From Chitinophagales bacterium (GTDB lineage Bacteria > Bacteroidota > Bacteroidia > Chitinophagales > LD1), in contig JBGAUW010000011.1 in assembly GCA_044228435.1 (NCBI GenBank), positions 69,812 to 133,811 of the forward strand: a DNA stretch of 64,000 nucleotides, written 5' to 3'. Positions 1-64,000 of this stretch are shown one piece after another. Under the pieces are notes generated by a model. The model made no database searches. It worked only from the letters and a program-made list of their open reading frames with translations, and was not told the origin of the DNA. Position numbers and translations under genes: made by a program. How positions within the stretch are numbered: the stretch's first letter is position 1; every line of letters begins with the position of its first letter.

Positions 1-1
1 A

Positions 2-517
2 TTACCGGAAGGATACGCAAACCACATAAATTTAGGGGAAGAGAGTTTTACCTATACTAAAATAGATTCATACTTTTATGATAATAAAGACAGTGCAGTT
101 GCTGAGACATTGCAGAATATAAGCAAATCGTTATCTAAAAATGCAACCATATTGTTTGGTGCATGCGGTGTAGGTAAGGATTTTTATTTATGTTTAGGTG
201 TAGCATTGTTATTGGATGTGCAAAATACGGACCGAACAGTGCTCTTTAATCGAACTCTTAGTTGTAGAAATAATTTTATGGATTTGGGTAAAGGATTGAT
301 AAATGACAGCGATTTATCTGGCGGATTTGGATACATCAATAAGGCACAATGTGCTAAAATGAAGGACCCATTGGCAGTAAAAGATATTGTCAAAAATACA
401 GATAAAGGTGATTTTAAACTCAATGTAAAATTGAATCCCACCGGCAAGCCGTTGGAATTTTTCTATACTACGCCTATACCTTCAACAACCCAAACACCAA
501 TTTTTCATGGCTTTTAA
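2..517 (+). CDS. C-terminal part of a larger hypothetical protein (5'-truncated by window edge); possible toxin/protease-like C-terminal domain
   Basis: Frame of ORF 110..517 is open back to base 2 (LPEGYANHINLGEESF...). Contains ATILFGACGVG, resembling the beta-strand+GC motif of caspase/CPD-like domains. AT-rich. Confidence 0.5.
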   Translation, partial: LPEGYANHINLGEESFTYTKIDSYFYDNKDSAVAETLQNISKSLSKNATILFGACGVGKDFYLCLGVALLLDVQNTDRTVLFNRTLSCRNNFMDLGKGLINDSDLSGGFGYINKAQCAKMKDPLAVKDIVKNTDKGDFKLNVKLNPTGKPLEFFYTTPIPSTTQTPIFHGF

Positions 518-1379
518 AATCGTAGCGGTACAATGTTTTTGTTTACTATTAGCATTGGCAGCATGTGATAACAGGAATAACAAAAAACCAAAAGAAATGA
601 AGATGGAAACAATAATTAATGAAGTGTTGCCAATCCGCATAACAGAAATAGTAACGGGTTCAAAAGTCCCTCGCATAGAAGTAAACCTTACTATTGATTC
701 GCTTTTTAATATAGCGCAACAAAATTACATTGCTCTATCTGTTAATAATAATGTTACGAGAACAGCTAAAGCATGTGAAGCTGACAAACTGGTGGACTAT
801 TGCTTGCAACCCAACCTATCTGATTTAGATTTAAAAGTTGAAGTTAGCTTTACTGAAAAGCGAAAACAGGTTATGCACATATATCAATATCCTGACTTTA
901 TTATGCTCATTCCTACAAGCACAAATAATTTTCCCGCCAGTTTTATAGTAATCGATAAAATCAGTAAGATAACATTTTTAATAGTTGCCGAATTATTTGG
1001 TAAAAGCAGTGCCTTTGCTGGTGTAAATAGCATTTCAAAAATATATATACTGTCAGATAGATTGTATGCAGCCGCATCAATCTGTTTTATAAACGGTATT
1101 TTGCAGGCCATATACGAACAAGCATATAACTCAGATATGTATTGCATATCTGAGTTTTGCAGCATACGAAGTAATACCGATTCGCTAAAGATCATAAGCA
1201 ATATAAACTTGCCAGATTGTGTGGATTTACTTAAAAATTGGGGGTATCCTTTGGGTAGTATGTTTTTTCAAGTGCCTAAGGATTTTGATTGCAAATACAT
1301 TTGGCTGCTTGAGCCATCACTTGAGCATTACAACAATTCAACGGATATAAAGTTTAGCACGCTAAAATTTATACAATAA
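507..1379 (+). CDS. Hypothetical lipoprotein
   Basis: N-terminal hydrophobic stretch ending in lipobox LLLALAAC; overlaps upstream stop by 11 nt; no recognisable family. Confidence 0.6.
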   Translation: MAFKIVAVQCFCLLLALAACDNRNNKKPKEMKMETIINEVLPIRITEIVTGSKVPRIEVNLTIDSLFNIAQQNYIALSVNNNVTRTAKACEADKLVDYCLQPNLSDLDLKVEVSFTEKRKQVMHIYQYPDFIMLIPTSTNNFPASFIVIDKISKITFLIVAELFGKSSAFAGVNSISKIYILSDRLYAAASICFINGILQAIYEQAYNSDMYCISEFCSIRSNTDSLKIISNINLPDCVDLLKNWGYPLGSMFFQVPKDFDCKYIWLLEPSLEHYNNSTDIKFSTLKFIQ

Positions 1380-1624
1380 ATTAATAAGAGCAAGCATTTT
1401 CTTTTTTCAATTATGTCGGTAGATTATAATGCCTTTCTTTGTTATAATAGTAAGCCTCCGCTAACCCCTAAATTTTTTAATTTATTTGCTTACTTGCATT
1501 TAATAATACAACACAGATAGGCGTATCCGCTCTATATATTGTCACCGTATTTCTACGGTAACATTCAGTATTTATCAAGTTGGCTCTCTACTACTTACTA
1601 CCGTAATTTGCCGCAAAAACATAT

Positions 1625-2263
1625 ATGCCTACATTAGAACAAAACCTGCATGCCTGGAACAATCCCGATTGGTCATCATTTGATAATGGCGAGGTGTGGT
1701 CGGTGCCCTTTGGTGGAACCGATAGCCTTTGGCAAAATATGATATTGCCACGGGTTAAGCCTTACCTTATTAAAGATAACACCGCGCTTGAAATCGCCTG
1801 CGGCCATGGCCGCATAACCAATATTTTAAAAGATGAATTTAGTGTACTGCATGCCGTTGATGTCAGTTCGAACTGTATTGAGTTTTGTAAGGAACGGTTT
1901 GCCAGCGCGGCTAATATTATCTACCATTTAAATGATGGCTATACCTTGCCGGTTGGCACTAGTAGCATAAATTTTGTTTGCAGTTGGGATAGCCTGGTGC
2001 ACTGCGAACAGGATGTAATCAACTCTTACCTTGCTGAAATTTATCGTGCGCTTATTCCCGGTGGGGCTGCATTTTTACATTTTTCAAATTTTGGAAGATA
2101 CAAGGGCATTAAACAAAACAATCACGGTCGTGCGGAGTCGGTCACAGCAGAAACTGTGTTTGCGCAATGTAACGCGCTGGGATTTAATGTAAAAACATTA
2201 GAAAAAATAAAGTGGTTGGAAGATTTTGAAAACGATGCCTTTATTACCTTATGTAAGGAGTAA
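1625..2263 (+). CDS. Class I SAM-dependent methyltransferase
   Basis: Motif I ALEIACGHGR, acidic AVDVS, post-II LPVGTSSINFVCS, motif III LIPGGAAFL. Confidence 0.85.
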   Translation: MPTLEQNLHAWNNPDWSSFDNGEVWSVPFGGTDSLWQNMILPRVKPYLIKDNTALEIACGHGRITNILKDEFSVLHAVDVSSNCIEFCKERFASAANIIYHLNDGYTLPVGTSSINFVCSWDSLVHCEQDVINSYLAEIYRALIPGGAAFLHFSNFGRYKGIKQNNHGRAESVTAETVFAQCNALGFNVKTLEKIKWLEDFENDAFITLCKE

Positions 2264-2391
2264 CAAAAACTCTTCAAAGCTTTAGCTATCAAGTGGCTCT
2301 GGTCGGCACACATTTTATAAGTAAAAGAGGCTGTCATGCAATAGGCAGCCTCTTTATTGGAGTTTTTATTAGAAGGAGAAAGGGCTATAGT

Positions 2392-2769
2392 TTATAATAC
2401 TTTAGATAAAAATCGATTAAACTGTAATCGGTTATTTTGAAACGAATTCACAAAGTCGCTCATTCGCGCGTTCATACTATCCTGGTCCCCCGTAAACTCA
2501 TCTTCAATTTGCTCTGCCATTACCTTAGCCATTTGATCAACCCGCGCAGATCTTTCACTGTTTTCTTTGTGCAAAGCATTGTATTGCTGTTTAAGCAAAC
2601 TAAATCTTGTTTGAAAGTGTTCGGCTTGTGCAAGTGTTTCCGCTGATGAGTTTTTAGTTACAACTTCTTCCAGCCTTTTTAATAAAATGCCAAGCTCATC
2701 ATTGTAAAATTCTAATTCGCGCAGCCAATCGGTTTCCTGGTGATGTAATGCATTAATACTGGTTTTCAT
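2392..2769 (-). CDS. Hypothetical all-helical/coiled-coil protein
   Basis: 125 aa ORF, amphipathic helices (WLRELEFYNDEL...), divergent from 3047 across a region holding TGA-N6-TCA boxes. Confidence 0.7.
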   Translation of the reverse strand: MKTSINALHHQETDWLRELEFYNDELGILLKRLEEVVTKNSSAETLAQAEHFQTRFSLLKQQYNALHKENSERSARVDQMAKVMAEQIEDEFTGDQDSMNARMSDFVNSFQNNRLQFNRFLSKVL

Positions 2770-2837
2770 GATTTGTTTTTATGGTTGTTAATAAATAGAA
2801 CGTAAGCGAAGATTAAAAACTACCGGCTTGTTTCCAG

Positions 2838-2962
2838 TGAGCCAAGTCAAGCGTTTTGTTGAGTTTGGTCATCTTATAGGGTAGGTGGTTTGGGGGTGAT
2901 TTAATGGGTGCCTTTGCAAAAGCTTCAGAAAATAAGAGTATGGAAATTCCTGATGTAAATCA
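2838..2962. promoter_or_regulatory. Three Crp/Fnr-like boxes TGA-N6-TCA
   Basis: TGAgccaagTCA 2838-2849, TGAgtttggTCA 2860-2871, TGATgtaaATCA 2951-2962 in a divergent intergenic region. Confidence 0.6.
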
Positions 2963-3046
2963 TTTTATATGTGAGGTAAGGTCATCGTTTTAAGCTTCAC
3001 GAAAGAACACATTCGCTGAACTGTTGTTATACTTAAAATATACTGT

Positions 3047-3385
3047 ATGGAAAATAGCCGCGATAAAGTAATAGGGGTATGGTTAGATCAAACCCAGGCG
3101 CACCTGATTGACCTTAGCAGAGAACCCGTAGTTGCAGAAACTATCTTTTACAGCGATTGTTGCCTACCGGCCGCAGGCGATATAAAATCAACCAGCAGGG
3201 CTGGGGAGAAAGAAAGGAATAAACAACTAACAGAAGCTGAAAGGAAGAATGAATTTTTCAATCAGCTTATAAGGCGCATTAAAGGCCATAATAGCGTTTT
3301 ACTTTTTGGTGCTATTTCTATAAAGGAGGAGCTGACTAATAAGCTTAAAACTGAATTTCAATTTTCGGGTAATGTAGTTGCTTAA
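3047..3385 (+). CDS. Small eRF1-domain/host-attachment-like protein, paralog of 9503..9937, C-terminally shorter
   Basis: Shares IGVWLDQTQAHLID / VGVWMDHSQAHFID and VLLFGAISIKEEL / ILLFGSTKAKEEL with 9503..9937. Confidence 0.6.
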   Translation: MENSRDKVIGVWLDQTQAHLIDLSREPVVAETIFYSDCCLPAAGDIKSTSRAGEKERNKQLTEAERKNEFFNQLIRRIKGHNSVLLFGAISIKEELTNKLKTEFQFSGNVVA

Positions 3386-3463
3386 ACTGCGTAAGTCTCC
3401 CTGGTCAGATATTAATAGCTACCCATTTTTAAGATAGGGGTGATGAGTGCCTTATTACTTTCT

Positions 3464-5122
3464 TTAGTTTAGTTTTTTTAGCGGTATTTGATTTTTAGGG
3501 GGCTGGTTGTTTGGCGTCGGTGTTGTTTGTAGTTGCGGCTTAGGCTGAATAGGGGGGGGGGGCTGGTATTGCAGCGGCCGCTGATTATTCGATCCGGGAT
3601 TAATGCCTTGCTTAGGTTGCTTGTTTGGTGAGGGTTGTATATTCGGTTTTGGCTGAACTTTCTGTGTTGGCTGATATATAGGTGCTGGCTGTATATTCCG
3701 GTTTGTAGGATAATGTTGTTGTCTTTCAGGGGCCTTAGGTTTCAATATAGGGTTGTCTGGTGTCTGCTTATAAACGGGTCTTTCCTGTACTGGCTGCACC
3801 GGGTGGTCTTTCACGTTCAAATGTTTTTTATCTGCAGGGGTCGGTTGTTGTGGTAAGGGTTGCTTTAAAGCAGGATATTTATCTGCATTTTTTGTAAGAA
3901 AATCATACCGGTTTAAATTGCCTGTGCCTGTAATGTTTTCCTTATGATAATCTTCTTCCAGCTTACCAAAATCTCTTATTACTTCAACCCGGTTTTTATC
4001 ATTGCTGTTAAAATCTTTAGGCAGAACCTGGTTGTTTTCTTCATACCAACGGTGTAATGTTTCCGATGCTCTTACTTCTAATCTGTGGTGCCCATAGTAA
4101 TAGCTAAAATATATATTGGTGATGTGCGGATAACGGTGAAAGTGAGGGTGACGATGAAAATGCCAATGCACAAAAAACCACGATGGCGGCGAATGCCAGA
4201 AAACCTGGCCATGCCAATAAGTAAAACCCCAATGGTACCAGTAAGGATAAGGATACCACCATTCATACTCGTACCACGAAGGGTAACCGCACCAGTATGG
4301 ATAGGGCACCATAACATAATTATTAATAATTGCCGGATCGGTTTCGTAATAGTCGCTTGCGCTATATCCAACCTCATCTGCATATTCCTTCGTTGATTGT
4401 TGTAGTTCTTTTTCAGCTTCCGGATCGTCTTTCATTTTTTGTTTCCATTCCTCCAAATCGATAGCTTTTTGTTGCGCCTGTTGCAGGTTTATTGCATCAA
4501 ACTGCTCTTTTACATAATCCGGGTTCTTCTGGTAAATAACCCCCAAATTTACAGCCATGCGCATATTGTTATTTAGCATACTTATTAATTCAGGGGTGCC
4601 TAATAATTCGCTAAAGGCGGTTTGGCTAACAGGCGAATACGTTTTAATCGCATCTTTGAACAGAAGAGTAAAGCGCGTATCAAGCCCTGCAATGGTTTTT
4701 AATAATTCAAAATGATGGAGGGCATAGTTTATTCCTGTTTCCTGTACCTCCTTTGGATAATCTTTTAGTAAATCCTCAAGTTCCTGTTTCGATAACTGTG
4801 TGGCGTTTACTAATTTGCTGATGAGGCCGCTATAACGGGTAAGGTTCCATATTTTTTGCTGTTCATCTTTTGAATAAGACGAAAGAAGAGAGCGAAATTT
4901 TGCCTGAGACTCTTTTTGAACGTTAGCTATGGTTGCAATTCCCTGGGGTTGGGTGCATACTTCAAACACGGCACTTCTTACCTTTGCAGGATAAGCGGCA
5001 ATTAAGCTAACATCGGCGCTATCCTCGTTCAGTAATTGTTGGAACGTTTCTTTTTCATCGTTGCTGTAGCAAGTTTGGTAAAAGAAGCATAAGCTTAGTA
5101 AACAGAAAACAATTTTTTTCAT
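3464..5122 (-). CDS. Secreted DUF3300-like protein with aromatic/His-rich segment and Pro/Gln-rich tail
   Basis: Probable start at 5122 (MKKIVFCLLSLCFF, signal peptide); IAAYPAKVRSAVFEVCTQP resembles the DUF3300 IALYPD..LL.A..YP motif; W/Y/H/P-rich block then low-complexity PQ tail. Confidence 0.6.
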   Translation of the reverse strand: MKKIVFCLLSLCFFYQTCYSNDEKETFQQLLNEDSADVSLIAAYPAKVRSAVFEVCTQPQGIATIANVQKESQAKFRSLLSSYSKDEQQKIWNLTRYSGLISKLVNATQLSKQELEDLLKDYPKEVQETGINYALHHFELLKTIAGLDTRFTLLFKDAIKTYSPVSQTAFSELLGTPELISMLNNNMRMAVNLGVIYQKNPDYVKEQFDAINLQQAQQKAIDLEEWKQKMKDDPEAEKELQQSTKEYADEVGYSASDYYETDPAIINNYVMVPYPYWCGYPSWYEYEWWYPYPYWYHWGFTYWHGQVFWHSPPSWFFVHWHFHRHPHFHRYPHITNIYFSYYYGHHRLEVRASETLHRWYEENNQVLPKDFNSNDKNRVEVIRDFGKLEEDYHKENITGTGNLNRYDFLTKNADKYPALKQPLPQQPTPADKKHLNVKDHPVQPVQERPVYKQTPDNPILKPKAPERQQHYPTNRNIQPAPIYQPTQKVQPKPNIQPSPNKQPKQGINPGSNNQRPLQYQPPPPIQPKPQLQTTPTPNNQPPKNQIPLKKLN

Positions 5123-5251
5123 CCGGTTTATTTTATACCGCAAATACATGCAATAGGCTTTCAGAACGCAATGAGCGCGCTCAACGGTATCGATGAGAAT
5201 GTTCATTTTTTCTGCAACTCAAAGGTCCCTTCGGTCTTGTCCGCATATGGT

Positions 5252-5263
5252 TGACCAAGATCA
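5252..5263. promoter_or_regulatory. Crp/Fnr-like box upstream of dps
   Basis: TGAccaagaTCA, 74 bp upstream of the dps start. Confidence 0.5.
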
Positions 5264-5336
5264 TTAGTGAGTAGAACAACCCTCATATCTAATTCTGGTT
5301 GAGACATGCACTTTTGTAGAGTTAAAAGAACGATTT

Positions 5337-5813
5337 ATGAAAGATATAAACGCGATAGGACTTTATGCTGATAAGAGTAAAAGTCTGGCTCAAAAATTAG
5401 ATAAGCTGCTGGCGAATTATTCCATCTTTTATCAAAATACGCGGGGGTACCATTGGAACATAAAGGGAGATAAATTTTTTGAGTTGCATATTAAGTTCGA
5501 GGAACTTTATAACCAGCTTCAGTTAAATATTGATGAGATAGCGGAGCGCATACTTACTCTTGGCCATTCCCCAAGCCATCGCTACTCTGATTATAAAAAA
5601 AGTTCAGATATTAAGGAAAGTAAACATGAATCAAACGGTGTTAAAGCAGTTGAAGATATTCTAAACTCCTTTAAAATAATTATTACGCTGCAACGGGAAC
5701 TATTATCGTTATCCGCTGAAGCCGGGGATGAAGGAACAAATGCTTTAATGAGTGAATATATAAGAGCGCAGGAAAAATTAGTATGGATGTATTCGGCATT
5801 TTTAAAAAAATAG
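5337..5813 (+). CDS. dps: DNA starvation/stationary-phase protection protein Dps
   Basis: YHWNIKG..FFELH..FEELY and IDEIAERI ferroxidase signature motifs. Confidence 0.95.
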   Translation: MKDINAIGLYADKSKSLAQKLDKLLANYSIFYQNTRGYHWNIKGDKFFELHIKFEELYNQLQLNIDEIAERILTLGHSPSHRYSDYKKSSDIKESKHESNGVKAVEDILNSFKIIITLQRELLSLSAEAGDEGTNALMSEYIRAQEKLVWMYSAFLKK

Positions 5814-5856
5814 CAATGCTACTTTTCCCTTTTGCGGGCGCAATCAAACGTAAATT

Positions 5857-8259
5857 ATGTATATAATTCCATTCTCCCAATTATCGCTGAAAGATTTACC
5901 CAATGTAGGTGGTAAGAATGCTTCTTTAGGAGAAATGTTTAATCAACTTTCCTCTTATGGCATTGTGGTTCCCGATGGATTTGCAACAACGGCCGAAGCT
6001 TATCACTTATTTATATCCGAGAATAATTTGCTGCAGCCATTAAGGGAGTTATTGGCAAAATTGGACATAAATAATTTCAACAACCTGGTGCAAATAGGAA
6101 ATGAAGCCAGGCAACTGTTGGAGCAGGCAAAAATGCCTTTAAAAGTTATAGCTGAAATTGAAACTGCCTACAATGCACTGTGCAGCAAATATGGAGGAGA
6201 GTTAGATGTGGCGGTGCGTAGCAGTGCTACTGCCGAAGACCTGCCCACAGCAAGTTTTGCCGGCCAACACGATTCTTTTTTGAACCGTAAAGGCGCTATA
6301 GAAGTAATTGAAGCCGTTAAATGTTGCTACGTTTCATTATTTAATAACCGGGCAATTAAATATCGCTACGATAATGGTTTCGATCATTTTAAGGTAGCGC
6401 TATCTGCCGGTGTGCAATTGATGGTTCGTTCAGATCTGGCTTGCTGCGGTATTGGTTTTACGCTGGAACCTGAATCTGGTTTTAGAGATGTTATTGCTAT
6501 TTCGGGCTGTTGGGGTTTAGGCGAAAACATAGTGCAGGGAAATGTAAATCCGGATGAGTTTATTGTTTTTAAGCGAAACCTTGAGCTTGGCAAGTACAGC
6601 ATACTTTCTAAAAAATGCGGCACCAAAACAAAAACAATGATTTATGGTGGGGGGGAAACAAAACTGCTCAACACCGATACATCGCCAGATAAACGTGCCC
6701 AATTAGTTTTAAGCGATTTGGAAATAGAAAAACTTGCGGCATGGTGTGTGGCAATAGAAAATCACTACAAATGTCCGATGGATATTGAGTGGGCTAAGGA
6801 TGGTAACAGCGGACAGATTTTTATTCTGCAGGCAAGGCCGGAAACTGTCCATTCTAAAAAAGACCCTTATGTAATTAAGGAATACCTGATGCAGGATAAA
6901 GGCAAGGTGTTGGTGCAGGGTAGCGCTATCGGTTCGAAAGTTTCATCAGGTATTGCCCGTATTATTAACTCGCCGGCAGAAGCGGGCCGTTTGCAGCCGG
7001 GTGAAGTTTTAGTTACAGACATTACAAATCCTGACTGGGACCCTATTTTAAAAAAGGCTTCGGCCATTATAACAAATAAAGGCGGAAGAACAAGCCACGC
7101 TGCAATAGTAGCGCGTGAAATGGGGGCGAATGCAATAGTGGGAACTCTGGACGCTACCCAAAAAATAAAAGATGGCGATCCGGTTACGGTTTCGTGTGCA
7201 CAGGGAAAAAATGGAGTTGTGTATGATGGCCTTTTAACCTGGCAAGAGAGGCAAATAAATTTTCGAGATGTAAAAATGCCCGAAACGGCACCTATGCTAA
7301 TTTTAGGTGATCCGGATAAGGCGTTTAAGTATTCGTTTTACCCAAACCGTGGTATTGGTTTAATGCGGTTGGAGTTTATAATTAATAGTGCCATTCGTAT
7401 CCATCCTATGGCTTTGGTAAAATTTGATGCTTTAACAGATAAAAAGGTAAGGCAGGAAATAGAATCTATTACGTGCCAATATTCCAATAAAGAGGAATAT
7501 TTTGTAGATAAACTTTCGCAGGCGGTAAGTACCATAGCAGCTGCCTTTTACCCCAAAGATGTAATTGTGCGCATGAGCGATTTTAAAACAAATGAGTATG
7601 CCAATCTTATAGGCGGGCAAAGTTTTGAGCCCAAAGAAGAAAACCCAATGATAGGATTCAGAGGGGCATCGAGATACTATAATGAGCGTTATCGCGAAGG
7701 GTTTCGGTTGGAATGTGAAGCGATGAAAAGAGTGCGCGATGAGATGGATTTAACGAATGTAAAGTTGATGATACCATTTTGCCGCACAGTGGAAGAAGGG
7801 AAGAAGGTTGTAAGCCTAATGAGTGATTACGGATTAGTACGCGGTGAGAACGGACTCGAAATTTACGTTATGGCCGAAATTCCAAGCAATGTAATTTTAG
7901 CAAAAGAGTTTGCCGAAGTGTTTGATGGTTTTTCAATTGGCTCGAATGATTTAACGCAGCTTACCCTGGGGTTGGACCGCGATTCGGCTATAATAAGCGA
8001 CCTGTTTAATGAGAATAATGAAGCGGTAAAGATTATGATATCAAATGTTATTCGCGATGCCCATAGCGCTGGCGCTAAAATTGGTTTATGCGGACAGGCA
8101 CCCAGCGATTTTCCGGCTTTTGCGGGATTTTTGGTAGCGCATGGTATTGATAGTATATCCTACAATCCGGATGCGCTGCTTAAAGGAATTGAAAATATGG
8201 TGAAGGCGGAAGAGAGCCGTTTACCCGAAAACCAAACTATTAACTGCCATAACGTTTAA
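5857..8259 (+). CDS. ppsA: Phosphoenolpyruvate synthase
   Basis: VGGKNASLGEM, VAVRSSATAEDLPTASFAGQ, phospho-His motif GGRTSHAAIVARE, FSIGSNDLTQ, ICGQ-like C-terminus; 800 aa. Confidence 0.95.
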   Translation: MYIIPFSQLSLKDLPNVGGKNASLGEMFNQLSSYGIVVPDGFATTAEAYHLFISENNLLQPLRELLAKLDINNFNNLVQIGNEARQLLEQAKMPLKVIAEIETAYNALCSKYGGELDVAVRSSATAEDLPTASFAGQHDSFLNRKGAIEVIEAVKCCYVSLFNNRAIKYRYDNGFDHFKVALSAGVQLMVRSDLACCGIGFTLEPESGFRDVIAISGCWGLGENIVQGNVNPDEFIVFKRNLELGKYSILSKKCGTKTKTMIYGGGETKLLNTDTSPDKRAQLVLSDLEIEKLAAWCVAIENHYKCPMDIEWAKDGNSGQIFILQARPETVHSKKDPYVIKEYLMQDKGKVLVQGSAIGSKVSSGIARIINSPAEAGRLQPGEVLVTDITNPDWDPILKKASAIITNKGGRTSHAAIVAREMGANAIVGTLDATQKIKDGDPVTVSCAQGKNGVVYDGLLTWQERQINFRDVKMPETAPMLILGDPDKAFKYSFYPNRGIGLMRLEFIINSAIRIHPMALVKFDALTDKKVRQEIESITCQYSNKEEYFVDKLSQAVSTIAAAFYPKDVIVRMSDFKTNEYANLIGGQSFEPKEENPMIGFRGASRYYNERYREGFRLECEAMKRVRDEMDLTNVKLMIPFCRTVEEGKKVVSLMSDYGLVRGENGLEIYVMAEIPSNVILAKEFAEVFDGFSIGSNDLTQLTLGLDRDSAIISDLFNENNEAVKIMISNVIRDAHSAGAKIGLCGQAPSDFPAFAGFLVAHGIDSISYNPDALLKGIENMVKAEESRLPENQTINCHNV

Positions 8260-8263
8260 CACT

Positions 8264-9019
8264 ATGGAAAAAATATTTAAAAACAAAGTTGCTCTGGTAA
8301 CCGGTGGTGCGTCGGGTATTGGCCGCGCTACTGTAATCGAATTTGCGCAGGGCGGAGCTAAAGTAGTAGTTGCCGATGCACAGGATGGAAAGAAACTTGC
8401 TGCTGAAATAAAAAAGGCAGGGGGCGATGCCATTTATATTAAGTGCGATGTTTCGAAAGAAATGGATGTGAGAACAATGATTCAAAAAACCATTGACGTA
8501 TATGGGCGGCTGGATTTTGCTGTAAACAATGCGGGTACAGAAGGAGTGCAAAAGCCACTGCATAGTTTAACTGAAGTTGAGTGGCAAAAAACAATGGATG
8601 TGAATGTAAAGGGCGTATGGCTTTGTATGAAGTATGAAATTCCGCAAATGCTTAAGCAAGGCAAAGGCGCTATAGTAAATACTTCTTCTATTGCCGGGGT
8701 TATTGGTTTTCAAAATTCAGTGGCTTATGTTGCTTCAAAGCATGCGGTAATTGGACTAACTAAAGTGGCGGCTTTGGAAAATGCTCAAACAGGTATTCGC
8801 GTAAATGCGGTTTGCCCTGGCTTGATAAAAACCCCTATGCTGGAACGGGCCTTTACTGGTGATGTTCAAATAGAGCAGGCTTATACTGCGGCAGTGCCTA
8901 TGAAACGATTAGGAAGGCCTGAAGAAATTGCTGATTCAATTATTCACTTGTGTTCGGATGCGGCATCGCTTATTACGGGTCATGCACTTGTAATTGATGG
9001 CGGTTGGGTAGCACAATAA
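8264..9019 (+). CDS. SDR family oxidoreductase
   Basis: TGGASGIG, NNAG, YVASK catalytic motif, RVNAVCPG, IDGG. Confidence 0.93.
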   Translation: MEKIFKNKVALVTGGASGIGRATVIEFAQGGAKVVVADAQDGKKLAAEIKKAGGDAIYIKCDVSKEMDVRTMIQKTIDVYGRLDFAVNNAGTEGVQKPLHSLTEVEWQKTMDVNVKGVWLCMKYEIPQMLKQGKGAIVNTSSIAGVIGFQNSVAYVASKHAVIGLTKVAALENAQTGIRVNAVCPGLIKTPMLERAFTGDVQIEQAYTAAVPMKRLGRPEEIADSIIHLCSDAASLITGHALVIDGGWVAQ

Positions 9020-9029
9020 AACTAAAACT

Positions 9030-9479
9030 ATGCTGGGGAAATTAAATGCTGAACAAATTGAAAGTGTATTGGCCGCTAATGTGGTGGGGCGTATAGGGTG
9101 CTATGCCGATGGTAAAATTTATGTAGTACCGGTAACTTATGTGTACGACAATGGCTTTATAATAGGCCATACCGCGCAAGGAATGAAAACAGAAATGCTG
9201 CAAAAAAATCCGGAGTGCTGTTTTGAAGTGGATGTAATGCAAAATATGGCTAATTGGCAAAGTGTAATTACTTGGGGAACATTTGAACAATTGCGAGGAG
9301 AGGAGGCTACAGTTGCCATGAAAAAACTAATAAACCGGCTAATGCCGTTAATGAGCAGTGAGACAAGTCAGCCTACGCATGGCCTGGTGGAAACGCATAG
9401 TAAGGATACCCACGGCATAAAAGCGGTTGTTTATCGAATCAGGTTGAAAGAAAAAACAGGTCGGTTCGAAAAAAGATAA
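9030..9479 (+). CDS. Pyridoxamine 5'-phosphate oxidase-family flavin-nucleotide-binding protein
   Basis: VGRIGC...YVVPVTYVY, G.K..ML.KNP.CCFEVD, WQSVITWG. Confidence 0.85.
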   Translation: MLGKLNAEQIESVLAANVVGRIGCYADGKIYVVPVTYVYDNGFIIGHTAQGMKTEMLQKNPECCFEVDVMQNMANWQSVITWGTFEQLRGEEATVAMKKLINRLMPLMSSETSQPTHGLVETHSKDTHGIKAVVYRIRLKEKTGRFEKR

Positions 9480-9502
9480 TTATTAATAATCAAAACTTAT
9501 AA

Positions 9503-9937
9503 ATGAGAAACAATAAAACGAACAAGCCGGTGGGTGTTTGGATGGATCACTCCCAGGCCCACTTTATCGATTTTGCAAAAGGATTTCCGGTAGTGGAAAC
9601 AGTTTATTCGGCGCAAGAGGAGCAAGTGCGGTTTAAAGGTGAATCGGGATCAGCAACTAAACTTGGCAATTATCGCTCCGGCAATAACGAAAATCACCGG
9701 CACAACCGCGATCAACAATTAATGCAAGAGTATTACAAGATACTTTCGGATCGATTGAAAAATTATGACAATATTTTGCTTTTCGGTTCCACAAAAGCAA
9801 AGGAGGAACTTTATAATTATTTAAAACTAAATAAGCAATTCGAGGCCAAAAGTATAACTGTAAAACCGGCCGATCATCTTACCGAAAATCAGATGATTGC
9901 AGAGGTGAAAAAGTTTTTCGACTTAGAAAAGAGTTAA
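9503..9937 (+). CDS. Small eRF1-domain/host-attachment-like protein
   Basis: GVWMDHSQAHFI N-terminal strand, ILLFGSTKAKEEL, ADHLTENQMIAEVKKFF C-terminus; paralog of 3047..3385. Confidence 0.65.
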   Translation: MRNNKTNKPVGVWMDHSQAHFIDFAKGFPVVETVYSAQEEQVRFKGESGSATKLGNYRSGNNENHRHNRDQQLMQEYYKILSDRLKNYDNILLFGSTKAKEELYNYLKLNKQFEAKSITVKPADHLTENQMIAEVKKFFDLEKS

Positions 9938-10011
9938 GTCGTATGTCTTTGCATTTTCAATGTTGATGTAGTAACTCTTTATTTATAGCCCTGCTATCTG
10001 AACGGAAAAAC

Positions 10012-10410
10012 TTACTCAGTAGTTATTCCATCAAATTCTTCTTCGTGCAGCGCCGCTTCTTTTTTTGTTGTCCGCACAATTCCATCTTTATGATGCGCAG
10101 GTGAATAGATGGTATACATTTTTAGCTCACTTTTAGGGTCGGTATTAATAATGTTATGCCGTGCGCCTGCCGGAATAATTACGGCATCGCCCTCTTTAAC
10201 GGCATATTCGTTTCCATCTATAATACATTTGCCAAAACCCAATTCGAAACGAAAAAACTGATCATTATCCCGATGAATTTCATCTCCAATCTCTTCGCCG
10301 GGTTTAAGGCACATAAGAACTAACTGGCTGTGTTTTGAGGTATATAATACCTTGCGGAAATTAGAATTGTGAAGCGTATCTTTTTCAATGGTAGTTTTAA
10401 ATCCTTTCAT
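10012..10410 (-). CDS. Cupin domain protein
   Basis: GEEIGDEIH...DQFFRFELG and IPAGARHNIIN cupin motifs. Confidence 0.9.
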   Translation of the reverse strand: MKGFKTTIEKDTLHNSNFRKVLYTSKHSQLVLMCLKPGEEIGDEIHRDNDQFFRFELGFGKCIIDGNEYAVKEGDAVIIPAGARHNIINTDPKSELKMYTIYSPAHHKDGIVRTTKKEAALHEEEFDGITTE

Positions 10411-10435
10411 AATTATATGTTTAGTGTGTGATAAA

Positions 10436-10774
10436 TCAACCTGAGGTTAAGCGATAGATAAGTATAGCTATGCATACCAGGAATATAGTTGTGTAAATCT
10501 GTTTGTTGTATTTTGCCAGCCACTCCGGCAAATAGATATCGAAATTACTTTTTAGCGACCCTGAATATTTACGGGCAACAACAGTTAAGGGGCACATGTT
10601 TGCAAAAACGAGTAGCACTACCCCTTCGGCAACCACCAGACCAATACATACCCATACCCACGCATCAATTTTGTTCGTAATTACAGCATATAGAAGGTAA
10701 AAGATCACTACATTAAAAAATAGCCAGATAAGGGTGTGTATTACCTTTATAAACCGAAGTGTAGCCGGTATCAT
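10436..10774 (-). CDS. Hypothetical membrane protein
   Basis: Three hydrophobic segments; IKVIHTLIW and CPLT motif; overlaps upstream gene by 4 nt. Confidence 0.7.
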   Translation of the reverse strand: MIPATLRFIKVIHTLIWLFFNVVIFYLLYAVITNKIDAWVWVCIGLVVAEGVVLLVFANMCPLTVVARKYSGSLKSNFDIYLPEWLAKYNKQIYTTIFLVCIAILIYRLTSG

Positions 10775-11418
10775 AATGCTATTTGCAGTTTTCTATTATG
10801 CTTTAAAATTAATGTAACGGCGGTAAGGCCCAATACCAGCAAGCCCGCATCTTCATAAACTCCCATTGCAATGGCGGCACCCACTCCAATTACAGACCAT
10901 AGAAAAGGAATTACCAATAAAATTACCGGGCATTTCCGATTCAATAATAGCAGCATACCAAACGTAAATATGGTAGTAGGGCACGGCAGACCAAATGTTG
11001 GCGCCATGGGGTACCTGTGGCCCAGAGCATAACCAATTATGGGATACACTACCAATGCAAATCCAACCAAAATCCAACCGATAATTGTATATATGTTCCA
11101 GTGCATTCCAAAATTCAATTTTTTGCGGATAAGACCGTACCATGCCAAAAGCAATGCCTGGATAATGAATGCAAGCCCAAATGCATACGCTGCTTTATTG
11201 ATGGTAGAAAAAAACAGTAAATGGTATACCAAAGCCATCCAAAACCAAAGGAGAGACAAGCCTGCGCTAATAGTAATATTTATCCAGGGCTTTCGTATAA
11301 AAGTTAAAGCCGCAAATAGAATGCCCAGCGAATAGAATACAATTTGTAGCGGAAAAACAGCTTCATTATAGCTTCTAAATAAATCAAAGAATTGCTCGGT
11401 AGTAAAGGGCATTTTCAT
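10771..11418 (-). CDS. DUF6064-family integral membrane protein
   Basis: MPFTTEQFFDLFRSYNEAVFP N-terminus and APTFGLPCPTTIFTFG motif; multiple TM helices. Confidence 0.75.
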   Translation of the reverse strand: MKMPFTTEQFFDLFRSYNEAVFPLQIVFYSLGILFAALTFIRKPWINITISAGLSLLWFWMALVYHLLFFSTINKAAYAFGLAFIIQALLLAWYGLIRKKLNFGMHWNIYTIIGWILVGFALVVYPIIGYALGHRYPMAPTFGLPCPTTIFTFGMLLLLNRKCPVILLVIPFLWSVIGVGAAIAMGVYEDAGLLVLGLTAVTLILKHNRKLQIAL

Positions 11419-11451
11419 GGCTTTATAATAAGTTTGTTATAACAAAGCCAG

Positions 11452-11640
11452 TTAAAACTTTAAAAACTCCAGCAGCTTGTACACCACAAATACCGGCCAC
11501 ACCAGGGCCTTTAAAAACCCTAATACTCCCATCCAAAAACCTACCGCATGTTGTATAAAATAAATGGCTGCACCTATTAAGCCCAGGCCATAAACCATTG
11601 ATGGAGCTGTAACAACACGTTGTTTAAAAGAAGGTTGCAT
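11452..11640 (-). CDS. Small two-TM hypothetical membrane protein
   Basis: 62 aa, VYGLGLIGAAIYFIQHA..FWMGVLGFLKALVWP. Confidence 0.7.
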   Translation of the reverse strand: MQPSFKQRVVTAPSMVYGLGLIGAAIYFIQHAVGFWMGVLGFLKALVWPVFVVYKLLEFLKF

Positions 11641-11712
11641 AGATTGATTGCTTTTGTTGCAAAGTTGTGTTTGGCAGGAGCAATAAAAGATGATCTATGC
11701 TGTGTGATTGGA

Positions 11713-11745
11713 TGATTAGTATCAATAGATGCCTGATTGCTGTCA
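11713..11745. promoter_or_regulatory. Two Crp/Fnr-like boxes
   Basis: TGATtagtATCA 11713-11724 and TGAttgctgTCA 11734-11745 in the divergent region before the nitroreductase. Confidence 0.6.
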
Positions 11746-11841
11746 GCAAAAACTCTTTTAAAAAGAGAGAACTTTGTATTCAAATGCGATGGGAGAAAAG
11801 GAACTAACAACCCATTTATCGTGTAATTAAAACTTTACAGT

Positions 11842-12435
11842 ATGAATGCAACAATTTCTACTATTTATAACCGAAGAGCAGTAAGGAAGTATAAAGATAA
11901 ACCCGTTGGCAGGAAAATTATTGAACAAATTCTTGATGCAGGAAGAATGGCTCCGTCAGCAATAAATATGCAGCCATGGAAATTCTATATCGTTACCGAT
12001 AAGGAACAAATTGCTAAATATTCGAAAGCGATTAGGTTAGGCGCAATAAAAGGGATTTTTAAATCAGGCATCAAAAAAATTGCAAAGGCTGTTATAGGTG
12101 CTTTAACTTTTCCGGCTAAAGCAGATTTTGCCAGGCAAGAAGATATGGTCTTTCATGGTGCCCCGGTAGTTATTTTTATTACCTCGCCTAACGATAATGA
12201 ATGGGCTGCTTTGGATATAGGTATGTGTGCACAAAATATAATGTTGGCTGCAAAATCGCTTGGCTTGGATACCTGCCCTGTAGGAATGGCCAAGTATATC
12301 GAGTATACTGATTTATATGACAGTATGAATATTCCCAGGGATGAAAAGATAAACCTGGCTATCATTTTAGGGTATGGCAATGAATCGCCTGTGCAACATG
12401 TCAGGTCTCTTAATAACGTAACATATCTTAATTGA
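11842..12435 (+). CDS. Nitroreductase family protein
   Basis: RRAVRKY, ILDAGRMAPSAINMQPWKF, AQNIMLAAKSLGLDTC. Confidence 0.92.
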   Translation: MNATISTIYNRRAVRKYKDKPVGRKIIEQILDAGRMAPSAINMQPWKFYIVTDKEQIAKYSKAIRLGAIKGIFKSGIKKIAKAVIGALTFPAKADFARQEDMVFHGAPVVIFITSPNDNEWAALDIGMCAQNIMLAAKSLGLDTCPVGMAKYIEYTDLYDSMNIPRDEKINLAIILGYGNESPVQHVRSLNNVTYLN

Positions 12436-12489
12436 TTTGATCTGAGTTTTAACGTTAGTTTGTCCAGTATCTTTGGGTATATTAGTGCA

Positions 12490-14172
12490 ATGCCAATTCT
12501 TATTTCTGTTTTTCAACTTTTAGCGGGTATTGGGTTGTTTCTTTTTGGCATGCATTTGATTGAGGATTCGTTGAAAAACATTTCGGGCAGAAATTTTAAG
12601 CTGTTCCTTCAGCGTATTACCAGGAATAGGTTTGGTGCAGTAGCGGGCGGTGCCATAGTTACGGGCGTGCTTCAAAGCAGTTCAATGGTATCGTTAATGG
12701 TGCTCGCCTTTGTAGGTGCAGGTGTGTTTACTATGAGGAATGCCATTGCTATAATACTTGGTGCCAACCTGGGTACCACGCTGGATAGTTGGGTTGTAGC
12801 TACGCTCGGGTTTAAGGTAAATATTGAAGTAGCTGCTTATCCTGCTGTTTTTGTTGGCGGGATTTTACTTGTCATATTTGGTAACCGCAGGGTTGTAAAG
12901 TATATCGCTTTTTTTCTTTTAGGTTTTGGGCTTATGTTTATAGGGCTTGCCTTTATGAAAACGGCCATGGTGGCGCAGGTAAAAGAGTTTGATCTTTCGC
13001 AATATGCGCTTTTGCCTTTACCATTTTTCCTGTTGCTTGGTTTTGTATTAACGCTGTTGGTGCAATCCAGTTCTGTTACAATGGCACTTACGCTTAGTGC
13101 ACTACACACAGGTGCTATAGGTTTTGCTCCGGCTGCCGCTATAGTGTTAGGTTCCGAAACCGGCACTACTATTAAAATTGTAGTGAGCGCTTTTGGTGGT
13201 AATGCTTCAAAAAAGAGGGTGGCCCTGGGCAATTTTATTTTTAATGTTTTTTTAACCGTATTCACATTTGCCCTGCTTCAGCCTATTCTGCATGTAATTA
13301 CTGATTTTTTTAAAATAAAGGACCCGCTTATTGGTTTGGTTACTTTTTCCAGTCTTAGTAATCTGTTTAGCATCGCAATTTTTCTGCCTTTATTAAATCC
13401 TTTTTCAAAACTGCTTGAGAAGTTTTTTAAAAATACCGATGCCGCCTTGGTGGCATTTATTGGCCATGCAGATATAGCTGAAACAGAAACATCTCTGGAT
13501 CTTTTTCGGAGAGAGACTGAATACTTTATATATAACTCTATGCTCTTTAATTTGCGGCAGTTTGAAATTGATAGCAGCTTTATTGAAGATAATTTGGTAT
13601 TTAATGACATTAACGTTTCCAGGAAGTTTCTTTCAAAAACGCAGGAGGAGAAATATGAATTTATGCGCCAATGGCAGGGCGAAATTCAATCGTTTTATTT
13701 GCAGTTGCGGGCAAAAGTGAAAGATACCGATATTGTTGAGCTTAATCAACTTATTTCAACTATAAGAAGCGCGATGTATGCAGTTAAGAGTATGAAGGAT
13801 ATTGGAAGTAACATTAATAACCTGCAACGATCTTCAAAGGATATAAAATATGATTTTTTCGTATGGCATAAGAAAGAGACTGAAGATTTGTATAGAGTTT
13901 TATATGCTTGTTTTTCTCAAAGCGGAAAAGTATCGTTTGAGAAGCTTAAAAGTGTTTATACTTCTATACAAAGTAATTATACATCTGCGCTGAATAATTT
14001 TTATACACAAGCAACTGAAGCCACAATTGAGGATTTGGATATTACTATTGCTATAAATTTTAATCGCGAGTTGTTTACTTCCAATAAGGCCATGCTGATG
14101 GCGATAAAAGATTTTTTACTTGATGAAAAGGAGGCCGATGATTTTAATGAAATACCGGAATATGAGAGTTAG
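12490..14172 (+). CDS. Na/Pi cotransporter family protein
   Basis: Two QSSS repeats (LQSSS, VQSSS), GANLGTT, GSETGTT; PhoU-like helical C-terminus. Start 12490 chosen (ORF open from 12460). Confidence 0.9.
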   Translation: MPILISVFQLLAGIGLFLFGMHLIEDSLKNISGRNFKLFLQRITRNRFGAVAGGAIVTGVLQSSSMVSLMVLAFVGAGVFTMRNAIAIILGANLGTTLDSWVVATLGFKVNIEVAAYPAVFVGGILLVIFGNRRVVKYIAFFLLGFGLMFIGLAFMKTAMVAQVKEFDLSQYALLPLPFFLLLGFVLTLLVQSSSVTMALTLSALHTGAIGFAPAAAIVLGSETGTTIKIVVSAFGGNASKKRVALGNFIFNVFLTVFTFALLQPILHVITDFFKIKDPLIGLVTFSSLSNLFSIAIFLPLLNPFSKLLEKFFKNTDAALVAFIGHADIAETETSLDLFRRETEYFIYNSMLFNLRQFEIDSSFIEDNLVFNDINVSRKFLSKTQEEKYEFMRQWQGEIQSFYLQLRAKVKDTDIVELNQLISTIRSAMYAVKSMKDIGSNINNLQRSSKDIKYDFFVWHKKETEDLYRVLYACFSQSGKVSFEKLKSVYTSIQSNYTSALNNFYTQATEATIEDLDITIAINFNRELFTSNKAMLMAIKDFLLDEKEADDFNEIPEYES

Positions 14173-14241
14173 CTGCTGGTTAGGGAGGTGAAATAAATTT
14201 TAATTATTACCCCCTAAAAGGGCAGATATCAATATTTGAGG

Positions 14242-14805
14242 TTACAGGTTTTTTAAAATAAAATCTACCCGTTCATGCGGTAGCATAACGGGCACACGAA
14301 CAATAGGAAAGGGTAACGATTCGTATACATCTATTATAGCAGTCTGTATTTTCTTTTGTGCTTCTTCATCCTCTGTGCGTGCGTAATCATGCACCAGCGG
14401 AAGACAATCAAGTATAAAAATCTTTTTATAGTTAATCTTAAACATGGCTTCTGCAAGTTTTGGATCTATAACTATATTTAAGTAACGATAATATGCTAAT
14501 GCATCGGGTATAGCTCTGTCTAAAAAAACTATCTCATCAGGTTGTAATTCTTTTTCAACTTCAATTTGCATTTCTAATACATGCAGTTGAAACTCTTCCT
14601 GGTTTTTGCGCACTTCTTCAACTGTATGGCCGCTTAGTCGCTGCATGTCGAAATAATGCCTCGCGTTTTCAATTGTAGTTTTATAGCCCCTTGCTTTCAA
14701 TAAATTAACCATCGTGGTTTTACCCGAACCCGGCCCGCCGGTAATCACATACCAGTTAGTTGTTTTCTTTTCGGTTTGCAAAGTTTTATCAGTGGTTGTT
14801 GGCAA
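14242..14805 (-). CDS. AAA_28/NadR-like ATPase
   Basis: Walker A VITGGPGSGKTT, VFLDRAIPDALAY, YARTED. Confidence 0.85.
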   Translation of the reverse strand: MPTTTDKTLQTEKKTTNWYVITGGPGSGKTTMVNLLKARGYKTTIENARHYFDMQRLSGHTVEEVRKNQEEFQLHVLEMQIEVEKELQPDEIVFLDRAIPDALAYYRYLNIVIDPKLAEAMFKINYKKIFILDCLPLVHDYARTEDEEAQKKIQTAIIDVYESLPFPIVRVPVMLPHERVDFILKNL

Positions 14806-14830
14806 GGCTTTGTTTTTTTTCTGTTTATAA

Positions 14831-14864
14831 TTGGATGTTATGCTTGTGTAAGCATAACATCCAA
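14831..14864. terminator. Perfect 15-bp inverted repeat hairpin
   Basis: TTGGATGTTATGCTT-gtgt-AAGCATAACATCCAA between two minus-strand genes. Confidence 0.55.
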
Positions 14865-14874
14865 ATTATAATAA

Positions 14875-15594
14875 TTATAGCAAGAAAAACGATACCAGGT
14901 CTATTTCAATTACTTTCCCGTTTTTTCCTTCGGCTTTAATGTAAACTAAGCCAAATTTATGGTTTACGCGGTAAGTTACTTTGCTTAAAACCGGGTCGCT
15001 GGCCGGGGCTATGTATTCTACTTTACTGGTTTTAATCATCCAAAAGCTGTAAGGCCAATCATCTACACCGGTTTTTTCGGTTACAGTAGCGGTTAGGGTT
15101 TCTCCATTATTCCGCGTTACACTATAGTTAGTGCCCTGCGGATCGGCATATTTTACGGTCCATGGCTTTCCGTCTACAAAGTAATTCTGCATGCCTTCCG
15201 ATGTTATCTTCAGTTTAAACTGAACATTTAATATACCTGATGTTGAAACGCTCCATGTTACATCTTTAGGATTATAATAGTTTATAAGTTGAGGTAGTAT
15301 AGTTATTAAGTCGGCAATCATAGTGTCCGGGTAAGCGGTAGCATCAACAGTAGCTGTATAAGTTACCATTCCATTGTCGTTGCTTAATACTTTAAAGGTG
15401 GTTCCCGGAAGGTTAACCCCGTTAACGGTAAAGTAAACATTGGTTACACTATCTTTTTGTGTTAGGGGGATGTTGGTTTCTCCGCCCAGTACGTTGGGGT
15501 CATTATTCTTTTTGCACGAGTTGGCAGTTAGCAGAATGATTAAAAAGGCTAATACCATTGCCGCCTTGCTGGATATCTGTTTTGTGTTTTTCAT
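14875..15594 (-). CDS. Hypothetical lipoprotein
   Basis: Start 15594 (MKNTKQ...LLTANSC lipobox), beta-rich mature part. Confidence 0.7.
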   Translation of the reverse strand: MKNTKQISSKAAMVLAFLIILLTANSCKKNNDPNVLGGETNIPLTQKDSVTNVYFTVNGVNLPGTTFKVLSNDNGMVTYTATVDATAYPDTMIADLITILPQLINYYNPKDVTWSVSTSGILNVQFKLKITSEGMQNYFVDGKPWTVKYADPQGTNYSVTRNNGETLTATVTEKTGVDDWPYSFWMIKTSKVEYIAPASDPVLSKVTYRVNHKFGLVYIKAEGKNGKVIEIDLVSFFLL

Positions 15595-15642
15595 GTTGTT
15601 TAATTTTAAAGCAATAGTGCACACATAGCAGAGCATATTTTA

Positions 15643-15769
15643 TGAGGGTGCTCAAATTGAATAATGATACGCATCATCATATCCTGAAAACGGATACTAT
15701 AAAAATCTTAAGAAGCAGATGTTTGAAATGGGGTAACTCTTCTGCCTGTGGTGTAGTTGATGTTAATCA
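15643..15769. promoter_or_regulatory. Three Crp/Fnr-like boxes
   Basis: TGAgggtgcTCA 15643-15654, TGATacgcATCA 15665-15676, TGATgttaATCA 15758-15769. Confidence 0.6.
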
Positions 15770-15861
15770 TAATCAACGCTATTCTGTGGCATTGCTTTCC
15801 GTAGCTGCCCGCAGCATTTTTGCATTCGATATTTAATCAATAACAATTAAAAAAGCACTAA

Positions 15862-18177
15862 ATGAAAAACAGGATTTTACAATTTATTGTGTTACTCGCT
15901 CTGAGTAGTACAGGTGCATACGCCCAAACCTCGTGTGCCGATTTGAATAACTATGTCAGTTATAAGAATACTGCCGATACAGGCTATTACGCATTAATTG
16001 CAGGGTTTGAAGAAAAAGCAGCACAAACCTATCATTACTCCGGGCCGGGAAAAGTTTCTTCGGTGCGGGTATATGGAAATTATCCGGGGTTGTTAGGTGG
16101 GGTGCCTTTGCAGGTAGGTGTTTACAATGTAGATAATACCGGCAGGCCTACGTCTTTAATTCAATCAGTTAATACTACCTGGTGGTGGTTTAATAACGCA
16201 GCAGGTTATATGGATGTGTACTTTAGTGGTGGTGGAGTTATGATTGATCATAATTTTGCCGTGGAAGTAGAGTTGCGTTCTGCTTCGCCATGGGGTTCTT
16301 CTTTTCGCGTGCAGTATACCGGTAATGGCGAAGGCCATGGAGAAAACCTGGCTTCTTTAGCCGGCACTTCTACCGGTAACAACTGGTCAAGCGCAATGGT
16401 TGATTTTAGTCGCGACGGTGATTTTTACCTCGTTCCCAGAATGACTAACTATATCACTTCGGCGTTTAACGCTAGTTCGCGTTGCATAGCAACCGGTGGT
16501 AATATTACTTTTACTAATACATCTACCTTTAGTAAAGATAGTATGTTTAATAAAATTGCATTTAACAATGGTGCAGGGCCTGATTTTTATTACGATTGGA
16601 ATTTTGGTGATGGCTCACCGGTTTCGCATGCAACAAGCCCCAGCCATGTTTACGCTTCAGCAGGTGTTTATACTGTAACGCTTACCAGTAATTTGGTGGG
16701 TTGGCACGGTAGCTGTTCCGATGTAAAAACAATGCAGATTTCAGTTGGATTGGCAGTGTCAGCCACTTCCATAGTAAACAGCACTTGCAACGGCTCTGAT
16801 AATGGAAGTATAGTAGCTGTGGGTACTGGTGGTGCAACACCTTATACTTACAATACCAACGATTATAACAACCATTCAAATCCGAATTTTGGTGGTCTTG
16901 CTGCCGGTACTTATTCGGTATACGTTACCGATGCTTTAGGCTGCAGGGCATCGGCGCCTTTTGTAATTACAGAACCACAGGCTATTAGTTTTACAAGTAT
17001 TCAATCTACCACCTCCAGCTGCGGTAATGCAGATGGTGGAATAGTAGTAAATGCTACCGGTGGTACCGGCGCTTTACAATACCGGTTAAACTCGGGTAGC
17101 TATCAGGCGAATGGTAATTTTTATAATCAACCTTCTGGCTCTTATACCATTACTGTAAAAGATGCAAATAACTGCACGGCTCAAAGTCTTGCCACGGTTA
17201 TTCAAAAATACCAGGCTTTTATAGATACATTCCGATACTTCAACCCGACAGCTATAATTTACGTATGCAAAATGTCTCCTTTAGGTGTTGGATTTCCTAC
17301 CTATGTAACCAACTGGAATAGGCTAAATAATGCAATTTTAGGAGGCACAGGCAACGGGATAACGGCACTAACAAGGTATGACAGGCGTATAACAGATAAC
17401 AGCGTTGAACTTGATAATGGCGCAGGCGGCTTAGCAGATGGCTATAATTTCCAAGACGGCCTACACCCAAACAACGCGGGAAAAATAGTTATCGCTAATG
17501 CGTTTAAACGAGCTTTACGAGCTGACGGATTTCTTACATGCGGAACAGTATTAGCGCCTAACTATACAGGATACCACAACGGTGATACGCTAAAGCCAAT
17601 AGGTGATTTAAAGGACGTTACTTTAATGTCTAACAATGCCACCGGTCAGCCAACGGTAACAATAAGAAACTACGGCAACGGCGCAAACGCTTACGGTGCA
17701 GTTATATTTACAAACAACGATGGAACAAAGTCATATTTTATGGGTATCGGGAATACTGCTGAAAGCGGCTACGGAGTTCCTAATGAATTTTTTATAGCTG
17801 ATGGCGCCAATACCAGGTTTGATATTACAAGCGCGGGATTTGTGGGTATAGCTACCGCTGCGCCTACTTCCACGTTTTATGTAAACGGTAGCTTTGGAAC
17901 AGCCTATGTAGCTAAAACAGGAGCATACACTTTAACCGCATCTGACCATACGGTTAATTGCACCTCAGGTACTTTTGATCTTACCTTACCTACTGCCGTG
18001 GGATGCGCTGGCCGGGAGTATGTATTGAATAATTCCGGTGCCGGAACTATAACTATTAACACTACAAGCTCACAAACTATTGACGGTAACGCCAGCGGAG
18101 CCTTAAGTATGATTCAAAATAAAAATTATGTGGTTAAGAGTGATGGTGCGAACTGGATAATTATATCAGCTAAATAA
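15862..18177 (+). CDS. Chimeric ORF: secreted PKD/SprB-repeat protein (to ~17200) joined in frame to truncated SGNH hydrolase plus phage tail-fibre C-terminus
   Basis: Signal peptide, PKD (WNFGDG..HVYASAGVYTVTL), SprB repeats (GSIVAVGTGGATPY, YTITVKDANNC). After ~17200 an SGNH block V (DGLHPN) without blocks I-III, then GFVGIATAAPTSTFYVNGS and T.TLPTA...SDGANW tail-fibre end. No T9SS C-terminal domain. Confidence 0.7.
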   Translation: MKNRILQFIVLLALSSTGAYAQTSCADLNNYVSYKNTADTGYYALIAGFEEKAAQTYHYSGPGKVSSVRVYGNYPGLLGGVPLQVGVYNVDNTGRPTSLIQSVNTTWWWFNNAAGYMDVYFSGGGVMIDHNFAVEVELRSASPWGSSFRVQYTGNGEGHGENLASLAGTSTGNNWSSAMVDFSRDGDFYLVPRMTNYITSAFNASSRCIATGGNITFTNTSTFSKDSMFNKIAFNNGAGPDFYYDWNFGDGSPVSHATSPSHVYASAGVYTVTLTSNLVGWHGSCSDVKTMQISVGLAVSATSIVNSTCNGSDNGSIVAVGTGGATPYTYNTNDYNNHSNPNFGGLAAGTYSVYVTDALGCRASAPFVITEPQAISFTSIQSTTSSCGNADGGIVVNATGGTGALQYRLNSGSYQANGNFYNQPSGSYTITVKDANNCTAQSLATVIQKYQAFIDTFRYFNPTAIIYVCKMSPLGVGFPTYVTNWNRLNNAILGGTGNGITALTRYDRRITDNSVELDNGAGGLADGYNFQDGLHPNNAGKIVIANAFKRALRADGFLTCGTVLAPNYTGYHNGDTLKPIGDLKDVTLMSNNATGQPTVTIRNYGNGANAYGAVIFTNNDGTKSYFMGIGNTAESGYGVPNEFFIADGANTRFDITSAGFVGIATAAPTSTFYVNGSFGTAYVAKTGAYTLTASDHTVNCTSGTFDLTLPTAVGCAGREYVLNNSGAGTITINTTSSQTIDGNASGALSMIQNKNYVVKSDGANWIIISAK

Positions 18178-18186
18178 TTCGGCAAA

Positions 18187-18393
18187 ATGAGAAGTACAAC
18201 CTTATCAATCATTTGTGGAGAGTTAGTTGCCGGCTTGGTTGCTTACCTGCATTTTGATGTTGCAATGTCGTTGGCCGTTAAACTTGGCGCAGTTGTATTT
18301 TGGGGAGCTGTGGGAGGGGCTAGCGGTATGGCCGGTAAAGAAATTTTCACCTACTTATTAAATAAAATCAACTCATGGAGGCAGCGACTTTAG
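18187..18393 (+). CDS. Small membrane protein, holin/antiholin-like
   Basis: 68 aa, two hydrophobic helices, basic C-terminus, in lysis-cassette position. Confidence 0.55.
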   Translation: MRSTTLSIICGELVAGLVAYLHFDVAMSLAVKLGAVVFWGAVGGASGMAGKEIFTYLLNKINSWRQRL

Positions 18394-18767
18394 ACTATAA
18401 CGAATTAGTATACCTAATTTTTGGAACCGGTAACCTGGCATTTGTTATTGCGGGCGGCTTCTTTGCAGTTATTGGTGGTTTGTTATCAATGGCCGTTCGT
18501 GCCACTAAAAAGAAAATAGAGGCTAACCCCGTTTCACCTGCAACCTTTAGCTGGTCATACCTTTGGTGCGATAAGGCTAATTATTTTTATGCCTCCGTGC
18601 TTATTACAATTCTTATGCTTCGGTTTAGCGCAATATGGATACCTCCCATGTTTGCGATGGCCGGAGCTGCCGGTATAGGCTTTTTAAACTACCAGCTTAT
18701 AGCTGTATTTCTTAAATGGGTAACTAAGTTCTTTCCAGACTTAGAAACCCCAAACCAACCACAATGA
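18375..18767 (+). CDS. Putative holin (three TM helices)
   Basis: 130 aa, three hydrophobic segments, overlaps both neighbours. Confidence 0.6.
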   Translation: MEAATLDYNELVYLIFGTGNLAFVIAGGFFAVIGGLLSMAVRATKKKIEANPVSPATFSWSYLWCDKANYFYASVLITILMLRFSAIWIPPMFAMAGAAGIGFLNYQLIAVFLKWVTKFFPDLETPNQPQ

Positions 18768-19321
18768 GAAAGCTTTACATTTTTGGCGTCGCCATTCTTT
18801 TATTGAGCAGCTGCACAGTTACCCGCGATAAGTGCAATCAGCTTTACCCTCCGGTTGTAACCCATACCGTTGATACGTTCCTGCAGGTGCGTGAAACTAT
18901 TTTGCACGATACCACGTTCGTTCCGGCCGAGAGCTCCGAGATGGAGCTGTATTTCGAGGCAGATGCTAATAACGAAGTGCAGGTAACTAAAGCGGTTACT
19001 AAGAACGGCCAGCGTTCAAACATTGCATACACCACCGAGCGAAACAATAAGGTGCTAACCGCTATGTTTAAATGCAACTGCGATAGCCTCAATATTTACC
19101 ATGTGTTTAAGCAACTAGATACTACGCTGCGGGTAAACACCAATAATACGGCCATACACACCGTAAACGTGCCGGCGCAGCTTACCTGGTGGCAATCGTT
19201 TAAAGTTGATTATGGCGGGTATGCAATGGGCTTGATTCTGCTCTACCTGCTTTTACGTATAGGATGGTGGGCCCTGAAGACCTACACCAAAATACAATTA
19301 CCGTTCACTAATTTTTTATAG
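18764..19321 (+). CDS. Putative unimolecular spanin
   Basis: N-terminal lipobox LLLSSC plus C-terminal TM GYAMGLILLYLLLRIGWWAL; located between holin-like gene and lysin. Confidence 0.65.
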   Translation: MRKLYIFGVAILLLSSCTVTRDKCNQLYPPVVTHTVDTFLQVRETILHDTTFVPAESSEMELYFEADANNEVQVTKAVTKNGQRSNIAYTTERNNKVLTAMFKCNCDSLNIYHVFKQLDTTLRVNTNNTAIHTVNVPAQLTWWQSFKVDYGGYAMGLILLYLLLRIGWWALKTYTKIQLPFTNFL

Positions 19322-19322
19322 C

Positions 19323-19754
19323 ATGGAGCTAGTTGTAAAACGCAAAACCTTTACCGAAAAATCTACCATAGGGGAATTATTTATTGATGGTAAATTCTTT
19401 TGCTGGACATTAGAGGATAAAGACCGCGGATTTAGTCAGGCGGATAATGTATTGACAATTAAAGCCAAAAAGCTTTTTGCCATAACAGCAATACCTTATG
19501 GCCGATATAAAGTAACGCTTACTGATAGCTCCCGATTTGGCAAACTATTACCATTGCTTAACGATGTAAAAGGCTTTGCCGGCATTCGAATACATCCGGG
19601 CAATAAGCCAGAGGATACGGAGGGCTGTATCTTAGTTGGGGATGCCAGGTATACTGATTTAATTGGCGAAAGCCGTGTTGCGTTTGAAAAGTTAATGAGG
19701 CTTCTTGAGGCAGCTACAAAGAGGGGTGAGCAAATCTTTATAACAATTCAATAA
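19323..19754 (+). CDS. DUF5675-family putative endolysin
   Basis: MELVVKRKTFTEKSTIGELFIDG, WTLED, AIPYGRY, GIRIHPGN..DTEGCILVG. Confidence 0.8.
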   Translation: MELVVKRKTFTEKSTIGELFIDGKFFCWTLEDKDRGFSQADNVLTIKAKKLFAITAIPYGRYKVTLTDSSRFGKLLPLLNDVKGFAGIRIHPGNKPEDTEGCILVGDARYTDLIGESRVAFEKLMRLLEAATKRGEQIFITIQ

Positions 19755-19784
19755 AAAAGGCGGCTGCACCCACTGCAACCGCCT
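19752..19784 (-). terminator. Rho-independent terminator for the integrase (possibly bidirectional)
   Basis: Minus strand AGGCGGTTGCAGTGGGTGCAGCCGCCT followed by a T run. Confidence 0.65.
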
Positions 19785-19830
19785 CACTAACTAACCCACG
19801 CCAAGATAACGCAAAGGCTATAAATTTATT

Positions 19831-20913
19831 TTAGCCCAGATTAACCGGCTTTATTGAATTAACCGCCGCTTTTAGCTTTGCATCTTTAGTTCTTCTGTAA
19901 ACTGCTACCTGCCGGGTTCCCTTATGGCCTAATAACTGTGCCACAACTCTATCATCACCCTCGGCCAATGTTCCGAATGTATGCCGGGCACAGTGCCAGG
20001 TAATATGCTTATCGATATCAGCAGCCTTAACCCATGTTCGTAAATTATACCCGGAAGACTGCCAGCTACTCTTATGGCCCTTCGCTCGTGATGGCAAGCC
20101 TTGGAATACATACTCTGTGCTTTTATCCATCAGGGCAAGTATTTGGGCTGTGGTTTCGTGGATGGGCATTAATCGCTTAGTCTTGGTTTTTTCGCGGGGC
20201 TTACGTATGCCATCGGGCTCGATGTGCTTCCATTGAAGTGCAAAAACATCGGCAAAGTCGAAACCCTGAAAACAGCAAAACAGAAAAGCGTATTTAACTG
20301 TGCTGTTTTGATAGTGGGTACCGGCCAGCTTTTGCAACTCCTCCGGCTCTAAGGTTTCCTTACTTAGAATTGATTCGTCGATATCAAACCGCTTATTCTT
20401 AAACTTCTCGATATCATATTTGCATAGCTTGTCTATATGTGCCCTGCGCAATACCTGGCAGAACTTTATAAAGTAGGCTTTGCCGGTTGAACCCATTACC
20501 TTACCCTCCAGCCATGTTTTAAAATCACTGACAAAGTTTTCGTTTACGCTGCGGAAGGTATGGCCGGCACCATGGCAGCTTTGCAGCTGGGCAATCATAG
20601 CCGTTACCTTTTTCACATCCGTTCGCTTATAATTATCAGCAAACGCATTGAAATAGGAGAGGAGGTTACCCTCCTGGTGCACGGCCGCATCGATTGCGTT
20701 TGCATCCTGCATTATCTCCAGCTCCTTATCCGCTCTTTTCTTTTCGGCCATTATAAGGGCCTCGCGGTTATGGTTCCGTTCTACCGGGTTAGCCGGCTTA
20801 TTGTATAAAAACAACTCCGGAAGCCTCACCCGGTTTCGTATGCCGTTGTGATTTATATCCAGCTGGAAGGTGGTTTTTGTTTTGCGTTCTATTTGTCGAA
20901 GTATTACAGGCAT
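19831..20913 (-). CDS. Tyrosine recombinase/phage integrase (Bacteroidetes type)
   Basis: Arm-binding N-terminus, HCAR box II, LLGH, terminal Tyr (VAVY); box I reads FLFCCFQGFDFAD with D at the Arg-I position. Confidence 0.92.
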   Translation of the reverse strand: MPVILRQIERKTKTTFQLDINHNGIRNRVRLPELFLYNKPANPVERNHNREALIMAEKKRADKELEIMQDANAIDAAVHQEGNLLSYFNAFADNYKRTDVKKVTAMIAQLQSCHGAGHTFRSVNENFVSDFKTWLEGKVMGSTGKAYFIKFCQVLRRAHIDKLCKYDIEKFKNKRFDIDESILSKETLEPEELQKLAGTHYQNSTVKYAFLFCCFQGFDFADVFALQWKHIEPDGIRKPREKTKTKRLMPIHETTAQILALMDKSTEYVFQGLPSRAKGHKSSWQSSGYNLRTWVKAADIDKHITWHCARHTFGTLAEGDDRVVAQLLGHKGTRQVAVYRRTKDAKLKAAVNSIKPVNLG

Positions 20914-21016
20914 ATTATCGCGTGACAGTTTCGTGACGGTTTCGGCTCCAAAAAGGGAAAATAAAGGAAAAAATGTAATTGAAATTTAAGGTAAAAACGC
21001 TGTGGTTTTCATTGGT

Positions 21017-21057
21017 AAAAAGCTGAAACCCTTGATAGGTAAGAGTTTCAGCTTTTT
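21017..21057. terminator. 13-bp inverted repeat downstream of the tRNA
   Basis: AAAAAGCTGAAAC ... GTTTCAGCTTTTT. Confidence 0.55.
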
Positions 21058-21066
21058 GGAGGAGTG

Positions 21067-21138
21067 TACCGCGTAGGGGAATCGAACCCCTATTACCTCC
21101 GTGAAAGGGAGGCGTACTAACCGTTATACGAACGCGGC
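21067..21138 (-). tRNA. tRNA-Glu (TTC)
   Basis: Reverse complement GCCGCGTTCGTATAACGGTTAGTACGCCTCCCTTTCACGGAGGTAATAGGGGTTCGATTCCCCTACGCGGTA folds as a cloverleaf; anticodon loop CTTTCAC; CCA not encoded. Confidence 0.97.
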
Positions 21139-21424
21139 GTATTTTTTAAGAGGACGCAAAAGTAATTTTTTTTTCGAAGCACAAAAGGTTGAACCAAAAT
21201 ATTTAAGCAAACCTGTAAAAAGTTTTTTGCCCACTTTAAAAATTTGCGGTTTTGTAGGGGTTTTTGGCAGTTTTTGCACCCTTCGCTGTTTCGAACATGT
21301 TGGTCTGAACGAATTTTCTTCGTCAACACCCTTTCTGCCCCCAATCTTCCAATTCCCTAATTCCCAATTCCCCCCTTTTCACCTTTCACTTTTCACCTTT
21401 GCCCATTTTAATACCTTTATACCC

Positions 21425-22882
21425 ATGAACAACACCTATGGGCAGCTGATTATTGGGGCTGGTTTTGCGGGCCTTTGCGCGGCCATTAAGTTAAAAGCGC
21501 AGGGTGAGAGTAACTTTATAATTTTAGAGCGCAACGCCGCATTGGGCGGCACCTGGTACGATAACCACTACCCCGGCGCAGCCTGCGATGTAGAATCGCA
21601 CCTATATTCATTCAGTTTTGAGCCTAACCCCAACTGGAGCCGCGAGTTTAGCCCCCAACAGGAGATTTTAAACTACATGGAGCATTGCGCCGAAAAATAC
21701 AGCCTAAAGACCCAAATACGCCTTAATACAGAGGTTGCAAGCGCTGTTTTTAACGAGGCCGAAGGTATTTGGTTGGTTACTACTACTACCGGCGAGGAAT
21801 TTAAGGGCCGGGCCATTATTTCGTGCACCGGCGGACTTAGCCAGCCCATGTATCCCGATATTAAGGGGCTCGACACTTTTAAAGGCACCATGTTCCACTC
21901 GGCCAAGTGGGATAACAGCGTTGATTTAACAGGTAAAACCGTGGCCGTAATAGGCACCGGCGCCAGCGCCATTCAAATAGTGCCCGCCATTGCGCCAATT
22001 GTGGCCCGGTTGAAGCTTTTTCAGCGCACGCCGCCGTGGATACTGCCTAAACCCGATGGAGAAATATCATCTCTGCGCCGCTGGCTTTACGCTAACCTGC
22101 CTTTTACAAGGGCCTTGCATCGCCGCCGCCTGTATTGGCAGCACGAGGGTATGGCCCTGGGCTTTGTAAAGTTTCCCGGCCTGCTTAAACTGGCCAGCAA
22201 CATGGCCCTGCGCTTTTTAAAGCAAAGTGTGGCCGATGAGCAACTGCGGGCCAAACTAACCCCCACGTATGTAATGGGCTGTAAGCGTGTATTAATAAGC
22301 AACGATTATTACCCGGCGCTGGTGCGCAAAAATGTAGAGGTAGTTACCGATGGTATACAGCAAATAAATGCTACCGGTGTGCTTACCGCCAATGGCCGCC
22401 AGCATAATGTAGATGCTATAGTTATTGCCACCGGTTTTAAGGCGGCTGAGGAGGTTAGCCGCTTTACGGTTAAAGGCCGCAACGGGCTGGATCTAAACGA
22501 GGCCTGGCGCGATGGGGCTGAGGCTTACCTGGGCACTACGGTATCGGGCTTTCCCAACATGTTTTTGGTGGTGGGGCCCAACACCGGCCTTGGCCATAGC
22601 AGCATGATATTGATGATAGAGGCCCAGGTGCACCTGATAATGGAAAGTCTGAAGGCTATTAAGCAACACAACGCTAAGTTTATCGATTTAAAACCTGCAG
22701 TGCAGCGCGAGTTTAATGAGCAAATACAACAGCGCCTGGCAACTACGGTGTGGCAAAAGGGCGGCTGCCACAGCTGGTACCAATTAAAGAACGGGAAAAA
22801 CGTTACTCTTTGGCCGGGCTTCACCTTTACGTTTATGCAGCGCACCAAAAAGTTTGAAGCAGAGAAGTATGAGATTGTTTAA
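21425..22882 (+). CDS. Flavin-containing monooxygenase (Baeyer-Villiger type)
   Basis: IIGAGFAG, GGTWYDNHYPGAACD, FHSAKWD, VIGTGASAIQ, ATGF. True start 21425; the longer ORF runs across the tRNA. Confidence 0.92.
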   Translation: MNNTYGQLIIGAGFAGLCAAIKLKAQGESNFIILERNAALGGTWYDNHYPGAACDVESHLYSFSFEPNPNWSREFSPQQEILNYMEHCAEKYSLKTQIRLNTEVASAVFNEAEGIWLVTTTTGEEFKGRAIISCTGGLSQPMYPDIKGLDTFKGTMFHSAKWDNSVDLTGKTVAVIGTGASAIQIVPAIAPIVARLKLFQRTPPWILPKPDGEISSLRRWLYANLPFTRALHRRRLYWQHEGMALGFVKFPGLLKLASNMALRFLKQSVADEQLRAKLTPTYVMGCKRVLISNDYYPALVRKNVEVVTDGIQQINATGVLTANGRQHNVDAIVIATGFKAAEEVSRFTVKGRNGLDLNEAWRDGAEAYLGTTVSGFPNMFLVVGPNTGLGHSSMILMIEAQVHLIMESLKAIKQHNAKFIDLKPAVQREFNEQIQQRLATTVWQKGGCHSWYQLKNGKNVTLWPGFTFTFMQRTKKFEAEKYEIV

Positions 22883-22907
22883 TGAGAACTAAAATTACCA
22901 AACAAAG

Positions 22908-22990
22908 CAAATGTCACACTGAGCGTAGTCGAAGTGCGTCATTTGCGCAGGCTAAAGCACTTGTCTTCGACTTTGCTCAGACTGACATGC
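22908..22990. repeat. REP-like palindromic doublet, copy 1
   Basis: GTCACACTGAGCGTAGTCGAAG...CTTCGACTTTGCTCAGACTGAC; a reverse-complement copy lies at 57971-58076. Confidence 0.85.
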
Positions 22991-23041
22991 TTTCTGAGTG
23001 TAATTGTCGTTTTATTGAGGTATAAATTAAAGTATAGGTAA

Positions 23042-23974
23042 ATGGCCGTAGTCCGCAATTTTTTGTTTCACCGTGTTAACCCTGTGCGCGACCGCCTTTG
23101 GGACCCTATGGATGTGGCCCTCTTCGACCGGTGCGTAAAGTTTATAGCGCAAAAGTATAAGGTAGTTTTAATTGAAGAGCTGGCCCTTTCGGAGGATTTG
23201 AAAAATGGAAGTGGCTATGCCACTATTATGTTTGATGATGGGTATAAAGATAACCTGGAGTATGCCGCCCCCATTTTGCAAAAGTACAACTGCAAGGCAT
23301 CGTTTTATATAGTTACCGATTGCATTGATAAAAACATACCTACCTGGACTCACATCCTCGAGCACCGGTTTCAGCATACGCAACAACAGACTATTGATTT
23401 AACCTTCTCATTTTTGCCCGACGATTTAAAGGTTACAAAACTAAACAGCGCCGAAGAGCGCATTGCTTTTGTTAACCGCTTAAAACCCTTTTTAAAAAAG
23501 CTGCCCCACCATCAGCGCAACCAGGTATTAACTACGGTAGATAATGCTTATAACGATGCAGAGCTGCCTACGCTAATGATGGATTGGAACGAGGTTAAGC
23601 AACTGCAAAGCGCCGGGCATTATATAGGCTCGCACGCTGTTACGCATTGCATGTTGGGCACCATGGGCGACGAGGCCGAAGTGAAGCAGGAGCTATTGCA
23701 ATCGGCGCAAACTATACAGCAACGGCTGGGGCATTTTCCGCTCACTATATCTTACCCCGTAGGCAGTTTTAACCCTGCTACCAAACGGCTTAGCAAAGAG
23801 GTGGGTTATAAAATAGGGCTTGCCACTAAGCAGGATATTTACAATCCCGCTAAAGATGATTTGTTTGAAATACCGCGTATAGAGTTGTATAACGAACCGT
23901 GGTGGAAAACGCGGTTGCGAATTTCTAATACCTTAGAGGATATAAAAGTTTTAACAGGCCGCAAAAAACGATAA
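23042..23974 (+). CDS. Polysaccharide deacetylase family protein
   Basis: FLFHRV, IMFDDGYKDN, GSHAVTH, SYPVG, IPRI NodB-like motifs. Confidence 0.9.
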   Translation: MAVVRNFLFHRVNPVRDRLWDPMDVALFDRCVKFIAQKYKVVLIEELALSEDLKNGSGYATIMFDDGYKDNLEYAAPILQKYNCKASFYIVTDCIDKNIPTWTHILEHRFQHTQQQTIDLTFSFLPDDLKVTKLNSAEERIAFVNRLKPFLKKLPHHQRNQVLTTVDNAYNDAELPTLMMDWNEVKQLQSAGHYIGSHAVTHCMLGTMGDEAEVKQELLQSAQTIQQRLGHFPLTISYPVGSFNPATKRLSKEVGYKIGLATKQDIYNPAKDDLFEIPRIELYNEPWWKTRLRISNTLEDIKVLTGRKKR

Positions 23975-23983
23975 ACCGCAGAA

Positions 23984-24949
23984 GTGGATATGAGTGATTA
24001 CAGTATCAGAAAGCTAAACGAAAACGAGTTTCACCTGCTTATACCCTTAATGCAGGATTGCTTTGGGCTAAACTTTGATGTGGCTTACTTTAAATGGAAG
24101 TTTGTAGATAACCCCGCAGGCTTTGTAGTTGGCTTTATAGCCGAGGCCGCTAATGGCGAAGTAGCTGCGTACTATGGTGTAATACCCGAGCTGTATAGCA
24201 TTGAAGGAAAGGAAACCACCATTTACCAAAGCTGCGATACCATGACCCACAGCCGCCACCGGCGCAAGGGCTTGTTTCAAAAACTGGCTTTGCATTGCTA
24301 CGATTATTTAAAGCAAAACGATAAGCTATTTGTAATTGGTTTTGGCGGCGGACAAAGCACCCCCGGCTTTTTAAAATTTGGCTGGCTGCATATTTTCGAT
24401 GTGCGCTACTATTTCTACCCAAGGCAGTTTGCATTGTTTAAACGCACGCCCGATACCCGCGTAAAACAACTTACCGATTATAAACCTATAGAGGCGCTTT
24501 TGCTTAAAAGCAATGCCGGTGCTACCATACACTCGCATAAAACGCTGCGCAACTTTACCTGGCGCATCGCTAACCCGGCCAACCACTACCAGGTGTTGGG
24601 CTATCAATCGGCTACCGGTTACACTTCTTACATCTGCTACTACATTACTACCGATAAAATTGTGCTGTTCGATTTTTACTTTGCTACACAGGCCGAGGGT
24701 AAAGCCCTGCTGCGCGAGCTAAAAAACAAGCTGCCAGGCAGCAGCTACAAAGGCATTATCTCGTTTGTGCAGCAAGGTTCGGCTTATGCTACTGCCTTAA
24801 AGCAAGCGGGCTTTATTGCCAACCCGTTTAATAAAGGCCCCCTAAGCGAAAAGGTGCCCTTTATTTTTTACGCCCCACAACAGCAACTCGATAAATACAA
24901 AGCTCCGCACAACTGGCAAATAGGCTCGTTTGATCATGATGCTTTGTAA
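23984..24949 (+). CDS. GNAT-family N-acetyltransferase
   Basis: YFKWKFVDNP, QSCDTMTHSRHRRKGLF acetyl-CoA motif, GFLKFGW. Confidence 0.85.
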   Translation: MDMSDYSIRKLNENEFHLLIPLMQDCFGLNFDVAYFKWKFVDNPAGFVVGFIAEAANGEVAAYYGVIPELYSIEGKETTIYQSCDTMTHSRHRRKGLFQKLALHCYDYLKQNDKLFVIGFGGGQSTPGFLKFGWLHIFDVRYYFYPRQFALFKRTPDTRVKQLTDYKPIEALLLKSNAGATIHSHKTLRNFTWRIANPANHYQVLGYQSATGYTSYICYYITTDKIVLFDFYFATQAEGKALLRELKNKLPGSSYKGIISFVQQGSAYATALKQAGFIANPFNKGPLSEKVPFIFYAPQQQLDKYKAPHNWQIGSFDHDAL

Positions 24950-25084
24950 TGGTTGAGTCATCCGATGACTTTTTAAATTAATAGGGTCTTCAATAATTTA
25001 AAATAGCCAGCATTGTCTGATAAGGTTCATTGGATGACTGGCGCTCATGATATGCAGTAGATGTTAAGCTAAATATCGGCTCCG

Positions 25085-25176
25085 TTCTATGGTTAACCAA
25101 GGTTAACACTTTTCGCTTTTTAATTTTACAAGTAGCTGATTAGTAAATAAGTATTTCGGCGATGTTAACCATAGAA
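25085..25176. repeat. Inverted repeat pair with ATGGTTAAC core
   Basis: TTCTATGGTTAAC 25085-25097 / GTTAACCATAGAA 25164-25176; related element at 63239-63324. Confidence 0.5.
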
Positions 25177-25404
25177 CCGTTCTATTTTGTATTGTTATTT
25201 ATTTGTATGTGTAATAAAGGTGTTGCGTTTTGAATGCATTTTTAATATTGGCCGGCTAACTGGTGTAAGTACCACAACGTATGTAAACATGATGCCGGGG
25301 AAATGGGATGTTAATCCGGTGTTTGTAAAAAATTAAAAATAGCGTTGGTTAAGCTTTTACAAATTTTGACCATTGCTAAAATGATTGATAGTTTTGCCCT
25401 TGCT

Positions 25405-25764
25405 ATGCGGCATACTTATTTGCAACCGTGGTTAATGGCTGGTGTATATTTATTACATCTGCTTTTTTTTGAGAGCCTGATGCTGCAGTCGGCTAATGCC
25501 AATATTGCCGGTATAAGTATTTGCAGTCACAGTCATTCGCGCAAAATGCCCGTAAAAGGGCTTATAGAGTATGCGCAGCTACTAAAGTACGAAAACAATG
25601 AGGATAGCTATGCAGAGCAACAGACAGAGCCCGAGGCAGTTGTTGCCCTGCTAAACTGTAATAAAGATTTTTGTGCACCACTTACCAGGTTGTTTGGTAA
25701 AAGCTTTTCCCGTCTTGCGCCTGCCTGGCGGCTATACCGGTTGATACAGGTGTTCCGTATTTAA
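25405..25764 (+). CDS. Hypothetical exported/leader protein
   Basis: Hydrophobic N-terminus, CSHSHS, C-terminal RLIQVFRI; precedes the TauE gene. Confidence 0.5.
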   Translation: MRHTYLQPWLMAGVYLLHLLFFESLMLQSANANIAGISICSHSHSRKMPVKGLIEYAQLLKYENNEDSYAEQQTEPEAVVALLNCNKDFCAPLTRLFGKSFSRLAPAWRLYRLIQVFRI

Positions 25765-25905
25765 AAAATTACTACCTACTTTTTTTTGTGATGGCTGTAA
25801 AAGCAGCCATTAAATGCTTTTGGCTATACCTTAAAAAAGGTGTAACGGAAGATGCGGACCATTGGCCTGCGGGTGTAATTATTTATTTAAAATAAACGAA
25901 ACTAT

Positions 25906-26292
25906 ATGAATTGGTTGTTGATTATAAACTTAATGCTGCTTGGAATGGTAGCAGGTTATTTTAGCGGGTTGGTGGGAATTGGCGGGGGAGTAATTATTGT
26001 TCCGGCGCTGGTTTTATTATTTGGATTTAGTCAGCATAATGCACAGGGTACCACCTTAGCCTTACTGGTACCACCCATAGGTATATTAGGTGCGCTAACG
26101 TATTACCAGAAGGGGTATGTAGATGTAAAATCGGCAGCGTTTATTTGTGTTGGTTTTTTAGTGGGCGGCTATTTGGGCGGCAAATTGGCCTTAGCGCTGC
26201 CCGATTATATACTTAAGCGGGTATTTGCAGTAATACTAATAGGGCTGGGCGTGCGCATGTTGTTGGTTAAAAGTACCGGTACGGCCTTATGA
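25906..26292 (+). CDS. Half-size sulfite exporter TauE/SafE (TSUP) family protein
   Basis: SGLVGIGGGVIIVPAL, QHNAQGTTLA; 128 aa single repeat. Confidence 0.88.
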   Translation: MNWLLIINLMLLGMVAGYFSGLVGIGGGVIIVPALVLLFGFSQHNAQGTTLALLVPPIGILGALTYYQKGYVDVKSAAFICVGFLVGGYLGGKLALALPDYILKRVFAVILIGLGVRMLLVKSTGTAL

Positions 26293-27083
26293 AAAGTGGA
26301 GTGCAGCTTTTTATTGTTAGGTGCGCGGCCTTAATTTTTATGTTAAGCCCTGCGTTTACAACACACTTACAGGCACAAAATAAACCTGTAAATAATACGG
26401 GGCAGTTTTGGGGCGAAGTGGATTTGGCCGGACGTATTTCTAAAAAGTTTAAATGGCAGTTCGATCTTCAATATTCGCGACAAAGTGCCTATGAAGAGCA
26501 CAACCTCTTCGAAAATAATTCGCAACTTACTATACGGCCGTGGCTACATTACACTCCGGTAAAGAATTGGCGTATATCTACCTTCGTGGGTCTTTGGTAT
26601 AATTTTGCAGTGCCGGTAGTTGGGGCGCGCGAGTACCCCGAAATACGTGCGGCTATACAGGTTAATTACTACACACCGGTGCGAAAGCATTTAATACTTA
26701 ACCGCTTAAGGCCCGAGTTGCGTGAGATGCGCGACCAACAGGGTGTTTTTGAAACCGTAGGGCGGCTTAGGTATGAGTTTAAGTATCAGTACCTGTTGTT
26801 CCATAGTTTGTACGATAAAAACAGCATTTACCTTATTGCTTTTGATGAGGTTTTTGCCAATATGGGTAGTAAGGTAACGGGGTATAAATTCTTCGATCAG
26901 AATCGTGTGTTTCTGGGTTTGGGCTATGGCATTACAAATAATATTGCAGTTGAAACAGGTTACTTTAATCAGTTTCAAATGCATGCGCATGATGCACACG
27001 CCGACATGAATCATGTGTGGCAACTTACTTTGCTGATTGATGGCTTGAACAGAAAAGTAGCCCCTGCGAACAAGCGATTATAG
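26289..27083 (+). CDS. DUF2490-family outer-membrane beta-barrel
   Basis: RLRYEFK, AFDEVF, FFDQNRVFLGLGY, ETGYFNQ; signal peptide. Confidence 0.85.
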   Translation: MKSGVQLFIVRCAALIFMLSPAFTTHLQAQNKPVNNTGQFWGEVDLAGRISKKFKWQFDLQYSRQSAYEEHNLFENNSQLTIRPWLHYTPVKNWRISTFVGLWYNFAVPVVGAREYPEIRAAIQVNYYTPVRKHLILNRLRPELREMRDQQGVFETVGRLRYEFKYQYLLFHSLYDKNSIYLIAFDEVFANMGSKVTGYKFFDQNRVFLGLGYGITNNIAVETGYFNQFQMHAHDAHADMNHVWQLTLLIDGLNRKVAPANKRL

Positions 27084-27095
27084 CTTTGCAGGGGC
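27060..27095 (+). terminator. Hairpin overlapping the DUF2490 stop codon
   Basis: GCCCCTGCGAA...TTGCAGGGGC followed by a T-rich run. Confidence 0.5.
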
Positions 27096-27116
27096 TGTGC
27101 TTTCTTATTTCTACAA

Positions 27117-27344
27117 GTGTCATGGTGTCAACCTCCACGAGAGGATGATACCATGATACCGGGGGAAATTAAAGACCACCCCCTCGACCTTCGGTCGAGA
27201 CCCCTCCTTGAACGCGTCCCGCGGTGGCGGGACAAGGAGGGGATAGCCTCGCTCTTGATATTAGCACTAAGGCTGTTGGCTGTTATTATCCCCTCATCAA
27301 TCGAGGAGGGGTGTCCCGACGCTTTGGTCGCGACGGGGTGGTCT
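27117..27344. repeat. Stacked palindromic repeats (19-bp hairpin plus nested REP doublet)
   Basis: Hairpin 27117-27159; outer IR AGACCACCCC 27172-27181 / GGGGTGGTCT 27335-27344 enclosing four sub-hairpins including a C(TTCG)G loop. Confidence 0.75.
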
Positions 27345-27476
27345 GTATTGTGAGCGCCCGAAGGGTGGGGTGGTTTATTGCTTAGGCGTAAAGCACCATA
27401 GCACGCAGGCCCGAGGGACGCACACTTAAGAGCGGGGCGGTACAGTAAAGCCCCCAAAAATGTATTAGTTGTTTAA

Positions 27477-28649
27477 CTACCCTGCAATGGCTTTAATACC
27501 CGGCAACTCTTTGCCCTCAAAGTACTCCAGCATGGCGCCGCCGCCGGTGCTTACGTAGCTAACTTTATCGGCCAGGTTAAATTTGTGCACAGCAGCTACG
27601 CTGTCGCCGCCACCTACCAGGCTAAAGGCGCCACCAGCTGTTGCTTTGGCTACGGCTTCGGCAATGGCCTTGGTTCCGTTTTGGAACTTCTCCATTTCGA
27701 GTATAACCTCGCTAAAATCTTTAATGGCTTGGGTAGAAATATCGAGGCCCATCCAGCCATCGGGTATTTGGTTGCTGGCGGTGGTTTGCGTGTTGGCGTT
27801 GGCATCAAACTTATCGCCCAGCAAACTATCAACCGGTAGCAGCAGGTTTACGTTCTTGGCCTTGGCTTTTTCAATCAATTCCAGTGCAAGGTCCAGCTTA
27901 TCGTCTTCGCAAAGCGAGGTGCCTATTTGGCCGCCCTGTGCTTTGAAAAAAGTGTAAGCCATGCCACCGCCTATTATAATGTTGTTGGCCTTATCGAGCA
28001 GGTTTTCAATAATCAAAATTTTGTCGCTCACCTTAGCACCACCTAGTATGGCAGTAAAAGGGCGGTCGTTGCTTTTTAATACTTTTTCGGCGCTGGCAAC
28101 TTCGTTAGCCATCAGGTAGCCAAACATTTTGTTTTCGGGTGTATAGTAGTTGGCCACTATGGTAGTGCTGGCGTGGGCGCGGTGGGCGGTGCCAAAAGCA
28201 TCGTTTACATACACATCGCCGTGCTTAGATAGCTTTTCGGCAAAGGCAGCATCGCCTTTTTCTTCTTCTTTATAAAAACGCAGGTTCTCTAACAACAACA
28301 CTTCGCCGGGCTTAAGGGCGGCAGAGGCAGCAAAGGCCTCGGGGCTTACGCAGTCGGTGGCAAACTTTACCTCTACACCCAATAACTCGCTGGTGCGTTT
28401 AAGGGCATGCTTTAGGGTGTGCTTGGCAAAATCCACGGTGCCATCTTCTTTCAGCTTTTTAAGCGGACGGCCCAGGTGGCTCATTAGCACTACGCTGCCG
28501 CCATCGTTCAGTATTTTTTTTATGGTGGGCACAGCGCCTTGTATGCGGCTATCGTCGGTAATGTTGTATTGTTTATCTAAAGGGATATTAAAATCTACCC
28601 GCACTAAGGCGCGTTTGCCGGCAAAGTTGAAGTTCTCTACAGTTTTCAT
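27477..28649 (-). CDS. pgk: Phosphoglycerate kinase with an apparent in-frame internal deletion
   Basis: [43 protein letters not shown] present; WNGPxGVF missing (reads VILEMEKF). Confidence 0.93.
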
Positions 28650-28763
28650 TTTTGTGTGGTTTAAGCTGGCGCGAAAATAATTTTTCGCGCAAAAGCAGGG
28701 GCATGATTTTTATGTTTTAGAGCGGGGCCGGAAAAACTTGTTTTATAAGCCTTAACAGGCGCG

Positions 28764-30911
28764 TTAACACCCCGAAGATGGAGGCGCAGGTTTAAGCGGA
28801 AGCTTAAAGTAAAAAGTGGCACCTTCATTTTCAACGCCTTCGGCCCATACCTCACCACCATGGCGCTCTATTATCCGTTTTACAAGGGCAAGGCCCACAC
28901 CGGTGCCTTCAAACTCGCTAAACCCATGCAGGCGCTGAAAAGCGCCAAACAGGCGGTCGTAAAACTGCATATCAAAGCCGGCTCCGTTATCTTTTACCCA
29001 AACGGCAATATCTTCTACCGTTTGCGAATACCCCACCGTAATTTGCGGGTTTTCTTTTTTACCCGAGTATTTTATGGCGTTGCTTAGCAGGTTTACCAAT
29101 ACCTGTTGCAGCATGCTGCTATCGGCATGCACATCGGGCAATTGAGGTAGCTCGAGTGTGGCATTATGCCGGTTACTTAGCAAAATATTTTCCCATACGT
29201 TATTAAACAACGTGGTAAGGTTAACCGGAATAATATTTAAATTGCTTGAGCCGCTTTTGCATAATACCAATAAGTCGTCTATAATGGAGTTCATACGGCG
29301 GCCGCCGTTTTCAATATGGTTAAATAAACTTTTTTGGTCGTCGCACATAGTATGGCCATATTCTTTCAAAATTAATTTACTAAAACCCATTATAGACCTT
29401 ACAGGCGAACGCAAATCGTGCGATACCGAATAAGAGAAAGCCTCCAGCGAGGTGTTGGCATCCATTAACGCACGGGTGCGGTGTATTACGCGGTTTTCTA
29501 ATTCATTATTCATTTCAATGATCTCTTCTTCGGCTATTTTGCGTTGGGTAATATTTATGTGCATTACTACGGCCCCGGTTTCCATGCCGTTATCAAGCGG
29601 GCGAACCTCTAGCCTGAACCATCGTTTTTCGTGTGGTAAGTGGCAGGGATACTCCAGGGCAAATTCTTGTAAGTGGCCGTATAGTAACATGCGCACGCCT
29701 TCTGCCATAGCGGCTGCATCTTCTGCCCCGGCACCGGTAGCAAACCCGCATACGGTGTTATAATTTTCGCCAACCAAATTGGTGTGCGCCGAAAATAGTT
29801 TCCAGGCCTGGTTAACGTTTATAATAGTGCCGGCCTGATCTAATAAGCCAATATTGGCTGGCAGGGCATTTAATATGGCTAAAAGCTGTTTGTTGGCCAC
29901 CGTGGTATGCTCATTCAATTTGCGTATGGTGGTTATGGCTTTTTTGCTTTCGGTAATATCGTGTGCATGGCAGGCTACACCTATCACATCAAGCCCGTCG
30001 CGAATGGGGTAGTACGAAATTTCTACCCACGTTTGATCCCGTTCTATGTATTCAACATCGGTAAAAGAGTTGCCGTTAAAACACCTTTGATAGCAATCTT
30101 TATAGCGTGCGGCCTGGCCGGGGGTAGGGGCAAAGTTTAGCATATTGGCCCCCTTAAGCATCCTATTACCATGCTGCAACTTAAGCATGTTTTCTAAGGG
30201 CTGATTAAAGCTGATAAGCTTATACCCGCGGTCTACGCTCCACATATAGTCGGTAGTATTATTAATAAGGGCCATAAAATTTTGCCGGTCGTATTGCAAC
30301 CGCTCTTTCATTTCGCGGGCTTTTTGCTGCTCCGTTCTGTCTATAGTTAATACTAAAATGCCTTCAGCAACGGGTTGCATACTCATTTCATAATACACTT
30401 TTGTTCCATTGGGAAAAACAAATTCGCTTTCTACCTGTTCACTGGTTCGCTGCACCATGCAACGCTGCATAGCTTTAAACATTTCGGTTTGCTCTATACC
30501 CGGGTAAAGCTCCATAATAGTGTGCCCCAACATTTGTTGCCGCGTATACGGGCTTTGTTTTGCTAATGTGTTGTTTACGTAAGTATAGCGCCAGTTAAAG
30601 TCGTGTATTTGTACGCCCTCCAGTAATTTATCAAGTGTTTTGTTATACACTTGTAACATAATCGCCACAGGGGGTAGTTTTTTTATAAGTGGCAGGGCAT
30701 TAAAAGCCGCCACCAGGCTGGTAGGTGTATGGGCCGATAAAACAGGGTCGGGCATGAATGTTATTAGTGACTCTTTTTTGCGGCCCTTCCCTTTTGCTTT
30801 TTGTTTTTCGGATTTTGTTTTAGCTTTTTCTACTTCCTTATTGGCCAGGTAAGCCCCGGAAAGACGGTATTCGGGTTGCTGTAATTCAGTTTTTTTATCG
30901 CTATTTTTCAT
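28764..30911 (-). CDS. PAS-domain sensor histidine kinase (orphan)
   Basis: Multiple PAS/PAC repeats, H-box FSYSVSHDLRSP, N-box NLLSNAIKY, DNGAGF, GTGVGL; no adjacent response regulator. Confidence 0.92.
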   Translation of the reverse strand: MKNSDKKTELQQPEYRLSGAYLANKEVEKAKTKSEKQKAKGKGRKKESLITFMPDPVLSAHTPTSLVAAFNALPLIKKLPPVAIMLQVYNKTLDKLLEGVQIHDFNWRYTYVNNTLAKQSPYTRQQMLGHTIMELYPGIEQTEMFKAMQRCMVQRTSEQVESEFVFPNGTKVYYEMSMQPVAEGILVLTIDRTEQQKAREMKERLQYDRQNFMALINNTTDYMWSVDRGYKLISFNQPLENMLKLQHGNRMLKGANMLNFAPTPGQAARYKDCYQRCFNGNSFTDVEYIERDQTWVEISYYPIRDGLDVIGVACHAHDITESKKAITTIRKLNEHTTVANKQLLAILNALPANIGLLDQAGTIINVNQAWKLFSAHTNLVGENYNTVCGFATGAGAEDAAAMAEGVRMLLYGHLQEFALEYPCHLPHEKRWFRLEVRPLDNGMETGAVVMHINITQRKIAEEEIIEMNNELENRVIHRTRALMDANTSLEAFSYSVSHDLRSPVRSIMGFSKLILKEYGHTMCDDQKSLFNHIENGGRRMNSIIDDLLVLCKSGSSNLNIIPVNLTTLFNNVWENILLSNRHNATLELPQLPDVHADSSMLQQVLVNLLSNAIKYSGKKENPQITVGYSQTVEDIAVWVKDNGAGFDMQFYDRLFGAFQRLHGFSEFEGTGVGLALVKRIIERHGGEVWAEGVENEGATFYFKLPLKPAPPSSGC

Positions 30912-31285
30912 AATGGGTGTGTGGGTTTGTGGGTTAATGATATAGCAAAGCCGCGCTGTATAAGCTGCACCTAAGTGCAGGGTGGTTAGGCCTGGTTAAC
31001 TATTACATATTGTTAATTGCAATAAGTATGCCGCTGCAAAACCAGACTTAACCTCGTTTTTTATGGAAGGATTATATATGCGTATTTAATGTTTGTGCTT
31101 AATAAAGTAGCTAACTAACTAAGCAATAGCAGGCTATGGCGTAATAAAAAAATGTATTAAGCAACTAGAATGAACCGGTTTATAGTGTTTGCTTTAATAT
31201 AATAAATATTTTTAAAGTATTTTTTTATTATTACAAGCGTATACTTGTTGGGTATTGGGCATATATTTACCTTGGCGCTTAATAT

Positions 31286-31816
31286 ATGGGCTCTTATAAG
31301 TTACTATTTTGTGTTTTGTGGCTGTGTTTTGCCGGTAATGCTGCCGCACAATGGGCACCCTTCCCCATATTGGGCAATGAAGGATACCCAAAGCCTGTTA
31401 CCGAAGATACCCTGAAGGTGAAAGATTTTTACAACAGCAAATACAGCGTGCGGGTTGGTAATGGCGATGTGGCTGTAGTAGGGCGCGATACTATAATAGT
31501 TGAACCCTTAAAATCGAACAACCATTATAAACGCTTACCCAAACACCACAACGATATACAGATTATACAGCAAAAAATAATTTATCCGCAGGCGGAAAGG
31601 ATAAGCGGTGTGCAGGGTGTTTGCCTGGCTTACTTAAAAATAAACCGCAGGGGCGTAATAGATTCGGTGTGGGTGGAAGGCGGCCTTACAAAAGCTACGG
31701 ATAATACAATTATAGAAGCGGTTAAGTCGCTGAACAAATTTACAGCGGCGCACAACAAGGGCAAAGCAGTAGAAGCAATCTGCTATTACCGGATAAGGTT
31801 TTGGATTTTTGAATAG
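31286..31816 (+). CDS. TonB C-terminal domain protein
   Basis: Signal peptide; IIYPQAERISGVQGV...INRRGVID and FTAAHNKGKAV TonB_C pattern. Confidence 0.7.
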   Translation: MGSYKLLFCVLWLCFAGNAAAQWAPFPILGNEGYPKPVTEDTLKVKDFYNSKYSVRVGNGDVAVVGRDTIIVEPLKSNNHYKRLPKHHNDIQIIQQKIIYPQAERISGVQGVCLAYLKINRRGVIDSVWVEGGLTKATDNTIIEAVKSLNKFTAAHNKGKAVEAICYYRIRFWIFE

Positions 31817-31818
31817 GC

Positions 31819-32136
31819 CTATTCATTCCATACCCCACCCGATGCTTCGCAACTGTTTTTTTCTGTGCTTAGCCAGTTGGCATCGTCTTTATCTTCGCAG
31901 TGGTCTTCTACACTATTAGCTCTGCTATACACGCGCCAGTAATTGCCATTAGCCTGGCAATCGGCTTTAGCCTGCTCATATTTTTGCGGCACTACGCTGG
32001 CACACATATAAGGCCCCTGCGCCCCCGCAATATCGCAGCTGCCACATTCATCGGGTTTAGTGCAGGTATAGCATTTTTTGCAGCCGGAGGCGGTGAGAAT
32101 AACTAAAATAAATGCTAGTAGGAGCCGGTGGAGCAT
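31819..32136 (-). CDS. Cysteine-rich lipoprotein
   Basis: Lipobox LTASGC, then KKCYTC, CGSC and further Cys; C..SGG.W end. Confidence 0.7.
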   Translation of the reverse strand: MLHRLLLAFILVILTASGCKKCYTCTKPDECGSCDIAGAQGPYMCASVVPQKYEQAKADCQANGNYWRVYSRANSVEDHCEDKDDANWLSTEKNSCEASGGVWNE

Positions 32137-32385
32137 GGTGTGAAGATAAGAATGAGTTAAACTGTTTGCTTTTTGAAATGAGTTTATAATATATGTATTT
32201 ATTTATTGGATAAATCTAATTACTTAATAAAATTAGTGCTAAGTAAGTAGCTAATTTTTTTAGTATTTTTTTTTATTTATCATAAATAAACCAGTCTTTT
32301 TTTGTTAATAACGGTTTTTTTTATTTTTATTTACTTTCCAAAGTGGTAAATCCATTTTGTCATACAATTAAATGTATTTACTGAT

Positions 32386-32901
32386 ATGACTACCAACCAC
32401 AACTCCGAAAATCAGATTACAGCAAAAGATTTAGAAACTCTTGTGCAGGCTCAGTTCGATGCTATTGAACTGCTTAAGCAGGAAATTGCAATAAGATACA
32501 AGAAAATAGATTTCTTGAACAACCTTATTGCTACTGGCGAAATCTTTGTGCTAGAGCCTTTGAGCGATTTAAGTGAGTTGAATTTAAATCAGCCATATAA
32601 TAGGGTGTACGATCCTGAGTGGGCTTGGTATGACAAAGCCTTACATTTCATCCGCACGCAAAACCGTTTTTTGACTGTAAAGCAAATAGCTGCAGAGGCT
32701 AAGAAAATTGAAAGTAATATCGATTTAGCCAAAGCTCCCTCTGCTATCAATAATCAATTAACGCCTCGAATAGATAAAGCAATTCGACGGTTTAAAATTC
32801 TTGACTCTGGCGAATATTTCTATGGTCCTATCTCGTGGTTCGATCAACATGGTAAGCCGAAAGAGGAGTATTATCCTGTAAATCATTTCGCAAAGTCATA
32901 G
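32386..32901 (+). CDS. Hypothetical protein (N-terminal coiled coil, possible winged-helix C-terminus)
   Basis: 171 aa ORF, AT-rich; FLTVKQIAAEAKKI helix-turn-helix-like segment. Confidence 0.65.
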   Translation: MTTNHNSENQITAKDLETLVQAQFDAIELLKQEIAIRYKKIDFLNNLIATGEIFVLEPLSDLSELNLNQPYNRVYDPEWAWYDKALHFIRTQNRFLTVKQIAAEAKKIESNIDLAKAPSAINNQLTPRIDKAIRRFKILDSGEYFYGPISWFDQHGKPKEEYYPVNHFAKS

Positions 32902-32928
32902 TCTATAATTGTTAAACAAGTAGCCGGC

Positions 32929-33492
32929 ATGAGTCTTTACAAAGGCCCAACAAATGAGCTTATTACTACTCCTTTTGAAGAGGGAAGTATTGTTATGCCA
33001 GGGCAGGTTGATAAAATAGAAAAGAAGCTTAAGTCGGCCCGGAAAAATGTATCTGATATTACGCTATCTAAATATACACAACCCAAAAAAGTTTTTGTGT
33101 CTTTCCCTTTCGAGCATAGTGAGCATGTAGCCCCTTTAATAGATGAATTGAAAAGGCATGGTGTTGAAGTGGTGACTGGTGAATATGTTGCTTCGGATAT
33201 AAATCGGGGCATAAAGAAAAAGCTTAGCGGGTGCCACTGTCTTTTGTCCATAATGTTTAGAGAAACTGAAACAGTAAAAGGAGCTTTCTTTCCAGCAGTG
33301 TGGTTAATAGAAGAAAAAGTTGTTGCCTGGATGCTTGATATTCCAGTTGTATTATTGGTGGAAAGAGGGGTAGAGTATTGTGGTGAAATGCACGGTAATA
33401 CACAAAGAGTGGTTTTTGATGCGATGAGTTTTTGGGCACAATCGCTTAATGCTATTAAGATAGTTAAAGTCAACTTAGACGACGTTCGTTAA
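32929..33492 (+). CDS. TIR-like/nucleoside-deoxyribosyltransferase-fold protein
   Basis: KVFVSFPF (bA), CLLSIMF (bC), VWLIEE (aC with Glu), IPVVLLVE.GVE..GEMHG (bD). Confidence 0.6.
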   Translation: MSLYKGPTNELITTPFEEGSIVMPGQVDKIEKKLKSARKNVSDITLSKYTQPKKVFVSFPFEHSEHVAPLIDELKRHGVEVVTGEYVASDINRGIKKKLSGCHCLLSIMFRETETVKGAFFPAVWLIEEKVVAWMLDIPVVLLVERGVEYCGEMHGNTQRVVFDAMSFWAQSLNAIKIVKVNLDDVR

Positions 33493-33581
33493 TTGTTATT
33501 GGATCCTCCCACCTCCCTGCCATTTCTCCCCATTTTCCTAATCCAAGTCGCACTTTGCCCTGTTAATTAAGCCCCAAAACC

Positions 33582-33608
33582 TGTGGATAACGCAATGTTT
33601 TGTCCACA
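33582..33608. promoter_or_regulatory. Two DnaA-box-like 9-mers upstream of mraZ
   Basis: TGTGGATAA 33582-33590 (perfect reverse of TTATCCACA) and TTGTCCACA 33600-33608 (1 mismatch). Confidence 0.5.
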
Positions 33609-33719
33609 ACCGGCGTTTATATCATAATTATTACCACTTTTTACCACTAGTAATTTACCAGTATTAACGGGGCTTTTGTGGTATTTATTAGCTGTTAATA
33701 AATAATAATGACTATTTTA

Positions 33720-33744
33720 GTGGTAGAAAGTGTTTTTTTGTGGG
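33720..33744 (+). promoter_or_regulatory. MraZ-binding repeats
   Basis: GTGG/GTGT/GTGG at 33720, 33730, 33740 (10-bp period); inverted CCAC boxes at 33634 and 33644. Confidence 0.7.
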
Positions 33745-33785
33745 AATAAGCTTTTATTTGCATCAACACATTATTCAATAACCGC

Positions 33786-34253
33786 ATGAACTTTTTAGGA
33801 CAATTTGAGTGCACTATGGACGACAAAGGCCGCGTTAAGCTGCCTTCGGTTCTGCGCAAGCAATTTCCTGCGGGTGAGGGCAGCCGCTTTATGCTGGCTA
33901 AGGATATTGAAGATTGCCTGGTTATTTACCCTGCTAAAACCTGGGAGAAAACAGAAGCTACTTTGCAGAAGTTAAATCCCTTTAACAGCAACCACCAAAA
34001 GTTTATTAACGCCGTTACTACCGGCCTTACCGAGGTGGATATAGATAGCGCCGACCGCTTTTTGGTTAGCACTACGCTTAAAAAGTATTTAGGCACCAGC
34101 AAGGATATTGTGTTGAAAGGAAAGTTTGACCGCATACAGGTATGGGATGCCAACAAGTATGAGGCATACACACAGGGTAACGTGGCTAACATACAGCAAC
34201 TGGCCGATGAGGTTGCTAACTATTTGGAGGATAAAACAGGTGGAACTAATTAA
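33786..34253 (+). CDS. mraZ: Division/cell wall cluster transcriptional repressor MraZ
   Basis: MDDKGRVKLP and IDSADRFLV SpoVT/AbrB repeats; first gene of dcw. Confidence 0.95.
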   Translation: MNFLGQFECTMDDKGRVKLPSVLRKQFPAGEGSRFMLAKDIEDCLVIYPAKTWEKTEATLQKLNPFNSNHQKFINAVTTGLTEVDIDSADRFLVSTTLKKYLGTSKDIVLKGKFDRIQVWDANKYEAYTQGNVANIQQLADEVANYLEDKTGGTN

Positions 34254-34262
34254 TAGCAGAAG

Positions 34263-35180
34263 ATGAAGGATACACCCGAATCTTCTAATTACCACACCAG
34301 CGTTCTTTTACATGAGAGTATAAGCGGGCTAAACATTCAACCCGGTGGCATTTATGTAGATGCCACTTTTGGCGGAGGCGGGCACTCGGCAGAGATAATG
34401 AAGCACTTAGGTGCCGATGGCCGGTTGCTTGGGTTCGACCAGGATGAAGATGCACAGCGAAATGCTTTAACCGACGAACGCTTTACGCTGGTGCAAGCCA
34501 ACTTTAGCGAACTGAAAAGGTTTTTGCGCCTGCACGATGCAGCACCGGTAGATGGCATATTGGCCGACCTTGGTGTAAGCAGCTGGCAGTTTGATACCGC
34601 CGAAAGGGGTTTCAGCTACCGGTTCGATGGTCCGCTGGATATGCGTATGAACCGCAACGCCGAAAGAACCGCTGCGCAGGTGCTGAACGAATACAGCGCC
34701 GAGCAACTGCAAAAAATGTTTGGCGAGTATGGCGAGGTGCGCAATAGTAAAACCCTGGCCAATGCCATTGTAGAGGTCCGCAGCACTAAACCCTTCGAAT
34801 CTATTTCGGATTTGATGACCATTTGCGAAGCAAACAGGATGGGCGAAAGGCATAAGTACCTGGCGCAGGTGTTTCAGGCCATTCGAATTGAAGTGAACGA
34901 TGAATTGGGGGCTCTTAAAATTCTGCTACAGCAAAGTGCAGAGGTTTTAAAAAGCGGAGGAAGGCTGGCGGTTATCACCTTTCATAGTCTGGAAGACAGG
35001 TTGGTGAAAAACTTTATGAAACACGGAAACTTTGACGAAGAACCGGTAAAGGATTTTTTCGGCAACATTGAAAAAAAGTTTAAGCTGATAACTAAAAAAC
35101 CGGTAGAGGCCAGCGATACAGAGAAAAAAGAAAACAGCCGTAGCAGAAGTGCAAAGTTGAGAGTGGCGGAGAAGCTTTAG
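34263..35180 (+). CDS. rsmH: 16S rRNA m4C1402 methyltransferase RsmH
   Basis: HTSVLL, VDATFGGGGHS, DLGVSSWQ, PLDMRM, FQAIRIEVN, ITFHSLEDR, RSRSAKLR. Confidence 0.97.
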   Translation: MKDTPESSNYHTSVLLHESISGLNIQPGGIYVDATFGGGGHSAEIMKHLGADGRLLGFDQDEDAQRNALTDERFTLVQANFSELKRFLRLHDAAPVDGILADLGVSSWQFDTAERGFSYRFDGPLDMRMNRNAERTAAQVLNEYSAEQLQKMFGEYGEVRNSKTLANAIVEVRSTKPFESISDLMTICEANRMGERHKYLAQVFQAIRIEVNDELGALKILLQQSAEVLKSGGRLAVITFHSLEDRLVKNFMKHGNFDEEPVKDFFGNIEKKFKLITKKPVEASDTEKKENSRSRSAKLRVAEKL

Positions 35181-35326
35181 AGGTGAAAGGGCAAAAGTGA
35201 AAGGGGAAAGAGGAATACAAGAAGGCAAAAGTGAAAGGAGAAAGAAGATAAGTAAAAGGGAAAGACAGGATTTAGAATTGTATTATCTGTGTAATCGTAA
35301 TTAATCGAAGTAATCGAATCGAAGAT
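35181..35326. repeat. Heptamer tandem repeats (GTGAAAG/GCAAAAG type and TAATCGA type)
   Basis: GGTGAAAGGGCAAAAGTGAAAGGGGAAAG... and GTAATCGTAATTAATCGAAGTAATCGAATCG between rsmH and ftsL. Confidence 0.6.
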
Positions 35327-35330
35327 AAGA

Positions 35331-35741
35331 ATGGAAAATATAAACGACATAACAGCAGAACAAAATACCGGTGCAGGCACCGGTGAAGAAACTGCACCTA
35401 AAGCTGAAAAAAAATCGGCTAAAGGTATGGCGGGCCTGTTAGGCAGGTTTGATGCTGCCGGCGAAACAGGCCTTAATAAGCTGCTGTTTAATATGCCGTT
35501 TGTACTGTTTTTGGTGGTGTTAGCTGCATTGCGCATTGCCAATAACCACATGGCCGAAAACTATGCGCGCAATATTTCGAAGGCAGAGAAAGAAGTAAAG
35601 CAATTGCGCTGGCAATATATGACTACTACGAGCAGCTTAATGCAAAAGAGCAAGCAGAGCGAAGTAGTAAGGTTGGTAAACACACAGGGGTTAAAGGAAC
35701 TGAGGATTCCCCCTTATAAAATAGAAGTAACGAAAAATTAA
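35331..35741 (+). CDS. ftsL: Bacteroidetes FtsL-like cell division protein
   Basis: Position after rsmH; NMPFVLFL TM, IANNH, KQLRWQY...SKQSEV coiled coil, PPYKI. Confidence 0.85.
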   Translation: MENINDITAEQNTGAGTGEETAPKAEKKSAKGMAGLLGRFDAAGETGLNKLLFNMPFVLFLVVLAALRIANNHMAENYARNISKAEKEVKQLRWQYMTTTSSLMQKSKQSEVVRLVNTQGLKELRIPPYKIEVTKN

Positions 35742-35853
35742 AGATGCTGGATAAAGTGAAGGCTCATCAACTACCAAATGTTTCTGCTAAAAAGCAGGGC
35801 AGATGAGCAGCCACCGGAAACCGGGATTGTAAAGTATTGTACCAAAACTAACA

Positions 35854-37891
35854 ATGGCAGCAAATAAAAAACGCGAAATTTTAGTACGGGCCTATCTGGG
35901 CTTCGCGTTTATATTCTTACTGGGCATGGCTATTATTGGCCGCACGTTTTATATACAAACGGTGCAGGGCGAACACTACCGCTCGCTGGCTGATTCGTTG
36001 ACTATTTTTCCTAAAACTATTTTAGCCGAACGTGGAAATATTTACAGCCAGGATGGACGTTTACTGGCTACCACTTTACCAACCTTCGATTTGCGTATAG
36101 ATTTTAAAACTACCTACACGCACCCCGAAATATTTAAAAGTAACATCGATTCGTTGAGCATTTGCATGGCGGCTATGTTCCCCGAAAAAACCGCTACCCA
36201 ATACAAAAATGAATTGGTGCGCGAGCGCAAAAAGAAAAGCCGCTTTTACCTGCTTAAACGCAACGTAAGTTATAACCAACTGGCCGAAATGAAAACCTGG
36301 CCATTGTTCCGCGAAGGCCGATATAAAAGCGGTATGTGGGATGTGCAGATTGATAAACGCCTGAAACCATTTAACGGCCTGGCCGAAAGAACGATTGGTT
36401 TTGTAACCGATAGCGGACGCGTTAAAGTGGGCTTAGAAGGCAATTATAATACGGCACTTAAGGGTAAAGAAGGAACTATCATGGTTCAGAAAATTTCAGG
36501 TGGCGCTACTATACCCTTAGATAGTAAAGGCCGAAGCCGCTTTAGAGCGCACCTTAAAACACCACGGTGCAGGCCACGGTTGTGTGGTTTTAATGGAAGT
36601 TAAAACCGGCAAAATTAAGGCCATGGCTAACCTGGGCTTAATGAAAGATTCGGCGTATGGCGAAATACAAAATTATGCGGTGGGCGAATCTACCGAACCG
36701 GGCTCTACTTTTAAATTAGCTACTGCTGCCAGTTTGATTGAAGACGGCTTTGCTACTAACAACACACAGATATATGCCGAAAACGGTGAGTATAAAGTTT
36801 ACAAATTAACCATACACGACCACGAAGCACCCGAAACCCCATCACTTACGTTAAAACGCGCAATAGAAGTTAGCAGCAACGTAGTAATGGCCAAGCTGGC
36901 TTTTGAAAATTACCAATCGGCACCTGAGAAGTTTTATAAGCACCTGGATGATTTTGGCTTTACAAAAGCTATTGATATTGAATTGCCGGGTGCCGCTAAA
37001 CCCATGTTGGCTAACCCTAAAAAATGGAGCGGTGTATCGGCAGCTTATATAGCGCATGGTTATGAGATTCAGGTTTCGCCACTGCATACACTTATGTTTT
37101 ACAATGCTATTGCCAATAATGGTCGCCTGGTAAAGCCTTATTTGGTAGATAGAATAAAAGAGTACAACAAAACGGTTGACTCCACTACCACTACTGTTTT
37201 AAACGAGCGCATTTGCAGCGAAAAAACAATACAGCAATTGCAGGAGATTTTGAAAGGTGTGGTAGAAAACGGAACGGCTACCAACCTTAAAACCGATTAC
37301 CTGCATGTAGCCGGTAAAACCGGAACTGCTGTAATTGCGCAAGGGGCTAGCGGTTATAAAAACGGCGGACGCAAAGTTTACCAGGCAAGCTTTTGCGGAT
37401 ACTTTCCGGCAGAGAACCCGGAGTATAGCATGATAGTGGTTATCAATTCGCCATCGCAAAATGGATACTACGGTAACGTGGTGGCGGGCAACATTTTTAA
37501 AGAGGTAGCCGATAAAGTGTATTCGCTTTCGCTGCACATGCAGCCGGCTATTAATAAGCAAACTGCAGAAAATAAAATACCGGTTATACAAAAAGCAGCA
37601 GCGGGAGACCTGGCAAGTATCTACAAGTTTTTAGGCGTAAACATAGATGCCGTAAACAGTGAGTGGGCTACCGTTACAAACAGCGGCAACGGTGTATCGC
37701 TAACTGAAGATGAAATAGCCGGCAACATGGTACCCGATGTAACCGGTATGAGTTTGAAGGATGCCCTTTATCTTTTAGAGTCGATGGGTATGCGCGTGCG
37801 GGTTAGCGGCCACGGATATGTAATGAGCCAAAGTGTAGCAGCAGGAGAGAAGTTGTTGAAGGGAATGAGCATAAATATTGAGCTTAAATAA
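35854..37891 (+). CDS. ftsI: FtsI/PBP3 transpeptidase with PASTA domain, split into two ORFs (35854-36603, 36584-37891) by an apparent deletion/frameshift at 36529/36530
   Basis: RGNIYSQDG dimerisation domain; EPGSTFK (SxxK), SSN (SxN), KTGTA, C-terminal PASTA (VPDVTGMSLKDA). Confidence 0.9.
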
Positions 37892-37896
37892 ACCAT

Positions 37897-38211
37897 GTGC
37901 CGATGCTTTTACTTGATAGTGGAACACAGGAAGTATTAAAGACAGGGGGCGAATTGGTAGTAAATGGGTTTGATGCGATGTTTCGGTTAATAATGTGGTT
38001 GATAGGGATAATTGTTGTGCTGGTAATTTTAATAGTGGGAAGAATAATTTTTACTGCAACAAGAAGTGAGGATAATAGCTTGGACGAAGAGGGCGAAAAA
38101 ATACTGGAAGAAGAGTATGGCTTGAAAAGTGAAAAAGAAGCAATGCAGGATGAATTGGAAGAATTAAAACGCGAAAACGAACGATTAAAAAAGGAGTTAG
38201 AGAATAAATGA
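37897..38211 (+). CDS. Hypothetical bitopic membrane protein with acidic coiled-coil tail
   Basis: One TM (LIMWLIGIIVVLVILIVGRIIF), ELEELKRENERLKKELE; ATGA overlap with murD. Confidence 0.65.
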   Translation: MPMLLLDSGTQEVLKTGGELVVNGFDAMFRLIMWLIGIIVVLVILIVGRIIFTATRSEDNSLDEEGEKILEEEYGLKSEKEAMQDELEELKRENERLKKELENK

Positions 38212-39548
38212 AAAAGCAAAGGCTCGTAATACTTGGTGGTGGCGAAAGCGGTTATGGTACCGCCGTGCTTGGCATTAAGCAAGGCTACGAGGTATTTGTA
38301 AGTGATGGTGGTAAGATAAAAGAGATTTATAAAAAACAGTTTGAAACGCAGAAGATAGAGTTTGAAGAAGGCAAGCACACCGAAGAGAGAGTATTGAACG
38401 CCGACCTGGTAATGAAAAGCCCCGGCATACCCGAAAAGGCAGAGCTGGTGAAGAAGCTGCGCAAGGCGGGTGTGAAGATTGTGAGTGAAATAGAGTTTGC
38501 CAGTTGGTTTACCAATGCACAAATAATAGGCATTACCGGCGCCAATGGTAAAACAACTACTACCGCGCTTACTTACCATATAATGAAACAGGGCGGCTTA
38601 AACGTTGGCCTCGGAGGTAACATAGGCCAAAGCTTTGCTTACCAGGTAGCAACTGAAAACTTCGACTACTACGTGTTAGAAATATCGAGTTTTCAGTTGG
38701 ATGATATTGAGAAGTTTCGCCCGAACATAGCGATACTAACCAATATTACACCCGACCATTTGGACCGGTATAACTACGAGCTGCAAAACTATGTGGCCAG
38801 TAAGTTTAACATAGTAAAAAACCAAACGGCTGCCGATATTTTCATTTACTGCGCCGATGATGAAATAACCGTTGCTAACATGGATAAATATCCAACAGCA
38901 GCAAAAAAAATACCCTTTGGCTACGATAAAGAATTTGCCGAAGGCGGATTTGTAAAAAACGAAACCCTAACAATTAACATAAACCAAAACCAATTCACTA
39001 TGAGCATTCAGGAACTCGGATTAACAGGACGTCATAACGTCTACAATTCATTAGCAGCTGGGATAGTAGCTAATGCTTACGGACTGCGGAAGGAGCAGAT
39101 TCGTGAAAGCCTTGCCGATTTTAAATCATTAGAACACCGGATGGAAAGCGTAGCTAAAGTGCGCAACATCGAGTTTATTAATGATAGTAAAGCCACCAAC
39201 GTAAACAGCACCTGGTATGCGCTTGAAAGCATGACTAAGCCGATTATCTGGATTGCCGGCGGTATAGACAAAGGAAACGACTACACCGTAATGGAGCAGT
39301 TGGTAAAAAAGAAAGTAAAAGGTATGATTTGCCTGGGTGTAGATAACACCAAGCTGCACTCTGCCTTTGGTAAAATGGTAGACATAATGGTAAACGTTAC
39401 CAATATGAAAGATGCCGTGCGTATGGCTTACCAGTTAGGTAACCCCGGCGATTGCGTATTGCTTTCTCCATCGTGCGCTTCATTCGATTTATTCGAAAAC
39501 TATGAAGACAGAGGCCGCAAGTTTAAAGATGCAGTAGTGCAATTGTAA
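38208..39548 (+). CDS. murD: UDP-N-acetylmuramoyl-L-alanine--D-glutamate ligase
   Basis: GGGESG, KSPGIP, GITGANGKTTT, LEISSFQL, DHLDRY, NDSKATN, LSPSCASFD. Confidence 0.97.
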   Translation: MKKQRLVILGGGESGYGTAVLGIKQGYEVFVSDGGKIKEIYKKQFETQKIEFEEGKHTEERVLNADLVMKSPGIPEKAELVKKLRKAGVKIVSEIEFASWFTNAQIIGITGANGKTTTTALTYHIMKQGGLNVGLGGNIGQSFAYQVATENFDYYVLEISSFQLDDIEKFRPNIAILTNITPDHLDRYNYELQNYVASKFNIVKNQTAADIFIYCADDEITVANMDKYPTAAKKIPFGYDKEFAEGGFVKNETLTININQNQFTMSIQELGLTGRHNVYNSLAAGIVANAYGLRKEQIRESLADFKSLEHRMESVAKVRNIEFINDSKATNVNSTWYALESMTKPIIWIAGGIDKGNDYTVMEQLVKKKVKGMICLGVDNTKLHSAFGKMVDIMVNVTNMKDAVRMAYQLGNPGDCVLLSPSCASFDLFENYEDRGRKFKDAVVQL

Positions 39549-40060
39549 GAAGAAGCAAGAGGCAAGACGCAAGAACCAAGACTAAATTCAGAAAAGATAG
39601 AAAGGTAAGAATAAAGAAATTATATTTTTTATGGCCAGCAGGCATAACTATAAAAACTTAGAGGTGTGGAAGAAGGCAAGGGGCCTTGTGAAGGATGTTT
39701 ATATAGTTACAAGAGACTTCCCTACAGATGAGCGGTTTGGTTTGACTTCTCAATTTCGAAGGGCTGTTGTTTCAATTTCTTTAAATATAGCCGAAGGTAG
39801 CGGTCGCTCTACCAATAAGGATTTTAGTCATTTTCTGGACAACTCATTTGGTTCTGCACTGGAAGTTGAAAATCTCATCTTTTTGTCTTTAGATCTTGAA
39901 TTTATTTCTCAAAAAACGCATGATGAATTAGTAGAAAAAGTAACAGAAATCCAACGAATGTTAAAGGGCTTTCAGGCTCAATTGAATAATAGCAAAACCG
40001 ACTTCCTGAAATCGGTTGTATTATCTCTTGGTTCTTTGCTCTTGGTTCCTGGTTCTCAAT
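39549..40060. repeat. Inverted heptamer arrays flanking the four-helix-bundle gene
   Basis: AAGAAGCAAGAGGCAAGACGCAAGAACCAAGA (~39549-39581) and TCTCTTGGTTCTTTGCTCTTGGTTCCTGGTTCT (~40024-40057). Confidence 0.75.
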
Positions 40061-40065
40061 TCTAA
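39631..40065 (+). CDS. Four helix bundle protein (IVP/TIGR02436-like)
   Basis: YKNLEVWKK, FPTDERFGLTSQFRRAVVSISLNIAEGSGR, FLDNSFGSALEVEN. Confidence 0.93.
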   Translation: MASRHNYKNLEVWKKARGLVKDVYIVTRDFPTDERFGLTSQFRRAVVSISLNIAEGSGRSTNKDFSHFLDNSFGSALEVENLIFLSLDLEFISQKTHDELVEKVTEIQRMLKGFQAQLNNSKTDFLKSVVLSLGSLLLVPGSQF

Positions 40066-40068
40066 CCT

Positions 40069-41322
40069 ATGTTATACTATATTTTCAAATTTCTCGATAC
40101 CCAGTATAACTTTCCCGGTGCGGGTTTGTTTAACTTCATATCGTTTCGTGCTTCGGCGGCGGTGCTGCTGTCGTTGGTTATTTCGCTGGTATATGGCGGA
40201 AAACTGATAGCTGCGTTAAAGAAACGTTTGATAGGCGAAACTATTCGCGAGCTAGGATTAGCAGGCGAGAATACCAAAAAGGGAACGCCTACCATGGGCG
40301 GGCTTATAATACTGGGTTCTATACTGATACCTACTTTACTTTTTGCCAAACTGGATAATGTATATATCATCCTGATGCTTATTACCACGGTGTGGCTCGG
40401 TTTAATTGGTTTTGCCGACGACTACATTAAAGTATTTAAGAAAGATAAAAAAGGCCTTGCCGGTACATTTAAAATTATTGGCCAGGTGGGCCTGGGAATT
40501 ATAGTAGGTACTACGCTTTACTTTAATAAAAGTGTAATTACCAAAGAAGAGATACCGCAGGGTGACGTTTACAAATACAGCAGCGAACAGATTACCAAAG
40601 TAACCGACGATAACCTGAAGGTGCATTACATGCTTACGGAAAAAGCACCTACCACTACCATTCCGTTTGTAAAAAGCCACGAGATTGATTACTCGGTTAT
40701 ACTATGCGCTATTAATAAGGATTGGTGTCAGTATGCCTGGCTTATTTTTATACCGGTAGTTATTTTTATTATTACGGCGGTCAGTAACGGAGCTAACCTA
40801 ACCGATGGAATTGACGGGCTGGCTACAGGCACCAGCGCTATTATAGGGGTTACGTTATTGGTGTTTGCGTATGTGTCGGGTAACATCATCTTTGCCGATT
40901 ACCTGGATATAATGTACATACCCAACTCGGGCGAGCTTGTAATTTTTATTGCAGCTTTTGTGGGTGCCTGCATTGGCTTTTTGTGGTACAATGCATACCC
41001 GGCACAAGTGTTTATGGGCGATACCGGTTCATTGGCGTTGGGAGGTATAATTGCCACGCTGGCAATTATTATCCGTAAGGAGTTATTGCTGCCGGCCATG
41101 TGCGGTATATTTTTCTTAGAAACAACCAGTGTAATGATGCAGGTAAGCTATTTTAAATACACCAAGAAAAAATTTGGCGAGGGTAAACGTATTTTTCTAA
41201 TGAGCCCCCTGCACCATCACTATCAAAAATTAGGCTGGCACGAAAGTAAAATCGTATCTCGCTTTTGGATTATAGGCATACTGTTAGCGATTTTAACACT
41301 GGTTACTTTAAAGATACGATAG
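40069..41322 (+). CDS. mraY: Phospho-N-acetylmuramoyl-pentapeptide transferase
   Basis: [41 protein letters not shown]. Confidence 0.97.
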
Positions 41323-41342
41323 TTGAAGGGCGGCTGATAATA

Positions 41343-41387
41343 TCCCTCTTTGGAGAGGGAGGTTTCGCGAAGCGAAACAGGGAGAGG
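41343..41387. repeat. REP-like unit (TCCCTC-N-GAGGGA + hairpin + GGGAGAGG)
   Basis: Same architecture as 42986-43036 and 52415-52467. Confidence 0.6.
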
Positions 41388-41466
41388 AAAGACAAGAAAG
41401 AACAAAAGACTGTATTAAATAAAAGAGTGAGCTACAATATTTCGGCCAGAGCAGCCGGCGTTTTTT

Positions 41467-42933
41467 ATGAAAACTTTAAACGACATACTAAACAATATCC
41501 CCGTTCTTGAATCTACCGGTTCAACGGATATTGCTATTGTGGCTTTGCAAATGGATAGCCGTAAGGTAAAAGCGGGCGATTGCTTTATTGCGGTGAAGGG
41601 TACGGCCAGCGATGGACATAGTTATATAACTAAATGTATTGAGCAGGGTGCAGTAGCCATTGTTTGCGAGGTATTACCTGAGCAGTTAATAGAAAACATT
41701 ACTTACGTAAAGGTGGCCAACTCGGCAAAGGTACTGGGCCTTATGGCAAGCAACTTTTACGATAATCCATCGGCGAATATGAAAGTGGTGGGTGTTACCG
41801 GTACTAATGGTAAAACATCTACGGTTACCTTGTTGTTCCGCCTGTTCCGCAAGCTGGGCTATAATGTGGGTTTACTATCCACCGTTCAAAATCAGATTAA
41901 TGAGACTATAATTGAAAGCACGCACACAACGCCTGATGCTATTTCGCTAAATGCACTAATGGCGCAAATGTTTGATGCGGGTTGCGAATACTGTTTTATG
42001 GAGGTAAGCAGCCATGCTGTGGATCAAAGCCGTATTGCCGGGTTGCAGTTTACCGGTGCTGTGTTTACCAATATTACGCACGACCACCTCGATTACCACA
42101 AAACTTTTGAGCATTATATAAAAACCAAAAAACGGTTTTTTGATGAGTTGCCCAAAACTGCTTTTGCCCTTACCAATATCGACGACCGCAACGGCAATGT
42201 AATGCTGCAAAACACCAGAGCGGCCATACATACCTACGCTTTAAAAAGCCCCGGTGAGTTTAAATGCAAAGTGATTGAGAATAATGTGGATGGCTTGCAG
42301 TTGGAACTGGATGGTATAGAAATGCATACGCGCCTGATAGGCGATTTTAATGCTTACAATCTTACTGCTGTTTATGCAGTGGCTCGGTTATTAGGTGTAG
42401 ATAAGCAGGATGCCTTAACTGCCCTTTCGGCACTTACGCCACCTGAGGGCCGGTTCGACCAGATAATTTCGGTTAAAGAAAAAATAGTGGGCATAGTTGA
42501 TTATGCGCACACACCCGATGCGTTAAAGAACGTGTTGCAAACCATACAAACCGTGCGCAGCGGCATTGAAAATGTAATTACCATTATAGGTTGCGGCGGC
42601 GACCGCGATGCAGCAAAGCGCCCCATAATGGCCGAACTGGCCTGCCGGTATAGCAACAAAGTAATACTTACCTCCGATAATCCGCGCAGCGAAGACCCCG
42701 AGGAAATATTAAGACAAATGAATGCCGGTGTGCCGGTAACCGATAAGCGCAAGGTGCTTACCATTACCGATAGAAGAGAAGCTATCCGCACTGCTGTTTC
42801 ATTAGCGGGCAAAGGCGATATTATTTTACTGGCAGGCAAAGGCCACGAAAAATACCAGGATATAAAAGGGGTGAAAACGCACTTTGATGATAAAGAAGAA
42901 TTGATAAATGTGTTTAAGGAGATGGGAGTTTGA
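41467..42933 (+). CDS. murE: UDP-N-acetylmuramoyl-tripeptide (meso-DAP) ligase
   Basis: DSRKV, GVTGTNGKTS, HTTPDA, MEVSSHA, DHLDYH, DYAHTPDAL, DNPR, AGKGHE. Confidence 0.97.
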   Translation: MKTLNDILNNIPVLESTGSTDIAIVALQMDSRKVKAGDCFIAVKGTASDGHSYITKCIEQGAVAIVCEVLPEQLIENITYVKVANSAKVLGLMASNFYDNPSANMKVVGVTGTNGKTSTVTLLFRLFRKLGYNVGLLSTVQNQINETIIESTHTTPDAISLNALMAQMFDAGCEYCFMEVSSHAVDQSRIAGLQFTGAVFTNITHDHLDYHKTFEHYIKTKKRFFDELPKTAFALTNIDDRNGNVMLQNTRAAIHTYALKSPGEFKCKVIENNVDGLQLELDGIEMHTRLIGDFNAYNLTAVYAVARLLGVDKQDALTALSALTPPEGRFDQIISVKEKIVGIVDYAHTPDALKNVLQTIQTVRSGIENVITIIGCGGDRDAAKRPIMAELACRYSNKVILTSDNPRSEDPEEILRQMNAGVPVTDKRKVLTITDRREAIRTAVSLAGKGDIILLAGKGHEKYQDIKGVKTHFDDKEELINVFKEMGV

Positions 42934-42985
42934 GAAGTAAATAGGCAATAGTGAATAGTAAATAGTGAAAGGCAATTGGCTGTTT

Positions 42986-43036
42986 ATCCCCCTCTGGAGG
43001 GGGCGCCGCGAGGCTTTAGGAGCGGTGGGGGAGGAT
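42986..43036. repeat. REP-like unit flanked by heptamer arrays
   Basis: ATCCCCCTCTGGAGGGGGC...GGGGGAGGAT; (AATAGTR)n before and (ACTGCCA/ATTGCGA)n after. Confidence 0.65.
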
Positions 43037-43123
43037 GGGTGATTGAGGAGTAGAACTTGTGATTTTTAATTAACGGCAACCTTCTGCAAACTGCCAATTG
43101 CGAACTGCCAACTAATTTGAACT

Positions 43124-44290
43124 ATGAACAAAGCAATTGAAACAGGCTGGGAATACCTGCGGGGCGACAAGGTGATTTGGATGATAGTTATCTTCCTTTT
43201 CATCTTTTCTATGCTGGCGGTATACAGTGCCACGGGCACCCTCGCTTACAAAATGCAGGTGGGTAACGAGAAGTATTTAATGAAGCAGATTGTAATGGCC
43301 CTGGGGGGTATATTGCTGATGTTCCTTACCCACATGATAGATTATAAATACTATTCGCGCATTGCACAATTGCTTTGGCTTATCAGTATCCCGCTCCTTA
43401 TTTATACTATGTTTTTCGGCACAGAACTAAACGACGCCAGCCGCTGGATAAAGCTACCGGTGCTTGGTTTTACTTTCCAAACCTCCGATTTGGCCAAGCT
43501 CGCCCTTATTATGTTTTTGGCGCGGCAGCTATCTTTAAAGCAAGACCAGATTACCGATTTTAAAGAGGCCTTCATTCCTCTGCTACTGCCTATTGTGCTT
43601 ACCTGTTTGCTAATAGCGCCCGAAAATCTTTCAACCGCAGTTATACTTTTTTGCACCTCGGTATTTGTAATGTTTATAGGCCGCGTGGCGCTTAAGCACA
43701 TAGCTATGCTGTTTGGCGTAAGTATGGTAGCCGGTGCCATCTTTTTTGCCTTGCTGTTTTTACTGCCCGATAATATGCTAAAAGGCCGTACGCACACCTG
43801 GCGCAACCGTATTGAAAACTTTACCCAACACCGAGATTCGGAGGATGAAGATTACCAGGTGCAGCAGGCAAAAATTGCCATTGCTAAGGGCGGCTTTTTT
43901 AAACTGAACCCCGGTGGCAGCGACCAGCGGAACTTTTTACCACAGGCATACAACGATTTTATTTATGTAATAATTATTGAAGAATATGGGCTGTTTGGTG
44001 GCGCCATGCTGGTATTTATTTACCTGTTTTTCTTGTACCGATGCGTGCGCATGGTAATAAAAGCGCCCAAAGCTTTTGGTGCCTTATTGGCGGTCGGTTT
44101 GGGTATAGCCCTGGTAACACAGGCCATGATAAATATGGCGGTGGCGGTTAACCTGGTGCCGGTTACAGGGGTTACGCTACCCTTGGTAAGTATGGGGGGT
44201 AGCTCGGTTATTTTTACCTCGCTGGCCTTTGGTATTATTCTTTCGGTTTCGCGAAATATTGAAGACGAAAAGGCGTTAGCTACCGAATAG
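43124..44290 (+). CDS. ftsW: FtsW SEDS peptidoglycan polymerase
   Basis: ASRWIKL, FQTSDLAK, PQAYNDFIY..IIEEYG, PVTGVTLPLVSMGGSS. Confidence 0.95.
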   Translation: MNKAIETGWEYLRGDKVIWMIVIFLFIFSMLAVYSATGTLAYKMQVGNEKYLMKQIVMALGGILLMFLTHMIDYKYYSRIAQLLWLISIPLLIYTMFFGTELNDASRWIKLPVLGFTFQTSDLAKLALIMFLARQLSLKQDQITDFKEAFIPLLLPIVLTCLLIAPENLSTAVILFCTSVFVMFIGRVALKHIAMLFGVSMVAGAIFFALLFLLPDNMLKGRTHTWRNRIENFTQHRDSEDEDYQVQQAKIAIAKGGFFKLNPGGSDQRNFLPQAYNDFIYVIIIEEYGLFGGAMLVFIYLFFLYRCVRMVIKAPKAFGALLAVGLGIALVTQAMINMAVAVNLVPVTGVTLPLVSMGGSSVIFTSLAFGIILSVSRNIEDEKALATE

Positions 44291-44324
44291 AATTTTTTTA
44301 GTTCTTAATAGAAGTAGTGCACGA

Positions 44325-44666
44325 TTACAAATCAGAAATATTGATCTCTTTTTGTTCGCCGGATTTTAATTGAAACGTGACAGGTTGTTCATAGCGTTGG
44401 ACTCTATTGTCGTTGTTTGTAACGTGAATTATGTATGTGCCTGCTTTTAAATCAGGAAAAATGGCATCTCCATTGTTGTCTGTTTGTTTAGTTGAAACAG
44501 TAACTCCGCTACCATACATTAGTTCTGCAGTTAGATTCACTAATTTAGTGGTTGTTAAATCGGGATTAATGGTTGCCACGTTTACTTTAAGTGAACCTTT
44601 TTTAGTGCAAGACTGGATGACTACTACAAAAATAAGTAAGCATGTAATTGTAAATATTTTTTTCAT
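44325..44666 (-). CDS. Small lipoprotein (prealbumin/carboxypeptidase-regulatory-like fold), antisense within dcw
   Basis: Lipobox VIQSC; QTDNNGDAIFPDLKAGTYII pattern. Confidence 0.7.
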   Translation of the reverse strand: MKKIFTITCLLIFVVVIQSCTKKGSLKVNVATINPDLTTTKLVNLTAELMYGSGVTVSTKQTDNNGDAIFPDLKAGTYIIHVTNNDNRVQRYEQPVTFQLKSGEQKEINISDL

Positions 44667-44731
44667 GGGTAATTTCGTTTAGTGCTCTACTAATTACGGT
44701 AATAATACTGAGATTTTAAAATGGCGAAGCC

Positions 44732-45859
44732 ATGAGCGATAAAACGGGTATAAGCAATCAAACAATGTCATTCAAAGCAATCATATCAGGCGGCGGCACC
44801 GGCGGGCATATATTTCCGGCAATTGCCATAGCCAATGCTATCCGCAAAAAGTATCCTTCGGCCGAAATACTTTTTGTAGGCGCCAATGGCCGTATGGAAA
44901 TGGAAAAGGTGCCGCAGGCAGGTTATGAAATTAAAGGCCTTACCATCGCGGGCTTCCAGCGCGGTTCTATTACTAAAAACCTAACGCTACCTTTCAAACT
45001 GGTGGGTAGCTTGCTTTCGGCATATAATATAGTGCGCAAGTTTAAACCCGATGTAGCTATAGGTGTAGGCGGGTATGCCAGCGGGCCTCTATTACGCGCA
45101 GCCGCTTTTGCCGGTGTACCTACCGTTTTGCAGGAGCAAAACTCATTTGCCGGCGTTACCAATAAAATACTGGCGCGCACTGCCAAAGTTATATGCACAG
45201 CTTACTATGGTATGAACAATGTGTTTCCGGCCGATAAAATTGTGCTTACCGGTAACCCGGTGCGCGATGTGATTGTGCGCATGAATGCAGATAGGAGAGA
45301 AGCCTGCAATTACTTTAGTTTGAACGAAGAGAAAAAGACCATACTTATTATAGGCGGCAGCCTGGGTGCCAAAACGCTGAATAAAAGTGTAGAAGCTGCC
45401 CTTGAAAGAATAAAAGAGAGCGATGTGCAAATAGTTTGGCAAACAGGCAAAGTTTATTTTGATGAATGCCGCGAGGTGGCTAAAGGCATACACAACCTGC
45501 ATGCGCACATGTTTATTGATAGAATGGATTATGCCTACACGGCGGCCGATGTTATTATAAGCCGCGCGGGCGCACTCTCTATTTCCGAATTGCAAATAGT
45601 GGGCAAGCCGGTTATACTGGTTCCATCACCCAATGTAAGTGAAGACCACCAAACCCACAATGCCATGGCTTTGGTGAATAGAACGGCTGCCTTAATGATT
45701 AAAGACAGCGAAGCAAAAGTAAACCTGATAGGAGCCGCTTTTGATTTACTCGACAACGAATCGTTACAAAAGCAACTGAGCGATAACATTAAACAAATGG
45801 CCATACCGGATGCAGCCGATAGAATTGTAGAAGAGATAATGAAAGTGGTAAAAAAGTAG
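44732..45859 (+). CDS. murG: Undecaprenyl-PP-MurNAc-pentapeptide GlcNAc transferase
   Basis: GGGTGGHIFPA, GGYASGP, EQNS, GNPVR, GGSLGA, SRAGA, HQTHNA. Confidence 0.97.
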   Translation: MSDKTGISNQTMSFKAIISGGGTGGHIFPAIAIANAIRKKYPSAEILFVGANGRMEMEKVPQAGYEIKGLTIAGFQRGSITKNLTLPFKLVGSLLSAYNIVRKFKPDVAIGVGGYASGPLLRAAAFAGVPTVLQEQNSFAGVTNKILARTAKVICTAYYGMNNVFPADKIVLTGNPVRDVIVRMNADRREACNYFSLNEEKKTILIIGGSLGAKTLNKSVEAALERIKESDVQIVWQTGKVYFDECREVAKGIHNLHAHMFIDRMDYAYTAADVIISRAGALSISELQIVGKPVILVPSPNVSEDHQTHNAMALVNRTAALMIKDSEAKVNLIGAAFDLLDNESLQKQLSDNIKQMAIPDAADRIVEEIMKVVKK

Positions 45860-45910
45860 TTGTTACTTTTTAAAGCATTTGTTGTAGCATTGGGTTCCTA
45901 ATTAAGATTA

Positions 45911-46588
45911 ATGAAAAGAATTTCCATCTTACTTTCTGTGGCAGCTACTGTATTGCTTATTACCTTAAGCCAATGCAAAAAAGAGAAGAATCTGCCTAAA
46001 CCTTGTTTTACCGTGCAGGGTGATTCAGTTTCTGTGGGCAGCGCTATCAATTTTGTAAACTGCACATCCGGTGGCACCTCTTATCAATGGAGTTTTGGTG
46101 ATGGGCAGGTGTCTTCGTCCGATTCTCCTACGCATGCCTATGCAGCAGGCGGTAATTATACGGTTACACTAACAGCTACAAATGCCGATGGCTCCGCAGC
46201 AACATCAAAAGTGGTTTATATAGTGCAATGCAACCCCGGCTACGAGGGGGCTAATTGCGCGGTAGAAACACGTGCAAAGTTTATTGGCAACTATCAGGCT
46301 AGCGAAAGAGGCTCACTTTCCGGCAACTATAACTTTCCGGTTACTATAACCAACAGTTCCGCAGATATAACCAAAATATTGCTTGGCAACATCTACGACA
46401 CTTATATAAATCCGGTTGCCGCCACAGTTAGCGATACCACGTTTACCATAGCCAGTCAGGACCCCGATGGACAAGGCTATGTGGTTAGCGGGGGCGGACG
46501 TATATCGCGCACAACTATATCGCTTACGTATTCTATTTCCTACCAGGGGCAAACCGATAACGTTACCGGCACCTGGACAAGGCAGTAA
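45911..46588 (+). CDS. PKD + EGF-like lipoprotein, paralog 1
   Basis: Lipobox LSQC, PKD (WSFGDG..HAYAAGGNYTVTL), CNPGYEGANC, RAKFIGNY. Confidence 0.8.
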   Translation: MKRISILLSVAATVLLITLSQCKKEKNLPKPCFTVQGDSVSVGSAINFVNCTSGGTSYQWSFGDGQVSSSDSPTHAYAAGGNYTVTLTATNADGSAATSKVVYIVQCNPGYEGANCAVETRAKFIGNYQASERGSLSGNYNFPVTITNSSADITKILLGNIYDTYINPVAATVSDTTFTIASQDPDGQGYVVSGGGRISRTTISLTYSISYQGQTDNVTGTWTRQ

Positions 46589-46694
46589 GGAAGGTATTGC
46601 TGGCCGTTGCTATATAGTTACAGCAATAAATTTTGTTTATATATTGGTTTTTTAATCGTTTGTTTTAAAATTGACTTCACTAACTCAAAAAACC

Positions 46695-47378
46695 ATGAAA
46701 AAAACTACCCTCGTTGTATTGCAGGCTGTTGCTGTTTTACTGCTTATTACATTAAACCAGTGTAAAAAAGAGAATAAAAATTTGCCTAAGGCCTGTATTG
46801 CAGCCGATAGCGACCGCGTATCGCCGGGCACTACTGTTCAGTTCTCTAACTGCACGGTTAACGGCACTACCTACCTATGGAGTTTTGGCGATGGGCAATC
46901 TTCTACCAACAAAGAGCCGGACCATGCTTATGCTACTACCGGAACATACACAGTAACGCTTACTGCCATTAATGCCGATGGCCAGGCTACGGCTACCAAA
47001 GTAATTAATGTAGTTGCGTGCGATGCGGGCTACGAGGGTGCAAACTGCGCCACCGAATCGCGGGTTAAATTTATCGGCTCTTATGCGGCCAGCGAAAATG
47101 GCTCTGTTACCGGTGCTGCTAATTTTAGCCTTACTATTGTAAATAACCCCACAGATGTAACCAAAATACGAATAACTAATTTTTGGAATAGCTTTGTAAA
47201 TCCTGTAAGTGCCGTTGTTAGCGGAAACTCAATAACTATTCCATCGCAGATACCCGATAACGATGGTTATGCAGTTAGCGGCACAGGCACCATTAACGGA
47301 ACCACTATAACTATTACTTATGTGGTGGTAAATCAGGGCTTGACAGATAATGTTACCGGTACCTGGTCGCGGCAGTAG
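46695..47378 (+). CDS. PKD + EGF-like lipoprotein, paralog 2
   Basis: Lipobox LNQC, PKD, CDAGYEGANC, RVKFIGSY; same C-terminus DNVTGTW.RQ as paralog 1. Confidence 0.8.
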   Translation: MKKTTLVVLQAVAVLLLITLNQCKKENKNLPKACIAADSDRVSPGTTVQFSNCTVNGTTYLWSFGDGQSSTNKEPDHAYATTGTYTVTLTAINADGQATATKVINVVACDAGYEGANCATESRVKFIGSYAASENGSVTGAANFSLTIVNNPTDVTKIRITNFWNSFVNPVSAVVSGNSITIPSQIPDNDGYAVSGTGTINGTTITITYVVVNQGLTDNVTGTWSRQ

Positions 47379-47399
47379 CTAACGGCTTATAAAACATAA

Positions 47400-47437
47400 C
47401 AAACAGTAACGCCGGGCTTGCCCGGCGTTACTGTTTG
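47400..47437. terminator. Perfect 18-bp hairpin terminator
   Basis: CAAACAGTAACGCCGGGC-tt-GCCCGGCGTTACTGTTTG. Confidence 0.75.
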
Positions 47438-47523
47438 TATATAGCCTACTTTTTAATTCACAACCTCCTTTTGGGGTTAATAACCTACTTATTAGATTTT
47501 TTCTACTTCGAGTAAATTGCAGT

Positions 47524-47682
47524 ATGAAATTATTGCTGGATATTGACGATAACAGGGCCGAGCCGCTGCTAAGGCTGTTGGTAGAGTTGGATTATGTAAA
47601 GGCAGAAATAGTGCTGCCTGCCGTTGCCGACTTATCGACGGAGGCGCAAGAGGCCCTGAAAGGATTAACTAACGAAGCTTAG
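47524..47682 (+). CDS. 52-aa protein resembling Bacteroidetes type II antitoxins (below ORF-track cutoff)
   Basis: Hand translation MKLLLDIDDNRAEPLLRLLVELDYVKAEIVLPAVADLSTEAQEALKGLTNEA*. Confidence 0.5.
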   Translation: MKLLLDIDDNRAEPLLRLLVELDYVKAEIVLPAVADLSTEAQEALKGLTNEA

Positions 47683-47827
47683 TTATTACAACCCAGCTGT
47701 TCGGCATGGCAGCGTGGCAACCGCTTTTATTTTTTTACTCTTAAATTAAAGGTATAAAGCCCTTTGGTATACCCGTGTACGTTATAAACCTGCCCTGTAT
47801 TACGCGTATATTTTTAAGTTTGCGGCA

Positions 47828-49189
47828 ATGAAAAACTTAAAAGACCTCAAAAAAATCTACTTTATTGGTATTGGCGGAATTGGTATGAGTGCCCTGGCGC
47901 GCTACTTTAAAGCATTGGGTGCCGAAGTGAGCGGCTACGATAAAACCCCTACCGCTTTAACTGCCGAACTGGAAACCGAGGGCATTGCAGTAACTTTTGA
48001 TGATGAGTTGGCCAACTACCCTAAAGAAGTGGACCTGGTAGTTTACACCCCGGCTATACCTAAAGACCATAAGGGCTTTAATTTTTATAAAGAAAGTGGC
48101 GTTGAATTAAAAAAGCGCAGCGAGGTATTAGGCCTGATTTCGGCCGATAAGTTTACCATTGCCGTTGCGGGCTCGCATGGCAAAACCACCGTTAGCGCTA
48201 TGATAGCCCACATACTTACCCATTCGGGTTTTGGCTGCTCGGCATTTTTGGGCGGCATTGCGGTTAACTATAACAGCAACTACCTGCAAGGGCAAAATGA
48301 TGTTGTGGTTATAGAGGCCGATGAGTTCGACCGCTCGTTCCACCGCCTTTCGCCGGATATGGCCGTAATTACGGCGGTAGATACAGACCACCTGGATATT
48401 TACGGCAGCAAAGAAAAGATTGATGAGGCTTTTGTAGAGTTTGCCAATAAAATTGCCGAAGAAGGCTTTTTGGTGGTAAAATCTAACCAGACCATTGAAG
48501 ATAAATTGCCCGTGTTGGATAAGGCTTTCTATGCCTTAAACGATACCAACGCCGATGTATATTGCAGCAAATATTGGGTAACCGATGGCGGCTATTTGTT
48601 TAACCTTAGCTACTACGGCACCGAAATAAAATCTATCCGATTAAACATTGGCGGTTTTCACAATATCGAAAACGCTATTGCAGCCATCATTATTGCTAAA
48701 GAGTTAAAAATTACCGACGAAAACATAAAGGCCGCGTTGGCATCGTTTAAAGGTATTAAGCGCCGTTTTGAGAGAGTATATGATGATGAAAAAGTAGTTT
48801 TTATTGACGATTATGCCCATCACCCGGAAGAGATTCGTGTGTTTTTGGAAAGCGTGCGCGAAATTTATCCTAAGCATAAACTTACAGCCATATTCCAACC
48901 GCACCTGTTTAGCCGCACCAAAGATTTAGCAAAGGAATTTGCCCAACAACTAAGCATTGCCGATGAAGTGGTGTTGCTGGATATTTACCCCGCCCGCGAG
49001 CAACCGGTAGAAGGCGTAACCTCGGAACTGATATATAACCAGCTAACCAGTTTTGAAAAAAGCCTGGTTAAAAAAGAAGACCTGGTTGAATTTGTAAAAG
49101 GTAAGCACTTTGAAGTGCTGGTAACCATTGGCGCCGGCGATATTGATAAGTATGTGGCGCCTATAAAAGAGGTTTTGGCGGGTAGGTAG
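47828..49189 (+). CDS. murC: UDP-N-acetylmuramate--L-alanine ligase
   Basis: IGIGGIGMSALA, AGSHGKTT, EADEFDRSF, DHLD, DDYAHHP, FQPH. Confidence 0.97.
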   Translation: MKNLKDLKKIYFIGIGGIGMSALARYFKALGAEVSGYDKTPTALTAELETEGIAVTFDDELANYPKEVDLVVYTPAIPKDHKGFNFYKESGVELKKRSEVLGLISADKFTIAVAGSHGKTTVSAMIAHILTHSGFGCSAFLGGIAVNYNSNYLQGQNDVVVIEADEFDRSFHRLSPDMAVITAVDTDHLDIYGSKEKIDEAFVEFANKIAEEGFLVVKSNQTIEDKLPVLDKAFYALNDTNADVYCSKYWVTDGGYLFNLSYYGTEIKSIRLNIGGFHNIENAIAAIIIAKELKITDENIKAALASFKGIKRRFERVYDDEKVVFIDDYAHHPEEIRVFLESVREIYPKHKLTAIFQPHLFSRTKDLAKEFAQQLSIADEVVLLDIYPAREQPVEGVTSELIYNQLTSFEKSLVKKEDLVEFVKGKHFEVLVTIGAGDIDKYVAPIKEVLAGR

Positions 49190-49205
49190 TAGTAATAAAG
49201 TTAGT

Positions 49206-49742
49206 ATGCAAAATAACGATTCGCGGTTCGATTTACCCGCCCGTCGCCTTTATGCCGCGTTTGTTGATGGAGTGGTTTACCTGGTGTTCTCGCTGGGTAT
49301 GGTATTATATTTTAATGCGCTAAAAGATAAAACTTCCTTTTTCACTTTCCTTGTCTGCAAAACCATATTGTTAGTTACATACCCCGTTTTTTTTCATTAC
49401 CTGTGGGGGCAAACACCGGGAAAAGTGCTAACCGGTATTAAGGTGATAGATAAAAGCGGTAATAATGCTATTACACTTAAACAAGCTTTATTGCGCGAAG
49501 GGTTTTATATAATAGCCCAGGTAACAGCACTATTTTTTATTTATGAAAAAGTAAATGACAACCATTCTACCTGGGATGATTTAGTGCATTATAATTATTA
49601 TTACTGGGGCGGGCTACCCTCGCTTTGGATGATGCTCGAATTATCATCGCAAATGTTAAATGCCAGAAGAATTTCATTTCAGGATTTTATTGCCGGTACT
49701 GTAGTGGTAAATTTAAAGCAACAGAGGGTTTCCCCAAATTAG
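49206..49742 (+). CDS. RDD family membrane protein
   Basis: RRLYAAFVD, GQTPGK...GIKV, ALLRE, QDFIAGTVVV. Confidence 0.85.
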   Translation: MQNNDSRFDLPARRLYAAFVDGVVYLVFSLGMVLYFNALKDKTSFFTFLVCKTILLVTYPVFFHYLWGQTPGKVLTGIKVIDKSGNNAITLKQALLREGFYIIAQVTALFFIYEKVNDNHSTWDDLVHYNYYYWGGLPSLWMMLELSSQMLNARRISFQDFIAGTVVVNLKQQRVSPN

Positions 49743-49880
49743 CGTAAGGCTGCTGTTTTATTAATAAATCGCTCTGTCTGCCTTTCTATCCACTTCCCCC
49801 TGCATGCACAATTTCTGTCAACAACTCACCGTTTAGTTTATAGTGGTCTGCTGCACCTTTGGCATACACTAAAAAGAGCA

Positions 49881-50696
49881 ATGCAAAAGTTTTGGCGCAT
49901 ACTAAAAAAAGTAATGATAATACTATCGGTATTGTCGTGCACCGCTTTGTTTGTAATAGTGCTTACATCGGCTGTGCAAAAGCAAAAACAGCTTACCTGT
50001 AAAAACCTTACCGTTAAAATTGATTACGAATCGGGCCTGGCCTTTTTAAGCGAAAAGGAAATTAAGGACCGTATTAACTTTTTAAGCGGCGAAGAAATTA
50101 TTGGCAAAACCATTGCGCATATCGATTTTAAAACGCTGGAGCACGAGGTGAATAAAAATCCCTTTGTAGCCAACGCTCAGATTTATGTAAACCAGCAACA
50201 GAATGTAATTGTAGAGGTAGTGCAAAAACGTCCTATTCTACGGATACTCAACAACGATGGTGTGGGCTATTACTTAAGCGAAAAGAACGAGCGCATACCC
50301 CTGTGCGATAAATTTACCGCGCATGTAGCAGTGGCGGTTGGTAAGGTGCAATCGCACACCGATGCTAAACGCGATAGCGCCGTGCAAAACGCTCTTTTTA
50401 ACCTGGTAACCTACATCCGTAAAGATGATTTTTTAAACGCACTGGTAGACCAGATTGACGTAAAAGATAACGGCGATATGGACCTGATACCAAAAGTAAC
50501 CGGGCACATAGTTCACTTTGGCAACGGCGCCGAGGATATGGAAGGGAAGTTTAACCGGATGAAGATTTTTTACCAGCAAGGCTTGCGTAAAGTGGGTTGG
50601 GCAAAATATAAAAGCATCGACCTTCGGTTTGTAAACCAGGTGGTATGCGAAAAGCGGGATACAGTTGGCAGTGGGCAATTGGCAGTTGGCAATTAA
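49881..50696 (+). CDS. ftsQ: Cell division protein FtsQ/DivIB
   Basis: N-terminal TM, POTRA (LEHEVNKNPFVANAQIY), QKRPILRI, IDLRFVNQVVC; position before ftsA. Confidence 0.9.
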   Translation: MQKFWRILKKVMIILSVLSCTALFVIVLTSAVQKQKQLTCKNLTVKIDYESGLAFLSEKEIKDRINFLSGEEIIGKTIAHIDFKTLEHEVNKNPFVANAQIYVNQQQNVIVEVVQKRPILRILNNDGVGYYLSEKNERIPLCDKFTAHVAVAVGKVQSHTDAKRDSAVQNALFNLVTYIRKDDFLNALVDQIDVKDNGDMDLIPKVTGHIVHFGNGAEDMEGKFNRMKIFYQQGLRKVGWAKYKSIDLRFVNQVVCEKRDTVGSGQLAVGN

Positions 50697-50774
50697 AAAA
50701 GTGAAAAGTCAAAGGTGAAAAGTCAAAAATAAAAAGCGAAGAACAATTCATTGCCGTCAGGCTTTAGCCGACGG
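50663..50774. repeat. Heptamer arrays plus short REP between ftsQ and ftsA
   Basis: (TTGGCAG/TGGGCAA)n, (GTGAAAA/GTCAAAR)n, CCGTC-AGGCTTTAGCC-GACGG at 50754-50774. Confidence 0.6.
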
Positions 50775-50811
50775 TTTAAAAATATAATACTAACATCTCA
50801 ATACTCTCCCC

Positions 50812-52266
50812 ATGGCAATTAACCCAACAAAAGAAAACCCGATAATTGTAGGCCTTGATATAGGCACTACCAAAATTGCCTGCATAGTATCGCAGCGCGA
50901 TCAGTTTGGCAAGCTTAAAATACTGGCCCTGGGTAAGGCGCCAAGCTTTGGCGTTACACGCGGAGAGGTAACCAATATTAAGCATACTACCGATGCTATT
51001 TTAGAAGCGGTTGCCGATGCCGAAAGACAGTGCGGCCACAAAATAAATGTGGTATACGTTGGTATTGCAGGGCAGCACATTGCCAGCAAGCAAAACCGTG
51101 GTATATACACCTTAGGCGCTGCCGACGAAGAAATTACCCGCCAGCACATTAAGGATATGGTAGAGGATATGCACAAGCTGGCCTTAGACCCGGGCGAGAA
51201 GATTATACACGTGTTACCGCAGGAGTTTACGGTAGATAAAATGCATGGCGTTAAAGACCCTATTGGTATGTGCGGAAGCCGGTTAGAAGCTAACTTCCAT
51301 ATTATTACCGGTAAGGTAGCTGCCGCCCAAAACATTAAAAAATGTGTGGAGCGCAGCAACCTGCAAATGCTGGGTTTAATACTTGAGCCATTGGCATCGT
51401 CGGCCTCTGTATTGCACGATGAAGAAATGGAAGCCGGTGTAGTGCTGGTAGATATAGGTGGTGGAACCACCGATGTGGCCATTTTTAAAGATGGCATTAT
51501 ACGCCATACAGCAGTTATCCCTTTTGCCGGTAACATTATTACCGAAGATATTATGGAAGGCTGCAAAATGCTGCGCCAGCAGGCTGAGAAGCTGAAGGTT
51601 GCCTTTGGTAGCGCTTTACCTAGCGAAACGCACGAAAACGAAATTATATCAATACAAGGCATTGCCGGCCGCGACCGTAAAGAAATTAGCATGCGTACCC
51701 TGGCCAGCATTATCAATGCCCGTATTGAAGAGATTTTTGCGCAGGTATATTTCGAAATTAAAAGCTCGGGTTATGCCAACTCGCTTAATGCAGGTATAGT
51801 AATTACCGGTGGTGGTTCGCAGTTGAAACATTTAAAGCAATTGGTTGAATATACTACGGGCCTTTCTACCCGCGTGGGTTATCCTACTTCATTGTTGGCT
51901 AACACCAATAAAGAGGAACTTCGTCACCCAATGTATGCAACCGGTTTAGGTTTGGTGCTGGAAGGTTTCCGCCAATACAACGATTTAGATGAAGCAGATA
52001 AACGTAAATTCTACCCTGAATTGTTTGAAGTAGCCGAGCCGGTAGTGGTTGCTACTACAGTAACCGTAGAAGATACCGCAACTCTTAACAGCCCTGTTAC
52101 TCATGAAGTGGTAATGGAAGAAGAGGAAGAAGAAATTGAAGTGCCGGTAGCTAAAACCGAACCGGTGGTTAATAAAAAAGGCAAGCCTAACTTTTTGAAA
52201 GAGATGGCCACCGTGTTTTCTGATTGGTTTAAAGACGAGCGTGTAAACGGCGACTTTGAAGGATAA
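50812..52266 (+). CDS. ftsA: Cell division protein FtsA
   Basis: GLDIGTTKI, LEPLASS, VDIGGGTTD, AEKLKV.FG, ITGGGSQL. Confidence 0.97.
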   Translation: MAINPTKENPIIVGLDIGTTKIACIVSQRDQFGKLKILALGKAPSFGVTRGEVTNIKHTTDAILEAVADAERQCGHKINVVYVGIAGQHIASKQNRGIYTLGAADEEITRQHIKDMVEDMHKLALDPGEKIIHVLPQEFTVDKMHGVKDPIGMCGSRLEANFHIITGKVAAAQNIKKCVERSNLQMLGLILEPLASSASVLHDEEMEAGVVLVDIGGGTTDVAIFKDGIIRHTAVIPFAGNIITEDIMEGCKMLRQQAEKLKVAFGSALPSETHENEIISIQGIAGRDRKEISMRTLASIINARIEEIFAQVYFEIKSSGYANSLNAGIVITGGGSQLKHLKQLVEYTTGLSTRVGYPTSLLANTNKEELRHPMYATGLGLVLEGFRQYNDLDEADKRKFYPELFEVAEPVVVATTVTVEDTATLNSPVTHEVVMEEEEEEIEVPVAKTEPVVNKKGKPNFLKEMATVFSDWFKDERVNGDFEG

Positions 52267-52287
52267 GAAATCTGCTCTGTAAATTTT

Positions 52288-52319
52288 AAAAGGCATCCCG
52301 CTTTAGCGGGGTGCCTTTT
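52288..52319 (+). terminator. Rho-independent terminator after ftsA
   Basis: AAAAGGCATCCCGC-ttta-GCGGGGTGCCTTTT. Confidence 0.8.
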
Positions 52320-52414
52320 TTATTTGTGCAATTATTTCTCGGCTTGTGTTAATGCCAGCAGCGAGAGTCTTTAGTCCCTGAGTACTGGATCACCTCGTGA
52401 AAAGTGGGCTAATG

Positions 52415-52467
52415 TCCCCCGCCGGCGGGGGAAAGGACCGCAGCTCTGCGCGGACCAGGGGGTGGAT
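52415..52467. repeat. REP-like unit
   Basis: TCCCCCGCCGGCGGGGGA...CCGCAGCTCTGCGCGG..AGGGGGTGGAT. Confidence 0.65.
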
Positions 52468-52605
52468 GATTTGGTGTTAATGCAAGAGTCTCACTCTTGT
52501 TTTCTCCACCATCATACCTTTCCAATCATATTATTAAAGCCCGGTTTATTTGGGCTTTACTTCCTTTTTTATTACCTTACTTTCATTAGCCTAAAACAAT
52601 AATTT

Positions 52606-53628
52606 ATGGCAGCTATCAACTCACAGCATCTCGAAATTATTGACCGGTTAAAGCAAATGCGCATCGAGCGTAACACCGGCTTTATCACCTTTTCGCAGCA
52701 GCACCTGGCGCAGGCCGAAGAAGAGCAAAACAAGGCACTGGCTGCCGAAATTTTGTTTCAGCAGGTGGTTTACTTTAATCACGTAACCGCAGAGTATGAG
52801 CAGAGCAACCGTCTTGCTACTATCTGCCTTGATTACGCTGGCCTTGTGGGGAACTATACCTTACAGGCTAATACCCTGCGTATGCTGGGCGTTAATTACG
52901 ATGCCCTGGGCGAGCGCCGCAAAGCCCGCATGGCTTACGATAAAGGCATAGCGCTGTTAGAAGATGGCCGAACCCAAAGCACAGAAGATAAAGAAATACT
53001 GGCCGGCATGTATTTTAATATCGTATCGCTTTATAAAGAAATAGAGTTAAACGAGCAGCGCCAAAAGTTCATTGATAAAGCCTTTACCCTCTTTTCGCAA
53101 ATTGAGAATAAGCAGGGTATTGCCCGATGCTATATAGCCTACGCCAACAATGTACCCGATATAAAAAACTCGGAACTGGCACTGCAGTATTATCGTTTGG
53201 CGGCTGATATTTTTGCAGATATAAAGGACCAGCGCGGGCTGGGCAATTCGCAGGTAGGTATAGGCTACCAGTTGGGCCTTGCCGGTAAGTTTGATGAGGC
53301 TATGGAAATGCTGCAACAAGGCATTAAAAACCTGGAGGAGTGTAGCAACAGCTATGTGGCCATGCAGGGTTACTTTAACCTGGCTATAGTGCTGCGCCTG
53401 CAACAACGCTACGATGAGGCTATTGCCCATTTGGCGCAAATTGTAGAAACCAGTAATGGCTATAGCCCGGGCATGAACAAAATGTATATTTACGAGGAGT
53501 GGTCGCAGGCACTGGAGGGTAAAGGCGATTATAAGGGGGCGCTGGAGTATCAAAAAAAGTATTTGGCCGAGCGCGAAAAGGCCCACGCCTTTGATAAAGA
53601 CACTGCCGAACCGGTAGCAAAAAGATAA
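52606..53628 (+). CDS. Tetratricopeptide-repeat protein, probably C-terminally truncated
   Basis: Several TPR units (ANTLRMLGVNY, GLGNSQVGIGY, YFNLAIVL); ends abruptly after the GDYKGALEYQKKY helix. Confidence 0.8.
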   Translation: MAAINSQHLEIIDRLKQMRIERNTGFITFSQQHLAQAEEEQNKALAAEILFQQVVYFNHVTAEYEQSNRLATICLDYAGLVGNYTLQANTLRMLGVNYDALGERRKARMAYDKGIALLEDGRTQSTEDKEILAGMYFNIVSLYKEIELNEQRQKFIDKAFTLFSQIENKQGIARCYIAYANNVPDIKNSELALQYYRLAADIFADIKDQRGLGNSQVGIGYQLGLAGKFDEAMEMLQQGIKNLEECSNSYVAMQGYFNLAIVLRLQQRYDEAIAHLAQIVETSNGYSPGMNKMYIYEEWSQALEGKGDYKGALEYQKKYLAEREKAHAFDKDTAEPVAKR

Positions 53629-53700
53629 ATGGAAAAAACAGGCATTATTACCCCGCCCTATTCTTAACTTAGCGCGAATAAAATTTGCAATACTTATAGC

Positions 53701-54111
53701 ATGAACATTTACATTAAAGCAGGCGCTGTATTTTTATTAAGTGTGTTGTTTTGTTTAATAGCACCTGCGGCAAGGGCCCAATGCCCGGCTAAAATAGTTA
53801 CCGATAGCATTTCATTTTCAAGCGGGGGCAATGTTGCCCGGCCCGATGCGCTGGCACAAGAGGGGGCTGGCAGCACCTACCAGCTGAGTAACTTTTCTAT
53901 TAACGGTATTAAGCAGAAAGCGGTTAATCAGCAATTGATTAAACAATTGGGTTTTCGCAAGGGCTATAGTTTTACGGCTACCACAGCCGGCTTGCAATCT
54001 ATTGCTCAACAGGTTTGCGAGGTAAGCGGCTATCATTTAAAAAAGCTCACCATGGCGTTAGACCAAAACATAAATGGTGCGGCAATGCTCACTTTTGATT
54101 TTGAAAGATAA
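53701..54111 (+). CDS. Hypothetical secreted protein
   Basis: Signal peptide ending ARAQ; 136 aa. Confidence 0.6.
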   Translation: MNIYIKAGAVFLLSVLFCLIAPAARAQCPAKIVTDSISFSSGGNVARPDALAQEGAGSTYQLSNFSINGIKQKAVNQQLIKQLGFRKGYSFTATTAGLQSIAQQVCEVSGYHLKKLTMALDQNINGAAMLTFDFER

Positions 54112-54112
54112 C

Positions 54113-54163
54113 AGGTCATTGCAAGGCGCGCGGCTTTGCGCGCAACGAAGCAATCGCATAAGC
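54113..54163. repeat. Single REP of the GTCATTGC...GAAGCAATC family
   Basis: GGTCATTGCAAGGCGCGCGGCTTTGCGCGCAACGAAGCAATC; same family as the GIY-YIG flanks. Confidence 0.7.
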
Positions 54164-54410
54164 GTTTAGCTCAGTCATCGCCGGCTTTAAAGAGTCCCGA
54201 AGCGTAACGCTTTACTGCTGCTAATTCCCTCCTTACTCTCCCCTCTGTATCATTTTTACAACACAGCACAAATACAAGTCGATAATTGTATTGCATTTTG
54301 TTTCACTCTGTGTTTTTAGTAAGGCACATTTGTAGCACAAAGGACAACACAATTTTATAACGCCGGCACACGTTCTTCCACAGAACCCACCAGCAAAAAA
54401 CAAAGGAGCA

Positions 54411-56069
54411 ATGGAACCACTTTTTCAATTCGACTTACCAAAAGACCAGTCATCTATAATTAAGGTGTTTGGCGTAGGCGGCGGCGGAAGCAATGCCGTA
54501 AACCACATGTTTGACCAGGGTATAGTAGGCGTAAACTTCGTAGTGCTAAATACCGATGCACAGGCGCTTGATATGAGCCGTATACCTAATAAAATGCAGT
54601 TAGGGCCTGCTTTAACACAGGGTTTGGGTGCAGGTGCACGCCCGGAAGTAGGAGAGAAGAGCGCCGAAGAATCAATCGATTCTATCCGCGAGTTGCTTTC
54701 TAAAAACACAAAAATGATTTTTATTACCGCCGGTATGGGCGGTGGAACTGGTACCGGTGCTGCACCGGTGGTAGCACGTATAGCCCGCGAAATGGGTGTG
54801 CTTACCGTTGGTATTGTTACCACGCCGTTTTGGTTTGAGGGTAAAGCACGCTACAACCATGCTATTGAAGGCATTGAAAAGCTGCGTGAGAATGTTGATA
54901 CCCTGCTTATCATCAATAACGATAAGATACGCGAAATGTATGGCAACCTTAAACGCAGCGAAGCGTTTGGCCATGCCAACAATATATTAACCACAGCTGC
55001 CAAGGCTATATCGGAAATTATTACCGTGCCGGGCGAAATAAACGTGGATTTTGCCGATGTGCAAACCGTAATGAAGAATGGTGGTTCGGCTATAATGGGC
55101 TGCGCAACTGCCGAAGGCGAAGACCGTGCCCTGCGTGCAGCACAAGGCGCCTTAAACTCGCCGTTGCTGAACGATAACGAAATACGTGGTGCCAAAAAAG
55201 TATTGGTAAACATTACCACCGGCACTATGCAGGTTACCATGGACGAGATTGGCGAAATTATGGAATACGTGCAGGAAGCTGCCGGCAGCACCGATATTAT
55301 TTTGGGTGCCTGCGACGATCCTTCTTTAGGCGATAAACTTTCAGTTACACTTATTGCCACCGGTTTTGAAGTTGCCCGTAAAGCATCTGGCTTTATTGAG
55401 CAGAAGGTAGTAAAGGTATATGAGCTGAACGATAAGCCGTTGGTTAACGAAGTAGTGGCCCCCGTAGTAAACGTGGTAGCCCCTGTGGTAGAAGTAGCCC
55501 CGGTAACCAATATTGCCCCGCCATTAATGGATGAGCAGCCGGTAGTAAAGTTAGAAGAAGATGTTTACAGCCTGTTCGACCTTACAGAGGCTAATAATAA
55601 ATTAGAGAGCCTGCTAAACGAAACAGCTGCCAACGAAAATACTTTTGAGTTTGAAGTTACCCGCGAAGAGCAAAAACTGCCCGAAGTAGAAGTAACTATG
55701 AGCGTAGTAAAGGATGAGGTAGAACCTACCATTCAACCGGTAGCCGAAACCAAAGAAGAAGACTACGTGGTATACACCAAAAAAAGCTACGAGGCCAACT
55801 TGACCGCTTCGGTACAGCAAGATGACCTTAACCGCCAGTTAGAAGACCGCAAGAAAATTTTAGCGGGCCTTAGCTACCGTTTTGGCAGCAAGCAAAATGT
55901 AGGCGAGCTTGAAAACGAGCCGGCTTACAAAAGAAAAGGTTTAGAGCTAAATGGCGAAAGCAATTTTTCTACCAACAACGATTTATCAAGGTTCAGCGTT
56001 AGCGACGACGGTACTAACCGCCCCGAGATTAAAAAGAACAATTCGTTCTTGCATGATAACGTTGATTAA
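54411..56069 (+). CDS. ftsZ: Cell division protein FtsZ
   Basis: GVGGGGSNAV, GMGGGTGTG tubulin signature, INVDFADV, Bacteroidetes C-terminus EPAYKRKG...NSFLHDNVD. Confidence 0.98.
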   Translation: MEPLFQFDLPKDQSSIIKVFGVGGGGSNAVNHMFDQGIVGVNFVVLNTDAQALDMSRIPNKMQLGPALTQGLGAGARPEVGEKSAEESIDSIRELLSKNTKMIFITAGMGGGTGTGAAPVVARIAREMGVLTVGIVTTPFWFEGKARYNHAIEGIEKLRENVDTLLIINNDKIREMYGNLKRSEAFGHANNILTTAAKAISEIITVPGEINVDFADVQTVMKNGGSAIMGCATAEGEDRALRAAQGALNSPLLNDNEIRGAKKVLVNITTGTMQVTMDEIGEIMEYVQEAAGSTDIILGACDDPSLGDKLSVTLIATGFEVARKASGFIEQKVVKVYELNDKPLVNEVVAPVVNVVAPVVEVAPVTNIAPPLMDEQPVVKLEEDVYSLFDLTEANNKLESLLNETAANENTFEFEVTREEQKLPEVEVTMSVVKDEVEPTIQPVAETKEEDYVVYTKKSYEANLTASVQQDDLNRQLEDRKKILAGLSYRFGSKQNVGELENEPAYKRKGLELNGESNFSTNNDLSRFSVSDDGTNRPEIKKNNSFLHDNVD

Positions 56070-56170
56070 GATATAAAGATTCGGTTTTCTGAATTGGCAT
56101 TCATTCCAAATTCCACATTCATAATTCCGAATTAGTAAGAGTCTCTCCTTTGTTAGTGTGTCCAAAAATT

Positions 56171-56197
56171 CCCGGGTCGCTCGATCCGGGTTTTTTT
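56171..56197 (+). terminator. Rho-independent terminator after ftsZ
   Basis: CCCGGGTCG-ct-CGATCCGGG then T7. Confidence 0.75.
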
Positions 56198-56251
56198 ATG
56201 CCCGTACTTATCTGGAAAAAATTAGTGTAATTTGTGTCATAATACCTCCAC

Positions 56252-56686
56252 ATGGAAATCCACTTTGCCTCTACCGATGAACAACTTTTAAAATGCCGCA
56301 AAGCTATTTTAGAACTGCGCCCGCATATCTCCATTACCGAATACCTGGAGAAGGCAACCCTGCTATTAAGCGAAGGCGCTAAAATGATTTATGTAGATAA
56401 CGGAGCAGCCGATGCGCCTGCTGTATCGGTGTTTAGGGTAAACTATTATTTCTATCGCGGTAAAAACCTTTATATAGATGATTTAAGCACCATGGCCGCC
56501 GAGCGTGGCAAAGGCTATGCCGGCGCCCTGATTGATTTTATAATTGACTACGCGCGCGAGCAGGGGTGTGATAACATCCACCTCGATTCAGGCTATGGCA
56601 GCGATCGGTTTACGGCGCACCGCTTGTATCTCAATAAAGGCTTCTATTTGTCCAGTCACCATTTTACACTGGATTTGAAAAAATAG
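56252..56686 (+). CDS. GNAT-family N-acetyltransferase
   Basis: LELRPH, LYIDDLST...ERGKGYAGAL, IHLDSG, AHRLYLNKGF. Confidence 0.9.
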   Translation: MEIHFASTDEQLLKCRKAILELRPHISITEYLEKATLLLSEGAKMIYVDNGAADAPAVSVFRVNYYFYRGKNLYIDDLSTMAAERGKGYAGALIDFIIDYAREQGCDNIHLDSGYGSDRFTAHRLYLNKGFYLSSHHFTLDLKK

Positions 56687-56702
56687 GGAAAACAAAAAAA
56701 CG

Positions 56703-56870
56703 AGGTCATTGCGAGCGGTGCGGCTCTGCGCACCCGAAGCAATCCCCTAAGACAAAAGGCACAGATATCGCCAGAACTTCATAAGCGCTAATCTCAGAGG
56801 AGATTGCTTCACCCGCTCGCAAAGCCTCGGGGTTCGCAATGACCTAAACTTTGTGCGTGCTTCGCACGCG
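56703..56870. repeat. Direct repeat copy 1 (REP doublet plus terminal hairpin) left of GIY-YIG gene
   Basis: AGGTCATTGCGAG...GAAGCAATC [spacer] GATTGCTTC...TCGCAATGACCT + GTGCGTGCTTCGCACGC. Confidence 0.9.
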
Positions 56871-56906
56871 CTTTGTTATTAAAGGCATTTTTTTATTTTC
56901 ATTACT

Positions 56907-57203
56907 ATGCTTAATAGCGGCTGTGTTTACATAATGACTAACAAACACCATACAGTTTTATACATCGGTGTAACGTCTGATTTAATTGGGCGTGTTTATG
57001 AGCATAAAACTAAGGCCTTTCCAAATAGCTTTACTGCTAAGTATAATTGTAATAAGCTTGTTTATTATAATGGGTTTATGACTATAACCGAAGCAATTAA
57101 TGAGGAGAAGAGATTGAAGGGCGGTAGTAGGAAAAAGAAAATTGATTTGATAAACGCAATGAATCCAGAGTGGAAAGATTTATCGGATACTTTGTTTGGA
57201 TAG
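56907..57203 (+). CDS. GIY-YIG nuclease family protein
   Basis: CVYIMTN...LYIGVTSDL..RVYEHK, FTAKYNCNKLVYY, AINEEKRLK..SRKKKIDLINAMNPEWKDL. Confidence 0.93.
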   Translation: MLNSGCVYIMTNKHHTVLYIGVTSDLIGRVYEHKTKAFPNSFTAKYNCNKLVYYNGFMTITEAINEEKRLKGGSRKKKIDLINAMNPEWKDLSDTLFG

Positions 57204-57247
57204 CAATGTCAACAAATAGTGCGTGCGAAGCACGCACAAAAAAAATA

Positions 57248-57416
57248 AGGTCTTTGCGAGTGGTGCGGCTCTGCGCACCCGAAGCAATCCCCTAAGACAA
57301 AAGGCACAGATATCGCCAGAACTTCATAAGCGCTAATCTCAGAGGAGATTGCTTCACCCGCTCGCAAAACCTCGGGTTCGCAATGACCTGAAACTTTGTG
57401 CGTGCGAAGCACGCAC
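57248..57416. repeat. Direct repeat copy 2 right of GIY-YIG gene
   Basis: Near-identical to 56703-56870 including the internal spacer; additional GTGCGTGCGAAGCACGCAC hairpin at 57219-57237. Confidence 0.9.
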
Positions 57417-57424
57417 CTGGGGTT

Positions 57425-57886
57425 TTATTTCAACACCCCCACATGCCCTCTCAAATCCATTAAGAAATTTTGAACGGTTAAGTGGTAGCCGTTTTCTTTC
57501 GCCCATTTAGCTATATCGTGATTTAGCTGGTCGGCGTATTTTTTATGCACGGTAAACTCGCGCTTTTGTTCTTTATCGCTTACGCCAAACTCTCCTTCTT
57601 TGCCCAGTAATTCTTTATAAGCGCCGCAGTTGCGGTGTTCCAGAATATACACATCATGTATGTCATGTAAATCGCAGGCCAGTTTAAGGTGGTCGAAAAA
57701 GCTTTGGCGCCAGTTCTTGTTCTTCTCTATACCCAGCGATACACCGGCGGCAATGTATTGGTCGTAGCGGTTGGTCATATTGTCGGCTTCCATAAATTTC
57801 ACAATATTATCTACCAGGCGTAAGTCCATGCAGCTAACCAGTAATGCGTTTTTGCGTGCAGGCAGGTGTTGTAGGGTGTAGCTCAT
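57425..57886 (-). CDS. Beta-class carbonic anhydrase-like protein
   Basis: Zn ligand motifs SCMDLR (CxDxR) and EHRNCGAY (HxxC). Confidence 0.85.
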   Translation of the reverse strand: MSYTLQHLPARKNALLVSCMDLRLVDNIVKFMEADNMTNRYDQYIAAGVSLGIEKNKNWRQSFFDHLKLACDLHDIHDVYILEHRNCGAYKELLGKEGEFGVSDKEQKREFTVHKKYADQLNHDIAKWAKENGYHLTVQNFLMDLRGHVGVLK

Positions 57887-57970
57887 AGCATTTGTTTAGT
57901 TAAACAAGTATATAGGTAATAATTTAGTTGGCAAAAAGGAGGGGAGTAGTTTATAGGAAAAACTGAGGAA

Positions 57971-58076
57971 GCATGTCAGTCTGAACGCAGTCGAAGACAA
58001 GTGCTTCCGCCTGCGCAAATGACGCACTTCGACTACGCCCGCCTGAACGGAACGGGCAGACTCAGTGTGACATTTG
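57971..58076. repeat. REP-like palindromic doublet, copy 2 (with 23-nt insert)
   Basis: Reverse complement of 22908-22990 with extra CCGCCTGAACGGAACGGGCAGAC at 58039-58061. Confidence 0.85.
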
Positions 58077-58101
58077 CCTGGTTGGAATTGACAAATAGGG
58101 C

Positions 58102-58977
58102 TTACTCCAAAAAACTAATAATCTCATCAATCGCTTTTTTGCTGCGGATGATGGTGTTGTGGCCGGCCCCTTTTACGTTAAAGCTTTTTATTTGAGGGCG
58201 CAGGGCAAGGAACTTTTTAATATCGGGCAGCGATACTACTTCATCATCTTCATCGTATACCAGCAGCACTTTATCGGCCTTAATTTTCTCTTTGCGTTTA
58301 GCTAAATCCATGCTATCAATAGGCACTTTAAACTCTTCTTCCATGCCCTTAAAAAATATGCGCTGCATTTTTACCGGCACCTTTAGCATACTAAACACCT
58401 GCTCAAAAAAGCGGCCCGATGCAATAGGTATGGCTATCATTACCAGCCGGTTTACTATAATGTTATACTCCATTAATAAATACGCGCTGGCGGCACCGCC
58501 CATGCTGTGGCCTACTATGGCATAAGGCGTTCCTATTACATCTATCAGTTGCACCATGGCCTCTTTAAAGTGCAACAGGTTGCTGGTTTCGCCCTCGCTG
58601 CCACCGTGGGCCGGGCCATCAATAGCCACAACGCGGTAACCGTTTTCTACCAGGGCCGGTATCATTTTATAAAAATCCATAGCCATAGCATCCCAACCGT
58701 GTACTAATAATACCGTGCGGTGGCTGCTGCCCCACACATAGTATTTCATCTCTACTTTTTTATCCTTGTTTCTAAACTCGCTTACCATCAGCTTATGCTT
58801 ATGGGCTTTTTTCATCAGTGCTTTGTGGGGCGGACGCAGCACTCTTTTTTGCGGGGTAAACACCAGTTTAACCAATATATCAATAGCCGTTAGCGGCGCA
58901 ATGTTTCCTGCTACAGCAAAAAAGCGCTGCATCCATTTTACTTTTTGGGGTAAGCCCTGTTTTTTATTATCCGCCAT
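58102..58977 (-). CDS. Alpha/beta hydrolase
   Basis: LLVHGWD, IDGPAHGGS, nucleophile elbow GHSMGG, DEDDEVV, GAGHN. Confidence 0.9.
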   Translation of the reverse strand: MADNKKQGLPQKVKWMQRFFAVAGNIAPLTAIDILVKLVFTPQKRVLRPPHKALMKKAHKHKLMVSEFRNKDKKVEMKYYVWGSSHRTVLLVHGWDAMAMDFYKMIPALVENGYRVVAIDGPAHGGSEGETSNLLHFKEAMVQLIDVIGTPYAIVGHSMGGAASAYLLMEYNIIVNRLVMIAIPIASGRFFEQVFSMLKVPVKMQRIFFKGMEEEFKVPIDSMDLAKRKEKIKADKVLLVYDEDDEVVSLPDIKKFLALRPQIKSFNVKGAGHNTIIRSKKAIDEIISFLE

Positions 58978-59086
58978 GTTGAAGGAGTTGGAATATTGGA
59001 ATAATGGAAATCAAAAATGAAGGAAACAGGAATTCAGGAAATCGGGAATACAGGTATGAAGAAAAAATAAAAGGCATAGGCATGTT

Positions 59087-59821
59087 TTAGTAGATAGGTT
59101 TGTTTTTCTCTTGCTTGGCTATTTGCCCTTTGCCATAGTTAAACTTTTTATGGCGCGGGGCTTTGGTATTAACCTTAAGCAAAGTAACCGTTTTAATTTG
59201 CACAGGTGCTTTGGGCCTGTCGGCAGGGCCCGTTGGCATGGCTGCAATTTTATCCACTACATCCATACCTCTTACCACTTCGCCAAATACGGTGTATAGT
59301 GAATCTAAATGTGGTATGCCGCCCTCTGTTCTATAAACCTGTTTATGCTCTTCGGGTATTTCGTACCCCTTGCTGCGCAGCCTTGCTTTAATAAAGGCAG
59401 AATCGTTAGCGGGTTTGCCCTGCACAATATAAAACTGGCAGGCCGATGATGCTTTGGTGGGGTTATCATCGCGCGCCATGCCTAATGCGCCCCGCTTATG
59501 ATAATACCGGTCGGGCATTATTTCGGCGCGTACGGTATAGCCTAAATCGCCATCGCCTAAAGTGGCAGTATCGGTAGCATATTTGCTGGTAGGGTCGCCG
59601 CCCTGTATTACAAAGCCCTTAATAACACGATGGAACAAAAGCGAATCATAGTACCGCTGCTTAACCAGTTTAATAAAGTTATCGCGGTGCAGGGGTGTGC
59701 CATCGTATAAGGCAACTACTATGTTGCCATAGTTGGTTATAATTTTTGCGTGCTTACTTTGCGCAAATGAATGCCCGTAGCATAAGGCAAACAATAAAAT
59801 AAAAACGGTTTTAATGCGCAT
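59087..59821 (-). CDS. Cyclophilin-type peptidyl-prolyl isomerase (exported)
   Basis: TPLHRDNFIKL, FHRVIKGFVIQGGDP, HKRGALGMAR, SACQFYIVQG, YTVFGEVVRG; start 59821 chosen. Confidence 0.93.
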   Translation of the reverse strand: MRIKTVFILLFALCYGHSFAQSKHAKIITNYGNIVVALYDGTPLHRDNFIKLVKQRYYDSLLFHRVIKGFVIQGGDPTSKYATDTATLGDGDLGYTVRAEIMPDRYYHKRGALGMARDDNPTKASSACQFYIVQGKPANDSAFIKARLRSKGYEIPEEHKQVYRTEGGIPHLDSLYTVFGEVVRGMDVVDKIAAMPTGPADRPKAPVQIKTVTLLKVNTKAPRHKKFNYGKGQIAKQEKNKPIY

Positions 59822-60056
59822 ATAATTGAATGGTTGAAGGTACAAAGAAAATTGGTGTGGTGTTAGTGCTCTGATAAGATTATACCCTTATTTTTTGCTG
59901 TCGCCATCATCTTTTAGGGCAGTCATTTACTTATCCACTATTTAGGGTATGTGTAAATTTTTGACGCAGGCTTCTCTATTCCGAAAATTTCTATATTACC
60001 AACGAATTAGTACACTAACTATTCGCTTTTTAATTTAAGAACCCTAAACCCTGATT

Positions 60057-63000
60057 ATGAAACCACGCATTCTACTCAGTGCAATTTTCATTTTTGTTTC
60101 GGCTTTTATTTTCGCGCAGGATGTTACCATAAGTGGTAAAGTGCTGGATGATAAAAAGCAGCCTCTGCCCGGCGCTACAGTATTGGTAAAAGGAACTACC
60201 ATAGGTGTAACCACCGGCGATGATGGTACATATTCGATTAAAGTACCCGCCGATGCTAATACACTTGTAATAAGCTACATTGGTTTCGATAACCGTCAAA
60301 TTGCCATAGACCCTGCCAAAGGCAGTACGGTGGTAAATGTAAGCATGGCCTCATCGGATATAGGCCTAAACCAAGTGGTGGTTTCGGCCAGTAAGCGCAA
60401 GGAGAAGGTGTTGGATGCACCTGCCTCTATATCGGTTATAGGCACCGAAAAGCTGGAGCGGAATATTACTACCTCGCCGGTTGAACAGCTAAAAAGCACA
60501 CCGGGTGTAGATATTATGCGCACCGGGTTAGTTAGTAGCAACGTGGTAATACGGGGCTTTAATAATATATTTTCGGGTGCGGTGCTTAACGTGGTTGATA
60601 ACCGGATTGGCTCGGTGCCATCGTTGCGTATTAACGCTTACCAGTTGGTGCCAACCAGCAACCTCGATTATGATAGAATAGAAGTAGTGCGTGGCCCGGC
60701 TTCGGCTTTGTATGGCCCTAATGCTACATCGGGTGTGGTGCATATAATGACCAAATCGCCGTTAGACCAAAAGAATAAGTTTGAAACTACCGTGGCTATG
60801 ACCAGCGGTTTTACCGTGTTAGATAAAGATTACAAGCAGTTTAATAATGGCAGCAATATTTCAGGCAACATTATTAACCCCGAAATACGCCATAGCGGCC
60901 GTTTGTTGGATGGTAAACTGGGCTACAAGGTTTCGGGCAGTTATTTCCAGGCGCAGGATTACCCTAATTACGACCCACGCGAGCCATACGAAGGCGATAC
61001 GGTAATATTTGGCAGCGCCCGTAATGGCGAAGTGTTTAAACCCGATACCCTGCAACGCTTTACGCACGTAGATACTGGCGGGCGCACCATACTCGATTCG
61101 GCACGCCAGGATATTCGCGTATTCAATAAAGATTTTAGCATACGCAAGTATACCTTTGATGGCCGCATTGATATTAAGCCTATAAACGACATTACCATTA
61201 CTTTTAACGGAGGCCTTGCCGGTACGCGCAATGTTGAGTTAACCGGGCTTGGTGCCGCGCAGGGCGGTGCCGGTGGCCGCGGTTGGATTTATTGGTATTT
61301 TCAAACCCGCTTTAAGTGGAAAGATTTGTTTGTACAATACTTTATTAATAGCAGCGATGCGGGTAACACCTTCCTTATCCCGCAGTTAACGCCATCGGGC
61401 CGCGCATCGTATGGCTCTGATAATCCTTACCAGGTGCAATTGCTTATTGATAAAAGTAAAATGCACGTATTGCAGGTGCAGCATGCCTATAACCCTTTAG
61501 AGAACCTGCACTTTGTATATGGTATAGATGGCTTGTTTACCCGCCCCGATACCAAGGGTAGCATTAATGGCCGCTTTGAAACCCGCGATAATGTAAACCA
61601 GATAGGCGGTTACATACAGGGCGACTATGAGCCATTAAAGTGGTTAAAGTTAGTAGCTGCTATCCGTATAGATTATAACAGCATTGTAAAGAACGTAGCA
61701 GCCAGTCCGCGTGCGGCTATTGTGTTTAAGCCTAAAGAGGGCCACAACATACGTATTACCTACAACCGCGCCTTTGATTCGCCAACTACGCTTAATCAGT
61801 TTCTCGATTTATCGAACGGCTATATACCTAACGGCATTAATGTGCGCGGTATTGGTAACCCATATGGCTGGAACTATAAATACGACGACCAGGGACAAGT
61901 ACAATTTAGAACCGCACCCTGGAGGGCCGAAAGCGGCAATTGGGTTAGCTTTGGCGATAACAGTGTAAACAGCATGTTGTTCGACTCGCTGGTAAATTAT
62001 ACCAAAGCTACCTTTACCAAGGCACTGGGCGGCGACCAAAATGCGGCAAACTTAGCCGATGGCCTGGTTAACTCGGTGTTTGCCAGCATACAAGGTAACG
62101 GTACTGTAACCAATGCCCAGCAACTATCGGTTGATTATGCCAACCTGGCACAGCGCAAAAGCTTTGATACTATTGCGGTAAACAGCTTCCAGAACCTGAA
62201 GAAGATTAACAACTCGTTTACCCAAACTTTAGAGCTTGGCTACAAGGGCGTAATTGCCGGTAAGTTGAGCATACAGGTAGATGGTTACTGGACCCGCGTA
62301 AGCCAATATGTAAGTGCCCTTAGGTCGGCCTCGGGCGCGGTATTGTTAGACCATAAAAGTTACCTTGGTAGTGGCAGCTACGATAATGCAAGCGGCAATT
62401 ATATAATAGACCCTAACGGACAGCTTTATAAGAACCTTTACGCCAATGGTACCGATAGTACTTTAAATACACTGTTGTTGAGCGCACTGGATAACCAACC
62501 GGCGTTGCAGAACTCTGCTATAGTGCCATCGCTGCCGGGTACCGTATGGGATGAGTTGGTGGTACTATCTTACAACTTCCCGTTGGGTACCATTACTCCT
62601 AACGACGATCAGTTAATTAAATCAGACTATATATTAACCTACAAGAACGTGGGCCGCCTGGATGTGTTTGGTATAGACCTTGGGCTGCAATACGATGTAG
62701 TGCAAACCGAAGCGCATAACCTTACTTTAGGTGCTAACCTTAGCTGGGTAGATAAGGATAAGTTTACCCTTACCTCGGGCGAAACTATTTACCTGAATGC
62801 ACCTAAAATTAAAACCGGTTTTAATTACGACCACCTGCTTAAAAAGAGCGGCTTTGGCTATGGTTTTAACTTCCGGTACCAAATGGGCTACTATGCCAGC
62901 TCTTCTATATACGAGGGCGATGTTAAGCCTGCTTATTTATTAGATGCGCGTGTTAGCTACCGTCCGCCGTTTTACCCCGGCTTGTTGCTATCGGTTAACG

Positions 63001-63113
63001 TAAATAACTTAACTAACTACCAGTGGCAAAGCTTTCCGGGTACCCCTAAAATGGGTACAGCCTTTTTTGCCCGTGCACAGGTTACCTTTGGAAGCGGAAA
63101 TAAGAAGAAGTAA
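60057..63113 (+). CDS. TonB-dependent receptor with N-terminal carboxypeptidase-regulatory-like domain
   Basis: PLPGATVLVKGT, VVVSASKRKE..LDAPASISV plug, IEVVRGPASALYGPNA, C-terminal NNLTN...P.MG. Confidence 0.93.
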   Translation: MKPRILLSAIFIFVSAFIFAQDVTISGKVLDDKKQPLPGATVLVKGTTIGVTTGDDGTYSIKVPADANTLVISYIGFDNRQIAIDPAKGSTVVNVSMASSDIGLNQVVVSASKRKEKVLDAPASISVIGTEKLERNITTSPVEQLKSTPGVDIMRTGLVSSNVVIRGFNNIFSGAVLNVVDNRIGSVPSLRINAYQLVPTSNLDYDRIEVVRGPASALYGPNATSGVVHIMTKSPLDQKNKFETTVAMTSGFTVLDKDYKQFNNGSNISGNIINPEIRHSGRLLDGKLGYKVSGSYFQAQDYPNYDPREPYEGDTVIFGSARNGEVFKPDTLQRFTHVDTGGRTILDSARQDIRVFNKDFSIRKYTFDGRIDIKPINDITITFNGGLAGTRNVELTGLGAAQGGAGGRGWIYWYFQTRFKWKDLFVQYFINSSDAGNTFLIPQLTPSGRASYGSDNPYQVQLLIDKSKMHVLQVQHAYNPLENLHFVYGIDGLFTRPDTKGSINGRFETRDNVNQIGGYIQGDYEPLKWLKLVAAIRIDYNSIVKNVAASPRAAIVFKPKEGHNIRITYNRAFDSPTTLNQFLDLSNGYIPNGINVRGIGNPYGWNYKYDDQGQVQFRTAPWRAESGNWVSFGDNSVNSMLFDSLVNYTKATFTKALGGDQNAANLADGLVNSVFASIQGNGTVTNAQQLSVDYANLAQRKSFDTIAVNSFQNLKKINNSFTQTLELGYKGVIAGKLSIQVDGYWTRVSQYVSALRSASGAVLLDHKSYLGSGSYDNASGNYIIDPNGQLYKNLYANGTDSTLNTLLLSALDNQPALQNSAIVPSLPGTVWDELVVLSYNFPLGTITPNDDQLIKSDYILTYKNVGRLDVFGIDLGLQYDVVQTEAHNLTLGANLSWVDKDKFTLTSGETIYLNAPKIKTGFNYDHLLKKSGFGYGFNFRYQMGYYASSSIYEGDVKPAYLLDARVSYRPPFYPGLLLSVNVNNLTNYQWQSFPGTPKMGTAFFARAQVTFGSGNKKK

Positions 63114-63175
63114 AAGCATTTGCCAGTTAGCAAATAATGCAACAGCCAAATGCGGTTACGTAACAACAGATGCAA

Positions 63176-63223
63176 TTTAAACAACAAATCTGGCCGCATA
63201 TAGCGCCGGATTTGTTGTTTAAA
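63176..63223. terminator. Bidirectional-type hairpin between convergent genes
   Basis: TTTAAACAACAAATCTGG ... CCGGATTTGTTGTTTAAA. Confidence 0.6.
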
Positions 63224-63238
63224 ACAGTTGTTAAAATA

Positions 63239-63324
63239 AAATCATGGTTAACACTTTTTCGGGTGTTAACCTTTTAAAATGCTCATAATCAATGCCTTTT
63301 TTTGGCCGTGTTAACCATGATTTG
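63239..63324. repeat. Inverted repeat pair with ATGGTTAAC core
   Basis: AAATCATGGTTAACAC / GTGTTAACCATGATTT (16 bp). Confidence 0.55.
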
Positions 63325-63386
63325 TTTTTAACAATTCAATGCATGGTATAGGGAATAAGAAGTTGCGGTGGCACAAAAATGACTGC

Positions 63387-63998
63387 CTACTTTCCCGCAC
63401 CCGAAGCATCTTTATAAACTATGCGCGAAATGTCGGAGAGTATAGTTTCCTGTTCGGCAAAGTCGGTTCCGCGGGTCATTATGCAAAGCAAATAAGGCGA
63501 GCTTCCATTATAAACAATGCCGCACTCGTGTAGTTGCTTCACATTTGAGTCGCTATAGGCACGTTCGCCAAATTTATGCGATACCTTGGTACCCTTGGGC
63601 AAACCTCCAATTATACCTTTATCAAAGGCTGTTTTGCTAAGTATGCGCAGTGCTTTTTCCGATAAGTCACGGTTTAAATAAGTAGCATTATAAAGTAACC
63701 GGAAAAAACCAGAGTAGTCTTTTACCGAAACAAAATCTTTGCTCATATCGCCGGTGTTACCTATACCAATATCATTCATTACCTTTATTATAAATGGAGG
63801 ATCGAGGTTGGCCAGTAAAAGTTCTTTAGCTTCGTTATCCGAAAACTCAATCATACGTTCAATCAGGTTTTCGATAGTATACGAACGGCCTATTGTTACC
63901 AGGTGCGTATCTTTAATGTTTGGCACCACATTGTTTTCCAGCTGGTGGGTATAAGGTATTCGTTTTTGTAAAAAACCCGGTTCTGTTTCAGCTTTTTT
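63387..63998 (-). CDS. Class A beta-lactamase-related serine hydrolase (5' part outside window)
   Basis: Frame open to the window edge; SDN motif (FSDNEA), HKFGE at the KTG position, HECGIVY..PYLLCIMT. Confidence 0.85.
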   Translation of the reverse strand, partial: KKAETEPGFLQKRIPYTHQLENNVVPNIKDTHLVTIGRSYTIENLIERMIEFSDNEAKELLLANLDPPFIIKVMNDIGIGNTGDMSKDFVSVKDYSGFFRLLYNATYLNRDLSEKALRILSKTAFDKGIIGGLPKGTKVSHKFGERAYSDSNVKQLHECGIVYNGSSPYLLCIMTRGTDFAEQETILSDISRIVYKDASGAGK

Positions 63999-64000
63999 TA

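Follow-up and report, generated by a model that had tools for sequence, protein, structure and literature searches.

A small GIY-YIG nuclease gene sits between two almost identical, hairpin-rich repeats in the genome of a Chitinophagales bacterium. This arrangement raises the question whether gene and repeats belong together and, if so, whether the nuclease mobilises the repeats, as an earlier note on this locus had proposed by analogy with RAYT transposases and their REPs. We analysed the surrounding 64,000-nt stretch of contig JBGAUW010000011.1 (hereafter the window) together with the rest of the genome, related genomes and public sequence data. Two direct repeats, R1 and R2, enclose the gene, which has 98 codons and encodes a single-domain protein (56907-57203). 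In each repeat, GTCATTGCGAG...GAAGCAATC units, termed A units in the following, form an inverted doublet, which is accompanied by a GTGCGTGC hairpin, termed H. R1, the reading frame, a short hairpin, R2 and a solo REP had all been reported before, and each was recovered at the same position or at most 2 bp away; for the solo REP, placed at 54113-54163, the A unit spans 54115-54155. The features are as follows (no strand is given for spacers, hairpins and the B doublet):

54115-54155, + strand: solo A-type unit, GTCATTGCAAG...GAAGCAATC, directly 3' of the ORF 53701-54111 (pattern and repeat searches)
56705-56744, + strand: left A unit of R1, GTCAT tag at the outer (left) end
56745-56801: spacer of R1, non-palindromic; the R2 spacer is 100% identical to it, those of other doublets are 75-85% similar
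56802-56843, - strand: right A unit of R1, tag at the right end, adjoining H1
56853-56869: hairpin H1, GTGCGTGC-TTC-GCACGC
56907-57203, + strand: GIY-YIG nuclease gene, Ssn-type, 98 aa (Pfam PF01541 and homolog alignment)
57219-57237: hairpin H2, an inverted copy of H1, 96% complementary to it including the flanks
57250-57289, + strand: left A unit of R2 (GTCTTTGCGAG...)
57347-57387, - strand: right A unit of R2
57398-57416: hairpin H3, GTGCGTGC-GAA-GCACGCAC; the loop is TTC in a divergent strain
57971-58075: B-family doublet, ATGTCA-xxx-CTGAGCGNAGTCGAAG-x'x'x', between a carbonic-anhydrase-like gene and an alpha/beta hydrolase gene

R1 (56705-56869) and R2 (57250-57416) agree at 158 of ~167 aligned nt with 3 gap positions (95.2%, blastn), and the near-identity extends through the non-palindromic spacer, as had been noticed earlier. 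A 3-nt loop is flipped between the two, and the period from start to start is 545 bp. As the next-best genomic match of R1 is just 78% identical, R1 and R2 are mutually closest among the genomic copies. From left to right, each comprises a + unit GTC(A/T)TTGCGAG...GAAGCAATC, a 57-nt spacer, a - unit GATTGCTTC...TTCGCAATGAC and the hairpin GTGCGTGC-nnn-GCACGC, which bears out their description as REP-like doublets with an added hairpin. Folded as single-stranded DNA, the left unit of R1 is predicted to pair ATTGC with GCAAT in a 5-bp stem, followed by an internal loop and, further in, a GTGCG/CGCAC hairpin (-10.3 kcal/mol). With H2 as the left H of the second element, R2 has a full H-doublet-H form, which also occurs elsewhere in the genome (C13:60851-61040). 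The H hairpin goes with one subfamily of A doublets, and all nine genomic copies adjoin A units. The same junctions are present in metagenome contigs from several studies, covering activated sludge, bioreactors, wastewater and groundwater.

The encoded protein matches the Pfam GIY-YIG profile (PF01541, E 6e-14, profile positions 2-76 of 78, residues 5-78) and consists of the catalytic domain and a short basic C-terminal helix region, without a separate DNA-binding domain. Pfam and NCBIfam profile searches with the 98-aa protein gave no family besides GIY-YIG and no specific NCBIfam model, only a weak and meaningless match. In an alignment, Y8, Y19, R29, H33 and E67 are invariant across 26 homologs. 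Matched by published residue numbers and not by alignment, Y8, Y19 and E67 are the counterparts of Y6, Y17 and E64, which were mutated in SsnA of N. meningitidis (PMC11893778). The spacing between the two tyrosines is 11 in both proteins, while the Tyr-Glu spacing is 48 in the window protein and 47 in SsnA and in homologs with a one-residue-shorter loop. A PDB search returned no Ssn entry and no close relative; the nearest solved structures are the UPF0213 proteins 1zg2 (BH0048) and 1ywl (EF2693), with an E-value of 2.7e-6 in a profile search. Metatranscriptome contigs cover positions 57001-57171, and the gene thus appears to be transcribed.

The pairing of such a gene with such repeats has been known since 2025, when Chenal et al. 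(Nat Commun 16:2388, PMC11893778) described the 'Ssn' nucleases, single-domain GIY-YIG enzymes whose genes are flanked by hairpin repeats with a GTCAT tag (NTS/SRM). Ssn enzymes cleave a single strand site-specifically beside the hairpin and accept only single-stranded DNA, not duplex; the SsnA family corresponds to CDD cd10448, the analogy with IS200 and RAYT-REP systems is already discussed, and Bacteroidota are not mentioned in the main text (PMC11893778). Our literature search found no paper joining GIY-YIG with 'repetitive extragenic palindromic', and the 2025 study alone covers the system. Judged by its sequence features, the cassette matches the Ssn/SRM system as a new example with a variant repeat.

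The genome-wide count suggested in the earlier note gives 59 A units, 42 of which form 21 doublets. In all 21 the tags point outward, and no other orientation occurs. The motif GTCATTGCGAG is found 42 times in the genome against ~2.7 expected occurrences. The units are mostly intergenic, just 11 of the 59 lying inside frames of at least 150 codons, though such frames cover 88% of the genome. Doublets measure 131-174 bp with a semi-conserved spacer, and one subfamily has an extra outer hairpin. The unit tag is (N)GTCAT, where the first base can be any of G, C, A and T. Counting against an Ssn-type recognition hairpin, the A unit departs from a simple, perfectly paired hairpin: its 5-bp outer stem surrounds an insert that varies from 0 to 45 nt in length, and folding is weak in the shortest units (-2.7 kcal/mol). 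Five RAYT-like (Y1_Tnp) genes were found in the genome, four of which have recognisable palindromes of their own, of a different kind, on their flanks, and no A or B unit lies within 1.5 kb of any of the five. A RAYT as mobiliser of the A units in this genome was hence rejected, since the RAYT-like genes have other palindromes; the repeats are tied to the GIY-YIG gene, as the earlier note had it, and no RAYT among the five shares them.

A second repeat family, B, is also represented in the window. The GIY-YIG paralog C4, a UPF0213-like protein with B-type repeats on its flanks, pairs with B units at 11 of 30 homolog loci and with A units at none of them, while B units are rare at loci of the window nuclease type (2 of 29). 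The B doublet at 57971-58075 is the cognate repeat of the C4 paralog and not of the window gene. At many dispersed sites, the B doublets differ very little from one another. The same genome also contains two tRNA-nested GIY-YIG cassettes.

Outside this genome, the association between gene and repeat recurs. An A unit lies within 400 bp at 93 of 112 homolog loci (83%) in a pooled set from at least 8 phyla. Among the loci from the same phylum, a unit is found within 300 bp in 22 of 32 and on both sides in 16, and 72 of 80 loci from at least 8 phyla have one. The flanked shares in the phylum loci, 69% and 50%, compare with published shares of 71% and 42% (PMC11893778). Homologous nucleases are therefore flanked alike (93 of 112). 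Neither of the first two outcomes that the earlier note had named as fatal to its proposal, homologs lacking flanking REPs and a RAYT elsewhere in the genome with the same REPs, was observed. Across 401 Bacteroidota genomes, gene and unit co-occur in 85, the unit alone is found in 18, the gene alone in 90 and neither in 208 (odds ratio 10.9, Fisher p 1e-20, uncorrected for phylogeny). Against a strict pairing count the 18 of 103 repeat-positive genomes without a homolog at E<=1e-12 and the 90 of 175 homolog-positive genomes without a strict unit. The homologs are distributed patchily, with 1-10 copies each in 44% of genomes.

The repeat type follows the nuclease clade. A subclade with the motif K-W-x-R-E/D has no A units and carries perfect CGTC hairpins instead; one of these hairpins, GCGTCATTCCCGTGCAGACGGGAATCTTA, is close to the Neisseria NTS, another fits the published SRM pattern, and the homologs L037 and L044 carry SRM/NTS-like hairpins. 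Mapped on the nuclease tree, the repeat-type state changes once, compared with 4 changes in every shuffle, in agreement with the expected co-variation of REP sequence and nuclease phylogeny. In six other genomes, 11 of 20 paralog loci likewise have direct repeats on their flanks, and compact A(+)-gene-A(-) cassettes of ~400 bp are found in many phyla with protein identities of 50-68%. Within genomes, paralogs are often arranged in local clusters or tandem arrays; with DNA identities of just 67-73% they are not fresh transposition copies. Hence, the gene-repeat pairing is real and widespread and not a product of chance.

Two comparisons bear on the movement of the cassette. In genus relatives, the cassette is missing from the equivalent site, as the earlier note had expected: the FtsZ-GNAT-hydrolase gene order is present without it, and their homologs lie at other loci. 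As these relatives are ~70% identical in DNA, only the gene order is comparable, not the exact insertion ends. In contigs of a divergent strain, positions 56717-57350 show 0-1 differences per contig, while the flanks diverge by 5% to the left of the cassette and by ~9% over 57351-57560, adjoining R2, compared with ~1.5% deeper within the same gene. One contig, 57052-57560, has 19 differences, every one of them to the right of 57350, and the near-identity stops sharply at 57350/57351, near the inner edge of the right unit of R2. Only one divergent lineage was seen, so the pattern represents a single event. No excision, circle, solo-doublet or empty-site joints were seen in the Logan contigs of public runs, which break inside repeats and drop rare variants. 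The empty site in relatives and the near-identical cassette between diverged flanks are evidence for movement.

Taken as a whole, the explanation that we consider probable is that of an Ssn-type nuclease with the A units as its cognate hairpins, which cuts single-stranded DNA at a specific site and whose cassette spreads by recombination. It draws on what was observed here: how gene and repeats are arranged, how regularly and specifically they occur together, their co-variation, the site that is empty in relatives and the near-identity of the cassette across strains. R1, R2 and the 59 dispersed A units would be putative recognition hairpins, a variant of both SRM and CGTC-tagged REPs, and the cleavage specificity is presumed from the characterised homologs. 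Where DNA becomes single-stranded, at replication forks or on entry into the cell, each unit would fold. The enzyme would bind the folded hairpin together with the unpaired GTCAT tag at its 5' side and cut only the tagged strand, a few bases 5' of the tag; as the tags of a doublet face outward, one cleavable site per strand would result, at the 5' edge of the doublet. Recombination stimulated by the nick, template switching and exchange between repeats could then duplicate and swap repeats and the DNA enclosed by them, including the gene. Such recombination-driven spread is, in our view, more likely than a RAYT-like cut-and-paste mechanism. The gene-repeat pair may thereby persist as a semi-selfish cassette, and may, as in Neisseria, also restrict or influence how incoming single-stranded DNA recombines.

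The strongest competing explanation, although on balance unlikely, is an autonomous mobile element analogous to REPIN and RAYT, in which the nuclease cuts at the outward tags and thereby moves doublets without the gene, as well as the unit that bears it, out of one site and into another. The uniform outward orientation of the 21 doublets is REPIN-like, the nuclease gene is present as a single copy and lies amid its own repeats, none of the RAYT-like genes goes with A or B repeats, and the near-identity of the dispersed B doublets, the compact cassettes in many phyla and the different cassette loci in genus relatives, with the window site empty, all point in the same direction. The same hypothesis was raised by Chenal et al. 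(PMC11893778). However, no target-site duplication or conserved target is evident beside the 21 doublets, excision joints were absent from the metagenome contigs, and the A doublets are only ~75-80% alike, which indicates no recent burst. GIY-YIG nucleases hydrolyse DNA and form no covalent protein-DNA intermediate. Such an enzyme can cut, but pasting needs host functions. The within-genome paralogs, clustered or in tandem, also do not resemble fresh dispersed copies. Of the earlier note, the REP-like doublets, the link to the GIY-YIG gene, the co-variation and the empty site therefore stand, while the proposal that the nuclease propagates the repeats or the cassette is unsupported: a hydrolytic enzyme alone offers no RAYT-style strand transfer, the paralogs have diverged and some repeat-positive genomes lack a homolog. 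A reading of the cassette as an autonomous mobile element, of a class undemonstrated in prokaryotes, whose nuclease together with host repair spreads itself and gene-less doublets, appears to us doubtful. If true, it would be a functional analogue of RAYT/REPIN and account for the spread of 'orphan' CGTC-tagged REPs, and the same logic would extend to UPF0213-type genes with B repeats and to tRNA-nested GIY-YIG cassettes.

Still less probable is a domesticated host function, as in Neisseria, with the nuclease restricting or shaping recombination of incoming single-stranded DNA, the repeats spreading by other means and the adjacency reflecting regulation or co-inheritance. SsnA reduces transformation by NTS-flanked DNA in N. 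meningitidis (PMC11893778), the divergence hot spot beside R2 recalls the diverse genes adjacent to dRS3 in Neisseria, and the apparent transcription of the gene fits as well. Natural competence, however, is not known in this member of the Bacteroidota, an uncultured bacterium from sludge, and the patchy distribution of the gene with its high protein identity across phyla looks more like that of a horizontally moving element. A host role would also leave unexplained why the gene is flanked by its own sites at 83% of loci.

We give slightly less credence again to a homing-type selfish gene, for which the repeats would be landing pads: the nuclease would nick or cut its repeat within an array lacking the gene, and repair off a gene-bearing template would copy the gene in between two repeats. 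The gene does sit between complete, directly repeated elements, and the near-identical cassette between flanks diverged by 5-9%, with identity boundaries inside R1 and R2, resembles a gene-conversion tract primed by repeats. A hydrolytic nuclease is sufficient for homing, as is established for GIY-YIG homing endonucleases. Yet classical homing needs a double-strand break, while the characterised Ssn enzymes cut single-stranded DNA only, and the strain pattern, a single event in one divergent lineage, could equally be produced by ordinary homologous recombination or transformation between strains. A chance adjacency, in which a tandem duplication of an ordinary REP doublet enclosed an unrelated small gene, would also make R1 and R2 mutual closest relatives (95% against at most 78%), but is highly improbable and was rejected, as the association recurs at 93 of 112 loci from at least 8 phyla, the repeat type follows the clade and a second paralog goes with a second repeat family.

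As the pairing was published before, the value added here is one of detail. One highly conserved repeat type, GTCATTGCGAG...GAAGCAATC, accompanies one nuclease clade through at least 8 phyla. With two GIY-YIG/repeat pairs, two tRNA-linked GIY-YIG cassettes and five RAYT-like genes side by side, the genome is a natural system for comparing two modes of hairpin-repeat maintenance. Testable handles on a possible nuclease-driven spread of the repeats come from the outward-facing tags of the doublets and from the near-identity of the cassette between diverged strains, and the enzymes are candidate site-specific cutters of single-stranded DNA with new specificities.

Among known systems, GIY-YIG homing endonucleases such as I-TevI and the Seg proteins share the catalytic domain and selfish-gene behaviour, but have a separate DNA-binding domain, cut duplex DNA and lack flanks of dispersed hairpin repeats. 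UPF0213/YhbQ-type proteins are likewise single-domain proteins of ~100 aa; the relation is weak, and no repeat association has been described for UPF0213. REP/REPIN-RAYT systems resemble the cassette in their single-copy enzyme gene with its own hairpin repeats on the flanks, in the inverted doublets between genes and in the several cognate enzyme-repeat pairs per genome. They differ in the enzyme, a Y1 (HUH) tyrosine transposase there and a hydrolytic GIY-YIG nuclease here, and in the tag, GTAG in REPs and GTC in A units.

CGTC-tagged REPs (Di Nocera, De Gregorio & Rocco 2013, BMC Genomics 14:522, PMC3733652) are known in Bacteroidetes, where they coexist with GTAG-type REPs and RAYTs, and no dedicated enzyme was found for them (PMC3733652). 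A units share with them the unpaired NGTC tag (C/TGTC in those REPs), A-T pairs at the first stem positions, the lack of an associated transposase and a predominance of head-to-head dimers, A doublets being exclusively tags-outward. In contrast, the CGTC-tagged REPs have an 8-9 bp stem and a 4-5 nt loop, while the A unit has a 5-bp outer stem with a variable inside and accepts G, C, A or T as first tag base.

The closest match is the Ssn/NTS-SRM system. The degenerate SRM pattern published for it, HGTCWYN(0-2)YYVSBRHN(0-5)WNVSBRGN(0-2)RNCYNB (PMC11893778), has no match in the 3.3-kb locus of the window gene (L018) and matches only 1 of 80 related loci, which counts against a simple identification. 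As this pattern misses the A-unit type, Ssn-repeat pairs are probably commoner than counted. The A-unit stem, ATTGC...GCAAT with an internal loop and a variable insert, differs from the perfect NTS stem TTCCCGCG, and the organisation into tags-outward doublets of 131-174 bp is a further difference. Both systems combine a single-domain GIY-YIG protein of ~95-100 aa with oriented hairpin repeats that carry an unpaired 5' (C)GTCAT tag on one or both flanks of the gene, and in both the repeats are dispersed over the genome and mostly intergenic. Close homologs of the window protein (56-61% identical) are themselves flanked by NTS-like hairpins, and the NTS, CGTCATTCCCGCG...GCGGGAATC, and the A unit, (N)GTCATTGC...GCAATC, have in common the unpaired tag and the A-T-T start of the stem.

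The earlier note had placed a GIY-YIG gene between near-identical direct repeats built as REP doublets, with a short hairpin and a solo REP of the same family, and all of these are borne out. The product covers the Pfam profile PF01541 almost end to end (E 6e-14), and the direct repeats, R1 and R2, agree at 158 of ~167 aligned positions (95.2% by blastn), with a start-to-start period of 545 bp. The elements in the window are:

54115-54155, solo A unit (the GTCAT-tagged unit that forms R1 and R2)
56705-56869, R1, direct repeat
56853-56869, H1, hairpin
56907-57203, GIY-YIG gene, ORF of 98 aa
57219-57237, H2, hairpin, inverted copy of H1
57250-57416, R2, direct repeat
57398-57416, H3, hairpin
57425-57886, minus strand, carbonic-anhydrase-like gene (Pfam Pro_CA_2)
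57971-58075, doublet of B units (a second hairpin-repeat family)

R1 and R2 each comprise a plus-strand unit, GTC(A/T)TTGCGAG...GAAGCAATC, a spacer of 57 nt, a unit of the same kind on the minus strand and a terminal GTGCGTGC-nnn-GCACGC hairpin (H1, H3). Since no other sequence in the genome matches R1 at more than 78% identity, the two repeats arose from each other. The junctions of the cassette (R1-gene-R2) were recovered in contigs of several independent activated-sludge, bioreactor, wastewater and groundwater metagenomes. Metatranscriptome contigs spanning 57001-57171 suggest that the gene is transcribed, with DNA carry-over as an alternative source. Among copies of the H hairpin the 3-nt loop is inverted, being TTC in H1 and GAA in H2 and H3, and it is TTC in H3 of a divergent strain through changes at 57406-57408; these flips look like hairpin-templated loop inversion. 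Three ORFs of 50-67 codons through R2 (57209-57412, minus; 57349-57510, plus; 57354-57506, minus) were rejected as genes, being by-products of the repeat sequence.

The window corresponds to C30:69812-133811 in the assembly (5.67 Mb, 48 contigs, 43.5% G+C), which contains 59 A units, 42 of them paired into 21 doublets of 131-174 bp. The GTCAT tags point outwards in all 21, and no neighbouring pair in another orientation was found genome-wide. Stop-to-stop frames of at least 150 codons make up 88% of the genome and hold 11 of the 59 units; hence, A units are essentially intergenic. Their ends are almost invariant, while the interior falls into a few classes, and in the predicted single-stranded DNA fold a 5-bp ATTGC/GCAAT stem leads through an internal loop to an inner hairpin. 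All nine genomic copies of the H hairpin adjoin A units, and a doublet at C13:60851-61040 has one on each side. By this layout, R2 together with H2 and H3 is a complete H-doublet-H element, of which R1 has all but the left hairpin.

The pairing of gene and repeat is recurrent and specific. Among 401 genomes drawn evenly from the phylum, 175 carry homologs (E<=1e-12), often in 2-10 copies, and 103 contain the strict repeat pattern GTCATTGCGAG-N(0-55)-GAAGCAATC; the reversed pattern, used as control, occurs in none. Gene and repeat are found together in 85 genomes, the repeat alone in 18, the gene alone in 90 and neither in 208 (odds ratio 10.9, Fisher p 1e-20, a statistic that ignores phylogeny). 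An A unit lies within 300 bp of the gene at 22 of 32 homolog loci in the phylum, and on both sides at 16. A cross-phylum scan of species-representative genomes gave 80 loci with protein identities of 50-68% (Bacteroidota, Cyanobacteria, Chloroflexota, Omnitrophota, Saccharibacteria, Rhodothermales, alpha-, gamma- and delta-proteobacteria); A units are present at 72, often in a compact cassette, A(+)-gene-A(-), ~400 bp long. With an A unit within 400 bp at 93 of the 112 pooled loci, homologous nucleases are likewise repeat-flanked.

Single-domain GIY-YIG proteins of ~94 aa (CDD cd10448) form the Ssn family, whose SRM repeats, relatives of the Neisseria repeat NTS (CGTCATTCCCGCGMAVGCGGGAATCYRG), lie near 71% of the genes and on both sides in 42% (Chenal et al. 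2025, PMC11893778). In five homologs of the window protein K-(K/N)-W-x-R-(E/D) replaces the motif K-G-G-S-R-K; A units are found at none of the five and perfect CGTC-tagged hairpins at four. One of these hairpins, GCGTCATTCCCGTGCAGACGGGAATCTTA, is close to NTS, and that of another homolog fits the published SRM pattern. When the repeat state, A or perfect hairpin, is mapped on a maximum-likelihood tree of all 112 proteins, it changes once, compared with four changes in every label shuffle inspected. Repeat type thus covaries with nuclease clade, a relation that the earlier note had suggested checking.

A second paralog in the genome has B units on both sides:

C4:24899-25228, minus strand, GIY-YIG paralog, 110 aa, UPF0213-like, 39% identical to the window protein
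C4:24884-24897, B unit
C4:25282-25295, B unit

The B unit, ATGTCA-xxx-CTGAGCGNAGTCGAAG-x'x'x' with covarying stem triplets, occurs ~100 times in the genome, more often than A, and mostly in near-identical doublets. Within the phylum, B-type units lie near the gene at 11 of 30 C4-type loci and at 2 of 29 window-type loci, and A units at 0 of 30 C4-type loci; hence there are two cognate pairs, the window-type gene with A and the C4 type with B. With the latter, pairing of nuclease and repeat would reach further than the published Ssn clade (cd10448). Two more small GIY-YIG paralogs are located at tRNA genes (C34:78297-78497 and C43:118367-118567, both plus strand). One lies inside or adjoins the tRNA, the 3' part of which is duplicated downstream; the other directly follows its tRNA, and the tRNA 3' end and terminator are repeated downstream of the gene.

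The idea of the earlier note would fall if a RAYT elsewhere in the genome carried these REPs. Five Y1_Tnp genes (RAYT or IS200-like) are present, four of them with distinct palindromes of their own visible on the flanks:

C26:2288-2632, flanked by GTAGGGA-type palindromes
C46:62534-62764, flanked by ACTTCCGAAGT...ACTTCGGAAGT
C15:1465-1635, flanked by GTCATCCGATGAC
C20:2423-2590, flanked by CCCCGCGGGG-type palindromes
C21:651044-651250

A and B units are absent within 1.5 kb of all five, which rules out a RAYT of this genome as owner of the A repeats. Given the distinct palindromes, RAYT-REP and GIY-YIG-repeat systems coexist in one genome.

Empty sites were found in relatives. Three members of the genus share the order FtsZ-GNAT-hydrolase without the cassette, and their convergent GNAT/hydrolase gap is short and repeat-free; in the source genome it holds R1-gene-R2, the carbonic-anhydrase-like gene and the B doublet. 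Two further species of the genus have homologs at different loci, also A-flanked. The carbonic-anhydrase-like gene, like the cassette, is extra DNA missing at this position in the genus relatives; that of the nearest relative lies in another context, on a 1.9-kb contig without adjoining GNAT or hydrolase gene. One groundwater-metagenome strain lacks 68 bp right after the ftsZ stop (window 56068-56137, the joint skipping 56069-56136), which makes the ftsZ-GNAT spacer polymorphic for a small indel.

Metagenome contigs of the divergent strain came from four runs belonging to different studies; a fifth run contains it as a minor form. Each of its contigs has 0-1 differences within 56717-57350, between flanks that differ by ~5% in the GNAT gene on the left and ~9% in 57351-57560; further inside the carbonic-anhydrase-like gene divergence drops to ~1.5%. 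A contig that spans 57052-57560 has 19 differences, every one of them to the right of 57350 (chance under uniformity ~5e-8). This near-identity between diverged flanks indicates that lineages recently exchanged the cassette or a tract that ends within the repeats. The 57351-57560 hot spot comprises the right unit of R2, H3 and the 3' end of the carbonic-anhydrase-like gene.

Such turnover, in the empty gap and displaced homologs as in the cassette shared across strains, is evidence for movement. Against RAYT-like mobilisation of the repeats or the cassette by the nuclease, the idea of the earlier note, stands the chemistry of GIY-YIG nucleases, which are hydrolytic and form no covalent intermediate. 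Moreover, paralogs of one genome are frequently clustered and, at 67-73% DNA identity, old; the doublets show no sign of target duplication; 18 of 103 repeat-positive genomes have no homolog; and no excision joints were seen in metagenome contigs, where rare forms would not show. We therefore consider RAYT-like mobilisation unlikely, if still worth some weight.

Most likely, hairpin-specific nicking is followed by recombination or template switching at the repeats. An Ssn-type enzyme would nick single-stranded DNA 5' of the tag, and we infer that spread and exchange would then proceed through the repeats rather than by cut-and-paste. Turnover is also indicated by the paralog loci of six other genomes: at 11 of 20 the upstream flank recurs downstream as a direct repeat (78-95% identical), and these flanks are particular to each locus; the R1/R2 layout is thus typical of the family. 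In another Bacteroidota genome (L022, G174:C1:1336082-1337094, and L052) two nuclease copies alternate with A units as unit-gene-unit-gene-unit (period ~743 bp, 94% identical), the product expected of unequal recombination between flanking repeats.

Four purified Ssn enzymes bind the folded repeat in single-stranded DNA only and cleave one strand a few nt upstream of it, and in N. meningitidis this cleavage reduces transformation by NTS-flanked DNA (PMC11893778). NTS-ssnA-NTS was likened to an insertion sequence, and the IS200/RAYT-REP parallel was drawn (PMC11893778). CGTC-tagged REPs, mostly head-to-head dimers without dedicated transposase, had been defined earlier in Bacteroidetes and other phyla (Di Nocera et al. 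2013, PMC3733652). The closest solved structures to the window protein are UPF0213 proteins, and its invariant Y8, Y19 and E67 correspond to Y6, Y17 and E64 of SsnA in the published numbering; on indirect evidence it very likely belongs to the Ssn family. The A unit resembles NTS in its GTCAT tag and in the A-T-T at the start of the stem, but its stem is different and bipartite, and A units are missed by the degenerate SRM pattern as published. The window locus is a real, typical Ssn-type nuclease gene within cognate hairpin repeats, a further member of a kind published in 2025, and its repeat variant and doublet organisation fall outside the published pattern.
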